Origin: Thermodesulfobacteriota bacterium
GTDB taxonomy: Bacteria; Desulfobacterota; Desulfobacteria; Desulfobacterales; Desulfosudaceae
Assembly (NCBI GenBank): GCA_034189225.1
Contig: JAXHVL010000136.1
Location: forward strand, 6,549-70,548
Direction: 5' to 3'
DNA length: 64,000 bases
Shown: piece by piece, positions 1 through 64,000 of the stretch
Layout: the number at the start of each line of letters is the position of its first letter
Numbering within the stretch: position 1 is the stretch's first letter
The notes under the pieces: generated by a model
Databases searched by the model: none
The model's input: only the letters and a program-made list of their open reading frames with translations
What the model was told of the DNA's origin: nothing
Program-made: the position numbers and the translations under genes

Positions 1-37
1 GTCAAGTAAGCAATCTTATTTCATACAAGGTCGCAGA

Positions 38-199
38 ATGGAAAATCTCCTGCTCTTCATCTTCAAATTTATCCTGCAGATTGTACTGCTGATCGTGGTC
101 AGCGGTATTGCGTCCATCACCTCTTTGTTTATCACGGAATTGATCCTTGACATTAAAAACAGGAAGGGTCGAAACATGCCGGACCGGTCTATTCGGTGA
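38..199 (+). CDS. possible small hydrophobic protein (53 aa), below the ORF-track length cut-off
   Basis: ATG at 38-40 and TGA at 197-199. Translation MENLLLFIFKFILQIVLLIVVSGIASITSLFITELILDIKNRKGRNMPDRSIR gives one TM-like helix plus a basic tail. It ends 30 nt before the radical SAM gene. The RBS is weak and the region is AT-rich, so coding status is uncertain. Confidence 0.25.
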   Translation: MENLLLFIFKFILQIVLLIVVSGIASITSLFITELILDIKNRKGRNMPDRSIR

Positions 200-228
200 T
201 GATTCAACGGGAATAAAGAATAACGGAT

Positions 229-2142
229 ATGCTAATATTTATCGCCGAAGTCGGTTTTTTTATCGCATTTATCCTATGGGGACTTCGAAAAGATGTTGCC
301 TTTACCGCCAGGGGCAGAAAAAAAATAAAATTCATCTACCTGCTGCCGGTTCTCGCATATATCGTGCTTACCATCCTATTTGCCCGTCCCGTTCTGACTT
401 TTGTGGGGGCCGCCGCAGTCCCCATAATGTATGGTCCTGTCGGCAATTTCATGCTGCTGATTGTCTTTCCGGTAATCAACGTGTTTTTCATGCTGACCTG
501 CTTTATCCACATCTGTGTGCTGCTCACCCATTGGGAATGGATTGTCAAGTTCAATGACCGGTATCTTTACTGCCTGCCTATGATCCTGTTTTTAAGCCTC
601 CTTGCCACTGCCGTCATTCTCAATAACCGGCCCTTGTCCTGGGAAACCCTGAAGCCGATATGCGTCTGGGTTGCTTTGATGGTCACGACTTATGGCCTTG
701 TCACCTTGATTGTGGTGCATGATCTGAGACAACAGCTCAACAGGGAACTGACAGAAAAATCAGCCGCCATAGTGGCCGGGCGGGCGTCCGGCAAAAAAAA
801 ACTGCTGCTGATCTATCCCATCAACGACACCGCACTGGGCTACACCGCCCATATGTATCTGCGCTTTCCACCGTTATCTCTGGGCATTTTATCGGCCCTG
901 ACACCAAAGGATCAATTCCATGTGGAATTGATCGACGAACAGTTTGAACGATTTGTTTACCGTGAGGCCGACCTGGTGGCCATTACGGCGTTTACCGTCT
1001 ATGCCAAACGGGCCTATGAAATTGCAGCCGTTTACCGTAAAAAGGGCATCCCCGTTGTGATGGGCGGCATTCACGCGTCCATGGCCACCGAAGAGGCCCG
1101 GCAGTATGTGGATTGTATTGTAAAAGGAGAGGCAGAGCATGTCTGGCCCACCGTGCTCCAGGATTTTCTGAATGGCAAAATGAAACCATTATACGAGGGT
1201 ACTTACCCCGAACTGAAAAACATGGTCCATCCGGACCGGTCCATTTTTCATCACCTGTATGTGTCCAATGCCATACAGACATCCCGGGGGTGTCCCCATA
1301 ATTGTGACTTTTGTTCGGTGACGCGGTTCAATGGCGGCCGTTATCGGCAGCGGCCGGTGAACGAAATTCTGGATGAACTGGAAACCTTTCCCAACCGGTA
1401 TTTCTTCTTTGCCGATGACAACCTGATTGGCTATGGAAGAGCAGCAGAAGAGCGTGCGCTTGCCCTTTTCAAGGGCATGGTCAAACGAAAAATTGCCAAA
1501 CGCTGGATCACGCAGACCACCATCGATATCGGCACAAAGCCTGAATTGTTAAAATGGGCCGCCAGAAGCGGCTGCGCCGTTCTCTTTATCGGTCTGGAAT
1601 TTATTGATCATGAAAACCTGAGGAGCGTTAACAAAAATTTTGCGGTAAAAGTGGACTATAAAAAGGCCCTGAAAAACATCAACCGGGCCGGTATCGGTGT
1701 GCTGGGCGCGTTTCTTTATGGCAATGACGAGGATACCAGGGAAAAACTGCTTGAGCGGGCAAAATTTGTGGCAAATGACCGGGTTGATCTCATGCATCAG
1801 ATGATCCTGACCCCAATTCCAGGCTCAAAGCTGTATACGACAATGGAGCAGGAAAATCGTATTGTCTGCAACAATTACCCCGATGACTGGGAGTACTATA
1901 ACGGCTTTTCCCTTATTCATATTCCCCGGAACATGAGCCGAAAGGAATTTCTGCAAATATACCGGCGCTGCATGGAAAAAACATATGGTTATCACACCCT
2001 TTGGCTGAAAGCAATGCGCACACTGTTGCATACCAGACATGCTGAAGTAGCCATTGCCGCGCTTCGGGCCAACTTCGGCTTTAGACATTTCACCTTCTCA
2101 AACCTGGAAAAACAGGAACGGCGGATGCCGCTCAACGACTGA
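229..2142 (+). CDS. B12-binding-domain radical SAM protein with an N-terminal polytopic membrane domain
   Basis: 637-aa ORF. The first ~180 aa are hydrophobic, with about 5-6 TM-like segments. A Rossmann-like B12-binding region follows (LLLIYPINDT...GIPVVMGGIHAS). The radical SAM motif is SRGCPHNCDFCSV (CxxxCxxC). Confidence 0.85.
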   Translation: MLIFIAEVGFFIAFILWGLRKDVAFTARGRKKIKFIYLLPVLAYIVLTILFARPVLTFVGAAAVPIMYGPVGNFMLLIVFPVINVFFMLTCFIHICVLLTHWEWIVKFNDRYLYCLPMILFLSLLATAVILNNRPLSWETLKPICVWVALMVTTYGLVTLIVVHDLRQQLNRELTEKSAAIVAGRASGKKKLLLIYPINDTALGYTAHMYLRFPPLSLGILSALTPKDQFHVELIDEQFERFVYREADLVAITAFTVYAKRAYEIAAVYRKKGIPVVMGGIHASMATEEARQYVDCIVKGEAEHVWPTVLQDFLNGKMKPLYEGTYPELKNMVHPDRSIFHHLYVSNAIQTSRGCPHNCDFCSVTRFNGGRYRQRPVNEILDELETFPNRYFFFADDNLIGYGRAAEERALALFKGMVKRKIAKRWITQTTIDIGTKPELLKWAARSGCAVLFIGLEFIDHENLRSVNKNFAVKVDYKKALKNINRAGIGVLGAFLYGNDEDTREKLLERAKFVANDRVDLMHQMILTPIPGSKLYTTMEQENRIVCNNYPDDWEYYNGFSLIHIPRNMSRKEFLQIYRRCMEKTYGYHTLWLKAMRTLLHTRHAEVAIAALRANFGFRHFTFSNLEKQERRMPLND

Positions 2143-2432
2143 ACCGGCCATGCCGCCAGGCAACAGTTTTAAAACCTTTTTTAAGAACACCTTGGAATAA
2201 AGTTGACACTACACGAAAAAATTGTTAAAAAAAATAATAGATTAAAGTTATTTTCCGGGGGGAAACAACAGGCGGAAAGGACACCGGCCGGTCACTGTGC
2301 CGAATCCGACTCGAATTACCTTTATACCCCGCCCGAAAACAGAAAGCACGGATTGCCGCTTAAGCCGGTCATTTCATGGAATGTTTCATTTAATGTGCAT
2401 GGGCATACCCGTCTTGTCAGCAGGAAAGCATC

Positions 2433-5030
2433 ATGGCTGAAGACCCCATTGACATAAACGCATCCTCCGATACCGGCGGGACCTCTGCCAAAGGAATGGA
2501 TGATACGTCGTTCCCCATCATTGGGATCGGGGCCTCGGCCGGAGGGCTGGAGGCGTTGGAAGCTTTTTTCGGTGCATTGCCGGCCGACAGCGGGATGGCG
2601 TTCGTGGTGATCGTGCATACCTCCCCGGAACACCGGACATTGCTTCCGGAACTGCTTCAAAAAAAAACCCGAATACCGGTACGCCTTCTTGAAGACGGCA
2701 CCGCTGCAACCCCGGACACGGTCTTTTTGCCGCCCTCAGACCGGGATCCGATTATTGAAGCAGGGGTTTTCCGCCTGCAAAAACGCCCGGCCCGCAACGA
2801 AATACACATGCCCGTCGACCTGTTCCTCGGCTACCTGACGAAAGAACGGGGCCGGTTTGCGGCCTGTATCATCCTCTCCGGCACCGGCACCGACGGGACA
2901 CAGGGGCTGCGGCTGATTAAGGAAAACGCCGGCTTGTCCATTGTTCAGGCCCCGGCATCGGCCCGGCACACGGGCATGCCCGAAAGCGCCCTGGACACGG
3001 GCCTGGTGGATTTTGCGATACCGCCGGCGGAAATGCCCGCCTGCCTGATCCGGTATTTTAAACATCCCGCTGCCATGCCCCGCAAGGACAAATCATCCGA
3101 TGCCCCCGACCCGCTGCGTAACATTCTGGTATTACTGGCCAACCAAACCCGTCAGGACTTCACGCTTTATAAGGAAAACACCCTGATCCGACGCATCGAA
3201 CGCCGCATGACCATTACCAACAGCAGGGATGCTTCTGTCTATCTCAATCTGCTCCATCACAACCCGGAAGAAATCCAGTCCCTGATCCAGGATCTGCGTA
3301 TCGGCGTCACCAGTTTTTTCCGGGACCCCGAGGTATTCGACTTCCTAAGGCAGTCGGTGCTTCCGGATATCGTATCCCGGCAGAAAAACGATGCCGTTCG
3401 CGTGTGGGGCCCCGGTTGCGCGACCGGTGAAGAAGCATATTCCCTTGCCATTCTTCTCAAGGAATGCCTGGAAGAAACGAAAATGATCCGGGAACTCCAG
3501 ATATTCGGTACGGACATAGATGCCGGGGCGATTGAACAGGCCCGCCAGGGCACCTATGTGCAGAATATCGCCGCCGATGTGACGACCGACCGGCTCAAAC
3601 GTTTTTTCACCAAGGAAAACAACCGGTACCGAATCAAAAACGATATCCGCGATCAGGTGGTCTTTGCCGAACAAAACATTCTGGAGGACCCGCCCTTTTC
3701 CAGCCTGGACCTGCTGGTGTGCCGCAATCTGCTTATCTATCTCAAGCAGGAAGCCCAGGAGCGGCTCATTCCGCTCTTTCATTACGCCTTGAAAAACGAC
3801 GGCATGTTGCTGCTCGGAAGCGCCGAGAGTATCGGCCGGCACCAGGATCTTTTTGAGCCGGTGAACAAGCAATTCAACATCTACCGGAAAACAAACCAGC
3901 CGGTCCGCCTCCAGGTTCATTTTCCCACGGGATCAAGAAAACTCAACGGCAGTGATGCACCGTCAGAAAAGGAAACAGCCGAGGATCCGGCGCAATCAAA
4001 CGTGAGCCGGGTCACGGAAAAAATACTGATGGCCGAACACACCCCGGCGTGCGTGGTGGTGAACGAAAGCGGCGAAATTATCCACTTTCACGGCCGCACG
4101 GGCAAATTCCTGGAACCCGCCGCCGGGACGCCCACCCTTCAAGTGGCTGACATGGCACGGGAAGGGCTTCGCTTTGCCCTGCTCTCTGCCATGCGCCGGT
4201 GCCGGGAAAAGGGTTCGGAAATTCACGAACGTGATGTCCGGATCAGAACCAACGGGGACGATCACTCTATCAATCTGCGGGTAAAACCGATCACAGCCCC
4301 TTCCTTTAAAAACTGCCAGATGGTTCTCTTTGAAGACCGGTTCGAACCGGGCGAACCGGCGGCGCTGAAAGAAGGCCCGCTAAACAGTGAAACCGACGTC
4401 CAGAAAGTGGAAGAACTGGAACGGGAATTGATGCGTGTGCGCCAGGATTACCGCAGCGCCATGGAAGAGCTCCAGACCTCCAACGAAGAGCTGCGTTCCG
4501 CCAACGAAGAGCTGCATTCATCCAACGAGGAGCTGCAAAGCACGAACGAAGAGCTGGAAAGTTCCCGTGAGGAGCTTCAGTCCCTGAACGAAGAGCTCAA
4601 TACGGTGAATAACGAACTCAACAACAAGATGGCCGAACTGCGGGAGGCCTATAATGCCGTCAACGCGGTGCTCAACAGCACCCGGATCGCCATCGTGTTT
4701 CTGGATACGGACCTCCGGTTGAAACGCTTCACGCCTGAAGCCACCCGCTTATTAAACCTGATCGAATCCGACGTGGGCCGTCCCATGGTTCATATTACCC
4801 ACAACCTGGAACGAAATGACCTGGTGGAAGCCGTCCACGGCGTATTGAAAAGTCTTGCGCCGGTAGACGAGGAAGTGCGTACCCGGGACGGCCACTGGTA
4901 CCGCATGCGCATTATGGTGTACCGGCCGAACGACAAGACGATCGAGGGCGTGGTGATAACCCTTATCAACATCGACACTCAGAAACAGGCAGAACTGGCG
5001 CTTAAACAAAAACCGGAGGGATCGCCATGA
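2433..5030 (+). CDS. CheB methylesterase / CheR methyltransferase fusion protein with coiled coil and C-terminal PAS domain
   Basis: 865 aa. CheB-like N-terminus (IIGIGASAGGLEAL, GTGTDGT). CheR-like SAM-methyltransferase core (VRVWGPGCATGEEAYSLAILL, LLVCRNLLIYL). SNEEL-type heptad coiled coil (SNEELRSANEELHSSNEELQSTNEELESSREELQSLNEEL), then a PAS-like C-terminus. Confidence 0.9.
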   Translation: MAEDPIDINASSDTGGTSAKGMDDTSFPIIGIGASAGGLEALEAFFGALPADSGMAFVVIVHTSPEHRTLLPELLQKKTRIPVRLLEDGTAATPDTVFLPPSDRDPIIEAGVFRLQKRPARNEIHMPVDLFLGYLTKERGRFAACIILSGTGTDGTQGLRLIKENAGLSIVQAPASARHTGMPESALDTGLVDFAIPPAEMPACLIRYFKHPAAMPRKDKSSDAPDPLRNILVLLANQTRQDFTLYKENTLIRRIERRMTITNSRDASVYLNLLHHNPEEIQSLIQDLRIGVTSFFRDPEVFDFLRQSVLPDIVSRQKNDAVRVWGPGCATGEEAYSLAILLKECLEETKMIRELQIFGTDIDAGAIEQARQGTYVQNIAADVTTDRLKRFFTKENNRYRIKNDIRDQVVFAEQNILEDPPFSSLDLLVCRNLLIYLKQEAQERLIPLFHYALKNDGMLLLGSAESIGRHQDLFEPVNKQFNIYRKTNQPVRLQVHFPTGSRKLNGSDAPSEKETAEDPAQSNVSRVTEKILMAEHTPACVVVNESGEIIHFHGRTGKFLEPAAGTPTLQVADMAREGLRFALLSAMRRCREKGSEIHERDVRIRTNGDDHSINLRVKPITAPSFKNCQMVLFEDRFEPGEPAALKEGPLNSETDVQKVEELERELMRVRQDYRSAMEELQTSNEELRSANEELHSSNEELQSTNEELESSREELQSLNEELNTVNNELNNKMAELREAYNAVNAVLNSTRIAIVFLDTDLRLKRFTPEATRLLNLIESDVGRPMVHITHNLERNDLVEAVHGVLKSLAPVDEEVRTRDGHWYRMRIMVYRPNDKTIEGVVITLINIDTQKQAELALKQKPEGSP

Positions 5031-6334
5031 ATTCTTCCGCCGTCTCCGGGCACAGATTTCAGGCGCTGCGCGAAAAAGCGGAACACCGGCTTCGAAAAGA
5101 GAACAACCGGTCGCCGGATGCCGGTGACGAAGATATTTCGCGGCTGATCCACGAACTCGAGGTCCACCAGGTGGAGCTTGAAATGCAAAACCAGGAACTG
5201 CGCCAGGCCAAGACGGATTTGCAGGCATCGCGGGACGACTTCGCCGACCTTTACGAATCTGCGCCGGTTGCTTACATAACCTTGTCCCCGAAAGGTTTGA
5301 TCGAACGGGCCAACCGGGCCGCCCACGAGCTTTTGCACCATGAAAAGGCACTGCCGGGCCGGCCTTTCTCCGGATTTGTTCACAGGGATGACTGGCCCGT
5401 TTATTATGCGTATATGAACCAGTGCGCCCTTTACCGGAAAACACCCGAGCCGGTTGAAATCCGGCTATCCGGCCGGCGGGAAGCCTCGCCCTTCTTCGTC
5501 CAGCTCGCGGTATCCCGCCAATACAACTCATTTAAAAGTTCGCCCCGCCTGCGTCTCACCCTTCTGGATATCTCCCGGCAAAAGCGCACCGAACAGGCGC
5601 TCGAAACCATGGCCGCCTCCCTGGAGGCCGAAGCAAGTCAGCGGGAGGCGGAACTCAAAGAAAGAAAAAAACTGGCCGGACGGCTTGTTGAACTGCTGGA
5701 AAAGGACCGCCGCGAAATGGCCATGATGCTTCATGACGAAGTCGGACAAATCCTCACTTCGATAAAAATGGACATGGAAGATATTGAATCCCGGATGGCG
5801 GCAGGGCCGTTGCTTCAAAAGCTTCAGCAGGCCAGGGGAAAAACCGGCCGGACCATGACCGCCATTAAAAACGCCGCCTCGGAACTGCGGCCCACGCTCC
5901 TGGAAAACCTGGGGCTGATTCCCGCCGTCCGGGCACTTGTTGACAATATCAGGGAATATGCGGATTTTGACATCCATTTGCATGCGCCGGCTTTTTCCGA
6001 AAGGCTTGAGCCGGAAAAAGAACTGGCTGTCTATCGTATTGTCCAAGAAGCCCTGAACAACGCGGTCAAATATTCGGAAGCGGATGCGGTATTTGTAAGC
6101 CTCGCCCGACGGGATGAAACTGTTGCGCTCACGGTGGAAGATAATGGCAGGGGATTTGATGATAACCGGTTCGGTATCGCCCACTCCCCGGGGGAGCACT
6201 GCCTGGGCATCAGCATTATGCGTGAACGGGCAACTTTGTGCGGGGGCAACCTGTCCGTTGAATCCCGGTCCGGCAACGGCGTCCGGTTGATGGTGACGAT
6301 ACCGGCATCCCCGCCCGGAGCAAAAACCCTTTGA
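5027..6334 (+). CDS. cytoplasmic PAS sensor histidine kinase (HisKA_3 / NarX-like class)
   Basis: 435 aa with an ATGA start/stop overlap with the upstream gene. It has the ELEMQNQELRQ coiled coil preceding a PAS-like region, an H-box region MLHDEVGQ, and a HATPase_c tail (VEDNGRGF...GLGISIMRERA). No TM segments are visible. Confidence 0.9.
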   Translation: MNSSAVSGHRFQALREKAEHRLRKENNRSPDAGDEDISRLIHELEVHQVELEMQNQELRQAKTDLQASRDDFADLYESAPVAYITLSPKGLIERANRAAHELLHHEKALPGRPFSGFVHRDDWPVYYAYMNQCALYRKTPEPVEIRLSGRREASPFFVQLAVSRQYNSFKSSPRLRLTLLDISRQKRTEQALETMAASLEAEASQREAELKERKKLAGRLVELLEKDRREMAMMLHDEVGQILTSIKMDMEDIESRMAAGPLLQKLQQARGKTGRTMTAIKNAASELRPTLLENLGLIPAVRALVDNIREYADFDIHLHAPAFSERLEPEKELAVYRIVQEALNNAVKYSEADAVFVSLARRDETVALTVEDNGRGFDDNRFGIAHSPGEHCLGISIMRERATLCGGNLSVESRSGNGVRLMVTIPASPPGAKTL

Positions 6335-6352
6335 CGAAAACGGATAAAAACC

Positions 6353-7042
6353 ATGTCCCCTGCCCCCTCAAATGCAGCACCGCCACCCCGAAAGACCCGC
6401 ATCATCATCGTCGACGATCACATGGTGGTAGTGGAAGGCATCAGAAACGCCCTTGCCCGGCACCCGGAATTCCAGGTAGTGGACACCGCGGCAGACGGGA
6501 TGGAAGCCTTTAAAAAAGTCAGGGCTGTCAACCCCGACATTGTGATCATGGACATTTCCATGCCCAACCTGAACGGGGTGGACGCCACCCACCACATAAA
6601 AAAGACAAAAAAAAATGTGGCGGTGGTCATCTTCAGCATGTATTCGGACAAGGAATACGTTCTCTCTCTTTTTCGTGAGGGTATTTCCGCTTATGTGCTG
6701 AAAGAAGATTCCCTGGAGGATCTGATAATGGCCCTTCATACAGTCAGCGCCGGCGGCACCTATTTCAGCAGGACCATAAAAGACCATGTGCAGCAACATA
6801 TGGAAGAACTGGAACTGGGCGAACCGGCCATGAAGCGGGGCATCGCGATCTTGAGCGTTCGGGAAAAGGAAGTGTTCCCATTGATTGCGGACGGAAAAAC
6901 CATTAAGGAAATTTCAAAAATCCTGAACATCAGCCCCAAAACCGTGGAATCCCACAAATACAACATCATGGAAAAGCTCGAGGTGCACAGCGTCGCCGAA
7001 TTAACCAAGCTTGCGCTTAAAAAAAAGCTGATTCATTTATGA
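6353..7042 (+). CDS. NarL/FixJ (LuxR-type HTH) response regulator
   Basis: 229 aa. Receiver domain (IIIVDDH...IVIMDISMPNLNG) plus a C-terminal LuxR HTH (LSVREKEVFPLIADGKTIKEISKILNISPKTVESHKYNIMEKL). Confidence 0.92.
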   Translation: MSPAPSNAAPPPRKTRIIIVDDHMVVVEGIRNALARHPEFQVVDTAADGMEAFKKVRAVNPDIVIMDISMPNLNGVDATHHIKKTKKNVAVVIFSMYSDKEYVLSLFREGISAYVLKEDSLEDLIMALHTVSAGGTYFSRTIKDHVQQHMEELELGEPAMKRGIAILSVREKEVFPLIADGKTIKEISKILNISPKTVESHKYNIMEKLEVHSVAELTKLALKKKLIHL

Positions 7043-7043
7043 C

Positions 7044-7250
7044 GGCTTCGTAAAAAGCTTCCAACCCCGCTGCGGTGTTTTTGTAGAAAGTAACGTACGC
7101 GAGATCTGGATTTTTACCGCTATTTGTGCTAAACGACCCATTTTTCTTTCATACTTTTCTTTGCTCGCCCAAAGAAGATGGTCTCGTAAAAAGTCAATTT
7201 TGGGACGGCAAAGTAAAAAGCCGCCCCCTCAGGGGTCGGATTTTTACTTT
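7044..7250. repeat. mosaic intergenic repeat block (GGCTTCGTAAAAAGC boundary hairpins plus the F module in inverted orientation)
   Basis: 7083-7178 matches the reverse complement of 34610-34722 (GTAGAAAGTAACGTA.GCGAG...GCTAAACGACCCATTTTTCTTTCATACTTTTCTTTGCTCGCCCAAAGAA). The boundary motifs GGCTTCGTAAAAAGC (7044-7058) and GGCAAAGTAAAAAG (7207-7220) also occur at 50280 and inside the riboswitch inserts. Confidence 0.6.
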
Positions 7251-7592
7251 CGGAAATAACTGATCAACTTTCAGTGTTCTCCCGATGGACACGCCATGAA
7301 CGATGTTATATTCTAGATACTGTTCTTTAGTGCGTGTTCAGGGTTACGAACCAGCACAGCCGTTCTGCAACAATGATTCCAAAGGCTTGCCACCTGTTTT
7401 TGAATTATTTTTCTTCCTGCTCTCTGTTGTTCTGATAAGATGTCCTGCCGCTGCCGCCTCCGGGCCGTCCGTCTAATCAGACACTGCACCTTATACAAAC
7501 CGCTTTGCTGGCATGAGGCATCGGGGGCGATGTCATGCTGTTTAAAAAGGCGCTTTTTCAGCCCGAAAAATGCAGACACATTGCGGAGACAT

Positions 7593-8045
7593 ATGATGAA
7601 AAAAAACAATAAAAGGCCCATCGTGATGGCGGATGACGACCCTGAGGACTTCATGATTGTCAGGGATGTCCTTGAGGAGAATGGATTTGAGAACGATTTT
7701 CACCACTGCTCCGATGGCCGGGACTTAATGGATTACCTCAGGCGCCAGGGGAAATACAAGAATCCGGCAAAACACCCATTACCGGGGATCATTCTGCTGG
7801 ACCTGAACATGCCCGGCATGAGCGGGGGGCAAGCCCTGACTATCATTAAACAAGCCGATATGTTTCACCACATTCCGGTGATTATTCTCAGTACATCCAG
7901 CGATCCGATGGACATAGAATTCTGTTTTCAGAGCGGAGCGAATGCGTATGTTGAAAAATCCCACAACTATGATCTCCTGTCCTGCAATTTAATCAACACC
8001 CTGCAAAACTGGATATCAGGCAGCGCCATCGCAGGGATGGGATAA
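7593..8045 (+). CDS. single-domain response regulator (receiver only)
   Basis: The ORF track starts at 7440, but the receiver domain begins at MMKKNNKRPIVMADDDPEDF (ATG 7593). Receiver hallmarks LLDLNMPGMSG, ILSTS and ANAYVEK are present. Confidence 0.85.
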   Translation: MMKKNNKRPIVMADDDPEDFMIVRDVLEENGFENDFHHCSDGRDLMDYLRRQGKYKNPAKHPLPGIILLDLNMPGMSGGQALTIIKQADMFHHIPVIILSTSSDPMDIEFCFQSGANAYVEKSHNYDLLSCNLINTLQNWISGSAIAGMG

Positions 8046-8153
8046 ACCCTTGAACCTGGGCTTTTTCCACACCCCCAACCGCGTTGATCGAAATGCTGGC
8101 CGCGTCGGGCTATGAAATATCCGAATCGCACTTTGGTAAAAGGAGGTCTCAAA

Positions 8154-8570
8154 ATGTCCCGACACTCACCGGCAACGACTGAAGCGAACCTGCCCAATAT
8201 TCTCATCATAGAAGACAATGCCGCCATTCGGAAAATGCTGGCCTTATTTTTCGAAAAGTACTGCAGCTGCAATGTTACAATAGTAGCGAGCGGTCATGAA
8301 GCCGCCGAAATCTTTCATGCCGATACCTTCAATGTGGTGATCACCGATATCGCCATGCCCGACATGGACGGCAACGAACTGGCGCGGCACATATTAAAGG
8401 TTCGGAACGATCTCACAAAAATCCTGGCGATAACCGGTACACCGGGTGCCGTTGACAGAACACTGTTTGACGGGATTCTTTATAAACCGTTCAGCTTCAG
8501 CAAGTTGAAAAATGCATTAACGGAACTGTGTAACGGGATTCAGTTTAAAAGTCGAGGTATTCCATTTTAA
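8154..8570 (+). CDS. single-domain response regulator (receiver only)
   Basis: AGGAGG lies 8 nt upstream of ATG 8154. Receiver hallmarks NILIIEDN, VITDIAMPDMDG and ILAITG are present. Confidence 0.8.
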   Translation: MSRHSPATTEANLPNILIIEDNAAIRKMLALFFEKYCSCNVTIVASGHEAAEIFHADTFNVVITDIAMPDMDGNELARHILKVRNDLTKILAITGTPGAVDRTLFDGILYKPFSFSKLKNALTELCNGIQFKSRGIPF

Positions 8571-8741
8571 GAACACCTTCCAAGCAGCCATACGCTTTAT
8601 GGTCCCTTTCAGTACACCATTAAACACGGCCAAATAATATCTTTACCGTATTTTAATTGCGTCGATCTTGTTGGATATTAAAACAAGTAAACAGGTAAAA
8701 AGACAACGGATACCAATACCCATCATCTGAAGGGGGTTCGC

Positions 8742-9251
8742 ATGAAAACCATTGCTGCGCTTGTTACAGATTTTTTTGAGGATTCGGAGTATACCCGGCC
8801 CGTGGAAGCTTTCCGGGAAGCCGGCCATAAAGTGGTGCCGCTGGAAATGAAGGCAGGCAAGACGGTGAAAGGAAAAAAGCAGAGCACACCGGTGACCATC
8901 GAAAAATCACTTGATGATGTCACCATCGACGACTTTGATGCACTGCTTATTCCCGGTGGTTTTTCACCGGACAAGCTTCGCGGACTCGATACACCGGTAA
9001 GGTTTGTCAGGGAGTTCGTGAAAAGCGGCAAACCGGTGTTCATGATCTGCCATGGCCCCCAGCTTCTGATCACGGCGGATGTGCTTCGGGGAAGAACCAT
9101 TACGGGGTGGACCTCCATTATACAGGATATCAAAAATGCCGGTGCGACCTTCAAGGACGAAGCCGTCGTGGAGGACGGCAATCTGATATCCAGCCGCAAT
9201 CCGGGCGACCTGGATGCATTTAACGAGGCCTGCCTGAAAAAACTGGAATAA
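8742..9251 (+). CDS. DJ-1/PfpI family protein (type 1 glutamine amidotransferase-like / intracellular protease fold)
   Basis: 169 aa with the nucleophile-elbow motif PVFMICHGPQLL and FDALLIPGG, typical of the PfpI/YhbO class. Confidence 0.9.
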   Translation: MKTIAALVTDFFEDSEYTRPVEAFREAGHKVVPLEMKAGKTVKGKKQSTPVTIEKSLDDVTIDDFDALLIPGGFSPDKLRGLDTPVRFVREFVKSGKPVFMICHGPQLLITADVLRGRTITGWTSIIQDIKNAGATFKDEAVVEDGNLISSRNPGDLDAFNEACLKKLE

Positions 9252-9269
9252 ACGTAATCAAGGATAGTT

Positions 9270-9348
9270 TCACCGTAACTGCGCAGAGGATGCAGTGGTC
9301 TTCTTTCTCTGCGTCCTCTGCGCCGCTGCGCCGCTGCGGTCAATAAAC
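9270..9348. repeat. phased-repeat hairpin, GCAGAGR core type
   Basis: TCACCGTAACTGCGCAGAGGATGCAG...TTCTCTGCGTCCTCTGCGCCGCTGCG..GGTCAATAAAC. The same architecture and end motifs (TCACCG...GGTGAATAAAC) occur at 19960-20021. Confidence 0.6.
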
Positions 9349-9415
9349 AGCAGCACAAGGGCGTATATTTTACTTTTCCCCGACACCCCTCGGGACAGGC
9401 CAAAGGAGATGAACA

Positions 9416-9664
9416 ATGTACAGCAACGAAAGCGTGTGTGAACAGATTAAAAAGGTATTCCCGGAAATCGGCGAGTGCGGTATCGATGTGAATGTTGATT
9501 ACGATGAAGACAAAAAGGCCTGGATCGTGGATCTTAAAAAGGACGCCCAGCATTTAACCACTCATTTAGAGCCACAGGATGCCGATGAGTGCATGGCAGG
9601 AGAAAAATGCGTGGGCCTTGCCTTTCAGATTCAGCAGCTCAGGGAGAACATAAAAGATGTCTGA
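9416..9664 (+). CDS. small acidic 4-cysteine protein (82 aa), function unknown
   Basis: AGGAG RBS (AAAGGAGATGAACAATG). Cysteines at positions 8, 21, 59 and 65. There is an 8-nt overlap with the start of the downstream disulfide reductase gene. I recognise no family. Confidence 0.6.
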   Translation: MYSNESVCEQIKKVFPEIGECGIDVNVDYDEDKKAWIVDLKKDAQHLTTHLEPQDADECMAGEKCVGLAFQIQQLRENIKDV

Positions 9665-11078
9665 CCGTTCACAGAGATATGATGTGGCCATTATCGGCGC
9701 CGGGACAGCGGGCCTTTCGGCCCGTTCCGAAGTGGCCCAAAAAACGGATAACTACGTGGTCATTGACAGCGGCCCCCTGGGCACCACCTGTGCCCGGGTG
9801 GGGTGTATGCCGTCAAAGGCCCTGATAGAGGTGGCCAACGCCCGGCATCGCCAGGCTTGGTTCGGCCGGTTTTACAGCGCAGTGACCACACCGCCGCCAG
9901 TGGATACCCGTAACATCATGGACCATGTCCGCAGGCTTCGGGACCGGTTCGCCGGCGGCGTCAGAAAAGGCATGGAAAAATGGCAGTCCCGCTTGATTCA
10001 GAGAAAGGCGCGCTTTGTTGATGCCAACACTCTGGATCTCGGCGATGAAACCATCCGCGCGGATAAAATCATTATCGCCACGGGCTCCAAGCCGATCCTG
10101 CCGGAAAAATGGCGGCCATATGCGGACCACCTGATTGATACCGACCGTTTTTTCGAGCTGCCTGAACTTCCCGGTCGAATGGCCGTCTTCGGACTTGGAA
10201 TGATCGGCATTGAACTGGGCCAGGCCCTGGCGCGCCTCGGGGTTGCAGTGACGGCCATCACCCTTGACAGGGCCGTGGGCGGGCTGACGGACCCGGATAT
10301 GCAGGATTATGCCTGGCATCATTTTTCACAGGCTATGACCCTCTGTCAGGGGCCTGCCGAGATAGTGGAAGCAACCGGTGATGGTTTGAAAATCCGTTGC
10401 AATGACAACACATGGAGTGTTGACAAGGTCCTGGTATCCCTGGGGCGGGCCCCTGCGGTAAAGGATCTGGGGCTGGAAAATCTGGAGGTTGAGCTGGACA
10501 AAAACGGACTTCCCCCGTTTGATCCGACCACGCTTCAGCTCGAAAACCTGCCGGTGTTTATTGCCGGGGATGTCAACGGCATCCGTCCGATCCTTCATGA
10601 AGCATCGGATGAGGGCTATATCGCCGGCTATAACGCCGTGGCAGATCAAATCAACTGCTTTCAGAAACGGACATTCCTCAGCATTGCATTCACTTCCCCG
10701 AATATTGCGGTCATCGGAAAATCTTTCAGGCAGCTGAAAAATGAAGGAATCGATTTTGTCATCGGCGAAGCGGCATATGAACACCAGGGCCGAGCCCTTA
10801 TGACGGGCAGGGATAAAGGCCTGATTCACTTGTACGGCGACCGCCGGGACGGGCGGCTGCTAGGGGCTGAACTGTTTCTGCCGGAGGGCGAGCACCTGGG
10901 CCATCTGCTGGCATGGGTCCTTTCCCTTGATGCGCCCATGGACAAGATCCTATCGCTTCCATTTTATCATCCAACCCTTGAAGAGGGCCTCCGAACGGCA
11001 ATCCGCGACGTGATCGGCCAGGCACAAAGCCCGCGCCCGACAATGGAAACGCTCAGGTGCCAGGAAACGCCGGCCTGA
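9657..11078 (+). CDS. class I pyridine nucleotide-disulfide oxidoreductase (dihydrolipoyl dehydrogenase-like)
   Basis: 473 aa. FAD-binding GAGTAG, redox-active disulfide GTTCARVGCMPSK, second Rossmann motif VFGLGMIGIELG, and C-terminal dimerisation His-Glu motif FYHPTLEEG. Confidence 0.9.
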   Translation: MSDRSQRYDVAIIGAGTAGLSARSEVAQKTDNYVVIDSGPLGTTCARVGCMPSKALIEVANARHRQAWFGRFYSAVTTPPPVDTRNIMDHVRRLRDRFAGGVRKGMEKWQSRLIQRKARFVDANTLDLGDETIRADKIIIATGSKPILPEKWRPYADHLIDTDRFFELPELPGRMAVFGLGMIGIELGQALARLGVAVTAITLDRAVGGLTDPDMQDYAWHHFSQAMTLCQGPAEIVEATGDGLKIRCNDNTWSVDKVLVSLGRAPAVKDLGLENLEVELDKNGLPPFDPTTLQLENLPVFIAGDVNGIRPILHEASDEGYIAGYNAVADQINCFQKRTFLSIAFTSPNIAVIGKSFRQLKNEGIDFVIGEAAYEHQGRALMTGRDKGLIHLYGDRRDGRLLGAELFLPEGEHLGHLLAWVLSLDAPMDKILSLPFYHPTLEEGLRTAIRDVIGQAQSPRPTMETLRCQETPA

Positions 11079-11201
11079 TCATGCCCGCCCTGATGGGATT
11101 TTTTACAAGACCATCTTCGAGGAATTTCAAGACGGAAAGTTGGCCGTCGAGGTGGCCGAGCCCGTGCCTGTGCTGATTATCGAGTAAGCCAAAAGGTGGT
11201 T

Positions 11202-11239
11202 GCCGGGCTGGCGATGGGAATCTCAGCCCGGCTTGTTTC
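11202..11239 (+). terminator. candidate rho-independent terminator after the reductase gene
   Basis: Stem GCCGGGCTG (11202-11210) pairs with CAGCCCGGC (11224-11232) and is followed by TTGTTTC. Confidence 0.5.
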
Positions 11240-11340
11240 ACAAAGCATCAGAACAGGTCCGCTCTCTGCAAAAAACGCCGAGAGATGAGGGGCCACCACT
11301 TTCCATGTGGCCCCAAACCGGCTCATCAAATATCCGGTGG

Positions 11341-11796
11341 TTATTCTGCCCCGTATTCTTTTCTGGCTTTTTCCCAGGCGTCATTAATATCCCGATAGGC
11401 ATCGGCAAACCCCTCTTTCATGTGCCCCCAGGCATCGCCCGAGCTGCTCTTAAGGCTGCCGTACCATTCCGCCAGCCGGACCCGCTGCTGCCGCAGGGAT
11501 TTCAGGGTCTCCCGCGCCTGCTGTCGGGCCGACCGGTCCATCTTTTCCCGGTTCTTTTCAATACGGGTTTCCAGGTCTTCAATCCGCCGGTCCAGGTCGT
11601 CCAGTGCCGCCCGGGCTTGCCGCACCGCCTCTTCCCGCTGTTGGGCGCTATACCCCTTCAGCGCCTCGAGCAAATCCCGGGTCTCCTGCTTCACCGCCTC
11701 AAGCGACGGCCGATCCTTTCCCGCTTCAGCCGGACAAACAAGTGCATTCACCAGAAAAGCCGTGCCAATGATGATCATGATGGAAAAACTGCGCAT
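11341..11796 (-). CDS. secreted coiled-coil protein, function unknown
   Basis: The start is reset to MRSFSIMIIIGTAFLVNALVCPAEA (signal peptide; GGAGGAAACACGAAT precedes the ATG at 11796). The remainder is charged and helical (RRIEDLETRIEKNREKMDRSARQQ). Confidence 0.65.
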   Translation of the reverse strand: MRSFSIMIIIGTAFLVNALVCPAEAGKDRPSLEAVKQETRDLLEALKGYSAQQREEAVRQARAALDDLDRRIEDLETRIEKNREKMDRSARQQARETLKSLRQQRVRLAEWYGSLKSSSGDAWGHMKEGFADAYRDINDAWEKARKEYGAE

Positions 11797-11910
11797 ATTC
11801 GTGTTTCCTCCTTCCTGTCTTGCAACCTCCCCGCCCGATGCATGAACCCTTTTTTTGCTTATGCAACATCTTGCCCGAAAAAGCAATCCCGATTTCGTTA
11901 CCAGCCCTGT

Positions 11911-12084
11911 TCAGTTGCGGCTGATTTCTGCGCGTTTATCGTCAAATAATCCCTCGGCCATTGCAAGCCGGGCAAAATTTTTCTCGACCCAGACATGCAT
12001 CGCCCGGATCAACGCCGGGTCATGAAACTGAATCACTTCCTTCATGCAGTTTAAATCCTGTTGTATCCGCCAGTATAAATACAT
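11911..12084 (-). CDS. small ORF (57 aa), below the ORF-track cut-off, function unknown
   Basis: AAAAGGAGAATAAATG RBS and start at 12084; TGA at 11911-11913. Translation MYLYWRIQQDLNCMKEVIQFHDPALIRAMHVWVEKNFARLAMAEGLFDDKRAEISRN. It lies 47 nt downstream of the TPR gene on the same strand. Confidence 0.4.
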   Translation of the reverse strand: MYLYWRIQQDLNCMKEVIQFHDPALIRAMHVWVEKNFARLAMAEGLFDDKRAEISRN

Positions 12085-12131
12085 TTATTCTCCTTTTCGG
12101 GTGTGGAAACGAGGTTGCCGCATCACTCCAT

Positions 12132-13457
12132 CTATTCGATTTCGCAGAGGGCCTTTTGAGCGGCTTCACGCTGTTGAGGATATGTCTTTGCCTGAAGTAA
12201 GGCATCTCTGGCAGCGGAAAAATTACCGGCCTGCCATGCGGAATAGCCGGCCATCAGCCAGGCCCGGCCGCGATGGTTCCCAGGTTTTCGGGCCGCGCGG
12301 CGATAATCGTCCGCCGCCTGCCCATACTGTTCAAGCACATAATGCAGCTGCGCCGCCAGGAGGATCAGATCCGCATCCTCTGGTGTGTGGTTAAATGCCC
12401 TGATCCGTTCCAGGGCTTTCTCCGGCTGCCCCAGCTGCCGGTAGGCCAGGACCAGCCGGCGAAGCATTTTCTTATCCGGCTTTTCTTCCAGGCACTTCTC
12501 ATATACCGATGCTGCTTTGACAGGAATGCCCACTTCAAGACTGAGGTCCGCGATCAGCTGTTTTTCTTCGCGGGACAGGGAGGTGAGGAATCCGTAAGGG
12601 ATCAGCGCCGCAAGTGCCGCTTCGTACCGGCCCGCATTCAGATGAATATAGGCCAGCGACTTCCACCATCTGTCGACTTCCGGGGTCTCCCGGGTCAATA
12701 AAAGCGCCAGATCCAGCGCGGCCTGTTCCATACCCAGCTGAATATACTGGTGCAGAAGCACCGCCTGCCACTGCATCTTCTTTTCACCGGTATAACCATC
12801 CACCAGCTCCCGGATATAAGGCAAGGCCCGCTCAAATCGGTTGTCTCCCAGCAGGGCATGCACCAGGTTTTCCTTCCATTCCGGCTGCATGGCCGATGGA
12901 TGGGCCGCCATCAGCCGCTCGAAAAGCGCAACGGCCTGCGCAGGATCACCCGCCATGAGATGGGCCACCGCGCTGTAATAAAGCGGTTCGGGCGTTTTTT
13001 TATCCGCGGTGTCATAGGCCTTTTCAAAACAACGCCCCGCCGCCGTCATCTGCTTCATTTCATACAACGCCCGGGCGCGGTTCAGCCAGGCCCGGGTATG
13101 GGAAGGATCCCGGATAACTGCTTTCTGATAGGCCGCCGCCGCCTGTTCGTAGTGCGCCATCATCAGGTAACAGTTGCCAAGGGTAAAATAGACCGCCGGG
13201 TGATGATAACCGCTGTCGTCGGTTTCCGTGGCCGGCTGCTTTCTGGCCTGATAGTCTTTCAGAATTTCCGCCGCCTGCTGATAGTTCTCATTCTGCATCA
13301 GCGGCGTCACCCTGGCAATGGCCAGGCGGGCCCGGGCCGGCCGACTATCAGGGCCGCGGATTTCCGCATGAAGGATGCCGGGCAGCAGGAGTGCCGCCAT
13401 GAGTATAGCGGTTATGCGCACAGGTCCTTTCCTTGCCATTATGCCCATCCTTGCCAT
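12132..13457 (-). CDS. TPR-repeat periplasmic protein (TtpD-like member of TonB2-type clusters)
   Basis: The start is set to the ATG at 13457, a TAATG overlap with the tonB stop. Signal-like segment ITAILMAALLLPGILHA, then multiple TPR-like repeats (AAAAYQKAVIRDPSHTRAWLNRARALY and others). Confidence 0.85.
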   Translation of the reverse strand: MARMGIMARKGPVRITAILMAALLLPGILHAEIRGPDSRPARARLAIARVTPLMQNENYQQAAEILKDYQARKQPATETDDSGYHHPAVYFTLGNCYLMMAHYEQAAAAYQKAVIRDPSHTRAWLNRARALYEMKQMTAAGRCFEKAYDTADKKTPEPLYYSAVAHLMAGDPAQAVALFERLMAAHPSAMQPEWKENLVHALLGDNRFERALPYIRELVDGYTGEKKMQWQAVLLHQYIQLGMEQAALDLALLLTRETPEVDRWWKSLAYIHLNAGRYEAALAALIPYGFLTSLSREEKQLIADLSLEVGIPVKAASVYEKCLEEKPDKKMLRRLVLAYRQLGQPEKALERIRAFNHTPEDADLILLAAQLHYVLEQYGQAADDYRRAARKPGNHRGRAWLMAGYSAWQAGNFSAARDALLQAKTYPQQREAAQKALCEIE

Positions 13458-14167
13458 TACGACGGATCCTCGAGCTGAAATTGGATGGTTGTTGTCATCC
13501 GGGTTTTCACTGGGGCACCGTCTATAGTGCCCGGCTTGAAGCGCCATCGGCTCACACATTGCCGGACACTGCCCTCAAAAATGTTTTCCGGTTGGGCATC
13601 CAGTATCTTTATGTCTTGCACCTTCCCCGATTCATTCACCACAAACGACACCCTCACCCGGCCTTCAATCCCCATCCGCCTGGCCCTCAGGGGATAGACC
13701 GGCGGGGTCCGCGCTGTCACAGTAAGCGGCGTGTCCAGCTCACCTTCCGGGAATATGGTGGTAATCCCGTCCGGCGTCAGGGCGCCGGCTTGAAGGGGCG
13801 GCAGTTCCAGCGTATCGGGTCCGCCGGGCAGCCGCGGATTGATCTCAAAAGGCATTTTCAGTTCCGGCTGAACGGGCCGGTCCGGAACCGCCCGGGAAGC
13901 TGCATCCGGCGGCGGTTCGGGCGGTTCAGGGGTGACGACCTCCCGCTTTTTCTCATGCCGCTGCTCATGGATATGGGTTACCTGGACACGGGGAATGATC
14001 TTTTCAATTGTCGGCGCCGTCGGCGGCGACTGGTCCATGAGCCGCGGCATCATCCCGAACAGCAGCAGGTTCAGGCCCGCCGCCGCCAGCACCGCACCCA
14101 CCCAGCGCAACCGGTTGGCGCTTGTGATATCGTCCAGGTAGTCTTTTTGTTGTTGTGTGTGGGGCAT
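13457..14167 (-). CDS. tonB: TonB family energy transducer
   Basis: 236 aa. N-terminal TM anchor (WVGAVLAAAGLNLLLFGMM), Pro-rich linker (TPEPPEPPPD) and TonB C-terminal domain (PVYPLRARRMGIEGRVRVSFVVNESGKV...FKPG). Confidence 0.88.
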   Translation of the reverse strand: MPHTQQQKDYLDDITSANRLRWVGAVLAAAGLNLLLFGMMPRLMDQSPPTAPTIEKIIPRVQVTHIHEQRHEKKREVVTPEPPEPPPDAASRAVPDRPVQPELKMPFEINPRLPGGPDTLELPPLQAGALTPDGITTIFPEGELDTPLTVTARTPPVYPLRARRMGIEGRVRVSFVVNESGKVQDIKILDAQPENIFEGSVRQCVSRWRFKPGTIDGAPVKTRMTTTIQFQLEDPS

Positions 14168-14179
14168 CGACTTCTCGCT

Positions 14180-14345
14180 GCTTATGCTGATGGGGGTAAT
14201 CTAGTTTTTAGTTTTTAGTTTTTAACGGGATGAATCGCTTCGCTCTGTCTTTAAAAAAAATGACATATCTACCTCTAACACCTGAAAGCCAATACCTAAC
14301 AGCCAACACCTAAAAGCTAACTGCTAACAGCTACAACCAACCATC
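14180..14345. repeat. low-complexity short-period repeats between tonB and exbD
   Basis: TAGTTTT x3 in tandem (14201-14221), followed by about 8 degenerate CTAAC/CCAAC-containing units (CTCTAACACCTGAAAGCCAATACCTAACAGCCAACACCTAAAAGCTAACTGCTAACAGCTACAACCAACC). Confidence 0.45.
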
Positions 14346-14349
14346 ACCC

Positions 14350-14763
14350 TCACTCCGGAAGGCTGGCCGCCAGGGAGACGTTTTCCGCACCGGCCATGCG
14401 GCATCCGTCCATTACGTCGATGGCAACCCCCGTGTCGCTTCTTTTGTCGGCAATAACGATGACACTGCTTTCCGGGTTTTCTGCCAGCGCCCGCTCCACG
14501 TTGGCGCGAACAGCCCGCACGTCGATTTCCTGGCGTTCCATGAACACCCGGTTGTCTTTATCCACGGCAATGAGGATACTGGCCTCTTCCTTGGTGGCCG
14601 CGGTGGCCGCGGTGGGCCGGGACACGTCAACGCCGGTCTCCTTGACAAAGCTGGTGTTCACCAGGAAAAAAATCAGCAGAATAAACACCATGTCGATGAG
14701 CGGCGTGATGTTCAGGTCTGTTGTCTCCCGCCTCCCCCGCCTGGCGCTCGTTATGTTCAACAT
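14350..14763 (-). CDS. exbD: ExbD/TolR biopolymer transport protein
   Basis: 137 aa with the typical N-terminus LNITPLIDMVFILLIFFLV and a periplasmic domain. Confidence 0.92.
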   Translation of the reverse strand: MLNITSARRGRRETTDLNITPLIDMVFILLIFFLVNTSFVKETGVDVSRPTAATAATKEEASILIAVDKDNRVFMERQEIDVRAVRANVERALAENPESSVIVIADKRSDTGVAIDVMDGCRMAGAENVSLAASLPE

Positions 14764-14795
14764 TTTAATTAACTCCCTGATACCTTTTGAATGCT

Positions 14796-14890
14796 GGAGG
14801 CCTGAAGGCCTCCGCTACACCGGCTGCGACAATTGCCCCGGATTTTTGTATATGTCGGAGCCGGTGATAGGGGAAGCCTTCAGGCTTCCA
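14796..14890. repeat. intergenic repeat module G (GCTACACCGGCTGCGACAATTG core flanked by small hairpins)
   Basis: GGAGGCCTGAAGGCCTCCGCTACACCGGCTGCGACAATTGCCCCGG...GGAAGCCTTCAGGCTTCC. Related copies lie at 34497-34593 and 55991-56040. Confidence 0.6.
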
Positions 14891-14956
14891 TATCAGAAAA
14901 GAGAACCACGTTCCTTTAAAGACCAAAGGAATCGCAACGCTTATTTCATCTTTTAA

Positions 14957-15046
14957 CCACGGAAAGCACGGAAGGACACGGAAACAGCGGAAGATATTGT
15001 GTTGTTTTCCGTATTTTTCCGTGTTTTTCCGTGTCCTTCCGTGGTT
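14957..15046. repeat. phased-repeat hairpin, CACGGAA core type
   Basis: 5' arm CCACGGAAAGCACGGAAGGACACGGAAACAGCGGAAG. 3' arm TTCCGTATTTTTCCGTGTTTTTCCGTGTCCTTCCGTGG. There are 3-4 core copies per arm at ~9-11 nt spacing. A sister copy lies at 52247-52332. Confidence 0.7.
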
Positions 15047-15086
15047 CCCATCATCAAACCATATTTTGGTGCTTTTCGTGGTACAG

Positions 15087-15205
15087 TAAAAATCCGACCC
15101 CAAAGGGGCCGGCTTTGGTTACCCCTGTAAGGGGATTGTTTACAGGCTTCGTACGTGAACGTTTTAAATTCGAATTTCTAATGTCCAATTTCTGGTCCTT
15201 TACAT
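15087..15205. repeat. intergenic repeat module A (plus a partial D-like tail)
   Basis: AAAATCCGACCCCAAAGGGGCCGGCTTTGGTTACCCCTGTAAGGGGATTGTTTACAGGCTTCGTACGTGAAC. Copies lie at 32791-32870 and 55036-55095. It contains two small hairpins (CCGACCCC/GGGGCCGG and CCCCT/AGGGG). Confidence 0.65.
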
Positions 15206-15247
15206 TGCTGCCTGTCGAACTGCCCGGTTTTCTCTTTTAGCCTGCCC

Positions 15248-15856
15248 TTACAGCCTGCGCCTGAGATAATATCCCACCCGGGCGATGCGCTGTTTCAGGT
15301 TGCGGGCCCGGCGGTCCAGGAACCCTTTCATGTAAAGGCCGGGGATGGCCACCATCAACCCGGTCTGGGTGGTAACCAGGGCCTCGGAAATACCGCCGGC
15401 CATGCCCTTGGCATTGCCCGTGCCGAAGATGGCCAGAATATCAAAGGTGCTGATCATGCCCATGACCGTCCCCAGCAGGCCCAGCAGCGGGGCCACCGCC
15501 GCCAGTACGCCTATCACGGCCAGATGATCGTTCAGGGACCGGTTCAGGGTAAAAACGATTTCATCCAGGATGAACCGGTCCAGTGTCTGCTCGTTGCTCC
15601 GCCGGTCCAGAAAACGGGCCACCAGAAGGGATACCGCACCCCTGTGTTGACCGGGGTCGGGCATGCGGTTTTCCCGGACATGGGCCCATGCCGTGGGCGC
15701 ATCCATGTTTTTCCGATACAGCCGCCGGAAAAACAGGATCCGATCGATGATGAGCAGCCACATCACCAGGCTCACCAGTGCCAGCGGAATCATGGCAAAA
15801 CCGCCGGTCCGGAGATAGCTTTCCAGCACCAGGTATTGCGCCCATACAAAATGCAT
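15248..15856 (-). CDS. exbB: MotA/TolQ/ExbB proton-channel protein
   Basis: 202 aa with three TM segments and the conserved C-terminal motif GGISEALVTTQTGLMVAIP. Confidence 0.92.
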   Translation of the reverse strand: MHFVWAQYLVLESYLRTGGFAMIPLALVSLVMWLLIIDRILFFRRLYRKNMDAPTAWAHVRENRMPDPGQHRGAVSLLVARFLDRRSNEQTLDRFILDEIVFTLNRSLNDHLAVIGVLAAVAPLLGLLGTVMGMISTFDILAIFGTGNAKGMAGGISEALVTTQTGLMVAIPGLYMKGFLDRRARNLKQRIARVGYYLRRRL

Positions 15857-17301
15857 TACGACGCCCCCCGGCTCTTGTAGACTATATTCACCAGCGCCAC
15901 CGCCTTTTCCTCCATCTGACCGATGGTCTTGTCCACGGACCGGTTCAGCAGGGTCTGGGCCAGCATGAGCGGAATCGCCACGGACAGGCCCAGCATGGTG
16001 GTGACCAGGGCCTCGGATATGCCGCCGGACATGAGACGGGGATCGCTTGTGCCGTGAAGGGTAATCACGTGAAAGGTTTCAATCATGCCGGTCACTGTCC
16101 CCAGAAGACCCAGGAGCGGGGCAATGGCGGCGAGCATTCCAAGGGTGGACAGAAACCGTTCCATTGACGGGATCTCCCGCAGGATTGCCTCCTGGAGCGC
16201 ATTTTCCATCTCCTCCCGGGCCATGTGGCAGCAATCAAGCCCTGCTTTCAAGACACGGGCCACGGGTTTGCGGTCATGTTCGACGCAGGCGAGGGTGCAG
16301 TCATTCCACCTGCTGTCCGCAGCCAGGGCCTCGATGCGGCGGATCAGACCGTCAGGGTTGAGGCGCTTTTGCAGCAGAAAGATGACCCGCTCGGTAACGA
16401 TCACCAGCCCCACCCCCAGGATTGCCAGGATAGGCCAGATGAGCAGTCCGCCCTTGGGCACCATCTCCCAGATATTCAGTGCATGGGTGAGCTGCCGAAG
16501 GGCCGCGCCGCGGGTAATATCCATGGGTACCCGATCCGCCTCCCCGTCCATGTAGCGGTCAATCTGCCCCTGCATCCGGCCGGAAGGCAGGCGGGAAAGC
16601 GCATACAGCTTGTTCCCGTCGGCTGAATAATTCAGAAACCCGGTCTCGTCGCCGTGGCGGTAGGCGGCGGTAAACGGCCCCAGCATCAGAATATCCGTCG
16701 AAACCGCCTTGCCGGCCCGGTCGATCATGGTGCCCTCTTCCACGGTCACGGCCCCGGTCTTCTGCATCTGATCGAACAGGGCATCGGCCATGCCGCGCAC
16801 TTCGGTCATGCCGGGAAATTTTGATTGTTCGGCCACCGACGCCAGGAACTCGGGATGCCCCCCGCCCACGGCCGTCTGTAGATTGCCGGCAATCAATGCG
16901 TCAATATCCTTGGCATTGATCCGGATCACCCCAACCAATTCCTTGACCATGCCCTGTTTTTCGGAAAGGGTCTCTGAGAGCGTGCTCTCTTCGGCCGACA
17001 GTTGCGACTCTGTCCGGGTCAGCGTCTGCACCGTTTTCTTTAAAGACCGGTTTTGCGTTTCTATTTCAGCGATGGCATTTTCCAGTTTTTCCCGATCCGC
17101 TGCGATCCGCGCCCGGCTTTCGGCGGCCGCTTTTTCCGCGGCGGCCTTTTCCGCGGCGATTTTCTCCTGCAGGGCCTGCCGTTGCTGGCGGGCTTCCCTG
17201 GACAGCGCCCGCATATCGGCGGCCGTCGACACCCAAGGCACCAACACCAGGATCAAGCAGACCGGCAACAACCATAATATCCGGTGAATGGTCCGTGTCA
17301 T
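15856..17301 (-). CDS. long MotA/TolQ/ExbB family protein with large N-terminal periplasmic coiled-coil domain (TtpC-like)
   Basis: The start is reset to MTRTIHRILWLLPVCLILVLV (ATG 17301), an ATGA overlap with the upstream stop. C-terminal ExbB motif GGISEALVTTMLGLSVAIP. TAATG overlap with exbB. Confidence 0.88.
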   Translation of the reverse strand: MTRTIHRILWLLPVCLILVLVPWVSTAADMRALSREARQQRQALQEKIAAEKAAAEKAAAESRARIAADREKLENAIAEIETQNRSLKKTVQTLTRTESQLSAEESTLSETLSEKQGMVKELVGVIRINAKDIDALIAGNLQTAVGGGHPEFLASVAEQSKFPGMTEVRGMADALFDQMQKTGAVTVEEGTMIDRAGKAVSTDILMLGPFTAAYRHGDETGFLNYSADGNKLYALSRLPSGRMQGQIDRYMDGEADRVPMDITRGAALRQLTHALNIWEMVPKGGLLIWPILAILGVGLVIVTERVIFLLQKRLNPDGLIRRIEALAADSRWNDCTLACVEHDRKPVARVLKAGLDCCHMAREEMENALQEAILREIPSMERFLSTLGMLAAIAPLLGLLGTVTGMIETFHVITLHGTSDPRLMSGGISEALVTTMLGLSVAIPLMLAQTLLNRSVDKTIGQMEEKAVALVNIVYKSRGAS

Positions 17302-18092
17302 GGGCTTACGATCCTCCCTAATGGCAGCGTCAGCAGTTCGGCGGTCCGCCGCTTGGCAGCGATGTCCACCGCGGCCTTTATTTCCGGCAGATGAACGCCC
17401 GAAAGGGGCTGCCATTGCTTTTCGGCAACATTATAAAACCCGCATTGGGCGCGATCGAGGGTGAGATAAAACAGGTTGAGGCGCCCCAGCCGGAAGATGT
17501 TCACCAGTCGTTCCCCTGCCTCGATGGCGATGGTGTCCTGGTAAACTTCCGTGGTGAAGCCGTATTCGGCCTCGACCAAGAGCGCCTCAATGAGCCGACG
17601 GTATTTTTCGCTGACCGGAGCATCCGGATCTTCCACCAGTTCTTCCATTTTTCGAATGCGCTTTGCCCGCTCATCCGGAAGAAACGGCAGGTCGGCACGA
17701 ACCCGACCCTTCAGCCGGTCCAGCAGTTCATCCAGGAACGGCCGTATCTGCTCCGATATCTGCCGGATATCCGCCAGCTGGTCTTTTTTTTCCGCCAGAC
17801 GCAGCTTTGTTGCCTTGACCTCATTTTCCAGGCCCCGTTTCCGCTGTTTCAGGGCTTTCTGCTCGGCCTCAAGCTTTTCCAGCCGGGCCAACTGCTCAGC
17901 TTTTTCCTGCCGCCAGGCCTCCTGCTGCTGCTGGGTATTCTGGCGAATATCAATGGCCTCCTTTACCGGCCGGTCGATTCGCTCCTGAGCATAAACCGGC
18001 AATAAAAGGCCGCTGACAACCGCCAGCATCACCACGGCCAGCCCCCCTGCTCTGAAACCACCCCTGGTTAAACGCTGATGCATTGTCGTCAT
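17298..18092 (-). CDS. DUF3450 family periplasmic protein (TtpB-like first gene of TonB2-type clusters)
   Basis: The start is reset to MTTMHQRL (ATG 18092; GGAG lies 7 nt upstream). Signal or anchor segment, coiled coil, then the conserved LPFLPDERAKRI...EKYRRLIEALLVEAEYG...FRLGRLNLFYLTLD region. The 5' 438 nt of the track ORF are the riboswitch, not coding. Confidence 0.85.
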   Translation of the reverse strand: MTTMHQRLTRGGFRAGGLAVVMLAVVSGLLLPVYAQERIDRPVKEAIDIRQNTQQQQEAWRQEKAEQLARLEKLEAEQKALKQRKRGLENEVKATKLRLAEKKDQLADIRQISEQIRPFLDELLDRLKGRVRADLPFLPDERAKRIRKMEELVEDPDAPVSEKYRRLIEALLVEAEYGFTTEVYQDTIAIEAGERLVNIFRLGRLNLFYLTLDRAQCGFYNVAEKQWQPLSGVHLPEIKAAVDIAAKRRTAELLTLPLGRIVSP

Positions 18093-18112
18093 AAACCGAT
18101 CTCCTTTTTCCC

Positions 18113-18507
18113 CAAAAAAAAACCCGGATCGATTCAATCGATCCGGGATTCCCTGATTTATCCACAGATGATCCATGGGTACGGTACCGTTCCGGCAACC
18201 GTCCCATCTGTTCAGGCAGGTCTTCTGACTTTCGGATCTGTCTACTGACCGCGCCTTCCCGGTCCTGATGGCTTCGTAAAACGCCCAATAGCTGCGTTGC
18301 GCTGCATCTCTCGTCATGTCACGTACCGCCAAGTACGCTCCATTCCTCGATATGCAGCGACGCCTTGCTCTTGAACTTTTTACTTTGCCATCAGAAGAAC
18401 GCTTCGTAAAACGTCCGTCTACCTTCTGACCAGTGGCATGCTGCGGCCTTCGTCCCCGATTACAGCGGCGGGCCCGTCCCCGAATTTCACGGGGTTCCCT
18501 GTTAGGC
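18113..18507 (-). promoter_or_regulatory. cobalamin (B12) riboswitch with intrinsic-terminator expression platform, long variant carrying an internal repeat insert
   Basis: The minus strand reads AACAGGGAACCCCGTGAAATTCGGGGACGGGCCCGCCGCTGTAATCGGGGACGAA...GCCACTGG...[insert]...GGGAAGGCGCGGTCAGTAG...AGTCAGAAGACCTGCC (B12 box). It ends in CCCGGATCGATTGAATCGATCCGGG followed by a T-run (18113-18147). Confidence 0.9.
18271..18413. repeat. ~130-nt self-complementary repeat element embedded in the riboswitch, bounded by a perfect 13-nt direct repeat
   Basis: GCTTCGTAAAACG occurs at 18271-18283 and again at 18401-18413. The interior matches the free-standing copy at 50280-50400 (CCCAATAGC.GCGTTGCG.TGCATCTCTCGTCATGTCACGTAC...GTACGCTCCATTCCTCGA.ATGCA...GCCTTGCTCTTGA.CTTTTTACTTTGCC). 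Confidence 0.75.
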
Positions 18508-18564
18508 TTTAACGCACCTGAACATTTCACTTTTCTGAATGATCTGATGAAATAATGCAGTCAC

Positions 18565-18594
18565 ATTCTAGACGAAATTGACGTGTCATGTCAA
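18565..18594 (-). promoter_or_regulatory. candidate sigma70-type promoter of the riboswitch/TonB2 operon
   Basis: On the minus strand, TTGACA (18594-18589), an 18-nt spacer, then TAGAAT (18570-18565), about 50 nt upstream of the aptamer. Confidence 0.5.
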
Positions 18595-18657
18595 GGTCTT
18601 TTGCAGAAAGGGAAATTTACAGCCAGTAAATTTGGCTGATCTTTCTGTTTTTCATCC

Positions 18658-18686
18658 TTGACAGGGAATGTTTGGTTGTATAGTCT
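18658..18686 (+). promoter_or_regulatory. candidate sigma70-type promoter of the plus-strand riboswitch/cbiK operon
   Basis: TTGACA (18658-18663), a 17-nt spacer, then TAGTCT. Alternatively TATAGT with a 15-nt spacer. Confidence 0.4.
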
Positions 18687-18699
18687 ACAGAATCTGTTC

Positions 18700-18954
18700 G
18701 GGTACGCTTATGCGTATAATAGGGAATCTCGTTAAAATCGGGAACGGGCCCGCCGCTGTAATCGGGGACGAACACCGCAGTTTGTCACTACCTCCGGAAG
18801 GATGTGGGAAGGCGCGGTCAGTAGGAAGATCCGGGAGTCAGAAGACCTGCCTGAACAACCCGTGGTTATGTTCACGGCCTTGAAATAACCACAGAAAACT
18901 GGATTAAAAACGGAATCCCCGGTTGGCGATAATACGCTGGCCGGGGATTTTTTT
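18700..18954 (+). promoter_or_regulatory. cobalamin (B12) riboswitch, compact variant, with intrinsic terminator
   Basis: AATAGGGAATCTCGTTAAAATCGGGAACGGGCCCGCCGCTGTAATCGGGGACGAA...GTCACTACCTCCGGAAGGATGTGGGAAGGCGCGGTCAGTAGGAAGATCCGGGAGTCAGAAGACCTGCCTGAACAA. The terminator is AATCCCCGG...CCGGGGATT followed by a T-run (18914-18954). Confidence 0.9.
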
Positions 18955-19044
18955 ATGCCGGTGCCGTTTCTTTCGACAAGGTTCTAGCGGGCGGATCACT
19001 GCCGTGAAACCTTACCGGCGTCTAATCATTTTCAGGAGGAAAGA

Positions 19045-19929
19045 ATGAAAAAGACAGGATTAATAGGTATGCTCGTTATGACGTTGATTTGTTTTGCCGC
19101 GGCCACCGCTTTTGCCCAAGGCCATGGTCACGGTCAAAAATCTGAAAAGAAGGTGGGTATTCTGCTGGTGGCGTTCGGTTCCAGCGAAGCCTCGGCCCAG
19201 GTTTCCTTTGACAAAATCGAGAAACATGTCAAAAAGACCTATGCCGGCATTCCCGTTCGATGGGCTTTTACATCCCACATCATCCGCCACAAACTGGCTA
19301 ATCAGGGCAAGCAGCTGGATTCACCCCAGGTGGCGCTGGCCAAAATGGCAGACGAAAAGTTCACCCATGTGGCGGTTCAGTCCCTGCACACTATCGCCGG
19401 TTCGGAGTTTCATGATCTGCGGCGGGTGGTCGAGGGATTCAAGGTCATGGGCGCGTTTCAACGCATTACCATGGGCGATCCCATGCTGGCCACCCAAAAA
19501 GACATGGAAAAAACCATTGATGCCATTCTTCAGGCCATTCCCGCCAGACGGAAGCCAAACGAAGCGGTAGTACTGATGGGGCACGGGACACATCATCCGG
19601 CCAATGCCTTTTATGCAGCCCTGATGTTTCAGATCCAGCTTCAGGACCCCAATGTGTTTGTGGGTACGGTGGAAGGGTACCCGAAAATGGGCTTCATCAA
19701 AGACCAGCTGAAAAAGAAGGGCATTGACAAGTCATACCTCATGCCCATGATGTCCGTGGCCGGCGATCATGCCAAAAACGACATGGCCGGCCCGGAAGAA
19801 GACTCCTGGAAATCGATCCTGACCGATGCGGGCATCGACTGCAAGGTCGTACTCAAGGGCACTGCCGAATATGATCCTTTTGTGCAGATATGGACGGATC
19901 ATGTGGGAGTGGCATTGGGACACTTTTAA
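19045..19929 (+). CDS. cbiK: sirohydrochlorin cobaltochelatase CbiK family, exported form (signal peptide)
   Basis: 294 aa. Signal peptide MKKTGLIGMLVMTLICFAAATAFAQG followed by HGHGQ. CbiK core VGILLVAFGSSEASAQ...IPVRWAFTSHII...VVLMGHGTHHPAN. Confidence 0.88.
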   Translation: MKKTGLIGMLVMTLICFAAATAFAQGHGHGQKSEKKVGILLVAFGSSEASAQVSFDKIEKHVKKTYAGIPVRWAFTSHIIRHKLANQGKQLDSPQVALAKMADEKFTHVAVQSLHTIAGSEFHDLRRVVEGFKVMGAFQRITMGDPMLATQKDMEKTIDAILQAIPARRKPNEAVVLMGHGTHHPANAFYAALMFQIQLQDPNVFVGTVEGYPKMGFIKDQLKKKGIDKSYLMPMMSVAGDHAKNDMAGPEEDSWKSILTDAGIDCKVVLKGTAEYDPFVQIWTDHVGVALGHF

Positions 19930-19959
19930 TCCAATGCTGAACATTTGAACGAAAAGGTT

Positions 19960-20021
19960 TTCACCGCAGAGAGCGCAGAGAGGCATTTTTCTCTGCGTCC
20001 TCTGCTCTACGGTGAATAAAC
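19960..20021. repeat. phased-repeat hairpin, GCAGAGR core type
   Basis: TTCACCGCAGAGAGCGCAGAGAGGCATTTTTCTCTGCGTCCTCTGCTCTACGGTGAATAAAC. This is the sister of the copy at 9270-9348. Confidence 0.65.
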
Positions 20022-20026
20022 AGAAC

Positions 20027-21103
20027 ATGACGAAGGTACAGAACAACATAATGGCTGCCGGCACCTCCATCCGGTACCGTATTCTCACCGAGAATCTGAT
20101 ACTGCTGGCCATCCTTGCCGTGCTGATTATCGGTGCTGCCGGGCTGGGCTACATGCACATTGCCATGGGTGATGTCTGCCGGATTGTAATCGGCACATGG
20201 TTTAACATGCCGGAGATGCTTTCATCCATTGCGGACAATGCCGCTGCCGTGGTCATCGATGTTCGACTCCCCCGCATCATGGCCGCCGTCGTGGTGGGGT
20301 CCGGCCTTGCCCTGTCCGGGGCGGTTTATCAGGGCGTTCTGCTCAACCCCCTGGCCGACCCCTTTACACTGGGCATATCCGCAGGCGCTGCATTCGGGGC
20401 GTCTGTGGCGCTTCTGTTTTTCCCGTCCACCGCTTTTTATGTCCTGCCTGTTGCTGCTTTTATCGGCGCCACACTGACCCTTTTTGCGGTAATCTTTCTG
20501 GCAACAGGACGCACCTTCAGTCGTGACGGGGTGTCGGCAGGCAGCCTGATTCTGTCGGGCATTATTGTCTCGGCCATACTGTCAGCCGGCATCAGCTTCC
20601 TCAAATATCTTGCCGACGAACAGGTATCGATTATTATTTTCTGGCTTATGGGCAGCTTTGCCGCCAAAACCTGGCTGGAGGTTGGCATTGCAGCCGTAGT
20701 GGTGATCACGGGGTTTCTGGTTATCTATTATTTTTCCCGTGACCTGAACGTTATTTCCCTGGGAGACCGCATGGCCGCGTCCCTGGGCGTGGATACAAAA
20801 AAAACCATTCTCTGCCTGCTGCTCACGGCTTCCTGCGTGGCCGCGGTGTGTGTAGCCATATCCGGCATTATCGGGTTTGTCGGTCTGCTGGTGCCCCACA
20901 TGATGCGTTCCTGGACAGGCCCTGACAACCGCCGGCTTCTGCCGGTCTGTGTGCTGGCCGGTGCAATTCTTATGCTGTCGGCAGACACCGTGACCCGTGC
21001 TGTCCTGCCCGCAGAGATTCCCATCGGCGTGCTGACGGCCCTGATCGGCGGGCCTGTCTTTTGCTGGATTTTCCGAAAAAACCGTATCGAGGGCCGGGTA
21101 TGA
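20027..21103 (+). CDS. FecCD/BtuC-type ABC transporter permease
   Basis: The start is moved to ATG 20027, because the track GTG at 20012 lies inside the hairpin repeat. The protein is polytopic, with the typical RLPRIMAAVVVGSGLALSGAVYQGVLLNPLADPFTLGISAGAA and C-terminal IPIGVLTALIGGPVF motifs. Confidence 0.88.
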   Translation: MTKVQNNIMAAGTSIRYRILTENLILLAILAVLIIGAAGLGYMHIAMGDVCRIVIGTWFNMPEMLSSIADNAAAVVIDVRLPRIMAAVVVGSGLALSGAVYQGVLLNPLADPFTLGISAGAAFGASVALLFFPSTAFYVLPVAAFIGATLTLFAVIFLATGRTFSRDGVSAGSLILSGIIVSAILSAGISFLKYLADEQVSIIIFWLMGSFAAKTWLEVGIAAVVVITGFLVIYYFSRDLNVISLGDRMAASLGVDTKKTILCLLLTASCVAAVCVAISGIIGFVGLLVPHMMRSWTGPDNRRLLPVCVLAGAILMLSADTVTRAVLPAEIPIGVLTALIGGPVFCWIFRKNRIEGRV

Positions 21104-21897
21104 CAGCGACCTGTTTCAACATAACCGATCTTTCGTTTGCATACGGTGGAAAACCGGTGCTGGACAAGGTATCCATGGGCATTGACCGGGGTATGATTCA
21201 CGGTATTTTAGGCCCCAACGGCAGCGGTAAAACCACACTGCTGGACCTGATCGCCGGTCACAAAAAACCGGTCACCGGTGCGGTCCGCTTTAACGGCAAG
21301 CCCGTGCACGGCATTGCCAAATACCGGCTGGCAAGGCACATTGCCTTGGTATCCCAGAACTTTTATATTAATTTTCCTTACACGGTCATGGATGTGGTGA
21401 TGATGGGGCGGTATCCGTACATGGGCCGTTTTTCCCCGCCCTCGAAAACAGATTTACAAATCGTGGAAGAGACCATGCGCATCACGGGCGTGGCAAAATA
21501 CCGGAACCATCCGGTCACCCGGCTCAGCGGTGGCGAACGGCAACGCACGGTCTTTGCCCGGGCCCTGGCACAGGACACGGATGTGCTGCTGCTGGATGAA
21601 GCCACCTCAAACCTGGACATCAACCATACCCTCACGCTGCTGGATGTCGTGCGCGGGCGGGTTCAAAAGGACGGAATGACCGTTATCGCCGTATTTCAGG
21701 ACATCAACCTGGCCGCCATCTATTGTGACCGGATGATTTTAATGAAAGACGGACAAATAGTTGCGGCCGGACCCACGCATGATATTATGGATGCCACCCT
21801 GCTGGCGTCAGTGTTTGATGTTGAATCCACCATCCGCTTTGAACCCGTATATGGAGCACGACAGGCGGTATTTAAAACCGGCCTCGACGGAGCCTGA
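21100..21897 (+). CDS. ABC transporter ATP-binding protein (BtuD/FepC-like)
   Basis: ATGA overlap with the permease stop. Walker A GPNGSGKTT, signature LSGGERQ and Walker B LLLDEATSNLD. Confidence 0.9.
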   Translation: MTATCFNITDLSFAYGGKPVLDKVSMGIDRGMIHGILGPNGSGKTTLLDLIAGHKKPVTGAVRFNGKPVHGIAKYRLARHIALVSQNFYINFPYTVMDVVMMGRYPYMGRFSPPSKTDLQIVEETMRITGVAKYRNHPVTRLSGGERQRTVFARALAQDTDVLLLDEATSNLDINHTLTLLDVVRGRVQKDGMTVIAVFQDINLAAIYCDRMILMKDGQIVAAGPTHDIMDATLLASVFDVESTIRFEPVYGARQAVFKTGLDGA

Positions 21898-22003
21898 CCC
21901 GGCTATTTTACGAGTCGATTCGGGCGCAGGCTGCGAGGCGCAGACTGCCACGCTGTGGTAAAGCATCCTGGCCCAGAGGGGCGGACTTTTTAGATTGAAG
22001 TAA

Positions 22004-23050
22004 ATGCATAAGAAACAAATGAAATATACAATCCTGTTCTGCTGGATGATATCGGCAATGGCCGTCACTGCCATTGCAGCGCCCGCTGATTTTTTTATCG
22101 ACAGCAACGGCCGGCTGCACGACCAGGGCGGCCGGATATTGACGATCGACAAGCCCTTTTCACGTATAATCTCCCTGTACGGCGCGCACACGGAAACCCT
22201 CTATTACTTGGGCGCGGAATCGACCGTGGCGGGGGTCAGCCGGGGAAAAACATTCGCCCCGGTGGACACTTCCGGCAAACCCGTGTTTTCCTATCATGAC
22301 GGACCGGAGCGCTTTCTGGCCGCAAATCCTGATCTGATCCTGATCCGGCCAATGATCGACCGGGGATATGCCAACCTGGTCACCCAGCTTGAAAAACATG
22401 GTATCACGGTGGTCTCCCTTCAGCCCGGCACAGTAGAAGAGATGTACCGTTACTGGCACATCATGGGGCAACTCACCGGCCACGGGCAGACCGCCCGGCG
22501 GATGGTGCAACAATTCAAAAAGGCAATAACCCGTTTTGGGGCGATCGCCGCGACAGTGAACCCTAAAAAAAGGGTTTACTTTGAAGCCATGCACGACCAG
22601 ATGAAGACCATATCCAGGGGATCAATGGCGGATTTTGTGCTTAAAACAGCCGGGGGCATCAACATTGCAGACAATGCCGCGCCCTCCCGTGGCACCAATA
22701 TCGCGAACTACGGCAAAGAAAAAATTCTTGACAGGGCCGACCAGATTGATGTCTACCTGGCCCAGCGCGGCCCCATGAACCATCCCACACGGGAAATGAT
22801 CAAGTCCGAACCCGGATTTTCAGTCATCAGGGCCGTACAGGACAACGAAATTTACATTATTGATGAAATCATCGTATCCCGGCCCACGATTCGATTGCTG
22901 CTGGGAATTCATGACATCGGTGTCCTTCTGTATCCGGATCAATACGGCGAACAATGGGATCAAATACTGATGGAGGCACTGGCACCATGGCAGCATCTTT
23001 TGGAGATGGAATTGTCAGAACCAGCAGCGAATCGGGAACGACCAACCTGA
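22004..23050 (+). CDS. periplasmic substrate-binding protein of the BtuF/FhuD (cluster A, PF01497-like) type
   Basis: 348 aa. Signal peptide MKYTILFCWMISAMAVTAIAAPA. Binding-protein pattern RIISLYGAHTETLYYLGA...PDLILIRP. It sits in an operon with a FecCD permease and ATPase. Confidence 0.82.
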   Translation: MHKKQMKYTILFCWMISAMAVTAIAAPADFFIDSNGRLHDQGGRILTIDKPFSRIISLYGAHTETLYYLGAESTVAGVSRGKTFAPVDTSGKPVFSYHDGPERFLAANPDLILIRPMIDRGYANLVTQLEKHGITVVSLQPGTVEEMYRYWHIMGQLTGHGQTARRMVQQFKKAITRFGAIAATVNPKKRVYFEAMHDQMKTISRGSMADFVLKTAGGINIADNAAPSRGTNIANYGKEKILDRADQIDVYLAQRGPMNHPTREMIKSEPGFSVIRAVQDNEIYIIDEIIVSRPTIRLLLGIHDIGVLLYPDQYGEQWDQILMEALAPWQHLLEMELSEPAANRERPT

Positions 23051-23139
23051 CACCGTGGCCTATGGCCTGACGACAACGGCAGGGGATTGCGGTGGCGCCC
23101 GTCAATAAATACAGGCAACACAAGGAGAATTGACCACAA

Positions 23140-23868
23140 ATGACCTCGAAAACAGGAACCTTTTACGGGGTGGGTGTCGGACCGGGGGACCCCGGTCTGC
23201 TGACCCTGAAATCCATTGAAACCATAAACCACGCGGATATTATTTTTGCGGCATCTTCAATCAAAAACAACCACAGCCTGGCAGTGGAAATTGCCCGCCC
23301 CCATATTGATGCCAATGCGGATATTCGCATGCTGTCTTTTCAGATGTCCCACAATGTGGATGGAAAAGAAGCGCTATGGGAGCAAAACGCGGAAAAGATC
23401 ATCGCCGAACTGGAAGCAGGCAGGAATGCGGTGTTTTTAACCCTGGGGGACACATTGACCTATTCCACATACGGTTACCTGGTCCGCATTATCGCCCGAA
23501 AAGCCCCCCATATTCCCATCCAGACCATACCGGGAATCCCGTCATACCTGGCCGCAGCCGCGCGCCTGAATCAGCCCCTGGTAGAGGGCGACGAATCCCT
23601 GCTCATCACCTCTGGCGCCCATGGCGGCGCCGAGCTTCGAAAATTCGGCAGACAGATCAACAATATGGTAATGTTAAAAGTCTATCGGCACATTGAAGAC
23701 ATCAACACGGCCCTGGAAGAAACCGGCCTGCTGAAAAGCAGCAGGGGTATATCCCGATGCTGCCGCGAGGATGAAGAAATCGTCGAAGATGTTAAAACCT
23801 TTGAACAACGGAAACCCGATTACTGGTCCCTTATCATTGCAAAACGAAACTGCACCGAAAAACCCTGA
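23140..23868 (+). CDS. cbiL: cobalt-factor II (precorrin-2) C20-methyltransferase
   Basis: 242 aa. TP_methylase signature FYGVGVGPGDPGLLTLKSIETINHADIIF and VFLTLGDTLTYSTY. Confidence 0.88.
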   Translation: MTSKTGTFYGVGVGPGDPGLLTLKSIETINHADIIFAASSIKNNHSLAVEIARPHIDANADIRMLSFQMSHNVDGKEALWEQNAEKIIAELEAGRNAVFLTLGDTLTYSTYGYLVRIIARKAPHIPIQTIPGIPSYLAAAARLNQPLVEGDESLLITSGAHGGAELRKFGRQINNMVMLKVYRHIEDINTALEETGLLKSSRGISRCCREDEEIVEDVKTFEQRKPDYWSLIIAKRNCTEKP

Positions 23869-23932
23869 AATCAAGGGGACGCCGCCCAAAGCCGGCAGAA
23901 AACACAGCCGGCCCCGGCATAAGGCATTCGGG

Positions 23933-24940
23933 ATGTCGCTGATCATCTCTGCGGCAATCCTTGCTGCGGGTCTGCTGCTGATTGACGGCCTTACCGCCGA
24001 ACAGGCGGGACGCCGACTGCTGCTCCCCCTCCTGCGGTTGATGGGATTCATCACCCTGGGGCTGGCCGCCGGGCAGATTATCGAGGCCTCGGGGTGGACC
24101 CACGCGCTCTCGGTTCTTGCCAGGCCTTTTTTCCGGTTCGGCAACCTTGGCGAACGGTGCAGCGCTGCTTTTACCGCTGCATTTATCTCAGGGGTTACGG
24201 CCAATGCCATGCTGCTTGATTTTTACAGGGAAAAAACCATTACCCGGCAGCAGCTCTTTCTGACCAATTTTGTCAACCAGTTGCCCGCCTATTTTCTCCA
24301 TCTGCCCACCACGTTCTTTATCGTACTGCCCCTGACCGGAAAGGCCGGGGTGCTTTACTATGTACTGACTTTGCTGGCCACCCTGATCCGGACAGCTCTT
24401 TTTCTGGTGTATGGCCGGCTGTTTATCAAAACACCGGAAACCGTAACTTCAGATACGGGCCGCACCGGCCACCGTAAACCAAACACCGGTATTTTCCAGG
24501 GTATACGCCGGAAGCTGCCCGCACGGGTAATGAGTGTTGCGGTTTACGTGCTGCCCATCTATATTGCCGTGTTTGTGGTCAATGAACTGGGGTTTTTCAA
24601 GCTGGCCAACCAGTTTGTGACCAGGACATTTACCCTGACCTTCCTGCCGGTGGAATCGCTCTCTGTCGTGGTCCTGAGCTTTGCCGCGGAATTCACATCG
24701 GGGTTTGCCGCGGCCGGCGCACTGCTTGATGCCGGTGTCATAACGGTACGACAGACCGTCATGGCCCTGCTGATCGGGAACGTGCTGGCCTTTCCCGTCC
24801 GAGCGCTCCGGCACCAGCTGCCCCGGTACATGGGAATATTTTCCCCGAAAATGGGGGCCCAGATACTGCTGCTGGGCCAGCTGTTCCGAGTATTGAGCAT
24901 TATTACTGTAGGGGTTGTCTATTTCCTGATCACGGCATGA
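23933..24940 (+). CDS. polytopic membrane protein with nucleoside-recognition (Gate)-like domains, function unknown
   Basis: The start is set to MSLIISAAILAAG (ATG 23933) to avoid overlap with cbiL. About 8-9 hydrophobic segments. The two halves resemble FeoB-C/SpmA-type Gate domains; this is recalled from memory and was not searched. Confidence 0.65.
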   Translation: MSLIISAAILAAGLLLIDGLTAEQAGRRLLLPLLRLMGFITLGLAAGQIIEASGWTHALSVLARPFFRFGNLGERCSAAFTAAFISGVTANAMLLDFYREKTITRQQLFLTNFVNQLPAYFLHLPTTFFIVLPLTGKAGVLYYVLTLLATLIRTALFLVYGRLFIKTPETVTSDTGRTGHRKPNTGIFQGIRRKLPARVMSVAVYVLPIYIAVFVVNELGFFKLANQFVTRTFTLTFLPVESLSVVVLSFAAEFTSGFAAAGALLDAGVITVRQTVMALLIGNVLAFPVRALRHQLPRYMGIFSPKMGAQILLLGQLFRVLSIITVGVVYFLITA

Positions 24941-24966
24941 TAAACATCAGCATCACCCTCCGCTTT

Positions 24967-26811
24967 TCAAGGCCCCTGCCATTTGCGCTCATATCCCCGC
25001 CGCGTCACCATGCGCCCGTTCATCAAGATCGTGTCGCTGTTACCGATAATGAGGATCGAGTTCATGCTCATTTCGCACTCAAGAAAGTTGTCAAGTATAC
25101 TCATCTGAATCTTCTGGCCACTACGAAGTGCATGGGTCACGATCCCCACGACTGTATTTTCAGGCCTGTGCCTTAAAAATGCCGCCTGCAATCTGCGAAT
25201 CAATTCCGTCCGTTTTTTGCTGACCGGGTTATACACGGCCGTCACCATGTCCGAAGCTGCTGCCATCTCAATCCGTTTTTCAACCGTTTCGGTGGGGGTC
25301 AACAAGTTGGAGAGGCTGAGCGTGATAAAATCATTGACTAGGGGCGCACCCAGCAAAGCGGCTGCGGCAGTGGCGGCGGAAACCCCCGGCGACACTTCCG
25401 TATCGACGATTTCATCAATGGCGGCCATCCGTTCATGGACCAGACCGGCCATACCGTATATGCCGGCATCTCCGGAACATATCAGCGCAACCGTTTTGCC
25501 TTTTGCAGCAGCGGTGACTGCCGCATCCACCCGCTCTGTTTCTCTGGTCATGCCGGTGGAGATGATCTCCCTGCCTGCGATCAGCGGGGCGACAAGGTTG
25601 ATATAGGCTTTATATCCCGCTATGACATCACTGTTTTCAATGACACGGCGGGCATGGGCCGTCAAATAGTCTGCCCCGCCCGGACCAATGCCCACAACAA
25701 AAAGCTTGCCGGTCTTTTTTGGTGGTAGAATCGATCTTTTTTTCGCCACCGCCACGGTGACGTTGCCAATCTTCTGCTTTGGAACAATCAATGCCGCGTC
25801 CGGGCCGGCGCACAAAAGGGCAGCGGGTTCGGCCACAGCTTTTGTGTTGACATACTTTTTGGCATACACCGACAGGGGTGACATGCCCGGATCTTCCACC
25901 CGGTCAAGCGACTCTGCTGCAAACCAGTGAACCGCTTTGCAGATGGTTCGGGCATAGTCGTTCAGTCCGGGTTCGTCTTTCTTTTTATCAATGGATGCGA
26001 CCCCGGCAATCGAAAGCGGTGAAAGATGATGATCGTCAAGGGCCCGGTCGACGGCGGCGGATATTTCTTCACTGGACGTATGCCTGTTGCAACCTATCCC
26101 CAGGACCAGATTGGAAGGCCGGATAAAAAGGGACCGGCCAAGCACGTCAGCCGGGACATCGTACCGTTTCTCCGTTATAAAGCACAGTGCGCTATAGCCT
26201 GCCAAATCGTCTGTATTCGGGTTTTCGATGTATTCCGGGCAAACATCTGATTCCCGGCAGCAGGATTCAAACAACTCCCGGTCGCAGATCATTGCCACCG
26301 GCGCACGGTTCAGCATGCATTTGGCGACATGCTTGACTTTTTCCCTGTTTTCAATCACCGCCCCGATCCTGCGGGCAATATCATCCATCGCTGTAATGCT
26401 GTTCACGTCCGTGGCGGTTGTTATAACAGCATTGGCGCCCAGCCGGGAGGCAAGCTCTGCACAGAGCGCATTGGCTCCGCCCAGGTGGCCAGAAACCAGG
26501 CTGATAACATGGTTGCCCGCTTCATCCATCACCACCACGGCCGGATCTGTTGCCTTGTTCCGGATAAGACCCGCGATGGAACGCACCACAATACCCGAGG
26601 CCATAATAAACACATGAGCGTCATATTCGAAGAACATAGACGAAAGGTGACGTGAAAAACGATCAAACCCCGCCAACTCTTTATCAGCCCGGCTGTTTAC
26701 CATTGATGCCGGCACAAAAACCGTCGCCGTATCGATCATTTTGGCACATTTTACGGCAAGGTTGAGCCCGGCTTCACTTAAAGCCCAAAAAGCGATTTTA
26801 TCTCTATCCAT
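24967..26811 (-). CDS. cbiGH: CbiG (cobalt-precorrin-5A hydrolase) fused to CbiH (cobalt-factor III / precorrin-3B C17-methyltransferase)
   Basis: The start is reset to MDRDKIAFWAL (ATG 26811, 8-nt overlap with the cbiF stop). CbiG C-domain LVLGIGCNRHTSSEEISAAV...ASIDKKKDEPGL, then CbiH KLFVVGIGPGGADYLTAHARRVIENSDVIAGYKAYINLV. Confidence 0.88.
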   Translation of the reverse strand: MDRDKIAFWALSEAGLNLAVKCAKMIDTATVFVPASMVNSRADKELAGFDRFSRHLSSMFFEYDAHVFIMASGIVVRSIAGLIRNKATDPAVVVMDEAGNHVISLVSGHLGGANALCAELASRLGANAVITTATDVNSITAMDDIARRIGAVIENREKVKHVAKCMLNRAPVAMICDRELFESCCRESDVCPEYIENPNTDDLAGYSALCFITEKRYDVPADVLGRSLFIRPSNLVLGIGCNRHTSSEEISAAVDRALDDHHLSPLSIAGVASIDKKKDEPGLNDYARTICKAVHWFAAESLDRVEDPGMSPLSVYAKKYVNTKAVAEPAALLCAGPDAALIVPKQKIGNVTVAVAKKRSILPPKKTGKLFVVGIGPGGADYLTAHARRVIENSDVIAGYKAYINLVAPLIAGREIISTGMTRETERVDAAVTAAAKGKTVALICSGDAGIYGMAGLVHERMAAIDEIVDTEVSPGVSAATAAAALLGAPLVNDFITLSLSNLLTPTETVEKRIEMAAASDMVTAVYNPVSKKRTELIRRLQAAFLRHRPENTVVGIVTHALRSGQKIQMSILDNFLECEMSMNSILIIGNSDTILMNGRMVTRRGYERKWQGP

Positions 26812-27568
26812 TATGCTGTACCCGTTTCTCCTTGCCGTATAAGACCGAACGGACCTCGCTCTTCTTTTTCTCACCAAAGGTGTCTCCCACGAGGATCAGG
26901 GCCTGCTTGACAATACCATGCTGTTGCATGGCGGAAGGGACATTTTCCAGTGTGGATCGAATCAATTTCATGTCAGGCCAGCCCACGCGGTAGGCAATGG
27001 CAGCCGGCGTGGTTACAGGAAAATGGCGGGTGAGTTTCTCAACAACTTCACCGGCCTTATGAGCGCTTAAGAAAATAACCATGGTGGAGCGGTGCGCGGC
27101 CAGCTGTTCCAGGTCCTCTGATTCGGGAACGGGTGTCTTGCCGTGAATGCGGGTAAACATGACAGTCTGTGTGCCGTCCGGAATTGTAAATTCCGATTTT
27201 AAGGCCGCAGCGGCGGCCATGGCCGATGATATGCCGGGAATCACTTCATAGCCTATGCCATCGGCATCCAGACGCGCCATTTGCTCATAAATCGCCCCGT
27301 AAATAGATGGGTCGCCGGTATGAATCCTGGCCACGCTTTTGCCGTCTCCGATGGCCTGCATGATAAGCTGATGGGTTTCCTCCAGTGTCAGATCCGCACT
27401 GCTGAAGATGGCGTCTCTGGTTAGAGTGGTATGCGGGATAAAAACGCTTTCGGGAACCAGGGATCCGGCATACAGGATCAGCCCCGCTGATTTTATCCGA
27501 TCAACCGCTTTCAGGGTGATAAGCTCCGGATCTCCCGGGCCTGCGCCGATAAAACTGACAATGGACAT
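26804..27568 (-). CDS. cbiF: cobalt-precorrin-4 C11-methyltransferase
   Basis: The start is MSIVSFIGAGPGDPELITLKAVDRIKSAGLILYAGSLV (ATG 27568, AAAGGAGTAACC upstream). RIHTGDPSIYGA is also present. Confidence 0.92.
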   Translation of the reverse strand: MSIVSFIGAGPGDPELITLKAVDRIKSAGLILYAGSLVPESVFIPHTTLTRDAIFSSADLTLEETHQLIMQAIGDGKSVARIHTGDPSIYGAIYEQMARLDADGIGYEVIPGISSAMAAAAALKSEFTIPDGTQTVMFTRIHGKTPVPESEDLEQLAAHRSTMVIFLSAHKAGEVVEKLTRHFPVTTPAAIAYRVGWPDMKLIRSTLENVPSAMQQHGIVKQALILVGDTFGEKKKSEVRSVLYGKEKRVQHNG

Positions 27569-27657
27569 GGTTACTCCTTTGTAAATATTCAAATCACAAG
27601 CGTAAAAAAACGAATAAGACCAAAATCACAAGTTCCAGATGACAAGCAGAAGCCATC

Positions 27658-28896
27658 TCATTTCCTGATGTCAAAGATGGTAATCGGGTTATCGGGCTTA
27701 AAGACATGGTACTTGGCCAGTTCCTGCTGTCGTGAAATTTGCAGTGCAATGACGTCTGACGCTTTCCGAATCCTTTTTAAAAAATGGCGAACCGTTTCAA
27801 ATGCCTCAACCGTGACCGTATTTATCACCATCACGCCGTTTTCGGAAAGACGTTCATAACAGAGTTCCAGGAGATCAGCAAGTTGCTCTCCGCCGCCGCC
27901 GATAAACACCCGGTCCGGATTCGGCAATGAGGGACAAACCGCCAACGCCTCTCCTCTGACGACAGACAGATTATTGACGTTGTGTCTTTGCATGTTAGCC
28001 CGGATATGGCCACACCGCTTCTCATTTTTTTCGATGGCATATACGGTCAGGTAAGGATTCATGTGTGCGGCTTCGATACCCACGGCACCCGACCCTGCCC
28101 CCACATCCCAGAGTATTTCGCCATGACCGGGCCTGAGCTTGGAAAAGGTGACAGCGCGTACCTCCGGATGGGTGATCAGGCCGCCCTCATGCACATAAGC
28201 GTCATCCGGGCGCCCAAAATCCGAAGACGCAAGAAGCGGTATAACCGGATGCGGATTTTCCACCACCAGCAGGTTTGGCGTCAAGAAAGCGTCTGCTGCA
28301 CAAATCTGCTGCAACATTCCACTTGCAATGGTTTCCTCCGGCATGCCCAGGCATTGACATACATAGCCCTGCCATTTCCCTGCCTGCGGAATTGTTTCCA
28401 CCATCTCCCGGATAACTTCACCGGGACTTTGTCCATGGGACGTTAAAATGACGCCGGTGCGGTAATGAATCAGCCGGCGCAAATCATCGTCATGGGTGCC
28501 ATGCCTGCTTAAAACAACCGTATCCTGGGGCTTTAGCCCCAGCCGGGAAAGCGCGGCCTGGACCGCGGATATGCCCGGGTGAATCACTACGGCGGCGATG
28601 CCAAAGTGGTTAATTAATGTATTGCCGATACCGAACATCAGGGGATCGCCGCTTGCCAGCACAACGATACGCATGTTTTCTTTCCTGTAATGTTCAATGT
28701 CGGTGATCAAAGAGGAGAGGTCCCCTGACAGGCAAACGGTTCTGCCCTGGAAGAAACTGACCGACGAAAGATGATTTCTGCCGCCGATCACCACATCGGC
28801 GTTATGGATAAGGCGGCGCTTTCCTTCAGATAGCGGTTCACCGGTGACATCCATCCCGACAATATCGATTTTAAAGGGTTTTGTTTCCTGCATCAT
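27658..28896 (-). CDS. cbiET: CbiE/CbiT fusion (cobalt-precorrin-7 C5-methyltransferase / cobalt-precorrin-6B C15-methyltransferase, decarboxylating; CobL-like)
   Basis: 412 aa. N-terminal TP_methylase-like domain (IDIVGMD...ADVVIGGRNHL...VVLASGDPLMFG). C-terminal class I SAM methyltransferase (ILWDVGAGSGAVGIEAA). Confidence 0.88.
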   Translation of the reverse strand: MMQETKPFKIDIVGMDVTGEPLSEGKRRLIHNADVVIGGRNHLSSVSFFQGRTVCLSGDLSSLITDIEHYRKENMRIVVLASGDPLMFGIGNTLINHFGIAAVVIHPGISAVQAALSRLGLKPQDTVVLSRHGTHDDDLRRLIHYRTGVILTSHGQSPGEVIREMVETIPQAGKWQGYVCQCLGMPEETIASGMLQQICAADAFLTPNLLVVENPHPVIPLLASSDFGRPDDAYVHEGGLITHPEVRAVTFSKLRPGHGEILWDVGAGSGAVGIEAAHMNPYLTVYAIEKNEKRCGHIRANMQRHNVNNLSVVRGEALAVCPSLPNPDRVFIGGGGEQLADLLELCYERLSENGVMVINTVTVEAFETVRHFLKRIRKASDVIALQISRQQELAKYHVFKPDNPITIFDIRK

Positions 28897-30004
28897 TCGC
28901 TTTTACTTCCCATTGTTTGTACAATAATTCACTAAAGTCCCACAGACAGATAGACAGGTATGCCCTGTAGCCAATGATCTGTGCGGCGTTTTGCAGGGCC
29001 TTTTGCCCGATCGTTTCGACAAACATCGGCAATTGCGGATCACACGACTCAAAAATATGACGGGCGTTGTTGGCGGTTTCAACAAAATCGCAAAATTCTT
29101 CTGAAAGCCCGGCTTCAGCCGCAAGGCGCGACAGATAAGCAAAATCGGTCAAACCTGATTTTGCGTGGGTATAGGTCATGTTCATCGCCCATTTGCACAA
29201 TTTGCCGAAATAACCGGTGAGAACGATCTCTTCAAAGCCAAGATCAACGGCCTTTCTTAAAGCATATGCAAAAAAATCGGCAATTTGCACAAAGCAGCGT
29301 TCATTCAGTTCCCGATAAAACGCCTGGGCCAGTCGTTCACTTCTTCTGCCCGTCGAAAGCACACATCTTTTCTGGTTATCAGTGGATGCCGACTTCAGGC
29401 AGATATCGATTGTATCCTTATAGCTTTTGGCTGAAAAGGGTTTGACAATGCCGCTGGTTCCAAGGATGGATATACCGCCGACAATGCCCAGCCTGGGATT
29501 AAGGGTTTTTTGTGCAAGCTTTTTTCCATCTTTTACGGAAATAACGACATTCACACAGAACCCTTCATCCAGGGGCAACCGCCGTCTGATTTCCTGTTCG
29601 ATCATTGCACGTGGGACCGGGTTGATGGCCGGTCCGCCAACGGCGACCGGCAAACCGGGACGCGTCACCCTGCCCACACCGTCTCCCCCTTCAATTGCAA
29701 TGCGTGTGACGCTACTTTTCACAATGGTCAATTGGGCGTTGACATAAGCGCCATTGGTGATATCCGGATCGTCACCGGCGTCCTTGATCACTGTTGCTGA
29801 AACCATTTTAGCCCCACCGGGAGCATCCGCCATTCCGGAGGAATGGACCGCCACAGACACAGTCTCTTTTGTATTCGGCAGATGCACCGATACCGTGCAC
29901 AGCGACTTTTTCAAAAAAAGATCCACAGCCGCAGCAGCAGCTGCTGCTGCGCAAGTTCCAGTGGTTAAGCCATCCCTTAATTGTCGATTTTTTTTAGTGG
30001 TCAT
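28871..30004 (-). CDS. cbiD: cobalt-precorrin-5B C1-methyltransferase
   Basis: CbiD signature LRDGLTTGTCAAAAAAAAV close to the N-terminus. The start is ambiguous: ATG 30004 is chosen, and the in-frame ATGs at 30052 and 30082 lack a convincing RBS too. Confidence 0.85.
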   Translation of the reverse strand: MTTKKNRQLRDGLTTGTCAAAAAAAAVDLFLKKSLCTVSVHLPNTKETVSVAVHSSGMADAPGGAKMVSATVIKDAGDDPDITNGAYVNAQLTIVKSSVTRIAIEGGDGVGRVTRPGLPVAVGGPAINPVPRAMIEQEIRRRLPLDEGFCVNVVISVKDGKKLAQKTLNPRLGIVGGISILGTSGIVKPFSAKSYKDTIDICLKSASTDNQKRCVLSTGRRSERLAQAFYRELNERCFVQIADFFAYALRKAVDLGFEEIVLTGYFGKLCKWAMNMTYTHAKSGLTDFAYLSRLAAEAGLSEEFCDFVETANNARHIFESCDPQLPMFVETIGQKALQNAAQIIGYRAYLSICLWDFSELLYKQWEVKANDAGNKTL

Positions 30005-30100
30005 GATGGTGACAATGGCCTTGCGTTTCTGAAAACGCTTTCTCCGCTTCATGCGACTTTTCCACAAACTCTCTCTGACCATCAGGAACAGGAACTGCTT

Positions 30101-30748
30101 TCATTTGGTTACCTCCATCGCCATTATCGCAATCGCGTTTAGTGCTGCAACAACGAGCGTTGAGCCGCCACGGCGGCCATCCATCAATATATAGGGAACG
30201 GCAAGACCCTTCACCATCTCCTTGGTTTCAACAACATTGACAAAGCCAACGGGCATGGCGATCAGCAGGGCCGGATAGATATTTTCTTCCTGAAGCAAGC
30301 GGACCACCTCCCACAGCGCCATGGGCGAATTGCCGATGCAGACAATCCCCTTATCAATGGATGCCTTCAATGACCGCATGTTGTATATTGCCCTGGGTAG
30401 CTGATGTTGGCCTGCCTGATAACACACATCTTTTTCAGCAACACGGCATACAATGCTTTCCCTTCTATATCCAGGATTAATTTTTTCAAGACGGGCCACA
30501 GAAATACCACTTTTGATCATATTGCTGTCCGATACGATGGCAGCGCCTCTTTTCAAAGCGCGGACGCCTTCCCTGACAGGCTGGTTGCAGAACTGAACCT
30601 GATCCATAATGGAAAAATCAGCAGTGGTATGAATCATGCGACGAACAACCGGCCACTCCTCTTTGTCAAACCCATGCGCCCCGGCTTCTTTGTCTATTAT
30701 CGCCAGGCTTTTTTCTTCAACCTTGTCGCCGGGCATAAAATCGATCAT
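30101..30748 (-). CDS. cbiC: cobalt-precorrin-8 methylmutase
   Basis: ATG 30748 lies 10 nt after AAGGAG, whereas the track TTG at 30757 is too close to the RBS. CbiC motifs SLAIIDKEAG...VVRRMIHTTADFS and CIGNSPMAL are present. Confidence 0.9.
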   Translation of the reverse strand: MIDFMPGDKVEEKSLAIIDKEAGAHGFDKEEWPVVRRMIHTTADFSIMDQVQFCNQPVREGVRALKRGAAIVSDSNMIKSGISVARLEKINPGYRRESIVCRVAEKDVCYQAGQHQLPRAIYNMRSLKASIDKGIVCIGNSPMALWEVVRLLQEENIYPALLIAMPVGFVNVVETKEMVKGLAVPYILMDGRRGGSTLVVAALNAIAIMAMEVTK

Positions 30749-30789
30749 AATCGGCAATCTCCTTGCTTTATTACACTCAAAAGGACTTC

Positions 30790-31183
30790 AAAAAAAATCC
30801 CGGATCGATTCAATCGATCCGGGATTCCCTGATTTATCCACAGATGATCCATGGGTACAGTACCGTTCCGGCAACCGTCCCATCTGTTCAGGCAGGTCTT
30901 CTGACTTTCGGATCTGTCTACTGACCGCGCCTTCCCGGTCCTGATGGCTTCGTAAAACGCCCAATAGCTGCGTTGCGCTGCATCTCTCGTCATGTCACGT
31001 ACCGCCAAGTACGCTCCATTCCTCGATATGCAGCGACGCCTTGCTCTTGAACTTTTTACTTTGCCATCAGAAGAACGCTTCGCAAAAAGTCCGTCTACCT
31101 TCTGACCAGTGGCATGCTGCGGCCTTCGTCCCCGATTACAGCGGCGGGTCCGTCCCCGAATTTCACGGGGTTCCCTGTTAGGC
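30790..31183 (-). promoter_or_regulatory. cobalamin (B12) riboswitch, long variant, near-identical copy of 18113-18507
   Basis: It has the same aptamer, insert, B12 box and terminator hairpin as 18113-18507. By eye I count about 5 substitutions over ~390 nt. Homology starts at GCCTAACAGGG and ends at the terminator T-run. Confidence 0.9.
30947..31089. repeat. embedded ~130-nt repeat element (second copy inside a riboswitch)
   Basis: GCTTCGTAAAACG at 30947-30959 and the degenerate copy GCTTCGCAAAAAG at 31077-31089. The interior is identical to 18284-18400. Confidence 0.75.
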
Positions 31184-31212
31184 GCATCCTCGCGCACCCG
31201 AACCAGGTTACG

Positions 31213-31241
31213 AGAATATACAATTAAACCGCTGCTGTCAA
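31213..31241 (-). promoter_or_regulatory. candidate sigma70-type promoter for the cbiC-operon riboswitch
   Basis: On the minus strand, TTGACA (31241-31236), a 17-nt spacer, then TATTCT (31218-31213). Confidence 0.45.
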
Positions 31242-31250
31242 GGGTCGATA

Positions 31251-31300
31251 ATGTAAAGTTTTATATTTACATTGACATTGACATTATGGCAGGTTATGGT
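31251..31300 (+). promoter_or_regulatory. candidate lexA promoter with upstream 22-bp palindrome (possible operator)
   Basis: The palindrome ATGTAAAGTTTTATATTTACAT (31251-31272) abuts TTGACA (31272-31277). A 17-nt spacer precedes TATGGT (31295-31300). ACATTG is repeated three times in tandem across the -35 region. Confidence 0.4.
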
Positions 31301-31346
31301 AAGAAAAACAATACAGAAACTCCCGGAAAAACCAGACGGAGGCCTC

Positions 31347-31979
31347 ATGAGAGAAGCGCTCACACCCAGACAGCGCCAGGTACTTGACCATTTTCAAAAA
31401 CAGATCGCTGAAAACGGAAAGCCGCCCAGCCTTCGGCAGGCCGCAGCCGCCCTGTCGGTGAGCCACGCGGCCGTTGCCCAGGCGCTCAAGCTTCTTGAAG
31501 ACAAGGGGTATATCACCCGGCAGGGGCGCTACAGCCGCAAGGTCCATGTGCTGAATCCGGTAAACCAAACAGCGGGCATTCACCGCTGGCGTGAAATCCC
31601 GGTTGTCGGTCATATTACCGCTGGACTGCCCATGCATGCACAGCAGCAATGGGAGGGCACCCTTGTTCTGGACAGGCAGGTCTTTCGCGGCAGCAACCTT
31701 TTCGCGTTGCGCGTTCAGGGCGATTCAATGAAAGACGCCGCCATCCTGGACGGTGACCTGGCCATCTGCGAGCCCCGGCAATATGCCGAAAACGGCGAAA
31801 TTGTCGTGGCCCTGATCAACGGGGAGGAGGCAACGGTCAAACGGTTTTTTCTTCACAGCGACCACATCGAGCTGAGACCGGAAAACCCTGACTACACGCC
31901 GCTTCAACTGGGGTTTGCAGAGGTGCTGATTCAGGGGAAAGTCATCGGTATTCACCGGGACCGGAAGGGCATTACATGA
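31347..31979 (+). CDS. lexA: LexA-type repressor (wHTH plus S24 peptidase domain)
   Basis: The start is MREALTPRQRQVLDHF (GGAGG upstream of ATG 31347). It has an S24 self-cleavage domain with LRVQGDSMKDAAILDGD and EATVKRF. Confidence 0.9.
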   Translation: MREALTPRQRQVLDHFQKQIAENGKPPSLRQAAAALSVSHAAVAQALKLLEDKGYITRQGRYSRKVHVLNPVNQTAGIHRWREIPVVGHITAGLPMHAQQQWEGTLVLDRQVFRGSNLFALRVQGDSMKDAAILDGDLAICEPRQYAENGEIVVALINGEEATVKRFFLHSDHIELRPENPDYTPLQLGFAEVLIQGKVIGIHRDRKGIT

Positions 31980-32791
31980 CCGTGCATCACCCCCGCATTT
32001 TAACCGGTACCTGCGGGTATTCCTATCCGGAATGGAAAGAGGCGGGCTTCTATTGCCCGGACACGCCTGCCGCGGGCATGCTGGCGGCATATGCCGGGCA
32101 GTTTCCGGTGACCGAACTGAACTATACCTGGTACCAGATGCCCAAGGCCGCGGCAATGGAGCGGATGCGCCATAAGGTGCCCGACACCTTTCTGTTTTCC
32201 GCCAAACTGACACGGAAGCTGACCCACGAGGTGGCGCCGGGGCAATGGCGGCGGGAGGCCGCTCTGTACAGGGAAGGCGTTTCCCCGCTGGTGCAGGCGG
32301 GCCAGCTGGCAGCCGTTGTGGTGCAATTCCCGCCTTCTTTCAGGCGGACGCCGGACAACCGGCACTACCTGGCCGCCCTTCTGGACGAGATGGGGGACCT
32401 GCCCCTTGCCGTGGAATTCCGGCATGCCTCATGGGCAACCGAAAAGGTGTATGACGCCTTTGCCGGCAGAAAGGTCACCCTGGTGACGGTGGATGTGCCG
32501 GACCTGCCGTGGCTCTATCCGTGGGTGGATATCGTGACCAATCCGGAGATGTTTTATGTCCGCTTTCATGGCAGAAACGCCAGAGGCTGGGGCTCCGGGA
32601 ACATGCAGCACCAGTTTGACTATGATTACACGGATGCCGAGCTTGCGGCCTGGGCGGACGAAAAAATCCCCCGAATGGCGGAGCAGGCCAGAGCCGGGTT
32701 TCTGTTTTTCAACAACCATGTCCGGGCCCAGGCCCCGAAAAACGCCGCCCGCTTAACCCGGATGCTGATCCGCCAGGGGCTGGTAAGGTGA
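31976..32791 (+). CDS. DUF72 (YecE/UPF0759) family protein
   Basis: 271 aa with an ATGA overlap with the lexA stop. DUF72 N-terminal pattern ILTGTCGYSYPEWKEAGFY and FRHASW are present. Confidence 0.88.
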   Translation: MTVHHPRILTGTCGYSYPEWKEAGFYCPDTPAAGMLAAYAGQFPVTELNYTWYQMPKAAAMERMRHKVPDTFLFSAKLTRKLTHEVAPGQWRREAALYREGVSPLVQAGQLAAVVVQFPPSFRRTPDNRHYLAALLDEMGDLPLAVEFRHASWATEKVYDAFAGRKVTLVTVDVPDLPWLYPWVDIVTNPEMFYVRFHGRNARGWGSGNMQHQFDYDYTDAELAAWADEKIPRMAEQARAGFLFFNNHVRAQAPKNAARLTRMLIRQGLVR

Positions 32792-33130
32792 AAAACCGCC
32801 CCAAAGAGGTCGGCTTTGGTTACCCTTATAAGGGGATTGTTTATAGGCCTCGTACGTGACCATATAAAGTTCGAAATACGAAGGCACATAGTGCTTGCAC
32901 TCATCCTTCGTGTTCTTCGTGAACTTCGTGGTTCATTTGATTTGATGTTTATTACCACGAAGCGCACGAAGGGCACGAAGACATATGCATCGAATAGATA
33001 TCCCGAAACACGCCGATATCTGCTTTGATCATTGAAACATTTGGTATTCGAATTTGTTTCGGGTTTCGAAATTCGAATTTCATGCTTAAAACCATTACTG
33101 ACCTGGCCCCGAAGGCCAGTCTTTTTCAGT
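32791..33130. repeat. mosaic intergenic repeat block: module A, CACGAAG phased hairpin (32905-32980), module D/E
   Basis: It is colinear with 55036-55280. The order is A (CCGCCCCAAAGAGGTCGGCTTTGGTTACCCTTATAAGGGG), then hairpin CTTCGTGTTCTTCGTGAACTTCGTGGTT...TACCACGAAGCGCACGAAGGGCACGAAG, then TGATCATTGAAACATTTGGTATTCGAATTTGTTTCGGGTTTCGAAATTCGAATTTC, then GACCTGGCCCCGAAGGCCAG. Confidence 0.7.
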
Positions 33131-33209
33131 TAAAGTAAGGCCAGCGAACCAAGCTTTGGTTTACCCCGAAAGGGAGTGAGGCCAAATCATAACCGGGAGC
33201 ACAATCAAC

Positions 33210-34412
33210 ATGCAGCATCACAGGGAACGATCGGTGATCCACATCAATGTGGCCAATTTCGCGGTGGCCGTGGAAAGACGGCTGGATGCGCGGCTCAGGG
33301 ACCGGCCGGTATTGATCGCCCCGGCCGGGGCCCCGCGAACGCCCGTATACGACATGAGCCAGGAAGCCTTTCAGTCGGGCATACGTAAAGGCATGCCGGT
33401 GGCAAGCGCCATCAAGCGCTGCCGGGCGTGTCAATTGGTCCCCCTTCACCCGGCCCGGTACGAACTGGCAATGAAAACCATTATCAAATATGCCCGAAAA
33501 TACACCCCGGCCATTGAACACGGAGACGGGGACGGCCACCTGTTTCTGGATGTGACCGGGACCAGCCGGCTTTTCGGGCCGCCGCCGGATGTGGCATGGC
33601 GCCTGGAAAAACAGGTCAAAAAAGATCTGGGCATGGCGCCGGTGTGGTCGGTTGCGCCCAACAAGCTGGTTGCCAAGGTGGCCACCCGCCTGGTCAAGCC
33701 AGTGGGCGAGTATATTGTCTGGCCCGGCGAAGAAGCGCCCCTGCTCGAGCCCTTACCCATGCACCTTATTCCCGGCATTGAAAAAACCGATCTCGTGGAA
33801 CTTTCCCAATATCATATTTCCCGGGTGCATCAATTAAGGGGTTGGACCATGGAACAGCTTCAGGTGCCTTTCGGGGCCAGGGCAAAATTTCTGTTCGAGG
33901 TCATTCGGGGCATCGATCCGTCCCCAATAACGCCCGGCAAAAAAAAGATGCCGGCCATTGCCATGGATCACGAATTTTCTGAAGACACAAACAATCGCCA
34001 TGCAATGGAACAGGTTCTTTACGGACTCACTGAAAAGGGGGGAAAACAGCTTCGGGCCCAAAGACGGTTTGCAAAAATCGCGGGGGTTGTGATCGACTAT
34101 TCAGACGGGCGGCGGTGCGCACGGCAGATATCCATCGACCCGGCCACGGCAAATGACCCGGCCCTGTTTGCACCGGCACGCAAAGCGCTCCGGCTCGCAC
34201 TCACCCGGAGGGTCCGCGTAAAGCATATCCGGCTTGTTTTGAGAAAACTGGTTTCCCCCCCGGTTCAGCTGACGCTTTTTGACAACGACCGCCAGGAACA
34301 GCAGACCCGCCTCTGCGACGCCATGGACAGGGTCCGGCTGCGGTTCGGGGACGACGCCGTCTACCCCGGCCGCATGGCCTCCCCGCAATTGCAAGAAATA
34401 TTTTACGCATGA
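33210..34412 (+). CDS. imuB: ImuB-like Y-family DNA polymerase homologue (catalytic acidic residues replaced)
   Basis: 400 aa. The Y-family N-terminal motif reads IHINVANFAVAVE where DinB-type enzymes have IHVDMDxFFAxVE. It reads GDGDGHLFLDVTG where DinB has SIDEAYLDVT. The gene sits upstream of dnaE2. Confidence 0.82.
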   Translation: MQHHRERSVIHINVANFAVAVERRLDARLRDRPVLIAPAGAPRTPVYDMSQEAFQSGIRKGMPVASAIKRCRACQLVPLHPARYELAMKTIIKYARKYTPAIEHGDGDGHLFLDVTGTSRLFGPPPDVAWRLEKQVKKDLGMAPVWSVAPNKLVAKVATRLVKPVGEYIVWPGEEAPLLEPLPMHLIPGIEKTDLVELSQYHISRVHQLRGWTMEQLQVPFGARAKFLFEVIRGIDPSPITPGKKKMPAIAMDHEFSEDTNNRHAMEQVLYGLTEKGGKQLRAQRRFAKIAGVVIDYSDGRRCARQISIDPATANDPALFAPARKALRLALTRRVRVKHIRLVLRKLVSPPVQLTLFDNDRQEQQTRLCDAMDRVRLRFGDDAVYPGRMASPQLQEIFYA

Positions 34413-34429
34413 TGCCATGCCAAAACAGC

Positions 34430-34863
34430 ATCACCGGTTCCCACGCAGGAGAGGCTGTGTCGCAATATGCCATTCCGGCCAATGCAGCGAAGGAACTTCT
34501 GGCGGTCTAAAGACCGCCGCTACACCGGCTGTGACAATTGTCCCATATTTTGGTAAACACCACAGCCTGTGTAGCGGAAGCCTTCAGGCTTCCGCAAAAG
34601 CCGAACATAGATATCTTTTTCATACTTTTCTTTGGGCGAGCAAAGAAAAGTATGAAAGAAAAATGGGTCGTTTAGCACAATAGGGATAAAAAAGCCAATC
34701 CTCGCATACGTTACTTTCTGCTATCTGTTTTGGTCATTGGAGCATTTGATATTCGGATTTGTTTCGAATTTCTAATTTCAAATTTCGTGCTTTGCTCCTT
34801 ACCGGCATAGCCTTTTATCGTTGACCTGGCCCAGAGGACCAGGTTTTATTGACTGAATAAAAT
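34430..34863. repeat. mosaic intergenic repeat block between imuB and dnaE2 (GGTTCCCACGCAGGAG motif, module G, module F palindrome, module D/E)
   Basis: G lies at 34497-34593. F has the 16-bp perfect-stem palindrome TTCATACTTTTCTTTGggcgagCAAAGAAAAGTATGAA (about 34621-34660). D/E lies at 34725-34863 and matches 43676-43805. Confidence 0.7.
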
Positions 34864-34864
34864 T

Positions 34865-37800
34865 ATGATCCCCCTCACCATTCGATCCCATTATTCCCTC
34901 ATGTGGGGCACCGCCGCCGTCAGGGAGATATGCAATGCGGCCAGGCGCCTGGGATACCGCCGGCTGGCCCTGACCGATACGGACAATCTGTACGGGCTTC
35001 GGCATTTCATTCAGGCCTGCAAAGAAAATGATATCACGCCCGTGATCGGGGCGGAACTGACCGATCCCCGCACCCCGGACCGGGCAGTGCTTCTTGTGAA
35101 AAACAGCGAGGGGTATAAGAACCTTTGCCGGGTGATCACGGCGCGGCATCTTGACCCGGACTTTCACCTGGGCGACAGTGTTGCCGGCCACGGGGACGGC
35201 CTGGCCGTGCTGGCCGCAACCCCCCGCCACCTGCCGCAATGGCATGAAGCTGGCATCGATGTCCATGCGGCCATCCCCCGGAAACCGGGACCGCAATCGC
35301 GCCGGCTTTGCCGGGCCGCCGGAGAACTGAACATTCCCCTTGTGGCCACACCCGGCAGTTTTTTTCTGGCGCCCGGGGATATCGAAACGCACCGACTGCT
35401 TCGGGCCATTGACCTGAACACCACCATAGACCGGCTCGGGCCGGCGGAGACCGCCCCAGCAGATGCCTGGCTGGCATCCGCCCGGACCTATCAGGACCGT
35501 TTTCACCTGTGCCCGGAGGCGGTTGCCAATACCCACCGGCTTTCTGAAACCCTGGCATTTACCGGCCCGGATTTCGGCCTTGTCATGCCGCCATGGCAGG
35601 GGGAAGGCCGTCTGAATGCCGAAGCCGCGCTGCGGAAAGCGGCTTACCGGGGTGCCCGCCAACGATACGGCCACGACCTTCCCCCGGCCGTGGCAGACCG
35701 GCTTGACCATGAACTGAATATCATCAATGCCATGGGGTTTGCCGCCTATTTTCTCGTGGTGCAGGACATCGTGCGCCTGAGCCCCCGGATCTGCGGCAGG
35801 GGATCGGGGGCCGCCTCCCTTGTGGCCTATTGCCTTTATATCACCAATGTGTGCCCGGTAAAGCACAACCTCTATTTTGAACGCTTTTTAAATCCCGGCA
35901 GAAAAGACCCGCCGGACATTGACGTGGATTTTGCATGGGACGAGCGGGACGATGTCCTGGCGGCCGTATTTGAAAGATACCCCGGCCATTGCGCCATGAT
36001 GTGCAATCATGTACTGGTTCAGCCCCGGCTCGCCGTGCGCGAAGTTGCCAGGGTTTACGGGCTCACGGAAGCGGAAATCAGCAGGGTCACCCGAAAGATG
36101 CCCTGGTTCTGGCGAAAGGAAACGGCCGGCCCTGATATCCTTCGTGAACTGTCAAAGCGGCCCGAATCCAGGGACCTTGACCTGCCCGCGCCCTGGCCGG
36201 ACATCATGGCCGCGGCCCGGAACATATGCGGTGCGCCCCGGTATCTCTCGGTTCACCCGGGAGGCATCGTGATCACCCCCAACCCTGTTCATGAATATGT
36301 GCCGGTTGAACGGGCGGCCAAGGGGGTGCGGATTATTCAGTGGGAAAAGGACCAGGCGGAAGATGCAGGACTTGTAAAAATAGATCTTCTCGGCAACCGG
36401 AGCCTGGGCGTTATCCGGGACGCCGTCTGCAATCTCAAGGCAAACGGCCACCACCTGGATGAAGCCGCATGGGCGCCCGAAGAAGACCGGCGGACACAGA
36501 CGGCCCTGGCCCGGGGCAACACCATGGGGTGCTTTTATATTGAAAGCCCTGCCACACGGCTGCTGCAGCAGAAATCCGGAACCGGCGATTTTGCACACCT
36601 TGTCATTCACAGCAGCATTATCCGGCCGGCGGCAAACGACTATATCCAGGAATACCTGAAACGGCTGCACGGGGCGCCATGGGACCCCATACACCCGCTG
36701 CTCGCCGGCGTTCTTGACGAAACCTTCGGCATCATGGTGTATCAGGAAGATGTATCCCGGGCTGCCGTGGCCGTTGCGGGATTTTCCCACGCCGATGCCG
36801 ACGGCCTTCGGAAGGTCATGTCCAAAAAGGACAAAGCACATATATTGAACGATTTTCATGAACGGTTTGTGCAGGGCGCTCGAAAAAAGCACATCCCTGA
36901 AGCAAAAATCAGCGAGATATGGGAAATGATGATGAGCTTCAGCGGATACTCCTTTTGCAAGCCCCACAGCGCGTCCTATGCGAAGGTATCCTTTCAGGCG
37001 GCCTGGCTAAAGGTCCATTATCCCGCAGAGTTCATGGCGGCGGTGATCAGCAACCAGGGCGGGTTTTACAGCACCTTTGCCTATGTGTCCGAAGCCATGC
37101 GCGCCGGGATCTCAGTCCTGCCGCCGGATGTAAACAGGAGCGGGATCAAGTGGCAGGGCAAGGCGCAATATATCCGGGTGGGGTTTTTATCCATCAGGGG
37201 ATTGTCCTGCCGGACAATGGAAAAAACCATTGCCCAACGGAAAAAGAAAGAATTTACCGGCGTAACAGATTACCTGGAACGCGTAAGACCGGGAACCTCC
37301 GAAACCCGAGCCCTTATCCAGTGCGGCGCATTTGACGCCTTACACCCAGGTGTGTCAAGAACCATGATCATGTGGGAATTGGCCCACCACGATAAAGCAC
37401 GGCAGCCGGATGCTTCCGAGCCGCTCCTGTTTGCCATGCCCCCTTCTCCGCTAGTGCCGCCGCCGGAGATGAGCGAAGACCCTCTCAAAAGGCGCAGGCA
37501 GGAATTCCAGGTGCTGGGGTTCTTGTGTGACAGTCACCCCATGACATTATACAGGGAGACCCTGGAAACAAAACAGGTGGTAAAGGCAAGCCATATGCGC
37601 CGGCATGCGGGTCAACACATCTGCATGGCCGGCTGGCTCATCACCGGAAAGGTGGTCAGAACAAAGCACGGCGACCCCATGGAGTTTCTCACGTTTGAAG
37701 ACGAAACCGACAGCTTTGAAACCACCTTCTTCCCAGGCGTCTATACCCGGTTCTGCCATATGATCGACAAGGGCCGGCCCTACCTGCTTCAGGGAACAGT

Positions 37801-37912
37801 TGACGAAAACTGGGGCGCGGTCACCCTGACCGTCCAGAACGTGGCGGCATTGCCCCGCCTGAACTCACTGCGCCAGGATCATCGTCGGTCCCCGGATGCC
37901 CTCTGTTATTGA
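34865..37912 (+). CDS. dnaE2: error-prone DNA polymerase III alpha-subunit paralogue DnaE2
   Basis: 1015 aa. N-terminal PHP domain (RSHYSLMWGTAAVREI), polymerase core (GRGSGAASLVAYCLYITNV, PDIDVDF) and an OB-fold C-terminus. Its size and its position after imuB are typical of DnaE2. Confidence 0.93.
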   Translation: MIPLTIRSHYSLMWGTAAVREICNAARRLGYRRLALTDTDNLYGLRHFIQACKENDITPVIGAELTDPRTPDRAVLLVKNSEGYKNLCRVITARHLDPDFHLGDSVAGHGDGLAVLAATPRHLPQWHEAGIDVHAAIPRKPGPQSRRLCRAAGELNIPLVATPGSFFLAPGDIETHRLLRAIDLNTTIDRLGPAETAPADAWLASARTYQDRFHLCPEAVANTHRLSETLAFTGPDFGLVMPPWQGEGRLNAEAALRKAAYRGARQRYGHDLPPAVADRLDHELNIINAMGFAAYFLVVQDIVRLSPRICGRGSGAASLVAYCLYITNVCPVKHNLYFERFLNPGRKDPPDIDVDFAWDERDDVLAAVFERYPGHCAMMCNHVLVQPRLAVREVARVYGLTEAEISRVTRKMPWFWRKETAGPDILRELSKRPESRDLDLPAPWPDIMAAARNICGAPRYLSVHPGGIVITPNPVHEYVPVERAAKGVRIIQWEKDQAEDAGLVKIDLLGNRSLGVIRDAVCNLKANGHHLDEAAWAPEEDRRTQTALARGNTMGCFYIESPATRLLQQKSGTGDFAHLVIHSSIIRPAANDYIQEYLKRLHGAPWDPIHPLLAGVLDETFGIMVYQEDVSRAAVAVAGFSHADADGLRKVMSKKDKAHILNDFHERFVQGARKKHIPEAKISEIWEMMMSFSGYSFCKPHSASYAKVSFQAAWLKVHYPAEFMAAVISNQGGFYSTFAYVSEAMRAGISVLPPDVNRSGIKWQGKAQYIRVGFLSIRGLSCRTMEKTIAQRKKKEFTGVTDYLERVRPGTSETRALIQCGAFDALHPGVSRTMIMWELAHHDKARQPDASEPLLFAMPPSPLVPPPEMSEDPLKRRRQEFQVLGFLCDSHPMTLYRETLETKQVVKASHMRRHAGQHICMAGWLITGKVVRTKHGDPMEFLTFEDETDSFETTFFPGVYTRFCHMIDKGRPYLLQGTVDENWGAVTLTVQNVAALPRLNSLRQDHRRSPDALCY

Positions 37913-37990
37913 CCGGTGGCGCGTTGCCGGTGCAGCCCCTTCGCATCCATTCACCACGGCTAATTTGTTCTAAGCCGTCCCCGGGCATTT

Positions 37991-38545
37991 TTATTGTTGG
38001 CCTTTTGTCTCTTTATAGGTGAGGTTTTTCATTTGCAATCCCTTCACCCTAGCATATCTTGCCATTATATATGCTATAATCACAAATACCGGTAAAGCAA
38101 TTGCCGCTCTCGCAAGTGTAAATTTCCAACCCAAAAAATTAACCTCAAATAGCATCATGGGGATCTTCAGTGAAGAAAAGGCCCCAAGATACATAAAAAC
38201 GTTTCTCATACTACAGCCCTTCTTCCAAAGAAGATGGACTGTAGGGAAGGCTCCATATAGTGGCCCCCCTTGAAACATGGCCAACATAATTACATAGACA
38301 GCACCTCGAAAACCAGACTCTTCGCCTATATGCTGCTGAATCAATTGTTTTGGAATCCAAACATCAAGAAGTCCGATCAGAATAAATATGCACGGAAGAA
38401 TAATGACCATTTCACTTGAAAATGCCGTAAATTCACGGACAAGCTGTTTTCCAAAAGGGATTTCTAAGACAATAAGAACAAATGACGTGAGAGCAAAAAT
38501 CAATGCAACTATATATCCAAATGGAATGTCAGATATTTTTTTCAT
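37991..38545 (-). CDS. polytopic membrane protein, probable second subunit of a split permease
   Basis: 184 aa with about 5 hydrophobic segments and a 4-nt overlap with the upstream gene. The region is AT-rich relative to its surroundings. Family assignment is from memory only (PF03773-like permease). Confidence 0.65.
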   Translation of the reverse strand: MKKISDIPFGYIVALIFALTSFVLIVLEIPFGKQLVREFTAFSSEMVIILPCIFILIGLLDVWIPKQLIQQHIGEESGFRGAVYVIMLAMFQGGPLYGAFPTVHLLWKKGCSMRNVFMYLGAFSSLKIPMMLFEVNFLGWKFTLARAAIALPVFVIIAYIMARYARVKGLQMKNLTYKETKGQQ

Positions 38546-39021
38546 AAAATGACTCCGACTAACAGGCCAATAATTAAGGCTCCAACCAAGAAAAGAAAAT
38601 TGCGTAAAATGGTAAGAGGCAAGCCAAAATATGCTTTTTCAACCGGAAGTGTCAAAATACCAACCATCATGAGAGTTGTAATGAAAACAGCAAGTATCGA
38701 TAATGGCACACCGTTTTGAGCCAACATCCCAGTTAAGGGGTATGCTATCGGAGCAGGAATTAATGCAATAGAACCGATAATAGCCGTTACAATAATCCCA
38801 AGCCACCCAGCCTGCTGCATTAAAAAAGATGCCAATGTTTTTTGAGGTACGAATGCAAAAAAAATGCTGACCAAGACAAGTAGCACAAGAAACTGTGGCA
38901 AAAGCGCCATGAACATTTTAATACCCCTGCGCAGTCCCAAAGCCGTCTTTTGTTTATTGATTACCGCGGAAACTATGATTGCTATCAGTGTAATAGAAAC
39001 CAACAAAAGATTTTTGGACAT
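38542..39021 (-). CDS. polytopic membrane protein, probable first subunit of a split permease
   Basis: 159 aa with about 5 hydrophobic segments. It is AT-rich and translationally coupled to 37991-38545. Confidence 0.65.
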   Translation of the reverse strand: MSKNLLLVSITLIAIIVSAVINKQKTALGLRRGIKMFMALLPQFLVLLVLVSIFFAFVPQKTLASFLMQQAGWLGIIVTAIIGSIALIPAPIAYPLTGMLAQNGVPLSILAVFITTLMMVGILTLPVEKAYFGLPLTILRNFLFLVGALIIGLLVGVIL

Positions 39022-39234
39022 ATAGTCTCCATAAATTGGTTTTCAATATGCCATCAATTACTAGACTGCCTAAATGACGTATCAATGTCATTAACTTAAG
39101 GCCGTATTGCAATTTAATTTTATGAATTTATAAATAAAAATTGTTTTTTTGAGGGCATCCCGCACTTCATCAATAAGATTTACATAAAACGTAAAAGGGG
39201 CCGCTACCGAAACAGCAAGCCCCTTGAAATTTTC

Positions 39235-39321
39235 TGGTGCCGGAGGTCGGAGTCGAACCGACACGGAGTTGCCCCCGGAGGATTTTGAGTCCTCTGCGTA
39301 TACCAGTTTCACCACTCCGGC
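39235..39321 (-). tRNA. tRNA-Leu (anticodon CAA)
   Basis: On the minus strand, GCCGGAGTGGTGAAACTGGTATACGCAGAGGACTCAAAATCCTCCGGGGGCAACTCCGTGTCGGTTCGACTCCGACCTCCGGCACCA. The acceptor stem is 7 bp. The anticodon loop is CTCAAAA, there is a long variable arm, and CCA is encoded. Confidence 0.93.
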
Positions 39322-39411
39322 AATCGTTTGTACAAAAATATACGAAATTCAGATGTCGGTGTCAATGAAAAGCTAGGGGAAAAGCTGGGAAAAGCCGGGG
39401 GGAAAACGCTG

Positions 39412-40062
39412 TCACAAATGTGCCAGTGTGTCGAATATCAGGGAGGCGGGGACAATGCCTTCCCTGAGAATGACGGGCGGAGAAACGGTGACATCGACCA
39501 CGGTGGAGCCCACGCCCCCTCTGAGAGGGCCGGCATCGAGGATGAGATCCGGGCGCGAGGCAAGAACATCGTTGAGCCGGTCGGCTTCGGTGTATGGCCC
39601 TTGACCGGCGATATTGGCGCTGGTGCCGGTAAGGGGCCGGGGGCATTGCAGGACAAGGGCCTGAGCCACGGGGTGGCTCGGCAGGCGGATGCCGATGGTG
39701 CTGTCGGGAGAGGCCAGGTGAACGGGCAGGCCTGTCGATGCGTTAAACACAAGGGTAACGCCGCCGGGCCAGAACCGGTCCATAATGCAGACCGCCGGCG
39801 GGGATATATCCGCGGCCAGTTCATTCACCACCTGTCTGTCCTTTACGAGCAGAAGAATGGGATTGGTTGCAGGGCGGTTTTTCATCTTACGGACTTTTGC
39901 CACGGCCTGGGGCTTAAAGGCATCCGCGGCAAGGCCGTAAATGGCGGCGGCGGGGAATGCCACCACGCCGCCGTTTGCGACAACCCGGCAGGCTTCGCCG
40001 ATCAAATCGGCATCGGGAAAGTCCGGATCAATGGTACGGTAGTTATTGCCGCATCCTGTCAA
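39412..40062 (-). CDS. tsaC: L-threonylcarbamoyladenylate synthase (TsaC/YwlC/Sua5 family)
   Basis: YrdC-domain motifs [31 protein letters not shown] and [13 protein letters not shown]. No ATG is available, so the TTG at 40062 is chosen. It overlaps the purD-purE stop by 20 nt, and the start is uncertain. Confidence 0.78.
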
Positions 40063-41818
40063 GCTGCTCCGCCTTTCGTTCCACCTCGGCAACCATTTCC
40101 TTTTTGTGGGCCGCCAGTTTCTTTTCAAGGCCCTTGTCCGCGATGGCCAGCATCTGAACGGCCAGGAATCCGGCATTCTTGGCGCCGACCTTGCCAATGG
40201 CTACGGTGGCCACGGGGATGCCCGGTGGCATCTGGACCGTGGACAAGAGCGAATCCTGCCCGCCCAGCGGGGAGGCGTCGATGGGAACGCCGATCACCGG
40301 CAGCGTGGTATGGGAGGCCAAAACGCCGGCCAGATGAGCGGCCATACCCGCCCCGGCGATGATCACCTTGATCCCGCGGCGCCGCGCCGAGCAGGCGATC
40401 TCCTCGGCCCTGGCCGGGGTCCGATGGGCAGAGGCCACGGTCATTTCAAAGGGCACGCCGAATTTTTTCAGCACACCGGCTGCGCCGGTCATGGTGGACA
40501 GGTCGGAATCACTGCCCATGATAATACTGACCAGCGGCTTTTCGTCAATTCGGTTGAGTGCCTTTGCCCCGATATCCTTACGAAAGTAAACCCCGTCCCA
40601 GGAAATCTTTGATACGGTGGCATAGGCCCGCTTGATGGCCTTATCTATAGAGGGCCCGAGGGCTGTCACGCCCAGGACCCGGCCGCCGTCGGTCAGCACC
40701 TCCTTCCCCATGGCCTTGGTGCCGGCGTGAAAGGTCATCACGTCCTTCATCCGGTTCACATTCTTCAGGCCGGCAATGGGCATCCCCTTTTTATATGGGC
40801 CCGGGTACCCGCCGGCGGCCATGACTACGCAAACGGCGGCCCGCTCGTCAATTTCCAGGGACACCTCATGAAGTTTGCCATCACACACCGCTTCCATGAC
40901 CGGCACGATATCGCTTTTCAGGCGCATCACCAGAGGCTGGGTCTCGGGGTCACCAAACCGGGCGTTGAACTCCAGAACCTTGATGTCGTCGCCGTTGATC
41001 ATCAGCCCGGCATACAAGACGCCCCGGTAAGAAATGCCCTCGGCTTCCATGGCCTGTACCGTGGGCGTCATGATGGTTTCCATGATCTTCTTGTGAAGGT
41101 ACTCGTCTACCACCGGAGCGGGCGAATAGGCGCCCATCCCCCCGGTGTTGGGGCCTTCGTCGCCGTCGTGGGCGGCCTTGTGATCCTGGGAAGATGGCAG
41201 TGGCAGTACGGTCTTGCCATCCGTAAAGGCCATAAACGAGGCCTCTTCCCCATCGAGGCGCTCTTCCACAATCACCCGATCCCCGGCATTCCCGAAAACC
41301 CTGTCCTTCATGATCTGCTTCAGGGCGGCGGTTGCCTGCTTTTCGGTGGAACAGACAAAAACCCCCTTGCCTGCGGCGAGCCCGTCGGCCTTGACCACCA
41401 CGTTGCATCTCATGTCCCGGATATAGGTCAATGCCTCGTCATAAACATCAAAGCAGCGGCCCCGGGCCGTGGGGATCCCGTACTTCGTCATGATGTCCTT
41501 GGCAAACCCCTTGCTCGTTTCCAGGCGGGCCGCCTCCTTCCGGGCGCCGAAAATTTTCATGCCGGCTTCCTCGAACCGATCCACGATGCCTTCCACAAGC
41601 GGGGCCTCCGGCCCCACCACGGTCAATTCGACCCCCTCGTCCCGGGCAAAATCAAAGAGCCCGTCGATATCACCGGCATTAACGGGGACACATTCGGCAA
41701 TGGCGGCTATCCCTGCATTTCCCGGGGCGCAATAGACTTTTTCCACCTTGGGACTTTTCGAAATTTTCCACACAAGGCTGTGCTCCCTGCCACCGCTGCC
41801 GATTACCAGCACTTTCAT
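40043..41818 (-). CDS. purDE: phosphoribosylamine-glycine ligase (PurD) fused in frame to N5-CAIR mutase (PurE)
   Basis: 591 aa. PurD spans [18 protein letters not shown] to [11 protein letters not shown]. After an 8-aa linker, PurE follows ([13 protein letters not shown]...VASAHRTP...[15 protein letters not shown]...PVIGVP). Confidence 0.9.
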
Positions 41819-41891
41819 GGTTATTCTCCTTTATGAACACTGAACCACTTGAAACATCATATCATTACATTATCATCAAATACATTTCCCT

Positions 41892-41960
41892 GGAAATTAG
41901 AAATTGGAAATTAGAAATCCGTCATGCCTCACTAGTGTCTAATCTCCAATTTCCAATTTC
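41892..41960. repeat. phased-repeat hairpin, GAAATTR core type
   Basis: GGAAATTAGAAATTGGAAATTAGAAATCcgtcatgcctcactagtgTCTAATCTCCAATTTCCAATTTC, with a 7-nt period. Confidence 0.65.
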
Positions 41961-42011
41961 AGCCTGCAAAAGCCCGGCAACACGGCCCATAAAAACTTCA
42001 ACTTTTGTCTA

Positions 42012-42959
42012 TCAGTTCTCTGTACCCTCCAGGCTCAATTGAATCAGCCGGTCCAGAAAAGCCGGAAACGACATGCCCGCCGTTTTTACCGCCAGGGGAA
42101 GCAGGCTGGTCTGCACCATGCCGGGGATGGTGTTGGTCTCAAGAACGTACAGGGTATCATCCGTTGCGATCATGTCCGTGCGGCTGCAGCCCTTGCAGAA
42201 AAGAGCCCGGTGAGCACGGCAGGCATAGTCCTGGACAGTCCGGGTGAGCTGATCGTCAATGCGGGCGGGGCAGATTTCGGTGGTGGCGCCGGGTGTATAT
42301 TTGGCTTCATAATCAAAAAAATCATATTGGTCGCCGGGAATAATCTCCACCACCGGCAGGGGTGTGAGCGTTTCATTGCCGAGTACGCCGCCGGTGACTT
42401 CGACCCCCTTGATACAGGATTCCAGAAGAACCCTATCGTCATGGGCAAATGCAGCCAAAAGGGCGTCCTGAAGCTTGGCCGTTTCAGCAACGATGGTCAT
42501 GCCGATGCTTGAACCGCCGGACACCGGTTTAACCACCAGCGGCAGCCCTAGGGTATCAACGGCCTGCTTGAGAACCGCATTGCGATCAGGAGTATCTGCC
42601 TGAAGAATCGTATAGGGAGGGACGGGAAGCCCGCTGATTTCGTAAATCCGCTTTGATGCGAGTTTATTGGCGGCAAGCGCACTGCCCAGAACTCCGGCGC
42701 ATTGATAGGGAATGTTCAGTAAATCCAGAAATCCCTGAATGGTACCGTCTTCCCCGTTCGGGCCGTGAAGAACCACGAAAGCGGTATCGATTCGGGAGGC
42801 ATCCGCAACGATTTTCGCCAGATCCGTTTTGGGATCGTATCGCAGGATTCGGTATTTTTCCTTATCCAGGGCGCGATATATCTGCTCACCGCCAGCCAGC
42901 GAAACTTCACGCTCCGCCGAGAGGCCCCCGGAAATCAGTGCCACTGTGATCATCGACAT
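42012..42959 (-). CDS. ddl: D-alanine--D-alanine ligase
   Basis: 315 aa. N-terminus ITVALISGGLSAEREVSL and ATP-grasp motifs (LPLVVKPVSGGSSIGM, LYVLETNTIPGM). Confidence 0.92.
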   Translation of the reverse strand: MSMITVALISGGLSAEREVSLAGGEQIYRALDKEKYRILRYDPKTDLAKIVADASRIDTAFVVLHGPNGEDGTIQGFLDLLNIPYQCAGVLGSALAANKLASKRIYEISGLPVPPYTILQADTPDRNAVLKQAVDTLGLPLVVKPVSGGSSIGMTIVAETAKLQDALLAAFAHDDRVLLESCIKGVEVTGGVLGNETLTPLPVVEIIPGDQYDFFDYEAKYTPGATTEICPARIDDQLTRTVQDYACRAHRALFCKGCSRTDMIATDDTLYVLETNTIPGMVQTSLLPLAVKTAGMSFPAFLDRLIQLSLEGTEN

Positions 42960-42976
42960 GCCTTTATCCCGGCGGG

Positions 42977-43354
42977 CTATTCCTTGCCACCGATACGCTC
43001 GCTCAGCCTGCCCATGTACCGCTGCGGTATCTCCATCTCAACACTGGTGCTGCGCATCATGTTCACCTTCGTAATCAGGAAATTCAGTTTTTTGTTCAGC
43101 CGGTACTGTTCGTGAATGTCTGATACGCCGGCCAAGAGGTCTTCGGTCTGTTTAATCTCTTTCCGCAGCTCAACTTCAGGGGGCAGGCAATCGGCATTTT
43201 TCAGGATCTTATAAGAAAGCCGAAGTTCTTCGGGAATATGGCTGTCATCGGAAAGTTCCAAAGGCCGCCCTGCCCCGGGCAGATTATCGAATGCGCCTTG
43301 CCTCTGGGCCTTCTTTATCCTGCGCTCCACGACTTTTTCAAATCCTGCCATCAT
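42977..43354 (-). CDS. DUF1992 (DnaJ-C28-like) domain protein
   Basis: The start is reset to MMAGFEKVVERRIKKAQRQGAFDNLPGAGRPL (ATG 43354). This N-terminal motif is the DUF1992 hallmark. Confidence 0.8.
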   Translation of the reverse strand: MMAGFEKVVERRIKKAQRQGAFDNLPGAGRPLELSDDSHIPEELRLSYKILKNADCLPPEVELRKEIKQTEDLLAGVSDIHEQYRLNKKLNFLITKVNMMRSTSVEMEIPQRYMGRLSERIGGKE

Positions 43355-43488
43355 AGGGCAACTCGCCTCCCAAAAAAAACAGGCCCTCCTGAAATCAAGT
43401 CCAAAAGAGCCCCTGTGTGCCTCGCCCGCCCGGGCGACTGGTCCGGATATTTCATTTGCCGGGGCAACCGGCACCGCCGGTTTTGAGC

Positions 43489-43565
43489 TGGTGGCGATGC
43501 AGGGATTTGAACCCCGGACGCTACGGATATGAGCCGTATGCTCTAACCAACTGAGCTACATCGCC
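43489..43565 (-). tRNA. tRNA with anticodon CAT (elongator Met, or Ile2 if lysidine-modified)
   Basis: On the minus strand, GGCGATGTAGCTCAGTTGGTTAGAGCATACGGCTCATATCCGTAGCGTCCGGGGTTCAAATCCCTGCATCGCCACCA. It folds as a cloverleaf with a paired 1:72 position, so it is not an initiator. CCA is encoded. Confidence 0.92.
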
Positions 43566-43675
43566 ACATGCACCCCATGAAACATAAACTCATTCAAGTA
43601 CCAGCTTCCCTGCCGTAAGTCAAGTGTTTTTATCGAATTTTTCAATTTTCAAAACAACTGATTGCAAGGGTGTGT

Positions 43676-43805
43676 GTTTTGATCATTGGAGCATTTGATA
43701 TTCGGATTTGTTTCAAATTTCGAATTTCGCGCTTTGCTCCATACCGGCATAGCCTTTTATCGCTGACCTGGCCCAGCAGACCATGTTTTATTGAATGAAT
43801 AAATT
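43676..43805. repeat. intergenic repeat module D/E
   Basis: TTTTGATCATTGGAGCATTTGATATTCGGATTTGTTTCAAATTTCGAATTTCGCGCTTTGCTCCATACCGGCATAGCCTTTTATCGCTGACCTGGCCCAGCAGACCATGTTTTATTGAATGAATAAA. It is near-identical to 34725-34863. Confidence 0.7.
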
Positions 43806-43942
43806 GGCTGATTGAGTTCCTTGGAAGTCCGCCCCCTGCCACGCAACATTAACGCCGTCAGCAACTTTTGCAAAGCCGTGGCTTTCTCCACAGGAAAACC
43901 ATACGGCCCAGGACTCAGGGACCTGAAATCAGATGACGTGTT

Positions 43943-44020
43943 TTCTTCATGTGCTTCATGTCCTTCATGGTAATTGCCACCTGATGGATTAAACCATGAA
44001 GAACATGAAACGTATGAAGG
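43943..44020. repeat. phased-repeat hairpin, CATGAAG core type
   Basis: TTCTTCATGTGCTTCATGTCCTTCATGGTAATTGCCACCTGATGGATTAAACCATGAAGAACATGAAACGTATGAAGG. Confidence 0.65.
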
Positions 44021-44058
44021 CCGAAATCAAGCATCATTGGAAATCCACCAGCAGAAAT

Positions 44059-44094
44059 CCATCGGCTCTCACACTCCTGCGTGAGAGCCGATGG
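44059..44094 (-). terminator. candidate terminator hairpin downstream of the acidic zinc-ribbon gene
   Basis: A 14-bp stem CCATCGGCTCTCAC / GTGAGAGCCGATGG with only a weak T-tract on the minus strand. Confidence 0.35.
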
Positions 44095-44129
44095 GGAGAC
44101 TCACCGTTAAGCTTACGGGGCCGTCCCCC

Positions 44130-45974
44130 TTACCGTGCCGGTACGGATTCCGATACCGCCACCTCGTATTCCACGAGGTCCGGCGGCAGCTCGGGGATCA
44201 CAATCATGAACGGCACGTTGGCGCCGGGCTGAACCCCCACATTCTGCTGGTCCATGCCGGCGCGATTGGCCAGGCGGGCCCGGATACTGCCGATATCATT
44301 TTCCGACAGTTCTTCAATTGTCAAAATGTTCCCACAATAGGCCGAAGTGGTGCGTGCCAGATTATGCCCCCGCGAGTACAGGTTTGCCGTCACCTCGATG
44401 AAACTCTTGGGCTCGGATGATTTATTGGTTGCGGTGCCGCTGATAATAAAAAGCTTGCCGGAAATATCGTTCTTTACAAAATCGCTCTGAATACTGCTTT
44501 GGACCACGCTGACATCGGAACCTGAAACAGCCGGCGGGCCCTGTTCGGAACCTGCTATCAATTCTCCGATATAGGGTATTTTTTCAAGGGAAGGCAGGTT
44601 CACCCCCATCCTTCCGGCCAGTATATACCCGCCCACCGCGAGGGCCGCCAGTACAATCAGAACAATAACAATCGAGAGAAAAACCTTTCCAATCTTCTTC
44701 TTTGCCTTCTTTTTCTTATCCTTGCCGGCCTTCGCCGCTTTCTTCTTTTTGGCCTTCTTGTCTTTACCCGCGGCGGTTTCCGCTTCTTCACCGGCTTCAG
44801 CGGCCTCGTCTTCTTTCGAATCGAAGTCCACCTCGATGTCCTCGGCGTCTTCATCCTCGTCCCCGGCCAGCATCTTTTCTATATCCGAAAAATCTTCATC
44901 CTCGGCACCGCCGAGCTCCAGGTCCTCATCCGGGGTTTCATCACTTTCATCATCGGAAAGCTCCAGTTCAAGGTCCTCTGACTCTTCATCATCATCTTCT
45001 TCCGGCTCCAGCAGTTCCATCTCGATGGTCTGCTCCAGATCGGAAAGATCGATTTCCTGCTGCTCCACGCCGTCCTCATCCCCGGCATCGCCAAAATCAA
45101 GCCCATCGGCCGACTCTTCCACGGTATCGGTAAAAGATTCGTCATCGTCGGACTCCAGCAGGCTTTCAACCTCAGAAAAATCAAGCTCATCGTCTTCCTC
45201 ATCATCAAGGCTCAGCTCGAGTTCGTTACTGCCGCCGTCACTTTCCGCCGCTTCATCATCATCCAGGGAGAGCTCCAGATCATCGTCGTCTTCATCCAGG
45301 CTCAGCTCAAAATCATCCTCATCTGTGGCGGGGCCTTCCTGCCCATCGTCGTCGCCATCATCCAGGGATAGTTCCAGATCATCAACACCCGCGTCATCAT
45401 CTTCGTCCAAGGATAATTCCAAATCCTCACCGCCCGGCGCTTCGTCTTCGCCCTCTTCGTCTTCATCCAGGGATAACGCCATATCCTCGTCATCGAAGCT
45501 CAACTCCGGTTCCTCGCCTTCAACGCCGCCGGATTCGTCTTGGTCCGACTCGATTTCTATATCCAGATCATCAGCGCCTTCGGCCGCTTCCCGGTTTTCA
45601 TCCTCGTCAGTTTCATCCTCATCAATAGACAAATCAAGTTCATCCTCGCTCAAATCAAGCGACAGATCATCATTCAGTTCATCTTCGAAATCATCTTCTG
45701 AATCTGCTCCTGAATCTGGCCCGCCTTCCGGCTCACTTTCATCTTCTGCGTCTTGCACTCCAAAGTCCGGTGTTTCCCCGGCTGCCTTGTCTTCTTCATG
45801 TTCACCACCCCCGGTATCCGGCTCAGGCTCAGGTTCGGCCGCCGGTTCCTCAACGGGGGGAAACGCCAGAAAAATATGCTTGCACTTGGAGCACCTGACC
45901 TTGGAACCGCTGGGCTTTAGAAGGGTTTCGTCGAGTCTAAAGCTGATACCGCATTTTTCGCAGGTAATGATCAT
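44130..45974 (-). CDS. MJ0042-type zinc-ribbon protein with a ~370-aa hyper-acidic repeat region, Lys-rich patch, TM helix and C-terminal DUF3426-like domain
   Basis: 614 aa. N-terminus MIITCEKCGISFRLDETLLKPSGSKVRCSKCKHIF (CxxC...CxxC). A D/E-rich region carries at least six (L/F)ELSLD(D/E) units. KDKKAKKKKAAKAGKDKKKKAKKKIGK precedes the TM helix VFLSIVIVLIVLAALAVGGYILA. The C-terminal beta-rich domain is typical of DUF3426. Confidence 0.85.
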   Translation of the reverse strand: MIITCEKCGISFRLDETLLKPSGSKVRCSKCKHIFLAFPPVEEPAAEPEPEPDTGGGEHEEDKAAGETPDFGVQDAEDESEPEGGPDSGADSEDDFEDELNDDLSLDLSEDELDLSIDEDETDEDENREAAEGADDLDIEIESDQDESGGVEGEEPELSFDDEDMALSLDEDEEGEDEAPGGEDLELSLDEDDDAGVDDLELSLDDGDDDGQEGPATDEDDFELSLDEDDDDLELSLDDDEAAESDGGSNELELSLDDEEDDELDFSEVESLLESDDDESFTDTVEESADGLDFGDAGDEDGVEQQEIDLSDLEQTIEMELLEPEEDDDEESEDLELELSDDESDETPDEDLELGGAEDEDFSDIEKMLAGDEDEDAEDIEVDFDSKEDEAAEAGEEAETAAGKDKKAKKKKAAKAGKDKKKKAKKKIGKVFLSIVIVLIVLAALAVGGYILAGRMGVNLPSLEKIPYIGELIAGSEQGPPAVSGSDVSVVQSSIQSDFVKNDISGKLFIISGTATNKSSEPKSFIEVTANLYSRGHNLARTTSAYCGNILTIEELSENDIGSIRARLANRAGMDQQNVGVQPGANVPFMIVIPELPPDLVEYEVAVSESVPAR

Positions 45975-46216
45975 TACATTCCCTCATGAGTTGTTTGGTA
46001 TTGAAGGCAATAAGCTCCTCTGTACTGCCGGCGGCACAGTCACCTGCAACCGGTGCCGCAAGCATGATCAAGCGACTGGGCCGGTCATACAGAGCTTTAT
46101 CGAGCATCAATAGACATCTTTACACTTTGCTCTGGTCACCGCCATTTCGGGCGACTCCGCGAAGTCTATACTCACTTCGTATCGTGAACAAAGCGTTTTG
46201 TCAATATCTTTGCTCT

Positions 46217-46246
46217 ATTATACCCTTACATACCCGTTTCTGCCAA
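46217..46246 (-). promoter_or_regulatory. candidate sigma70-type promoter for the acidic zinc-ribbon gene
   Basis: On the minus strand, TTGGCA (46246-46241), an 18-nt spacer, then TATAAT (46222-46217). It overlaps the 3' end of cbpA and implies a 5' UTR of ~235 nt. Confidence 0.45.
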
Positions 46247-47161
46247 CTCATTTATTAATTTTTTCTGCTTTTCAGTAAGCTTGGCGGGAATATCAACGTG
46301 GATTTCAACATACAGGTCGCCCCTGCCACCGCCTTTCATGTGGGGAATGCCCTGATCGGACAGACGGAGCTTGCTCCGATGCCGGGTGCCGGAAGGTATG
46401 CGAAGGCTCAATTCACCGCCTTCAACCGCCGGAACGGTAACCTTGGCCCCCAGTATCGCATCGGTCAATTTAACATGCCGGGTAACATACAGATCAAACC
46501 CATCCGGTTTGAATACCGGATCATCGAGCACCTTGGACCGGATATAAAGATCGCCGGGCGGTCCGCCGAAACGGCTGGGTTCACCCTTTCCGGTGAGCCG
46601 GATTTTCTTACCGGTGATCATGCCTTTGGGGATTTTCACATTGATCTTTCCGGCTTCGCCACCATGGCCCAGCGACACCTGTTTGGTGGTGCCGGTAACG
46701 ACTTCCTTTACAGTCAGCGGCAGCTCATACACCAGATCGTTGCCCTTGACTGCCTGCTGTTGCTGCCGACCACCGCCAAAGGGCGATCCGCCGTCAAATG
46801 AAAATCGAACGCCGCCGCGGCCGCCGCCACGGCCGCCACCGCCGGTGAAAAAATTGCCGCCGCCGAAACCAAACTCCTTGAGAATATCGGAGAAATCAAA
46901 ATTTTTAAAAATATCTTCCTGGGAATACCGCTGATGAAAGCCGCTTTCCCCGAACTGGTCATATTGTTTTCGCTTTTCCTTATCCTTGAGCACGGCATAG
47001 GCTTCGCTGATTTTCTTAAACTTTTCCTCCGCTTCTTTTTTATCCCCCTTACTATGATCGGGGTGGTATTTCATGGCCAGCTTGCGATAGGCCTTCTTGA
47101 TTTCATCATCCGAAGCGTTTCGGTCGACCCCTAAAATATTGTAATAATCGGTCTCTGCCAT
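46226..47161 (-). CDS. cbpA: DnaJ-class co-chaperone without zinc-finger domain (CbpA-like)
   Basis: 311 aa. J-domain [31 protein letters not shown], a G/F-rich linker and two C-terminal beta-sandwich domains. There is no CxxCxGxG repeat. Confidence 0.9.
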
Positions 47162-47254
47162 TATCCATCACCTCTTAAGAGTTGTGAGTTTTGAAGTTTT
47201 TGATATATCCGTTAAAATAAGCCGGAACCGGGGAAGTGTCAAGGTAAGGGTTCA

Positions 47255-47310
47255 AAATCGAAGTCGAGGTCGAAATCGCTCGCCGGTTCCCACGCAGGAG
47301 CGTGGGAACC
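47255..47310. repeat. short phased repeat (GTCGARR units) plus GGTTCCCACGCAGGAG hairpin
   Basis: AATCGAAGTCGAGGTCGAAATCG is followed by the hairpin GGTTCCCACGCAGGAGCGTGGGAACC. The GGTTCCCACGCAGGAG motif recurs at 34433-34450. Confidence 0.5.
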
Positions 47311-47366
47311 ATAGGGTAAAGTAAATCACCAAACGAATAAGGGGCGGTTTTTTCGGGAGAAAGAAC

Positions 47367-47396
47367 TTGACAAGGCGATGAAGAGGTTGCTAATAT
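47367..47396 (+). promoter_or_regulatory. candidate sigma70-type promoter for grx and the acyl-CoA dehydrogenase genes
   Basis: TTGACA (47367-47372), an 18-nt spacer, then TAATAT (47391-47396). Confidence 0.5.
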
Positions 47397-47475
47397 TGTC
47401 CATCAGTTGATGGAAGCGATAGATGGATACTTATCCACAGCAGCCTTTAAACCGTCCCCAAAATGGAGGATAACA

Positions 47476-47748
47476 ATGACAACAGTCGATATTTACTCTT
47501 CTGCGGGATGCCCCTACTGCGTCAAGGCAAAACAATTACTCGATAAAAAAAACGTCTCCTACAATGAGCTGCGGGTTGACCAGATACCGAGGCTCGCGGA
47601 GGAAGCGGTTCAACGCAGCGGCGGCCGCCGAACCGTGCCACAGATATTTATCAATGAAACGCATGTCGGCGGCTGCGATGAACTTTATTCATTAGAGAAA
47701 GCGGGCCGGCTGGATGGGCTGCTTGGAATGAACCAAAAACCCAATTAA
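47476..47748 (+). CDS. grxC: glutaredoxin (GrxC-like)
   Basis: The start is MTTVDIYSSAGCPYCVKAKQLL (GGAGGATAACA precedes ATG 47476). CPYC active site, TVPQIFI and GGCDEL are present. Confidence 0.9.
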   Translation: MTTVDIYSSAGCPYCVKAKQLLDKKNVSYNELRVDQIPRLAEEAVQRSGGRRTVPQIFINETHVGGCDELYSLEKAGRLDGLLGMNQKPN

Positions 47749-47761
47749 CAGGTGAGGACAC

Positions 47762-48928
47762 ATGGAGTTTACGCTGACAAAATCGCAGAAGGAAATTCAA
47801 AAGGCGGTCCTTGAATTTGCAAAAGGCGAATTTGACAAAGAATTCGGCCTTGATTGCGAACGAAACGGGACCTATCCCACGCAGCTTCTGGAAAAAGCCT
47901 GCGACCTTGGATTCATCGGCATCCATTATCCCGAAGATTATCTGGGCGCCGGATTGGGGCTGTTTGAAAATTGCCTTGTGGCAGAAACCCTTTGCCGAAA
48001 GGACTCCACACTGGGGCTGGCCCTGACATTAACAGCATATGGCGCGGAATGCATTCTGCGCTTCGGCACTGACGACCAGAAAGGGCGTTATCTTCAGAAA
48101 ATAGCTGAAGGAAAGCTGTTCTCCGGTGCCGCATTCACGGATGCCGGTATGGGCTACGATTTCCGGAAACTGGGCACCACTGCCGTCAAAGAGAATGACC
48201 AGTGGGTCATCAACGGCAAAAAATCACTGGTCCTGAATGGCGGCACAGCCGGTGTTTATGTTGTATTGTGCCGTACCGGGGCCGAAGATGAAGCCCCTGA
48301 AAAAAATTTGAGCATGTTCATTGTAGAAGCCGATGCCCCCGGTCTTCTCTGCGAGAATGCCGGCGCAAGGATAAGCTGTAACCCGCTCTCCGCCGCAGAT
48401 CTTACCTTTGCCAATGTGCGTGTGCCGGATACCAACAGACTCGGCGAAATGGGCGGCGGCCATAAAATTCTTCAGCATTTCCTCAGTGAATTCCGGGTGG
48501 TGCTTGCGGCCCAGGCCGTGGGGATCGCCCAGGGAGCCTATGACCGCGCACTGGCCTATTCCCGTGAAAGGGTCCAGTTCGGCAAATCCATCGGCGAATT
48601 TCAGATCATGGCCCATAAACTTGCGGATATGGCCAGGCAGATTGAATATGCCCGAACCCTTACCTGGAAGGCGGCATGGCTTTTCGACAAGGGCGACCTT
48701 GATGCGGCCATGGCGGCCATGGCGGCCATGGCAAAACTGACCGCAACACAGGCGGCGATGCAGGTCACCTACGAGGCGGTTCAGATCCACGGCGGATACG
48801 GGTTTATGACGGAATATGAGGTGGAACATTTTTACCGGGACGCCAAATTCACGGAACTATTCTGCGGCAACAGCAATGCCCAGCGGGATACCATTGCAAG
48901 CTCGATTTTCGGTAAACGGAAATCCTGA
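47762..48928 (+). CDS. acyl-CoA dehydrogenase family protein
   Basis: 388 aa with the ACAD N, middle and C-terminal domain pattern (GAAFTDAGMGYD..., QIHGGYGFMTEYEVEHFYRDAK). Confidence 0.9.
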   Translation: MEFTLTKSQKEIQKAVLEFAKGEFDKEFGLDCERNGTYPTQLLEKACDLGFIGIHYPEDYLGAGLGLFENCLVAETLCRKDSTLGLALTLTAYGAECILRFGTDDQKGRYLQKIAEGKLFSGAAFTDAGMGYDFRKLGTTAVKENDQWVINGKKSLVLNGGTAGVYVVLCRTGAEDEAPEKNLSMFIVEADAPGLLCENAGARISCNPLSAADLTFANVRVPDTNRLGEMGGGHKILQHFLSEFRVVLAAQAVGIAQGAYDRALAYSRERVQFGKSIGEFQIMAHKLADMARQIEYARTLTWKAAWLFDKGDLDAAMAAMAAMAKLTATQAAMQVTYEAVQIHGGYGFMTEYEVEHFYRDAKFTELFCGNSNAQRDTIASSIFGKRKS

Positions 48929-49131
48929 CCGTAATATGGCGAAACCGATTAATTGCAGCGAACATATTATTAAGGAGTGTCCGTCCGGGAATTAGATATT
49001 TTGGTCGAGTTCAAGGAAGGCGAAAATTTTAACCGGAGGAATACTTAGCGTATTTTGAGGATTAAAATTTGAGCCTGACGCAGAAATCGGGCAAAATAGC
49101 AATTCATGGATGGGCACTAAGGAGATGGCAT

Positions 49132-50277
49132 ATGGACATATTACACTACACCGATGCCCATGAGGAATTCCGGCACCGCCTGCGCACCTTCTGCGAAAAC
49201 GAAATCACACCGTTTGTTGATGAGTGGGAAAAAGATCATATTGTTCCAAAGCATGCCTGGAAGCGAATGGGGGAAGAAGGCTTTCTCTGCACTGCCGTTT
49301 CAGAAACATACGGCGGCCAGGGAAAGGATTTCCTCTATTCCGTGATCGTGGCCGAAGAGCTGGCCAGAACAAACCACACCGGCCTGGCTGCCCCTCTTCA
49401 CAGCGACATCGTGGTGCCGTACATCGAGTCCTACGGCTCTGAAGCCATTAAAAAGCGGTTTCTCCCGGGCTGCGTTTCCGGCGATACCATTACAGCGGTG
49501 GCAATGACCGAGCCGGATGCGGGCAGCGACCTGGCCGCCATGACCACCACCGCGGTGGAAGACGGCGACGAAGTGGAGATCAACGGCTCAAAAACCTTTA
49601 TCACAAACGGCATCAATGCGGACCTTGTGGTAGTGGCGGCGGTTGACCCATCGGTGGACAACCCCCACCAGGCCGTCTCCCTCTATCTTGTCAAAGATGG
49701 TACGCCGGGGTTTGAACGGGGCCGGCGGCTGGAAAAAATGGGATTTCACAGCCAGGACACGGCCGAGCTGTTTTTCAATAAATGCCGAATTCCCGTGGAA
49801 AACCGGCTGGGAGAAAAAAACATGGGCTTTATCATGCTCATGGAAAAACTTCAGCAGGAACGTCTGATCTGTGCGGTCATGGCCCAGTTCGCCGTGGAAC
49901 TGATCGTGGAAAAGGTCACCGAATATTTAAAGACGGCAAAGGACGCGGTGGGCAAGCCGCTGTCCAAGTATCAGGCCACAAACTTCGCCCTGGTGGAAAT
50001 GGCGACCGAGGCCAAAATCGGCCGGACCTTCATGGAAAAGCTCGTTGCCGAACATATGGAAGGCAGGGATGTGGTGATGGAGACCTGCATGGCCAAGTAC
50101 TGGCACACCGACCTTACCCAGACCGTTGCCAACCGAGCCCTGGACCTGATCGGCGAAGAGGCGGCGGCCGAACGGAGCCTTATCCTTCGGGGCTGGCGGG
50201 ACCTGCGGGTGCTGCCGATATTTGCCGGCACCAACGAGATCATGAAGATGGTGGTGGGCCGCATGCTGCAACTGTGA
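49132..50277 (+). CDS. acyl-CoA dehydrogenase family protein
   Basis: The start is MDILHYTDAHEEFR (AAGGAG upstream of ATG 49132). ACAD motifs AVAMTEPDAGSDL and RDLRVLPIFAGTNEIM are present. Confidence 0.9.
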   Translation: MDILHYTDAHEEFRHRLRTFCENEITPFVDEWEKDHIVPKHAWKRMGEEGFLCTAVSETYGGQGKDFLYSVIVAEELARTNHTGLAAPLHSDIVVPYIESYGSEAIKKRFLPGCVSGDTITAVAMTEPDAGSDLAAMTTTAVEDGDEVEINGSKTFITNGINADLVVVAAVDPSVDNPHQAVSLYLVKDGTPGFERGRRLEKMGFHSQDTAELFFNKCRIPVENRLGEKNMGFIMLMEKLQQERLICAVMAQFAVELIVEKVTEYLKTAKDAVGKPLSKYQATNFALVEMATEAKIGRTFMEKLVAEHMEGRDVVMETCMAKYWHTDLTQTVANRALDLIGEEAAAERSLILRGWRDLRVLPIFAGTNEIMKMVVGRMLQL

Positions 50278-50279
50278 GG

Positions 50280-50400
50280 GCTTCGTAAAAAGCCCAATAG
50301 CGGCGTTGCGGTGCATCTCTCGTCATGTCACGTACACCCCTGTACGCTCCATTCCTCGAGATGCACCGGCGCCTTGCTCTTGACCTTTTTACTTTGCCCT
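50280..50400. repeat. free-standing copy of the ~130-nt element found inside the two long riboswitches
   Basis: GGGCTTCGTAAAAAGCCCAATAGCGGCGTTGCGGTGCATCTCTCGTCATGTCACGTACACCCCTGTACGCTCCATTCCTCGAGATGCACCGGCGCCTTGCTCTTGACCTTTTTACTTTGCC. Confidence 0.75.
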
Positions 50401-50444
50401 CAATAATTTTTTTGAGGCTTTTAGCTTCTCAATGGAGATTGATA

Positions 50445-51593
50445 ATGCTTGAAAACGGCGCTCTTACGGGAATTAAAGTGGTGGACCTGTCCCGACTGCT
50501 GCCGGGACCGTATTGCTCCATGATCCTGGCGGATCACGGGGCACGCGTTATTGCCGTTGAAGACAAGCGGTTTCTGGCCGATGGCCTGTTCCTCAGCACC
50601 GTGAACCGGAACAAGGAGCATATCACGCTTGATCTGAAGTCCGAACAGGGCAAGGCGATTTTTTTCCAGCTGATAGCGGACGCCGATGTCGTGCTGGAAG
50701 GATTCCGGCCCGGCGTGGTCGAAAAACTGGGCGTGGACTACAAGGCCGTATCAGAAAAAAACCCGAAAATTGTTTACTGCTCGGTTTCCGGATACGGTCA
50801 GATCGGCGCCAACCGGGATCGCAGCGGGCACGATGCCAATTACTTGGCCATGGCCGGTGTGCTGGACCTGATCGGCGAAAATAACCGCCAGCCCGTCATT
50901 CCCGGCGTTCAGTTCGCCGATATCGCCGGCGGCGGCATGAACGGGGTCATCGGCATCCTTCTGGCCCTTATGGCCCGGGACAAAACCGGCCGGGGCCAGT
51001 ACATCGATATATCCATGACCGATTCCATGGTCAGCTTCATGCCGGTGGTCCTGTTTCTGGACCAGGAGCTGGGCATGACCCCGGGCCGCGGAAATTCCCT
51101 TCTCTCAGACCGGTATGCGTGCTATACTACCTACCGGACAAAAAATGACCGGTATATCGCCATCGGCGCCCTGGAAAATCGTTTCTGGCAGCGCCTCTGC
51201 GACCATATGGGCGTTCCTGAGTACGGCCCCCTGCAGTTCGATGAACCCCGGCGGGAGGAAATCCTGGATTTCATGCGCCGCCGGTTCCGGGAAAAGCCCC
51301 TTGACCAGTGGGCCGATGAACTGGCTGGTGTGGATACTTGCTGGGCGCCGGTGCAGGGTTTCCGGGAAGTGCTGGATGACCCGTTCTTTGCCGAACGGGA
51401 AATGGTGGTGGAACTGGAAGGCAAAAACGGCAAAACCAGCAAGACCATCGGGGTGCCGGTGAAACTCAGCGACACACCCGGCAGTGTGCGGACCCCGCCG
51501 GACGGGTTCGGCGAAAGCACCACCGCGGTGCTCAGGGAGCTGGGATATACCGGGGAACAGATACAACAATTTTCAGACAACGGAGTTATATGA
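50445..51593 (+). CDS. family III CoA-transferase (CaiB/BaiF / alpha-methylacyl-CoA racemase-like)
   Basis: The start is MLENGALTGIKVVDLSRLLPGPYCSMILADHGARVI (GGAG upstream of ATG 50445). This is the hallmark N-terminal motif of family III CoA-transferases. Confidence 0.9.
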   Translation: MLENGALTGIKVVDLSRLLPGPYCSMILADHGARVIAVEDKRFLADGLFLSTVNRNKEHITLDLKSEQGKAIFFQLIADADVVLEGFRPGVVEKLGVDYKAVSEKNPKIVYCSVSGYGQIGANRDRSGHDANYLAMAGVLDLIGENNRQPVIPGVQFADIAGGGMNGVIGILLALMARDKTGRGQYIDISMTDSMVSFMPVVLFLDQELGMTPGRGNSLLSDRYACYTTYRTKNDRYIAIGALENRFWQRLCDHMGVPEYGPLQFDEPRREEILDFMRRRFREKPLDQWADELAGVDTCWAPVQGFREVLDDPFFAEREMVVELEGKNGKTSKTIGVPVKLSDTPGSVRTPPDGFGESTTAVLRELGYTGEQIQQFSDNGVI

Positions 51594-52228
51594 TGCATGT
51601 ACTGGCAGAAACCATCGGCTCGTCCATCGGCAAAAAACTGCTGATGGCATTGACCGGTCTGTGTTTCGTGGGCTTTCTCGCCGTTCACCTGGCCGGCAAC
51701 CTGTCGGTTTACGGCGGGGCGGAGATGTTTAACAGTTATGTGGACCACCTTCACGCGCTGGGGGTCCTGATCAATATCGCCGAAATCGGCCTGCTGCTGG
51801 CAGCTGCGATTCATGTAGTCACCGGCACTCTGCTGGTGGTCCAGAATTTCCGGGCACGGCCGTCGCGATACGCGGTCAAGAAAAATGCCGGCGGCCGGAC
51901 CCTGGGATCGGCCACCATGCCCTATACCGGGTTTACCATTCTGGCCTTTGTTATTTTTCACCTGGACGGGTTTCATTTCGTGGGCCACACCAACCAGACC
52001 GTTTTTGATATCATGACAGGTGCCTTTGCCAACCCCCTGGTGGCGGTCATTTATGTGGCAGCGGTGCTGGTGGTGGCCCTGCACATCCGTCACGGGTTCT
52101 GGAGTCTGTTCCAGACCTTCGGCGCCAATCACCCGGTGTATATGCCGATTATTCAGAAAATTGGCATCGCTTTTGCCGTCATCGTCGCGGCCGGCTTCGG
52201 CCTGATCCCGCTTTATCTGCTGATATAG
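51590..52228 (+). CDS. sdhC: succinate dehydrogenase / fumarate reductase cytochrome b subunit (b558 family)
   Basis: 212 aa with an ATGA overlap with the CoA-transferase stop. Five hydrophobic helices carry conserved His residues (FLAVHLAGN, IHVVTG, FVIFHL, ALHIRHGF). Confidence 0.85.
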   Translation: MMHVLAETIGSSIGKKLLMALTGLCFVGFLAVHLAGNLSVYGGAEMFNSYVDHLHALGVLINIAEIGLLLAAAIHVVTGTLLVVQNFRARPSRYAVKKNAGGRTLGSATMPYTGFTILAFVIFHLDGFHFVGHTNQTVFDIMTGAFANPLVAVIYVAAVLVVALHIRHGFWSLFQTFGANHPVYMPIIQKIGIAFAVIVAAGFGLIPLYLLI

Positions 52229-52246
52229 GAAGAATGCAAATATACA

Positions 52247-52332
52247 ACCACGGAGCACACGGAACGACACGGAAAAGCAGAACATTTTTCAATTTCCGTG
52301 CCTTTCCGTGCCTTTCCGTGTTTTCCGTGGTT
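52247..52332. repeat. phased-repeat hairpin, CACGGAA core type, between sdhC and sdhA
   Basis: ACCACGGAGCACACGGAACGACACGGAAAAGCagaacatttttcaaTTTCCGTGCCTTTCCGTGCCTTTCCGTGTTTTCCGTGGTT. Confidence 0.7.
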
Positions 52333-52366
52333 TAAAACACAGAAGCCCCACAGGAGATATTGATTT

Positions 52367-54280
52367 ATGAAGCTTGACGCAAAAATTCCCGGTGGTCCGC
52401 TGACGGAAAAATGGGACCGCCATCAGTTTGATCTGAAGCTGGTGAACCCGGCCAACAAGCGTAAATTCACCGTCATTGTGGTGGGCACGGGGCTTGCCGG
52501 CGGATCTGCCTCGGCATCCCTGGCCGAACTGGGCTACAATGTCAAAACCTTCTGCATTCAGGACAGTCCCCGCCGCGCCCACAGCATCGCGGCTCAGGGT
52601 GGCATCAATGCCGCCAAGAACTATCAGAACGACGGGGACAGCGAATGGCGGCTGTTCTACGATACCATCAAGGGTGGCGATTTCCGGGCCCGGGAAGGCA
52701 ATGTCTACCGTCTGGCCCAGCTCAGCACCAATATCATTGACCAGTGCGTGGCCCAGGGGGTTCCCTTTGCCCGGGAATACGGCGGTCTGCTGGCCAACCG
52801 GTCCTTTGGCGGCGCTCAGGTATCCAGAACCTTTTATGCCCGAGGCCAGACGGGCCAGCAGCTCCTGCTTGGGGCATACGGGGCCATGTCCCGGCAGATC
52901 AAGGCCGGCAAGGTTACAATGTTCCCCCGCCGGGAAATGCTGGACCTGGTGCTGGTTGACGGCAAAGCCCGCGGCATCACCGCACGAAATATCATCACCG
53001 GCGAGATCGAGTCGCATGCCGCGGATGCGGTGGTGCTTTGCACCGGCGGTTACGGCAACGTGTTTTACCTCTCAACCAACGCCATGGCCAGCAATGTCAC
53101 GGCCGCTTACCGGGCCTATAAAAAGGGGGCGGGGTTTGCCAATCCCTGTTTCACCCAGATACATCCCACCTGCATACCGGTTCACGGCGACTATCAGTCC
53201 AAGCTGACCCTGATGAGCGAAAGCCTTCGCAACGACGGCCGGGTCTGGGTCCCCAAAAAACCCGGCGACACGCGGCCGCCCCGGCAAATTCCCGAGAGTG
53301 AGCGGGACTATTACCTGGAAAATAAATACCCCAGCTTCGGCAATCTGGTGCCACGGGATGTGGCCTCCCGGAACGCCAAGGAACAGTGCGACATGGGCAA
53401 GGGCGTGGGGGAAACCGGTCTGGCGGTCTACCTGGATTTTGCCGATGCCATCAAACGGGACGGCCGGGACGTGATTGAACGCAAATACGGCAACCTCTTT
53501 GCCATGTATGAAAAGATTACCGGCGAAAACCCCTATGAAACGCCCATGATGATCTACCCGGCGGTTCATTACACCATGGGCGGACTGTGGGTGGACTATA
53601 ACCTCATGAGCACGGTGGACGGGCTTTTCGTGCTGGGCGAAGCCAACTTTTCCGACCACGGGGCCAACCGGCTGGGCGCCAGTGCCCTGATGCAGGGACT
53701 GGCAGACGGCTACTTTGTCATTCCTTACACCATGGGCGGATATCTCGCCGGCGCCTCCCTCTCCCCGGTATCCGAAGATGACCCGGCCTTCCGGGAGTCG
53801 GCCGCCCGGGCAAAAGACACAATGGAGACCCTGCTTTCCATCAACGGCAGCCGCACCGTGGATCACTTCCACAGGGAGCTGGGCAAAATCATGTGGGAAC
53901 ACTGCGGCATGGCCCGTACCGACGCAGGGCTTGAAAAAGGCAAATCTCTGGTGGACGGCCTCAAGGCCGAATTCTGGGAGGATGTCAATGTACCGGGCAG
54001 CGCCGAAGACCTGAACCAGTCCCTGGAAAAGGCCGGCCGGGTGGGCGATTTTTTTGAATTCGCCGGCCTGATGATGGACGATGCTCTGGCGCGCCGGGAA
54101 TCCTGCGGCTGTCATCTGAACGAGGCATACCAGACAGAGGAACACGAGGCCAAACGGGACGACGAAAACTGCTGCCACGTGGCCGTGTGGGAGCATGCCG
54201 GCACGGACAAGGCGCCGGTCTTTCACAAGGAGCCCCTTGAATTTGAGAATGTTGAACTGACACAAAGGAGTTACAAGTAA
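52367..54280 (+). CDS. sdhA: succinate dehydrogenase / fumarate reductase flavoprotein subunit
   Basis: 637 aa with AGGAG upstream. FAD-binding [13 protein letters not shown], the covalent-FAD region [15 protein letters not shown] and [10 protein letters not shown] are present. Confidence 0.93.
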
Positions 54281-55035
54281 TGAAAACCATCAATCTGACC
54301 TTACAGGTATGGCGGCAGGAAACCTCCGCAAAAAAGGGCAGGTTTGAGACATATAAAGCGGAAAACATTTCAACGGACATGTCCTTTCTTGAAATGCTGG
54401 ACGTGGTCAACGAGCAGTTGACCCTGGAAGGCCGGGAGCCCATCGCATTCGACCATGACTGCCGGGAAGGCATCTGCGGCATGTGCGGGGCAATGGTGGA
54501 CGGCCATGCCCACGGCCCGCAGAAAGGGACCACCCTTTGCCAGCTTCACATGCGTCACTTCTCGGACGGCGATACCCTGGTGATCGAGCCCTGGCGGGCC
54601 CGGGCGTTCAAGGTGGTCAAAGACCTGGTGGTGGACCGGAGCGCCTTTGACAAGATCATCCAGGAAGGCGGATATGTATCCGTGAACACGGGCGGCACGC
54701 CGGACGGCAACACCCTTCCCATCTCCCAGGAGGCCGCGGAAAAGGCCATGGACGCGGCGGCCTGCATCGGCTGCGGCGCCTGCGTGGCGGCCTGCCCTAA
54801 TGCCTCGGCCATGCTGTTCACGGGTGCGAAGATCTCCCAGTACGCCCTGCTGCCCCAGGGCCGTCCCGAGGCATACAAACGGGCCCGTGCCATGCTGAAG
54901 ATGCACGATGTATGCGGATTCGGCAATTGCTCCAACGAACGGGAATGCGAAGCCCAGTGCCCCAAGGAAATCTCCATTGTCAACATCGCCCGCATGAACC
55001 GGGAATTTCTCAAGGCTGGGTTTTTCGGGGAGTAA
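54280..55035 (+). CDS. sdhB: succinate dehydrogenase / fumarate reductase iron-sulfur subunit
   Basis: 251 aa. 2Fe-2S ligands [10 protein letters not shown], and 4Fe-4S/3Fe-4S clusters [12 protein letters not shown] and [12 protein letters not shown]. Confidence 0.92.
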
Positions 55036-55280
55036 ACATCCGACCCCAGAGGGGCCGGCTTTGGTTACCCCTGTAAGGGGGTTGTTTATAGTCTGAACTC
55101 ACCCTTCGTGAACTTCGTGGTTCAATTGTCTGGCGTTGATTACCACGAAGAGCACGAAGGTCACGAAGATAAATGCATCGCATTGATGCCCCGGAACACT
55201 CCGGTATCTGTTTTGATCATTGGAACATTTGGTATTCGGATTTGTTTCGAGTTTCGAATTTCAAATTTAGTGTTTTTCGC
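55036..55280. repeat. mosaic intergenic repeat block: module A, CACGAAG phased hairpin (55102-55168), module D
   Basis: It has the same module order as 32791-33130. The hairpin is CCTTCGTGAACTTCGTGGTTcaattgtctggcgttgatTACCACGAAGAGCACGAAGGTCACGAAG. Module D is TTTTGATCATTGGAACATTTGGTATTCGGATTTGTTTCGAGTTTCGAATTTC. Confidence 0.7.
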
Positions 55281-55345
55281 ATTGTCTTGACAAAGCCCCT
55301 ACCACTCCTGGCCCGGCTCTAAGATTTTCAAATTGGAAGAACAAA

Positions 55346-55990
55346 ATGCAAGCAGGCATTAACGATACGGCAGATTCCAAATGTCTTCCAAATCGCATCG
55401 GTATCATGGCCGACAGCCACGGTGACGTGACTGCCCTTGAATCGGCCGTTGGTTTTTTAAACAAAGCCGGCTGCGGGACACTCTATCATCTCGGCGACAT
55501 CTGCGAGTCCACCCTTCCGGAAACCGTTGCCCCCTGCGTGTCCGTTATCCAGGACAACAATGTGCTGGCCGTCAAAGGCAACAACGAACACACCGTGTCT
55601 CTCAATACAGCGGAGAATGATGAAAGCGCCATTGCCCTGTTTCTGGGCCGGCTGCCCATGGTGCGGGTTTTACCCGGCGCCCTGTTCACCCATTCCCTCC
55701 CCTTTGAAAAGGACCTGGGCCTTTCCGCCATGATCCGCGCACTCACCGACGAGGCGACCCGCTTTTTCTTTCGGCAGCACCCCGGTGATGTGCTGTTCAG
55801 GGGCCACAGCCATGCGCCGGTATTGATGCATGAAAAAGGCGGTGCTGTCCTGTCAATCCCCATCTCCCTCACCGCGTCGACCCCCCTCGCCCCCTGCCGG
55901 CCCTGCATCATCACCGCCGGCGCCCTCACCGACGGCCTGTGCATGACCTGGGATACGGTGACGGATGAAATACGACTGCATAGTATTTAA
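55346..55990 (+). CDS. metallophosphoesterase family protein (YfcE/MJ0936-like)
   Basis: 214 aa with phosphoesterase motifs IGIMADSHGD, LYHLGDI, GNNEH and RGHSH. Confidence 0.8.
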   Translation: MQAGINDTADSKCLPNRIGIMADSHGDVTALESAVGFLNKAGCGTLYHLGDICESTLPETVAPCVSVIQDNNVLAVKGNNEHTVSLNTAENDESAIALFLGRLPMVRVLPGALFTHSLPFEKDLGLSAMIRALTDEATRFFFRQHPGDVLFRGHSHAPVLMHEKGGAVLSIPISLTASTPLAPCRPCIITAGALTDGLCMTWDTVTDEIRLHSI

Positions 55991-56093
55991 GGGAAAGACC
56001 TTCGCTACACCGGCTGCTGACAATATCACAGCCCCGGTAAATGCAACGGCCATGGGTTGCCCCACGGGCAACCTGACGGTCAGCCCCTGTCAC
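55991..56093. repeat. module G-like repeat ending in the left copy of a 38-bp direct repeat
   Basis: CTTCGCTACACCGGCTGCTGACAAT..., then GGGTTGCCCCACGGGCAACCTGACGGTCAGCCCCTGTCAC (56054-56093). A second copy lies at 56739-56776. Confidence 0.6.
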
Positions 56094-56229
56094 CCATTTT
56101 TTAAGAGTGTATCAACACTAACAGGCACAAACCATGATCGAAACTTGTTTCTGCGGTCAATTTTTGATATAAAATAAGAAATGAGTTCATATTTGAGCAG
56201 GTGCTGAATAGTGACAAAGGAAAAGCATC

Positions 56230-56457
56230 GTGGCAATTAAGTTCTCTCGTCATGCCAGACGAAGGGCACAACTCTATAATTTGCCCGAGAAAGTTATTAA
56301 TGACATTATTTCAGAAGCGATGCTGAGTGACGGGGAGCACATCTTAATTAAAGATATTACTGGTTTCAAATATCCGGTTAAAGTGGTTGTACGGGTTGAG
56401 GGTGACCTATTGACGATTATCACCAATTACCCATTAAAGAAAGGTCGTGGACAATGA
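56230..56457 (+). CDS. DUF4258-like small protein (putative toxin component)
   Basis: 75 aa with a GTG start. The N-terminus IKFSRHARRRAQLYNLPEKVI resembles the DUF4258 H-x-x-x-R-M/A pattern. There is a 4-nt overlap with the next gene. The region is AT-rich. Confidence 0.65.
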   Translation: MAIKFSRHARRRAQLYNLPEKVINDIISEAMLSDGEHILIKDITGFKYPVKVVVRVEGDLLTIITNYPLKKGRGQ

Positions 56458-56681
56458 AAGTTTATTATGATGAAAAAGTCGATGCCCTTTATCTTAAACT
56501 TGGGGACCAGGAGCCGGATGGTGTTATTGAAATAACCGAAGGCGTGAATATTGACACCACAGCCGAAGGTAAACTGACCGGCATTGAAATCCTCCAAGCA
56601 TCCCAAAAAATAGATATCGAAACCATTCTCTCCTATACCATTGAGCTGGCGCATCCCTTTTCCGCAAAAAAGATCGCTTGA
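56454..56681 (+). CDS. DUF2283 family small protein (putative antitoxin component)
   Basis: 75 aa. MKVYYDEKVDALYLKLGD...EGVNIDTTAEGKLTGIEILQAS is the characteristic DUF2283 sequence. Confidence 0.75.
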   Translation: MKVYYDEKVDALYLKLGDQEPDGVIEITEGVNIDTTAEGKLTGIEILQASQKIDIETILSYTIELAHPFSAKKIA

Positions 56682-56738
56682 CATTCTCACAATAAAAATT
56701 GTACAGGCGGATGTCGCGGCTCGAAACGGCTAGGCCGA

Positions 56739-56865
56739 GGGTTACCCACGGGCAACCTGACGGTCAGCCCTGCCACTATTTAAATATCTATATTTTCAAG
56801 ATATCGTTTTTATTCATACTTTTCTTTGGGCGAGCAAAGAAAAGTATGAAAGAAAAAAGCGTGTT
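56739..56865. repeat. right copy of the 38-bp direct repeat plus the module F palindrome
   Basis: GGGTTACCCACGGGCAACCTGACGGTCAGCCCTGCCAC (56739-56776). The palindrome is TTCATACTTTTCTTTGggcgagCAAAGAAAAGTATGAA (about 56812-56850). Confidence 0.6.
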
Positions 56866-56876
56866 CTATTTAAATG

Positions 56877-57809
56877 CTAAACCGCTTCTTCCACCGCTTT
56901 GATAAAGCGCATCCATGTTTCAAAAAATTCGTCGGCGGGCATGGAATCCGGGGTGCGCAGCTCCAGGGTGGCGCTGGCCAGGTTCAGCCGGATATCGGTG
57001 AAGATGGTGGTGAAATGGTATTTGAAGGCATTGAAACCGGTGTCCGATGATTCATGGAACGGTACGTCCTCGCCCAGCACTTCCGCGTCTACAGCCACGC
57101 GGACGAATTCCGACAGCACGTCGCGGGGCGCCGTGTGGGCTTCCACGGCATCATATGGCATGCCGCAGCGGCAGGGATCGGTATGATCCCATATATCGCG
57201 CCGTTCCGGGCTCATCCGGAAGTCCGGGCTTTGAGCCAGCTGCTGCAAAAGCTGAAACAGGGCGGGCAGCTCTTCAAGGGTTTGGATCGCCGCATGGAGA
57301 TGAATGGAGGCTGTGCCCTTCATCATCTCCAGCCCCCGGGTATCGACCTTTGCCAGGCGCTCATGAAGGTTGAGATACCGTTTGGCCGACAGACAGAGCG
57401 GTGCTGCTGCGCGGCCGGGGATATATCCTTTGGCCAGATAATTGATCCCGCACTCCTGCCGGATGGTTTCATTGATGTTGGCGATCACGCCCAGGGTGGA
57501 CAGAAAGGCCTCCTCATCACGGGCGGAAATCGGCGTACTGTGGTATTCGATCTGGCCGCCGGGCTCAAAGGTGACCCCCATACCCTCGGCATTGTAGAAC
57601 ATCTTTCCTTCGGGATAAAACCCTAGGGTCTCCAGGCAGGCATACAGCTTATCGATGCAGTCGGACGTGGGCGGGGTTTCTGGCAGAAATTCATACTCGA
57701 ATCCGTAGGTTCGGGGACCATCCGTTGAAATTTTCTTTAGCAGCAGACTCAACAGCCTGTAAGTATAATCCCAGATCAGCTTTTTCCGCTCTGATGTTGC
57801 CGGTCCCAC
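56877..57809 (-). CDS. short glutamate-cysteine ligase family 2 (GCS2)-like carboxylate-amine ligase
   Basis: 310 aa. The GTG start at 57809 lies 6 nt after AGGAGG. Motifs YGFEYEF and FEPGGQIEYHS resemble plant/proteobacterial gamma-GCS-type ligases. There is a 34-nt overlap with the asnB-like gene. Confidence 0.7.
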   Translation of the reverse strand: MGPATSERKKLIWDYTYRLLSLLLKKISTDGPRTYGFEYEFLPETPPTSDCIDKLYACLETLGFYPEGKMFYNAEGMGVTFEPGGQIEYHSTPISARDEEAFLSTLGVIANINETIRQECGINYLAKGYIPGRAAAPLCLSAKRYLNLHERLAKVDTRGLEMMKGTASIHLHAAIQTLEELPALFQLLQQLAQSPDFRMSPERRDIWDHTDPCRCGMPYDAVEAHTAPRDVLSEFVRVAVDAEVLGEDVPFHESSDTGFNAFKYHFTTIFTDIRLNLASATLELRTPDSMPADEFFETWMRFIKAVEEAV

Positions 57810-59707
57810 TGTTGTCCTCCTGAATATTTGAAGATTTCATACCACAACGTAAACATTATCACCGCAAACACACGGTCTGCTTCGGACACCAAGGTGTCCG
57901 GTCCTACATTGTTATGCGATACCATATTAACGCGCTGTTTAAAAGCCTTTTCATTCAACACGCCGTGACGGCGGACCACATCGCCAAAAAGAATATCCTG
58001 CAAAAAACCGGGAAGCGATTGCGGGACGGACAACCAATCGGCAATGGGACTGGTAAAGGGTTGTTTTTTCCGGAATGCCGTTTCATGGTCGATGACGTTA
58101 TGCCGGGCCAGGGCCCGGCGGCAGATGATCTTGCTTTGGGCCTGCCGGCTGTCAACCTTGAGATGAACGGGCAGGCCGCCGGCAAATTCCGCAAGCCGGT
58201 AATCCAGAAAGGGGGTGCGGGTCTCAAGGGAATGCCGCATAGACAGCTTATCCAGGCGAAGAATCACATAATCCGGCAGACGCGCCCTGCTTTCAATGGC
58301 AATGGCCGTGTTTACCGGGTGAGCAGCCGGATTCAAAGCAGGAACGGCATCTTCGGGAAAGCTTGCATCCCCCCGGCCGGCGCCCAGCAGCGCCGCCAGG
58401 TCGGCGGACTCGAAAAGCATTTCACTCTGAATATAACGTGCCACCGGATCATGATGCCGTTTTGCCATATAGGCACTCAGTTCCGGATAAAGCGCGTCCA
58501 GTCCGGCGCGGCCGGCCGCATCCAGATCCGGATAGCGCAAGGCCGCATCTTCCAGAAGAAACTTCCGGTACCCGGCAAACACCTCGTCCGCACCTTCGCC
58601 GGTAAGTACTACCTTGACATGGGAACCGGCCAGGCTGCACACCTGGTCCGTGGGCAACACCGCCGCCAGGGACAACGGCTCCTCCAAGGAAGTCACGATA
58701 TCCGGCAGGGTTTCCAGGGTTTCAATGCCGCACGATCGGGTGATATGTTCACAATGGGCAAACCGGTCGGCCCTGGCCGCGATGAACCGCTCCACGTCCG
58801 GCAGTTCATTATATTTAGCCTCGTTAAAGGCCATGGTAAACAGTTTTACCTTTTTCTTTTCCGCGGCGGTGGCCGAGGCCACAGCAGACGAATCAATGCC
58901 CCCGCTCAAAAGGCTCCCCACTTCCACATCCGAGCGCAGGCGAATCCTGACGGCATCGGAAAAAAGTTCGTAAAAGGCATCTTCCGCCGCCGCATCGGAC
59001 ATATGGGCCGTTTCCTGCCAGGGGCGATACTCCCAGTACCGGCGAATCCTATGGGTCCGACACCTCAGGTCATATTCAAGAAAGGACCCCGGAGGCAACC
59101 TGTATATTCCCTCGAACATGGTGGCCGCCCCCGGCAAATAGCGGTAAGTAAAAAAGGTGGGCAGGGCCGCTTCGTTGAGACCGGCGGGACGGTTACCCGC
59201 TGCCAGCAGCGGCCGGATTTCCGATGAAAAAAAGAAATCCCCGTCCTGTTCCGTATAATAAAGGGGTTTAATGCCGAACCGATCCCGGAACAGCAGGACC
59301 CTGCCCGCTCGGGGATCAAAAATGGCGCCGGCATACATGCCGTTCAGCGCATCAAGAAAATCGACGCCCCGTTTGCGATAGAGGTGCATGGCCACCTCGA
59401 TATCCCCCCGGGAGATAAAAGGTGCATCCGCCACCTCGGGCTTGAGTTCAACATAATTATAGACCTGGCCGTTGCACACGATGGCCGTGCCGTCGGATTC
59501 ACAGACAATGGGCTGCATACCGGTTTCCAGATCAAGAATCGACAGCCGGACAAGGCCCAACCCCACATTCATGCCGGAAGTGGTAAACACGTTTTCCCGT
59601 TGCGCATCCGGCCCCCGGTGCCGCTGGGTTTTGCCCATCACCGTCAATCGCCGGGCGATTTCATTCGTTGGCAAAGTTTGTGAAATGATTCCGCAAATGC
59701 CGCACAT
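57776..59707 (-). CDS. asparagine synthetase B-type glutamine-dependent amidotransferase
   Basis: 643 aa. Ntn-amidotransferase start MCGICGI, and PP-loop synthetase domain SLLSGGIDSSAVA. GGGGGAGG lies upstream of the ATG. Confidence 0.92.
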   Translation of the reverse strand: MCGICGIISQTLPTNEIARRLTVMGKTQRHRGPDAQRENVFTTSGMNVGLGLVRLSILDLETGMQPIVCESDGTAIVCNGQVYNYVELKPEVADAPFISRGDIEVAMHLYRKRGVDFLDALNGMYAGAIFDPRAGRVLLFRDRFGIKPLYYTEQDGDFFFSSEIRPLLAAGNRPAGLNEAALPTFFTYRYLPGAATMFEGIYRLPPGSFLEYDLRCRTHRIRRYWEYRPWQETAHMSDAAAEDAFYELFSDAVRIRLRSDVEVGSLLSGGIDSSAVASATAAEKKKVKLFTMAFNEAKYNELPDVERFIAARADRFAHCEHITRSCGIETLETLPDIVTSLEEPLSLAAVLPTDQVCSLAGSHVKVVLTGEGADEVFAGYRKFLLEDAALRYPDLDAAGRAGLDALYPELSAYMAKRHHDPVARYIQSEMLFESADLAALLGAGRGDASFPEDAVPALNPAAHPVNTAIAIESRARLPDYVILRLDKLSMRHSLETRTPFLDYRLAEFAGGLPVHLKVDSRQAQSKIICRRALARHNVIDHETAFRKKQPFTSPIADWLSVPQSLPGFLQDILFGDVVRRHGVLNEKAFKQRVNMVSHNNVGPDTLVSEADRVFAVIMFTLWYEIFKYSGGQQWDRQHQSGKS

Positions 59708-59863
59708 TCAAACCTCCCCCTATAGCTTTTTTCTCGACAGATACCAGCACAACATCCTGTAAACATCGGTTTCCGTTCCCACGCAAAAGCATGGTAACGA
59801 AAAAGCATGCTGTAAACAATATGTTAAATTCTAACACCCGGAGACATGAAAACAATAAAAAAA

Positions 59864-59927
59864 ACCCGGGCATTGCAAACAATACCCGGGGTGAAAAAAA
59901 ACTGGACGGGCATAGGAGCCCGTCCAG
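59864..59927 (-). terminator. two tandem rho-independent terminators downstream of cooS
   Basis: On the minus strand, CTGGACGGGctcctatgCCCGTCCAG is followed by TTTTTTTT. Then CACCCCGGGtattgtttgcaatgCCCGGG is followed by TTTTTTTT. Confidence 0.6.
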
Positions 59928-60149
59928 CGATAGGTTTCCGACCAGAGGGGAGGAGGGGAGGGGACTGGCCGAAAACCCGATTGTGGCTGTTGCACCGTAT
60001 GGGGAAACCGATGCAATGACCAGCATTATAATTAATCTTTTTTTAACGTTTTGATTAAAATCTTTATAGCATCATTTTTGCCACTTGGCAATAGATAATT
60101 TTCTTCATCAGTATAAAAAAATAATACATCCTTTTTTTTTGTCAAACCA

Positions 60150-62111
60150 TTAATCAAGTGTCCGGCGATCTGCCATATCCACCAGAACCCGCTCGCGTGT
60201 CTTGTCGATACCAAGATCGCGCCGTTTTTTATCGATATGGGCGATCATCAGCCGCGCCATTTCATACGGATCTTCGGCAAACCCCCATTTCCCGAGTCCA
60301 TTCTGCTCAAGCCCGTCAAAGAGATGATCGTGGAACTTTGTCTCTTTGACAATGGGGAATGTCACTCCGAACACAGTGTATACCCCGGACGCCACAAAAT
60401 ACTGGCCGATGGAAATGGCCTTTTCACTCATCCACTCAGGCGCGGCACCGGCCACTGGCAGTTCCGCGATGGTTTCACCCAGCCCGCCTTCCTTTACCAT
60501 GGCGGCGGTGGCGATCAGTATGCGGCTGTTATCCACGCAGGAACCGACGCCCAGCACCGGCGGCATACCAACGGCCTCACAGACTTCCTGCAGGCCCGGC
60601 CCGGCCAGAACCGCTGCCTCCGGTGAGGTCAGGCCGGCCTTTGCAAGGGATATCTCTGAACACCCGGTCTGCAGCACCAGCACGTCGTTCTTGATCAGTT
60701 CCTTGACCAGCTCCACATGCACCCAGTCATGTTTGACCCTCGGATTGGTGCACCCCACCACACCGGCAACGCCCCTTATTCTGCCGTTTATGATGTTGTC
60801 GTTCAAAGGGGTGTAACCAGCGCGGAAGCTTCCGCCCAGCATATAGTTGATATATTCATGGGAAAACCCGTGCACCCCTTTATTGACGATATTAGGTATT
60901 TCAATGGGCAACTTCCGGTTTTTAAACCGGGAGATGGCCTTGATCACGATCTCGTCCGTGCATGCCATTGGATCATGCTCATGAAATTCCACATGCTTGG
61001 CGCCCTGAATATGGCAGCGGGGATTGGTGGTAAACAATTCCGTTCCGTAACATTCGGCCACTGGGGCCAGGCCCTGCTTAATACACTGCACATCAACACA
61101 CATGGCATCCACCGCGCCGGTGACCAGAATGGCCTCGGTTGACATGAAATTCCCGGCGTGGGGAACACCGTGGCGAACCAGCATTTCCGCACCGGAACAG
61201 CACATCCCTACCAGATTAATGCCATCGGCACCTGCATCTTTTGCCGCCTGAACCAGGGTCGGCGACACCACGGAAACCAGCATAGACTCAAACAGATTGG
61301 GCTCATGGCCGTGAACAATGATGTTCACCATGTTCTCTTTGAGCGTGCCCATGTTCACTTCGATCTGAACAGGCGAAGGCGTACCAAACAGAATATCCGA
61401 AATTTCAGTAGCCACCATGGACCCGCCCCATCCGTCAGCAAGGGCGGTACGGCTGATCTGCCTGGACATGTTTTCATAATGCTGGTCCACCCCCATATGG
61501 GTTCTGTGCATAATTTCCATAATCTCGCGCATGGCCCCCCGGGGAACAATACCGAGTTTCCGCCAGGTTTCAAGGGTTTTTTCCGGCACCCGTTTGGCAA
61601 AGGGGATTTCCCCCTCTATCTGGGTGTAGGTTCTCTCAAGCTCCTGGTACAACTCATGGGCAATGGCTTCCACCGACTTGTCGGTAATATCAATGCCGAT
61701 GGATTCAGCTACCTCATTCAGCTTGCTGACGTCCTTGATGGTGTATTCTTTGATCTTTCCATTCACCACCTCCCGGAACAGATCCAGCATTGACATGCCA
61801 TGGTCGGTATGGGCCGAAGTTCCGGAAGCCACCATCCTGGCAAAATTCCGGGACATTATTGTATCAATATCCGCACCGCAAACCCCCACTTTTTTATAGG
61901 GATCCTTGGCATTCAGGCGACAGGGTCCCATGGAACAATGCTTACAACAGGCGGAATCCGCACCGATGGGACATGCTTTCATGTTAGCCGCGCGGTCAAA
62001 AGCGGTTTCCACGCCGTCCCGCTGAGCCTTTTCCAGCATCTGGCTGGTGGCCTCACAGATGGTTACAGATCGGGGATTTATTTTTTTATCCTTATCATCT
62101 TTTTTCATCAT
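60150..62111 (-). CDS. cooS: anaerobic Ni-Fe-S carbon monoxide dehydrogenase catalytic subunit
   Basis: 653 aa with AAGGAGG upstream. N-terminal cluster motifs ACPIGADSACCKHCSMGPCRL and VCGA. The HGHEP, GMCCSG and GSCVDN regions are typical of CooS. Confidence 0.93.
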   Translation of the reverse strand: MMKKDDKDKKINPRSVTICEATSQMLEKAQRDGVETAFDRAANMKACPIGADSACCKHCSMGPCRLNAKDPYKKVGVCGADIDTIMSRNFARMVASGTSAHTDHGMSMLDLFREVVNGKIKEYTIKDVSKLNEVAESIGIDITDKSVEAIAHELYQELERTYTQIEGEIPFAKRVPEKTLETWRKLGIVPRGAMREIMEIMHRTHMGVDQHYENMSRQISRTALADGWGGSMVATEISDILFGTPSPVQIEVNMGTLKENMVNIIVHGHEPNLFESMLVSVVSPTLVQAAKDAGADGINLVGMCCSGAEMLVRHGVPHAGNFMSTEAILVTGAVDAMCVDVQCIKQGLAPVAECYGTELFTTNPRCHIQGAKHVEFHEHDPMACTDEIVIKAISRFKNRKLPIEIPNIVNKGVHGFSHEYINYMLGGSFRAGYTPLNDNIINGRIRGVAGVVGCTNPRVKHDWVHVELVKELIKNDVLVLQTGCSEISLAKAGLTSPEAAVLAGPGLQEVCEAVGMPPVLGVGSCVDNSRILIATAAMVKEGGLGETIAELPVAGAAPEWMSEKAISIGQYFVASGVYTVFGVTFPIVKETKFHDHLFDGLEQNGLGKWGFAEDPYEMARLMIAHIDKKRRDLGIDKTRERVLVDMADRRTLD

Positions 62112-62571
62112 TTTCCTCCTTCATGGATGGGTTATCACAGTACTCTTTTTATAGGAGTCCAAAATCCATGCCACTATCCCCTTCAGTGACAGTAAAAAAA
62201 ACCGTTTTTCACTATAAGGATTTCGGTGTCACCGCTCATTATCAATAACTATTTGTAATGATTAATCTAATTTTCAGCAAATCCAGAGGCAGGCGCCGGT
62301 CTATCTGTGGCCTTCGAAAGTGCCTTATCCCGTCCACCCCGCTTCGGCCTTGACGATACTCCTGTTGTTTCACTAAAATTAATACACCTTTGTTTCATTT
62401 CAATGGCCAATACACGAGACACTCCCTCTTTCATCTTTCTCTTCTTTCACGCCGGCGGCCTCGAAAAAAGCAACCAGACGGCTGAAAAAAAGCTTGCGAT
62501 TCACCCGGTTGTTGCGATAAAAAAGGGAGTCTTAATGATCGGTTTTGAACCGTAACAAGGAGTATGGATAA

Positions 62572-63441
62572 ATGCACTACGAAGGAAACATGATCCGGCC
62601 GCCCAGCGAGGCCTACAGTATTTTGCTGCAGGCCACGGTAGGCTGCTCTCACAACAAATGCACGTTCTGCGGCGCATACAAGGGCCAGCGGTTTAAAATC
62701 AAATCCGATGATATCATCATGGAAGATATCGCGTTTGCCGCGCGTCACTGCCGTCATCAGAACCGGCTGTTCATCTGCGACGGTGACGCCCTGATCATTC
62801 CGCAGAAAAGGCTGCTGCCCATCCTCAAAGAAATTGAGCGACAGCTTCCCTGGGTGGAGCGGGTCGGCGTTTACGCCAACACCAAGGGATTGAAGATGAA
62901 AACGCCGGAAGAACTTCGGGAGCTGAGAGCCCACGGCCTGAAAATCGCCTATATGGGCCTTGAATCTGGCGATGATGAAATCCTGAAAAAGGTTAACAAG
63001 GGGGCCTCCGCCGCCACCATGATTGAAATGGGGAGGAAGGCGCGGGATGCCGGCATCAAGCTGTCCATCACCGTTCTGCTGGGGCTGGGCGGCCGGGAAC
63101 GGTCGGAAATCCACGCGCAGAAAACCGGGGAAGTCCTCACGGCCATCGACCCGGAATATGTGGGCGCCCTGAGCCTGATGCTGATACCGGGCACTGCCCT
63201 GTACGAGGAATATGAAGCCGGCAACTTTCCGGTTCTCACACCCGATGAAACCCTTCGGGAATTGCGGACCATGATCGCCGCCACCGATATGAACAATGGC
63301 CTGTTTCACGCCAACCACGCATCCAATTACCTGCCCATCAAGGCCAGGATGCCAGAGGACAAGGCGCAGTCCCTGGAACTGATTGACGCGGCCCTTGCCG
63401 GTGAAATCGAACTGCGGCCGGAACACTTGAGAGCGCTATAA
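62572..63441 (+). CDS. radical SAM protein (single-domain, substrate unknown)
   Basis: 289 aa with AAGGAG upstream. The CxxxCxxC motif is GCSHNKCTFCGAY, and the rest has an Elp3-like TIM-barrel pattern. Confidence 0.85.
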   Translation: MHYEGNMIRPPSEAYSILLQATVGCSHNKCTFCGAYKGQRFKIKSDDIIMEDIAFAARHCRHQNRLFICDGDALIIPQKRLLPILKEIERQLPWVERVGVYANTKGLKMKTPEELRELRAHGLKIAYMGLESGDDEILKKVNKGASAATMIEMGRKARDAGIKLSITVLLGLGGRERSEIHAQKTGEVLTAIDPEYVGALSLMLIPGTALYEEYEAGNFPVLTPDETLRELRTMIAATDMNNGLFHANHASNYLPIKARMPEDKAQSLELIDAALAGEIELRPEHLRAL

Positions 63442-63474
63442 CAACAACCGCATTAAAACAAGCTGGAGACCGAC

Positions 63475-64000
63475 ATGAGCACCACCACTCGCCCGGACGA
63501 CGCAAACCTTGACGAGCTCTGCATCAATACCATCCGATGTCTGTCAATAGACGCCATTCAAAAGGCTAACTCCGGCCATCCAGGCGCCCCCATGGGGCTG
63601 GCCCCGGCCGGTTACGTGCTGTGGACACGGATACTGAAACACAACCCCAATAATCCGGGATGGATCGACCGCGACCGGTTCGTCCTGTCCGGCGGCCATG
63701 CCTCCATGCTGCTTTACAGCCTGCTGCATCTCACCGGCTACCCCCTGTCCCTGGACGACATTAAAAATTTCCGTCAGTTGGGCAGCAAGACGCCGGGCCA
63801 CCCGGAATACGGGCACACCCCCGGCGTGGAAACCACCACCGGCCCGCTGGGCCAGGGATTTGCCAATGCCGTAGGCATGGCCATTGCCGAACAGCATCTT
63901 GCCACGCGGTTCAACCGGGACGATCTGAATATTGTCAACCATTTTACCTATGTGATGTGCGGCGACGGGGACCTGATGGAGGGCATTTCCTATGAGGCCG
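63475..64000 (+). CDS. tkt: transketolase, N-terminal part (runs off the window)
   Basis: ATG 63475 and open to the end of the window. Translation [50 protein letters not shown]...GHPE...[16 protein letters not shown]...GDGDLMEG carries the classical TPP-binding motifs. Confidence 0.92.

Follow-up and report, generated by a model that had tools for sequence, protein, structure and literature searches.

The spacer between exbB and exbD in this genome holds a foldback element (14955-15046), each arm of which is assembled from phased copies of a heptamer, and comparable elements recur across the window, by which we mean the whole 64,000-nucleotide stretch of DNA that was analysed. What kind of repeat is this, and what keeps its heptamers intact? 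Repeats scattered through intergenic DNA influence how operons are expressed, how genomes rearrange and where insertion sequences (IS) insert, and, to our knowledge, the agents of such repeats have mostly not been established outside the REP/RAYT partnership. A preliminary description of the window had grouped nine loci under a single architecture. Eight of these are indeed inverted phased arrays, but the ninth (47255-47280) is a direct array, and the nine do not form one family: the CAYGRAR elements, with a period of 9-10, three units and an ACC head, are distinct, the GAAATTR heptamers follow one another without spacers at period 7, and the 47255 locus forms no hairpin. Our tentative preference, held at slightly less than even confidence, is that the CAYGRAR loci represent a dispersed foldback repeat resembling REP and REPIN sequences, in which the heptamers would be read by a putative mobilising or binding factor and the transcript hairpin would be a consequence. 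On this reading the repeats are non-autonomous, and they are REP/REPIN-like in behaviour and not in sequence.

Inverted arrays of phased heptamers in the window

The loci are as follows; features without a sign carry no strand.

9270-9348: GCAGAGR/CTCTGCG foldback with unequal arms and ends TTTCACCG...CGGTCAATAAACAG, beginning 19 nt past the DJ-1/PfpI stop codon
14955-15046: CACGGAA foldback of convergent arrays, heads outward, in the exbB-exbD spacer
14955-14995: left arm of 14955-15046, AACC-CACGGAA in three copies plus a degenerate fourth unit
about 14996-15005: loop of 14955-15046
15006-15046: right arm of 14955-15046, TTCCGTR in four copies with a terminal CGTGGTT
19960-20021: GCAGAGR foldback, 2+2 units, period 9, ends TTCACCG...CGGTGAATAAACAG, paralogue of 9270-9348, between cbiK and fecCD
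32905-32981: CACGAAG element of divergent arrays, 3+3 units, heads CGTGGT/ACCACG beside the loop
41892-41960: GAAATTR heptamer hairpin, period 7, no spacers, four units left and two to three right, between ddl and purD-purE
43943-44020: CATGAAG element of divergent arrays, CATGGT/ACCATG heads beside the loop, downstream of the gene 44130-45974 (minus)
47255-47280 (plus): direct period-7 array only (TCGAAG TCGAGG TCGAAA), no inverted partner
52246-52332: CACGGAR foldback of convergent arrays, three units left and four right, paralogue of 14955-15046, flanked by sdhC (stop 52228) and sdhA (start 52367)
55102-55169: CACGAAG element of divergent arrays, 2+3 units, paralogue of 32905-32981, between sdhB and a metallophosphoesterase gene

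Homologues of SdhC point to an uncultured member of the Desulfobacterales (Thermodesulfobacteriota) as the source of the window. The elements are all intergenic and lie 19-114 nt past stop codons on an approximate gene map with Pfam matches, some of them inside operons (sdhC-sdhA, exbB-exbD and cbiK-fecCD) and one between ddl and purD, in agreement with the placement first proposed; the ribosome-binding site of the downstream gene stays free of the hairpin. The 32905-32981 element is part of a mosaic repeat block of ~300 nt with a DUF72 gene on one side (block downstream) and imuB, which belongs to an imuB-dnaE2 pair, on the other (block upstream). The direct array at 47255-47280 adjoins an unrelated simple hairpin (47285-47311).

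Two topologies occur. In convergent elements (14955, 52246) the heads are outermost, whereas in divergent elements (32905, 55102, 43943) they flank the loop. Because a hairpin is identical when read from either strand, the topologies must differ in how copies of one directional module are placed, and not in the direction in which a single element is read. The module consists of a TTnAC head followed by three CACGRAR heptamers at a period of 9-10 nt; two such arrays in inverted order make up one element, usually tail to tail and less often head to head. The extension of one terminal unit to ACCACG or CGTGGT had been correctly noticed, and it extends to 160 arrays elsewhere among the matches listed. 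The TTnAC and GTnAA flanks are reverse complements of each other and thus belong to the stem.

The view that the arrays are non-random was upheld by comparison with shuffled sequence. For a locus to count as an inverted array, some 6-mer had to recur three or more times in 45 nt and have two or more reverse-complement copies within 120 nt. The window contains seven such loci, whereas 100 dinucleotide shuffles gave a mean of 0.05 and a maximum of 1. The pattern CACGRAR x3 has eight matches in the window and none in 100 shuffles. Folded as RNA, the loci reach -31 to -58 kcal/mol (z from -4.2 to -10.8), a stability equalled by 0 of 200 shuffles; the value for 14955-15046 is -58.2 kcal/mol (z -9.8).

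Several identities can be set aside. Units of 7 nt with spacers of 2-4 nt differ from CRISPRs, with their repeats of 23-50 nt and unique spacers of similar length, as had been pointed out. The elements are also non-coding, as stated before, because of their 10-nt periods and intergenic position, although a 9-nt period would suit coding. An intrinsic terminator was rejected since the full stems lack a U-tract, the next sequences being GGTTCCCATC and GGTTTAAAAC; a terminator scan flags only an inner sub-stem (14987-15012) within the element. Among known binding motifs, DnaA boxes, parS, MraZ repeats, Chi, sigma-54 and ECF promoters, CsrA GGA motifs and lambda arm-type sites all misfit in sequence or are wrongly located. 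Rfam returned nothing at the gathering threshold, and a permissive search gave generic miRNA-like hairpin matches far below it. A BLAST search of a plasmid collection produced no match, possibly owing to low-complexity masking, and a literature search by sequence strings produced primer noise only; a preprint on ncRNA and language models proved to have no bearing on the elements.

The intergenic DNA of the window is a mosaic of repeat modules, comprising D6, D4 and several others:

15085-15181: module D6, terminator-like hairpin CCGACCCCAAAGGGGCCGG and a second small hairpin
32799-32882, 55044-55127, and inverted at 7217-7256: other copies of D6
55200-55283 (plus): module D4, spacer-less heptamers GTTTCGA/ATTTCRA, part of the same intergenic mosaic
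33012-33095, 34717-34800 and 43666-43749: other copies of D4

D6 is found alongside three array hairpins. Its site at 15112-15094 on the minus strand scored as a canonical terminator, and the 14955-15046 element sits past this terminator-like module, as the 32905 and 55102 elements sit beyond copies of it; these three may therefore not be in the transcript of the upstream gene. Contiguous 7-nt units without spacers are confined to the GAAATTR array at 41892-41918, D4 and 14202-14224, and the window arrays at 14202-14333 are of this spacer-less kind.

Unit-specific conservation among copies, strains and relatives

Copies of an element have sharp ends and occupy unrelated intergenic sites. The alignment of the two CACGGAA paralogues (14955-15046 with 52246-52332) runs over their full length, AACC to GGTT, and takes in the degenerate fourth unit and the loop; their flanks are identical at 9 of 34 positions, which is random. 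No target-site duplication is present at either of them (CATCTTTT-AACC...GGTT-CCCATC and AATATAC-AACC...GGTT-TAAAAC). Within the alignment, unit and head columns are identical in 53 of 55 cases compared with 18 of 37 spacer and loop columns (Fisher 1e-7). Spacers and loop decay over time, but the head is preserved, as are the six heptamers, which remain identical to one another. The CACGAAG copies belong to a duplicated mosaic of ~300 nt and differ by exactly one 9-nt unit, the left arm at 55102 having one fewer, and the GCAGAGR copies have common ends (TTTCACC...GGTGAATAAACAG) with different numbers of units. Copies within the genome are old: beyond the units their identity is about 50%, and they thus show no sign of a recent burst.

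The number of units also varies between strains. Using contigs that encode identical proteins, we compared four intergenic spacers. In the sdhC-sdhA element at 52246-52332, one TTTCCGTGCC unit is missing from one strain, a 10-nt indel that parallels the 9-nt difference between paralogues and represents slippage of the array. The remaining differences are a substitution a few nucleotides upstream of the 52247 element, a further 14-nt unit that one strain has in its direct array (14277-14333), and two SNPs in the left arm of the 9270 element (strain contig L336); the 19960 element is invariant among the strains compared.

Relatives at a greater distance were compared as well. The sdhC-sdhA spacer is 138 nt long here and contains no element in two relatives, where it measures 22 nt (SdhC 84% identical) and 9 nt (70%); in a third (SdhC 86%), it is occupied by a different foldback with CACAGAC units and the same ACCAC start, together with a CATGRAR array. 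The 84% relative has neither the element downstream of sdhB (55102) nor the modules that go with it; its left GAAATTR array is conserved at the orthologous site and the right arm is degenerate. These differences among orthologous spacers indicate that the gain, loss and remodelling of elements keep pace with the divergence of species, whereas unit number already changes between strains. A clean pair of filled and empty sites at high identity was not found, given that the relatives in the metagenome scan reach SdhA identities of at most 82% and the Logan strain contigs all carry the elements. With neither such a pair nor a target duplication, transposition is inferred only.

The density of inverted arrays is lineage-specific and their number is greatly expanded in this genome. 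There are 109 such loci per Mb in the window and 114 per Mb in loci seeded with CACGRAR (46 of them of other unit types, among the matches listed); in SdhA relatives that were fetched irrespective of repeats (553 kb), the figure is 7 per Mb.

Spread across phyla, sequence constraint and competing explanations

A scan of species-representative genomes (596 Gb) for CACGRAR x3 returned at least 120 stretches. Single matches could be due to chance, for which we estimate about 150, but the scanned loci also include at least 51 inverted array pairs besides the four in the window. The matches listed (80) come from Methylococcales, Burkholderiales, Caulobacterales, Desulfobacterota (including Geobacteraceae and Syntrophobacter) and Acidobacteriota, as well as Verrucomicrobiota, Planctomycetota, Chloroflexota, Heliobacteria, Gemmatimonadota, Bacteroidota, Nitrospirota and others; a hairpin was recovered from a Geobacteraceae MAG (L063). 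Viral contigs in IMG/VR contribute at least 12 CACGRAR hairpins, and a terminase-encoding phage contig (L231) has five solo arrays on one strand; a Pfam search of that contig detected a terminase and a methylase only, with no candidate array binder.

Among the matches listed, the genomes have one architecture in common, namely a TTnAC head, three units, a period of 9-10 nt and an inverted pair. In 160 of these arrays the first unit is preceded by C at position -1 in 88-90% and by A at -2 in 57-71%, with T-rich sequence ahead of these bases, and the period is 9 in 71% and 10 in 23%. Partner arms, which the search pattern leaves unconstrained, have two, three and four units in 25, 54 and 8 cases among the same matches. 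Of 55 pairs listed, 48 are convergent and 7 divergent, with loops of 7-115 nt; solo arrays and arrays in direct orientation also occur. Homology in loops and spacers is found only between copies of one genome and never across genomes (among the matches listed), from which it follows that the unit, the head and the design are what phyla have in common. Recent horizontal transfer of whole elements was rejected on the same grounds, as loops match only within a genome.

The pattern of constraint within the arrays is informative. Among the matches listed, 73 arm pairs from other genomes are complementary at 92-99% of unit positions and at 55% of spacer positions. Spacers of paired arms form Watson-Crick pairs at 50% of positions, compared with 31% when partners are shuffled, and spacer lengths are equal on both arms in 66 of 77 cases (both among the matches listed). 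The degenerate purines R5 and R7 are the same in all three units of 95% and 84% of arrays (expected 36% and 33%), and the two spacers are identical in only 18% (again among the matches listed). Over 33 co-directional contexts, sense and antisense strands fold equally well (sense better in 17, worse in 16; mean difference -0.25 kcal/mol); a sense-strand G-U advantage, sought as a sign of selection at the RNA level, was not found. This balance speaks against the view that one strand of a transcript is under selection. If pairing were all that mattered, the six helices need not stay the same, let alone match those of distant phyla, and slippage alone would copy the spacers along with the units; it is simplest to suppose that some factor recognises the heptamers. 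Among the roles suggested at the outset, a putative iteron-like protein-binding array fits the conservation of units relative to spacers best.

The foldback-repeat reading that we prefer would work as follows. The heptamers would be recognition sites of a sequence-specific factor (the enzyme responsible for copying the element, or else a nucleoid or regulatory protein of the host), with a specificity conserved across phyla, which would explain why phyla share only units and head. Where the element is transcribed, an interrupted stem of ~30 bp would form after the stop codon and would probably act like a REP hairpin in buffering decay or processing from the 3' side, which would be a consequence and not the constraint that shaped the element. 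The factor, its action in mobilising copies and the effect on mRNA are all putative, and several observations sit awkwardly with the scheme. The coexistence of CACGGAA, CACGAAG and CATGAAG in one genome would need a tolerant factor or several; head-to-head, solo and direct arrays misfit a simple element with terminal inverted repeats; and spacers that are partly complementary and mostly of one length on both arms (66/77, among the matches listed) would also fit selection for a hairpin. An all-against-all comparison of ORFs around 120 of the loci listed associated no transposase, RAYT or other gene with the arrays, and there is, as described, no target duplication. The ORF clusters that recur there (GGDEF/EAL, ABC ATPase, dehydrogenase, TPR, enoyl-CoA hydratase and AMP-binding) are all common families and were ruled out as partners.

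Much of this evidence also bears on a different proposal, that the arrays are sites in chromosomal duplex DNA for a nucleoid-associated or global regulatory protein, with one subunit per heptamer at about one helical turn and an inverted pairing that either has no role or allows action in both directions. In essence it is the IHF/HU proposal set out in passages of Aklujkar (2009, PMC2700814), and its closest analogies are the heptamer direct repeats of SARP/OmpR-type regulators, MraZ sites and iterons. Conserved units with free spacers, the preference for three units at 9-10 nt, the directional head and the absence of strand bias in folding would all follow, as would the persistence of the unit across phyla without loop homology; solo and direct arrays, including the five on one strand of the phage contig, pose no difficulty, and two copies do lie in verified divergent promoter regions. 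Most copies, however, lie past stop codons and inside operons and not at promoters, loops as short as 7-25 nt exclude DNA looping between the arms, and the arms agree in unit number and spacer length beyond what independent sites would lead one to expect. Taken with the several flavours in one genome, the failure to find a candidate protein and the lack of an IHF consensus in the units, this makes the duplex-site proposal unlikely in our estimation, albeit one to be taken seriously.

It is quite improbable, we believe, that the transcript hairpin is itself the functional entity, acting as a barrier to 3' exonucleases, as a processing site of the RNase III type or as a weak terminator, and so setting the relative expression of neighbouring cistrons. 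Such an effect of transcript hairpins on neighbouring cistrons has been demonstrated for the REPs of E. coli. The hairpins are very stable on both strands, they lie 19-52 nt past stop codons and inside operons and spare the downstream ribosome-binding site, and their spacers are usually internal loops of equal length on both arms; they are also depleted in divergent regions (0 of 21 class 2 pairs in the Geobacter table discussed below, as given in PMC2700814, and about 10% in our noisier sample). The mRNA 3'-end stabiliser suggested in the preliminary description is nevertheless not favoured as the main constraint. The sense strand folds no better (17 versus 16); spacers, at ~50-55% complementarity relative to 92-99% in the units, are left unpaired; the full stem has no U-tract; the 14955 element is downstream of a canonical terminator hairpin, and those at 32905 and 55102 downstream of the same terminator-like module; solo and direct arrays exist; and selection for pairing alone fails to account for six identical heptamers or for CACG across phyla. 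The least probable account, and to our minds a poor one, dispenses with any factor and invokes replication slippage of units too long for mismatch repair, combined with template switching at quasi-palindromes. Indels of units between strains and paralogues, the frequently unequal arms and the many other heptamer arrays in genomes that have one type are what it predicts, and the few strain differences (the 52247 unit indel and nearby substitution, the two 9270 SNPs and the 14-nt indel in the direct array) can be counted for it, as can the over-representation of heptamer simple-sequence repeats in some bacteria (PMC4679880, and passages of PMC4692102). It leaves unexplained why unrelated phyla have the same CACGRAR unit, ACC head and preference for three units, and why 53 of 55 unit columns but 18 of 37 spacer and loop columns are retained; slippage copies the spacer too, yet spacers differ in 82% of arrays among the matches listed.

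The foldback-repeat reading with its heptamer-reading factor has a more specific corollary, which we regard as possible but doubtful: that the triple CACGRAR with its ACC head is the recognition module of one putative binding protein or mobilising enzyme operating across phyla. If so, it would amount to a second partnership of the REP/RAYT type, or to a new nucleoid-protein code, in many bacterial phyla and some phages, and might offer a handle on the build-up of heptamer arrays in particular genomes. The CACGRAR family carries an unusually clear signature of a putative sequence-reading partner; since six heptamers are kept amid decay, three units are preferred, and unit and head recur across phyla, that partner should be findable by pull-down or phylogenetic profiling. 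For annotation, the elements matter because they break short-read assemblies and may pass for small ORFs or terminators.

Comparison with known repeat systems

The closest resemblance in behaviour is to the REP, BIME and REPIN sequences of Enterobacteria and Pseudomonas, which are mobilised by RAYT (TnpA-REP). Like the elements of the window, these are short, non-coding and extragenic, occur in hundreds of copies through lineage-specific expansion and have no target duplication; they lie past stop codons and inside operons, are rare between divergent genes, form long hairpins as inverted doublets and enter into mosaics with other motifs and terminators. Both kinds are also targets of the IS110 family, the members of which likewise insert at REPs. 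Each REP is, however, a small palindrome with a conserved 5' GTAG, whereas the arms in the window are non-palindromic and consist of three phased heptamers, a single arm such as ACCACGGAAAGCACGGAAGGACACGGAAA having no internal palindrome and no GTAG; the earlier statement that these are not canonical REPs is therefore sound. REP sequences, moreover, are species-specific, in contrast to a CACGRAR unit conserved across phyla.

Foldback (FB) transposons and MITEs present inverted arms of tandem short subrepeats, a variable or empty loop, no coding capacity and a dispersed distribution, as here. FB elements differ in being eukaryotic, hundreds of bp to kb in length and flanked by target duplications; MITEs differ in having a cognate IS with the same ends, of which none was seen in 0.85 Mb around 120 copies among the matches listed, and the target duplication is absent here.

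The cyanobacterial STRR and the TAACTGA repeats of Beggiatoaceae, Cyanobacteria and Bacteroidetes (MacGregor 2015, PMC4679880) similarly have 7-nt units in two to six intergenic copies, a patchy distribution across phyla and a suspected binding protein. They are contiguous direct repeats, often just upstream of start codons, and the BOGUAY genome has one inverted set among 170 repeats (PMC4679880). The GAAATTR hairpin, D4 and the arrays at 14202-14333 resemble this spacer-less kind. CAYGRAR elements are set apart by spacers of 2-4 nt, a fixed number of three units and paired inverted arrays. A factor reading CACGRAR would link the puzzle of heptamer repeats such as STRR and TAACTGA to a testable mechanism.

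The nearest precedent in sequence is in Geobacter metallireducens. Passages of Aklujkar (2009, PMC2700814) describe putative global regulator (IHF/HU) sites, among which class 2 comprises 21 pairs; each site consists of three tandem repeats of an 8-9-nt unit, consensus TCTCCGTS[Y], paired on opposite strands at variable distance, while classes 1 and 3 have 8-nt units in four copies and 7-nt units in five. The class 2 sites are intergenic and always beside at least one gene 3' end, in contexts that Table S4 of that paper gives as 16 tandem (pdhA-pdhB and hdrB-hdrA being included in the table), 5 convergent and 0 divergent; proB-proA is an example for class 3. According to the same passages, G. 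sulfurreducens is without any class of site, the IS110-family elements ISGme8 and ISGme9 lie at a fixed distance from related class 1 arrays, and binding by IHF/HU is the authors' speculation.

Matched through the published consensus and description in those passages, TCTCCGTS[Y] is the reverse complement of CACGGAGA, and YTYCGTG with a spacer of 2-3 nt fits it for the CACGGAG flavour, in arrays of three units with a period of 9-10 nt. Pairing on opposite strands at variable distance in intergenic DNA is likewise found here (loops of 7-115 nt, among the matches listed). The window units are CACGGAA, CACGAAG and CATGAAG and not CACGGAG; CACGGAG is present in many of the fetched loci, and the window has its sister flavours TTCCGTG and CTTCGTG. 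The class 2 sites, as far as the consensus and description in that paper allow them to be compared, are the CACGGAG flavour of the CACGRAR family, which has in this sense been described before. The passages treat them as duplex protein-binding sites and are silent on the ACC head, the two topologies, the potential to form hairpins and the spread across phyla, a breadth that appears to be unreported in the literature searched. The CACGRAR elements are, in sum, a well-delimited member of a described but little characterised class.

Phased short-unit arrays in a relative and on a phage contig

The spacer between sdhC and sdhA of a related species (L125 1380-1600), whose SdhC is 86% identical, holds a foldback built of CACAGAC units, which reads ACCACAGAC aca CACGGAC caa CACAGAC ... 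GTCTGTG tgg GTCTGTGG. A second, separate array in the same spacer is one-armed and of the CATGRAR type. The CACAGAC foldback represents either an independent insertion or a concerted change of all units. Arrays of three CACGRAA units without an inverted partner were also found on phage contig 3300044477_000284 of IMG/VR, which has genes for a terminase of the gpA type and for a D12 methylase; all five lie on one strand, and a conserved AACCGNAACCGATTT motif stands ahead of every array.

Solo CACGRAA x3 arrays on the phage contig, all on one strand
664
2024
5113
5676
11083

Other repeat modules and assembly breaks

Three further modules contribute to the intergenic mosaic of the window, here listed with their repeat labels.

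Copies of the intergenic modules
7145-7197 (-), 34616-34668 and 56810-56862: palindrome with perfect stem, TTCATACTTTTCTTTGGGCGAGCAAAGAAAAGTATGAA (D8, I1, I6, I7)
14794-14866, 34499-34571 and 55995-56017: GGCCTGAAGGCCTCCGCTACACCGGCTGCGACAATTG module (D11, D20)
33012-33095, 34717-34800, 43666-43749 and 55200-55283: D4

The palindrome occupies three intergenic sites, and the GGCCTGAAGGCCTCCGCTACACCGGCTGCGACAATTG module, a hairpin with a conserved tail, is found after exbD-upstream, after imuB and after the metallophosphoesterase gene. D4 consists of TTTGATCATTGGARCATTTGRTATTCGGATTTG followed by three to four heptamers without spacers (GTTTCGA/ATTTCRA); its copies precede imuB, dnaE2 and the metallophosphoesterase gene, and one more adjoins tRNA-Met. 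Genes for an imuB-like Y-family polymerase and a dnaE2-like error-prone polymerase occupy 33210-37912, and the 453-nt spacer between them is mostly repeat modules. Short-read contigs of the window's species (L121/L122, L333/L335) stop within or close beside repeat modules; examples are ends 23 nt past sdhB and 61 nt upstream of exbD. It thus appears that assemblies are broken up by the mosaic repeats.

Riboswitch duplication and genic repeats

The window contains three cobalamin riboswitches, two of which are sited in a 300-nt segment present twice (18113-18412 and 30789-31088; 99% identity, 12.7 kb apart); a third, partial copy of the segment spans 128 nt at 50275-50402 (90% identity).

Cobalamin riboswitches
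18198-18536 (-)
18683-18868 (+)
30874-31216 (-)

Within the gene for a zinc-ribbon/DUF3426 protein, 44130-45974 (-), approximately nine degenerate in-frame repeats of 33-48 nt each (D2) encode an acidic region of the product.

Direct arrays of the exbD-tonB spacer

Direct arrays with 7- and 14-nt units, CTAACAG-like or TAGTTTT (x3), occur in the exbD-tonB spacer at 14277-14333 and 14202-14224; in the former array, strain contig L334 has one additional 14-nt unit, TTGGCTGTTAGGTA. The CTAACTG unit of this spacer is similar to the TAACTGA repeats described from Beggiatoaceae and cyanobacteria (MacGregor 2015, PMC4679880).

Follow-up and report, generated by a model that had tools for sequence, protein, structure and literature searches.

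Cobalamin riboswitches of the adenosylcobalamin type (Cbl-I, RF00174) carry a P7–P11 "P6 extension", which folds back so that adenosines of J11/10 reach the ligand pocket (PMC7367189). The distal hairpin of this extension is naturally variable in length. We analyzed a stretch of 64,000 nt from a Thermodesulfobacteriota bacterium (GCA_034189225.1 JAXHVL010000136.1:6549-70548; hereafter the window), in which the cobalamin riboswitches agree with this class in their full-length match to the family model, in all conserved motifs and the B12 box, and in having a terminator as expression platform with B12 transport or biosynthesis genes downstream. Two of them differ from it in the distal hairpin, where an insert is located: the loop is 161 nt long, compared with a natural range of 4 to ~30 nt for the same hairpin in the 41 metagenomic riboswitches examined, and a mobile element, not a lineage-specific stem, makes up the extra sequence.

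The inserted element resembles Correia/NEMIS of Neisseria, ERIC/IRU of enterobacteria and RUP of pneumococcus, which are 120–160 nt long with terminal inverted repeats and short target-site duplications, and which occur as many dispersed intergenic copies, in both orientations and often within transcription units, with the capacity to form a long imperfect hairpin. Wilson and Sharp are said to have described, in 2006, compensatory changes in ERIC. These families have no sequence similarity to the window element; the Correia duplication is TA, whereas that of the window element's family is 6–7 bp and AT-rich, and, unlike Correia, ERIC and RUP, the element has a right end with a doubled terminal-repeat motif. 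Correia, ERIC and RUP are known as co-transcribed RNA hairpins; nuclease processing, an IHF site or promoter activity of the window element would be hypothetical. REP and BIME sequences are also intergenic, palindromic and multicopy, but REPs are 20–40 nt long, have no target-site duplication and are RAYT-associated, whereas the window element is 126–151 nt long with terminal repeats and 6–7-bp duplications. Membership in REP/BIME was rejected on length and duplications; of the "MITE/REP-like" insertion in the original prediction, the MITE-like reading is supported.

Inserted sequence that is tolerated or reused within a structured RNA is also found in the intervening sequences of rRNA helices and in mobile attenuators, where a terminator brought in by an insertion sequence itself turns into the regulator (Naville and Gautheret 2010, PMC2965389). 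In contrast to mobile attenuators, the regulator described here pre-exists and the element would be a passenger in one of its loops; the rRNA intervening sequences are excised by RNase III, whereas no excision is known for the window insert. Both components of the locus are of known kinds, a MITE and a cobalamin riboswitch with a distal hairpin known to vary. No precedent for a MITE or other repeat within an otherwise intact riboswitch aptamer was found in the literature searched, including a 2024 review of prokaryotic MITEs.

Three matches to RF00174 were found in the window, each spanning model positions 1–189 without truncation (Table 1). The scores of the two long riboswitches, 96.1 and 100.1 bits, are well over the gathering threshold of 31.5 bits, and the covariance-model alignment contains the B12 box AGUCAGAAGACCUGCC and all conserved positions for both. 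The third riboswitch is compact and, as expected from the earlier reading of the sequence, has only a short hairpin at the insertion position (ACCUCC-GGAA-GGAUGU) and no insert. Its identity to the flanks of the long riboswitches is 85–92%, and all three appear to be paralogues. The compact riboswitch is divergent from long 1, with cbiK and then a FecCD-type permease gene following it; the spacer common to the two is ~150 nt long and contains two promoter-like sites. Scores near that of the compact paralogue, full coverage of the model, a promoter-like site, a terminator and B12-related genes downstream all make the long riboswitches look intact, and we infer that they still bind ligand and regulate.

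Table 1. Coordinates of the riboswitches, element copies and associated features, counted from the first nucleotide of the window
Feature	Position	Strand	Remarks
Compact cobalamin riboswitch	18683-18868	+	RF00174, 101.7 bits; leader of cbiK-fecCD
Cobalamin riboswitch, long 1	18198-18536	-	RF00174, 96.1 bits; leader of DUF3450-ExbB (TonB-system) operon
Cobalamin riboswitch, long 2	30874-31216	-	RF00174, 100.1 bits; leader of cbiC-cbiD-cbiE/T
161-nt insertion, long 1	18265-18425	-	cmscan; length and position confirmed by string search
161-nt insertion, long 2	30941-31101	-	cmscan; right 13-mer with 2 mismatches (31077-31089)
126-nt MITE hairpin body, GATGGCTTCGTAAAACG...CTTTTTACTTTGCCATC	18267-18392		left 13-mer (18271-18283) inside its terminal repeat
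27-nt outer segment, AGAAGAACGCTTCGTAAAACGTCCGTC	18393-18419		holds right 13-mer (18401-18413)
Free-standing hairpin copy	50276-50401	+	between acyl-CoA dehydrogenase gene and family III CoA-transferase gene
Intrinsic terminator (expression platform), long 1	18113-18147	-	terminator scan; 11-bp stem (18147-18123), then U9 run
Promoter-like site TTGACA-18-TAGAAT, upstream of long 1	18565-18594	-	11/12 matches; consensus match only
DUF3450 ORF	17298-18092	-	downstream of long 1
MotA/ExbB ORF	15856-17415	-	downstream of long 1

The alignment of each long riboswitch to the covariance model is broken once, by 161 nt between GCCACUGGUCAG and GACCGGGAAGGC. The original prediction of extra sequence at this position in both riboswitches was correct, with a somewhat smaller size than the ~170 nt proposed. 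The insertion site is the terminal hairpin loop of the peripheral P6 extension (model positions ~119–124), which is closed by a 4-bp stem, GGUC/GACC. When the long leader was folded with and without the insert, the fold of the remaining leader was the same, and thermodynamic folding gave an expected 1.27 base pairs across the insert boundary. The minimum free energy of 18250–18430(-) as RNA was -78 kcal/mol (z = -8.4 relative to shuffled controls). Alignment to the RF00174 model and folding with and without the insert agree with the proposal that the extra sequence is limited to a stem-loop at the periphery; in the covariance-model alignment it occupies a loop and does not run across the essential aptamer helices, the outcome that had been named as contrary to that proposal. 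The insert is confined to this one loop and folds as an insulated domain. In the numbering of the T. tengcongensis structure, its hairpin would correspond to P11/L11, and the GGGAAGG motif, located 4 bp from the insert, to the J11/10 adenosine region of Cbl-I. At this distance from the GGGAAGG adenosines, the insert could influence ligand affinity or folding.

Outside the riboswitches, the 126-nt hairpin recurs where a free-standing element had been expected (50280–50400). The free copy (50275–50402) is 90% identical to the riboswitch copies across 128 nt, and the differences between them are compensatory, as in GCGCTGCAT/ATGCAGCG against GCGGTGCAT/ATGCACCG, and GATGGC/GCCATC against GAGGGC/GCCCTC. 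The self-complementarity noted in the element amounts to a strong imperfect hairpin; relative to shuffled controls, one strand of the free copy has a z-score of -6.5 and the other of -9.6. Both genes that flank the free copy are on the plus strand. The stop codon of the acyl-CoA dehydrogenase ORF (49069–50277), TGA at 50275–50277, overlaps the element end, with the T contributed by the flank and the GA by GAGGGC. The same arrangement is found at ORF 6353–7042, where the T of the TGA at 7040–7042 is flank and the GA comes from GACGGC. In both cases, the element may have inserted into the 3' end of the ORF and thereby redefined it.

Counting copies genome-wide and inspecting their flanks had been suggested as a check on the mobile nature of the element, and both gave positive results in relatives. 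A scan with the core 20-mer, using one genome per species, identified at least 49 loci. Among the matches listed, 40 loci with 42 copies belonged to a single Thermodesulfobacteriota MAG (JAXHTY01), which therefore contains at least 42 copies, and the remaining loci listed were from Desulfosudaceae and Desulfobacterales MAGs. The main form in JAXHTY01 is 151 nt long (GACGGCTTCGTAAAAAGTC...GACTTTTTACGAGACCATC) and has terminal inverted repeats of ~19 nt, GACGGCTTCGTAAAAAGTC and GATGGTCTCGTAAAAAGTC, the window counterparts of which are GATGGCTTCGTAAAACG... and ...CTTTTTACTTTGCCATC. The terminal inverted repeat consensus, GA(C/T)GGCTTCGTAAAA(A/C)G, is present in the free copy as well as in over 50 copies from other genomes. 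Both the 126-nt hairpin of the window and the 151-nt form of the relatives are small and non-coding, with no ORF of note. Among the 24 copies in relatives that have both ends, 15 are bordered by identical 6-bp sequences and five more by identical 7-bp sequences, compared with a mean of 0.7 matches and a maximum of four when flank pairs were permuted; the real flanks are 83% A+T, and the duplications directly border GAYGG...CCRTC. None of the three window copies has matching flanks; those of the riboswitch insert read GGTCCT and TACCTT. A degenerate AGGUA on either side of the riboswitch insert is a possible duplication, but this was judged to be over-reading. The element is a MITE by the usual criteria of size, terminal repeats, duplications in relatives, dispersed copies and empty orthologous sites.

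Searches of Rfam 15 with both strands of the free copy and of a MAG36 copy returned only chance-level matches to microRNA-type hairpins (E ≥ 0.13, with scores well under the gathering thresholds), no match to the core 20-mer was found in the viral contigs scanned, and an exact-sequence search of the literature with four element motifs also found no match. The element represents a previously undescribed MITE family of Desulfosudaceae-type bacteria with a covarying hairpin. An autonomous partner was sought as inverted terminal-repeat pairs 0.6–4 kb apart, and no such pair enclosed a transposase in the ~750 kb examined. Intervals bounded by terminal repeats were rejected as candidate insertion sequences because they contained housekeeping genes (e.g. 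IMP dehydrogenase, phosphoglycerate kinase), and terminal-repeat matches at 11115 and 52669 in the window were rejected as chance matches within coding sequence. The ISDol1 group in ISfinder, first described from Desulfococcus oleovorans, produces 6–7-bp duplications and is a possible lead to the transposase.

Two observations concern individual family members. One copy that is near-identical to the main JAXHTY01 family lies on a 2.3-kb contig labelled Candidatus Kuenenia (L043, CAZITB010000246.1); its presence in an anammox planctomycete bin reflects either a binning contaminant or recent horizontal transfer. In two other copies (L019 5931 and L038 322), a second, G+C-rich hairpin (GGGGCGAACACAAGGTTCGCC...) is nested in the apical loop, so that the apical loop of the element is itself tolerant of insertion.

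To assess conservation of the hairpin, 12 distinct copies were aligned, drawn from the window and from four further genomes. In the resulting 39-pair hairpin, 95.3% of cells are paired, compared with 30–42% in slid controls, and 11 pairs are altered on both sides, compared with 3.9 ± 1.4 in shuffled alignments, none of which equalled the observed value in 500 attempts. All four Watson-Crick pairs occur at one position. The hairpin is under selection and is kept by compensatory changes. Because an exact core 20-mer was used to pick the copies, part of the apparent invariance of the core stems from the search, and diverged members found via their ends do vary there. The G.U pairs of the alignment are not clearly biased toward either strand, and family copies can point either way with respect to neighboring genes; the constraint may therefore act on the DNA, or on transposition, rather than on RNA.

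The original prediction described both long riboswitches as carrying the element, which suggested two insertion events, but comparison of the leaders points to one. Aligned in the RNA sense, long 1 and long 2 have 4–5 differences over ~390 nt, from GCCTAACAGGG through the insert to the U-run of the terminator, and their terminators are the same (window 18113–18536 against 30789–31216), a duplication that the original prediction had not mentioned. The two are unrelated in their 5' P1/P2 strands, in their promoters and in the genes downstream. Near-identity that stops short of the 5' strands and downstream genes argues against a second transposition; it indicates a single insertion, followed by copying of a ~390-nt leader block by duplication or gene conversion between paralogous riboswitches. 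The element thus spread between paralogous leaders by recombination instead of transposition. Given the 85–92% identity of the compact paralogue to the flanks of the long riboswitches, B12 leaders in this genome appear to be still recombining. In three other samples, the contigs encoding an identical DUF3450 protein all start at window position 18152, inside the duplicated block, as expected where assemblers break at this repeat. An assembly artefact was rejected as the source of the insert because the two copies have identical junctions, a relative from an independent sample (L097, below) has the same 3' junction, and other assemblies break exactly at the duplicated leader.

Orthologous leaders were compared in relatives to look for the empty site. 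The riboswitch-DUF3450-ExbB-ExbD-TonB loci of the nearest available relatives have compact hairpins. The DUF3450 leader is empty in L091 (MAG36, the MAG with at least 42 element copies; 66% protein identity), in L092/L093 (68%), where GGUC-AUUGGUUGA-GACU has the closing stem as in the window, and in L056 (65%); the cbiC leader is empty and compact in L100 (76%). The empty site anticipated by the original prediction is therefore present in four relatives. Riboswitches from the metagenome scan with near-consensus flanks were also considered as empty sites, but these were mostly unrelated and only L056 was orthologous; L059/L060/L086, which are 85% identical, were rejected because their downstream genes are unrelated. 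The CbiC relatives L098, L099, L101, L102 and L103 either had no riboswitch directly upstream or were on contigs that were too short.

The closest cbiC relative, L097, comes from a separate sequencing run and encodes a CbiC that is 84% identical; its leader is 81–84% identical to that of the window and has the same terminator type. Here the loop is 40 nt long (TCATCATAAGATGGAGCGTCTTTTTACGAAGCCATCAGTA). It has 17 nt in common with the window insert (TTTTACGAAGCCATCAG) at an identical 3' junction, and it keeps 9 nt of the element core (ATGGAGCGT). The L097 loop is an internally deleted remnant of the insertion seen in the window, which places the insertion before the split of the two lineages. 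After insertion, the conserved aptamer residues and the B12 box were kept in both lineages, whereas the full hairpin is intact in the window lineage and decayed in the L097 lineage. The comparison provides three stages of a mobile element within a functional RNA: empty, full and eroded.

The MITE was inserted once and later multiplied by leader copying, and we consider it likely that it is a tolerated passenger in a functional riboswitch. A non-autonomous MITE, from a family that is abundant in Desulfosudaceae-type genomes, hit once the DNA encoding the terminal loop of the P6 extension in an adenosylcobalamin-type riboswitch. Being a long imperfect palindrome, the transcribed element would fold on itself into a ~60-bp hairpin with a small side hairpin, closed by GGUC/GACC, and would not disturb the aptamer helices, the B12 box or the terminator, so that the riboswitch keeps working. 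Later, ~390 nt comprising most of the aptamer, the insert and the terminator were copied ahead of a second B12 operon, with the result that two leaders carry the element. The insert would have no role of its own. This locus would then be a natural example of a large riboswitch that tolerates a bulky 161-nt insert 4 bp from pocket-shaping residues. An insertion-tolerance map of this kind could be of use in riboswitch engineering, and for annotation it illustrates that long insertions can break or mask covariance-model matches.

A different reading is that the hairpin has been co-opted as an added control, in which cutting by RNase III or RNase E, or protein binding, supplies a second input or alters leader stability, in analogy to Correia and ERIC elements of other bacteria. 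We regard this as unlikely, but it has more in its favor than the other alternatives. Compensatory changes maintain the hairpin across genomes, both window leaders retain the full-length element, and processing of co-transcribed MITEs by RNase III and RNase E is known (review PMC10969869). The strand transcribed in the riboswitches is also the better RNA folder (-65.6 compared with -47.8 kcal/mol). Around half of the copies in relatives lie in 5' leaders: in a crude count made without a control, 24 of 44 family copies (L001-L049) were within ~120 nt upstream of a Shine-Dalgarno sequence and the start of an ORF of at least 100 amino acids, 14 of them by the left end and 11 by the right. The family is frequent in 5' leaders, whichever way it points, and a preference for AT-rich target sites is the probable reason. 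The occurrence of copies in both orientations with no clear G.U strand bias means that structural selection may operate at the level of DNA or transposition. Any transcription of the free copy would run in the opposite sense. Co-option is further weakened by L097, which let the element decay to 40 nt while the riboswitch was kept, and by the orthologous leaders of four relatives that work without it. A more specific form, which we rate slightly lower again, is that the MITE extends P11 into a long duplex arm, with cleavage by RNase III or binding of a host protein via conserved asymmetric internal loops, adding a second input or a change in stability to the TonB-uptake and corrin-biosynthesis operons. 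If true, it would be the first case in nature of a mobile element remodelling a riboswitch. An open question would be resolved here only if the hairpin proves to be regulatory; otherwise, this is a fairly ordinary tolerated insertion.

Improbable to a greater degree is that the insertion inactivated its hosts, leaving pseudo-riboswitches in which the P6 extension is undocked and the operons are constitutively on or off. The insert is just 4 bp from the conserved GGGAAGG, the adenosines of which shape the Cbl-I ligand pocket (PMC7367189), and the short closing stem faces a local competitor in the minimum free energy fold. Set against this proximity, the conserved positions and the B12 box are intact, the scores equal that of the compact paralogue, and the affected loop is naturally variable. 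The insertion also predates the split from L097, with the aptamer consensus preserved in both lineages, and the insert-bearing leader was propagated, together with its terminator, to a second B12 operon.

The 13-nt direct repeat was the feature that first drew attention to the insert. The 13-mer GCTTCGTAAAACG is present at 18271–18283, 18401–18413 and 30947–30959, with a 2-mismatch copy at 31077–31089 in the other leader, all as originally described. With up to two mismatches allowed, it occurs six times in the window compared with 0.96 expected, and no shuffled sequence reached six. The left 13-mer is within the terminal inverted repeat in essentially every copy of the element, the free copy included. 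The right 13-mer is held by a 27-nt segment that stands where the 151-nt relatives have their outer right terminal repeat, with the motif direct rather than inverted, and that forms a small separate hairpin in the RNA fold. Neither the 27-nt segment nor the right 13-mer was found in the free copy, in other family copies or in the L097 remnant, and the only outside matches to the right 13-mer are the left terminal repeats of other elements. The earlier proposal that the repeat resembles a target-site duplication is thus contradicted, and the two 13-mers are two terminal-repeat motifs; the competing suggestion made alongside it, that the 13-mer is part of the element consensus at all copies, applies to the left one and not to the right one, which may be a rearranged end of the element or the stump of a neighboring element. 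The notion that the repeats are a target-site duplication, or that the extra sequence is a native, lineage-specific riboswitch expansion from which the free copy was derived, draws on a perfect 13-nt repeat (15 of 16 nt matching when extended to 16 nt) spaced 130 nt apart and bracketing most of the hairpin, but is scarcely credible given that every copy, the free one and over 50 elsewhere among them, has the left 13-mer in its terminal repeat, that the right 13-mer is missing from all other copies, that family duplications are 6–7 bp and AT-rich, that only two of the 54 copies examined are in a riboswitch and that the orthologous leaders are empty.

Several other repeats were seen in the window. 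A cluster of other small elements with the MITE terminal-repeat motif is located at 7040–7260. Within it, GACGGCTTCGTAAAAAG at 7041 opens a different interior, which is also present in L011, and GATGGTCTCGTAAAAAGTCAATTTTGGGACGGCAAAGTAAAAAG at 7177 reproduces exactly, in inverted orientation, the right end found in the 151-nt relatives, from which it follows that the full doubled right end exists elsewhere in the window's genome. Relatives, too, hold small elements with MITE ends but other interiors. Further interspersed repeats are found at 33012–33095, 34717–34800, 43666–43749 and 55200–55283, and additional sets at 15098/32799/55044 and 7145/34616/56810. These interspersed families are 53–141 nt long, some are palindromic, and they often adjoin each other and lie near a tRNA gene (43492–43565); small repeats are abundant in the window's genome. 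Seven units of a 21-nt in-frame tandem repeat of the AACGAAGAGCTGC type at 4457–4603 and acidic-codon repeats on a 40-nt scale at 45067–45494 are probably repetitive protein-coding segments.
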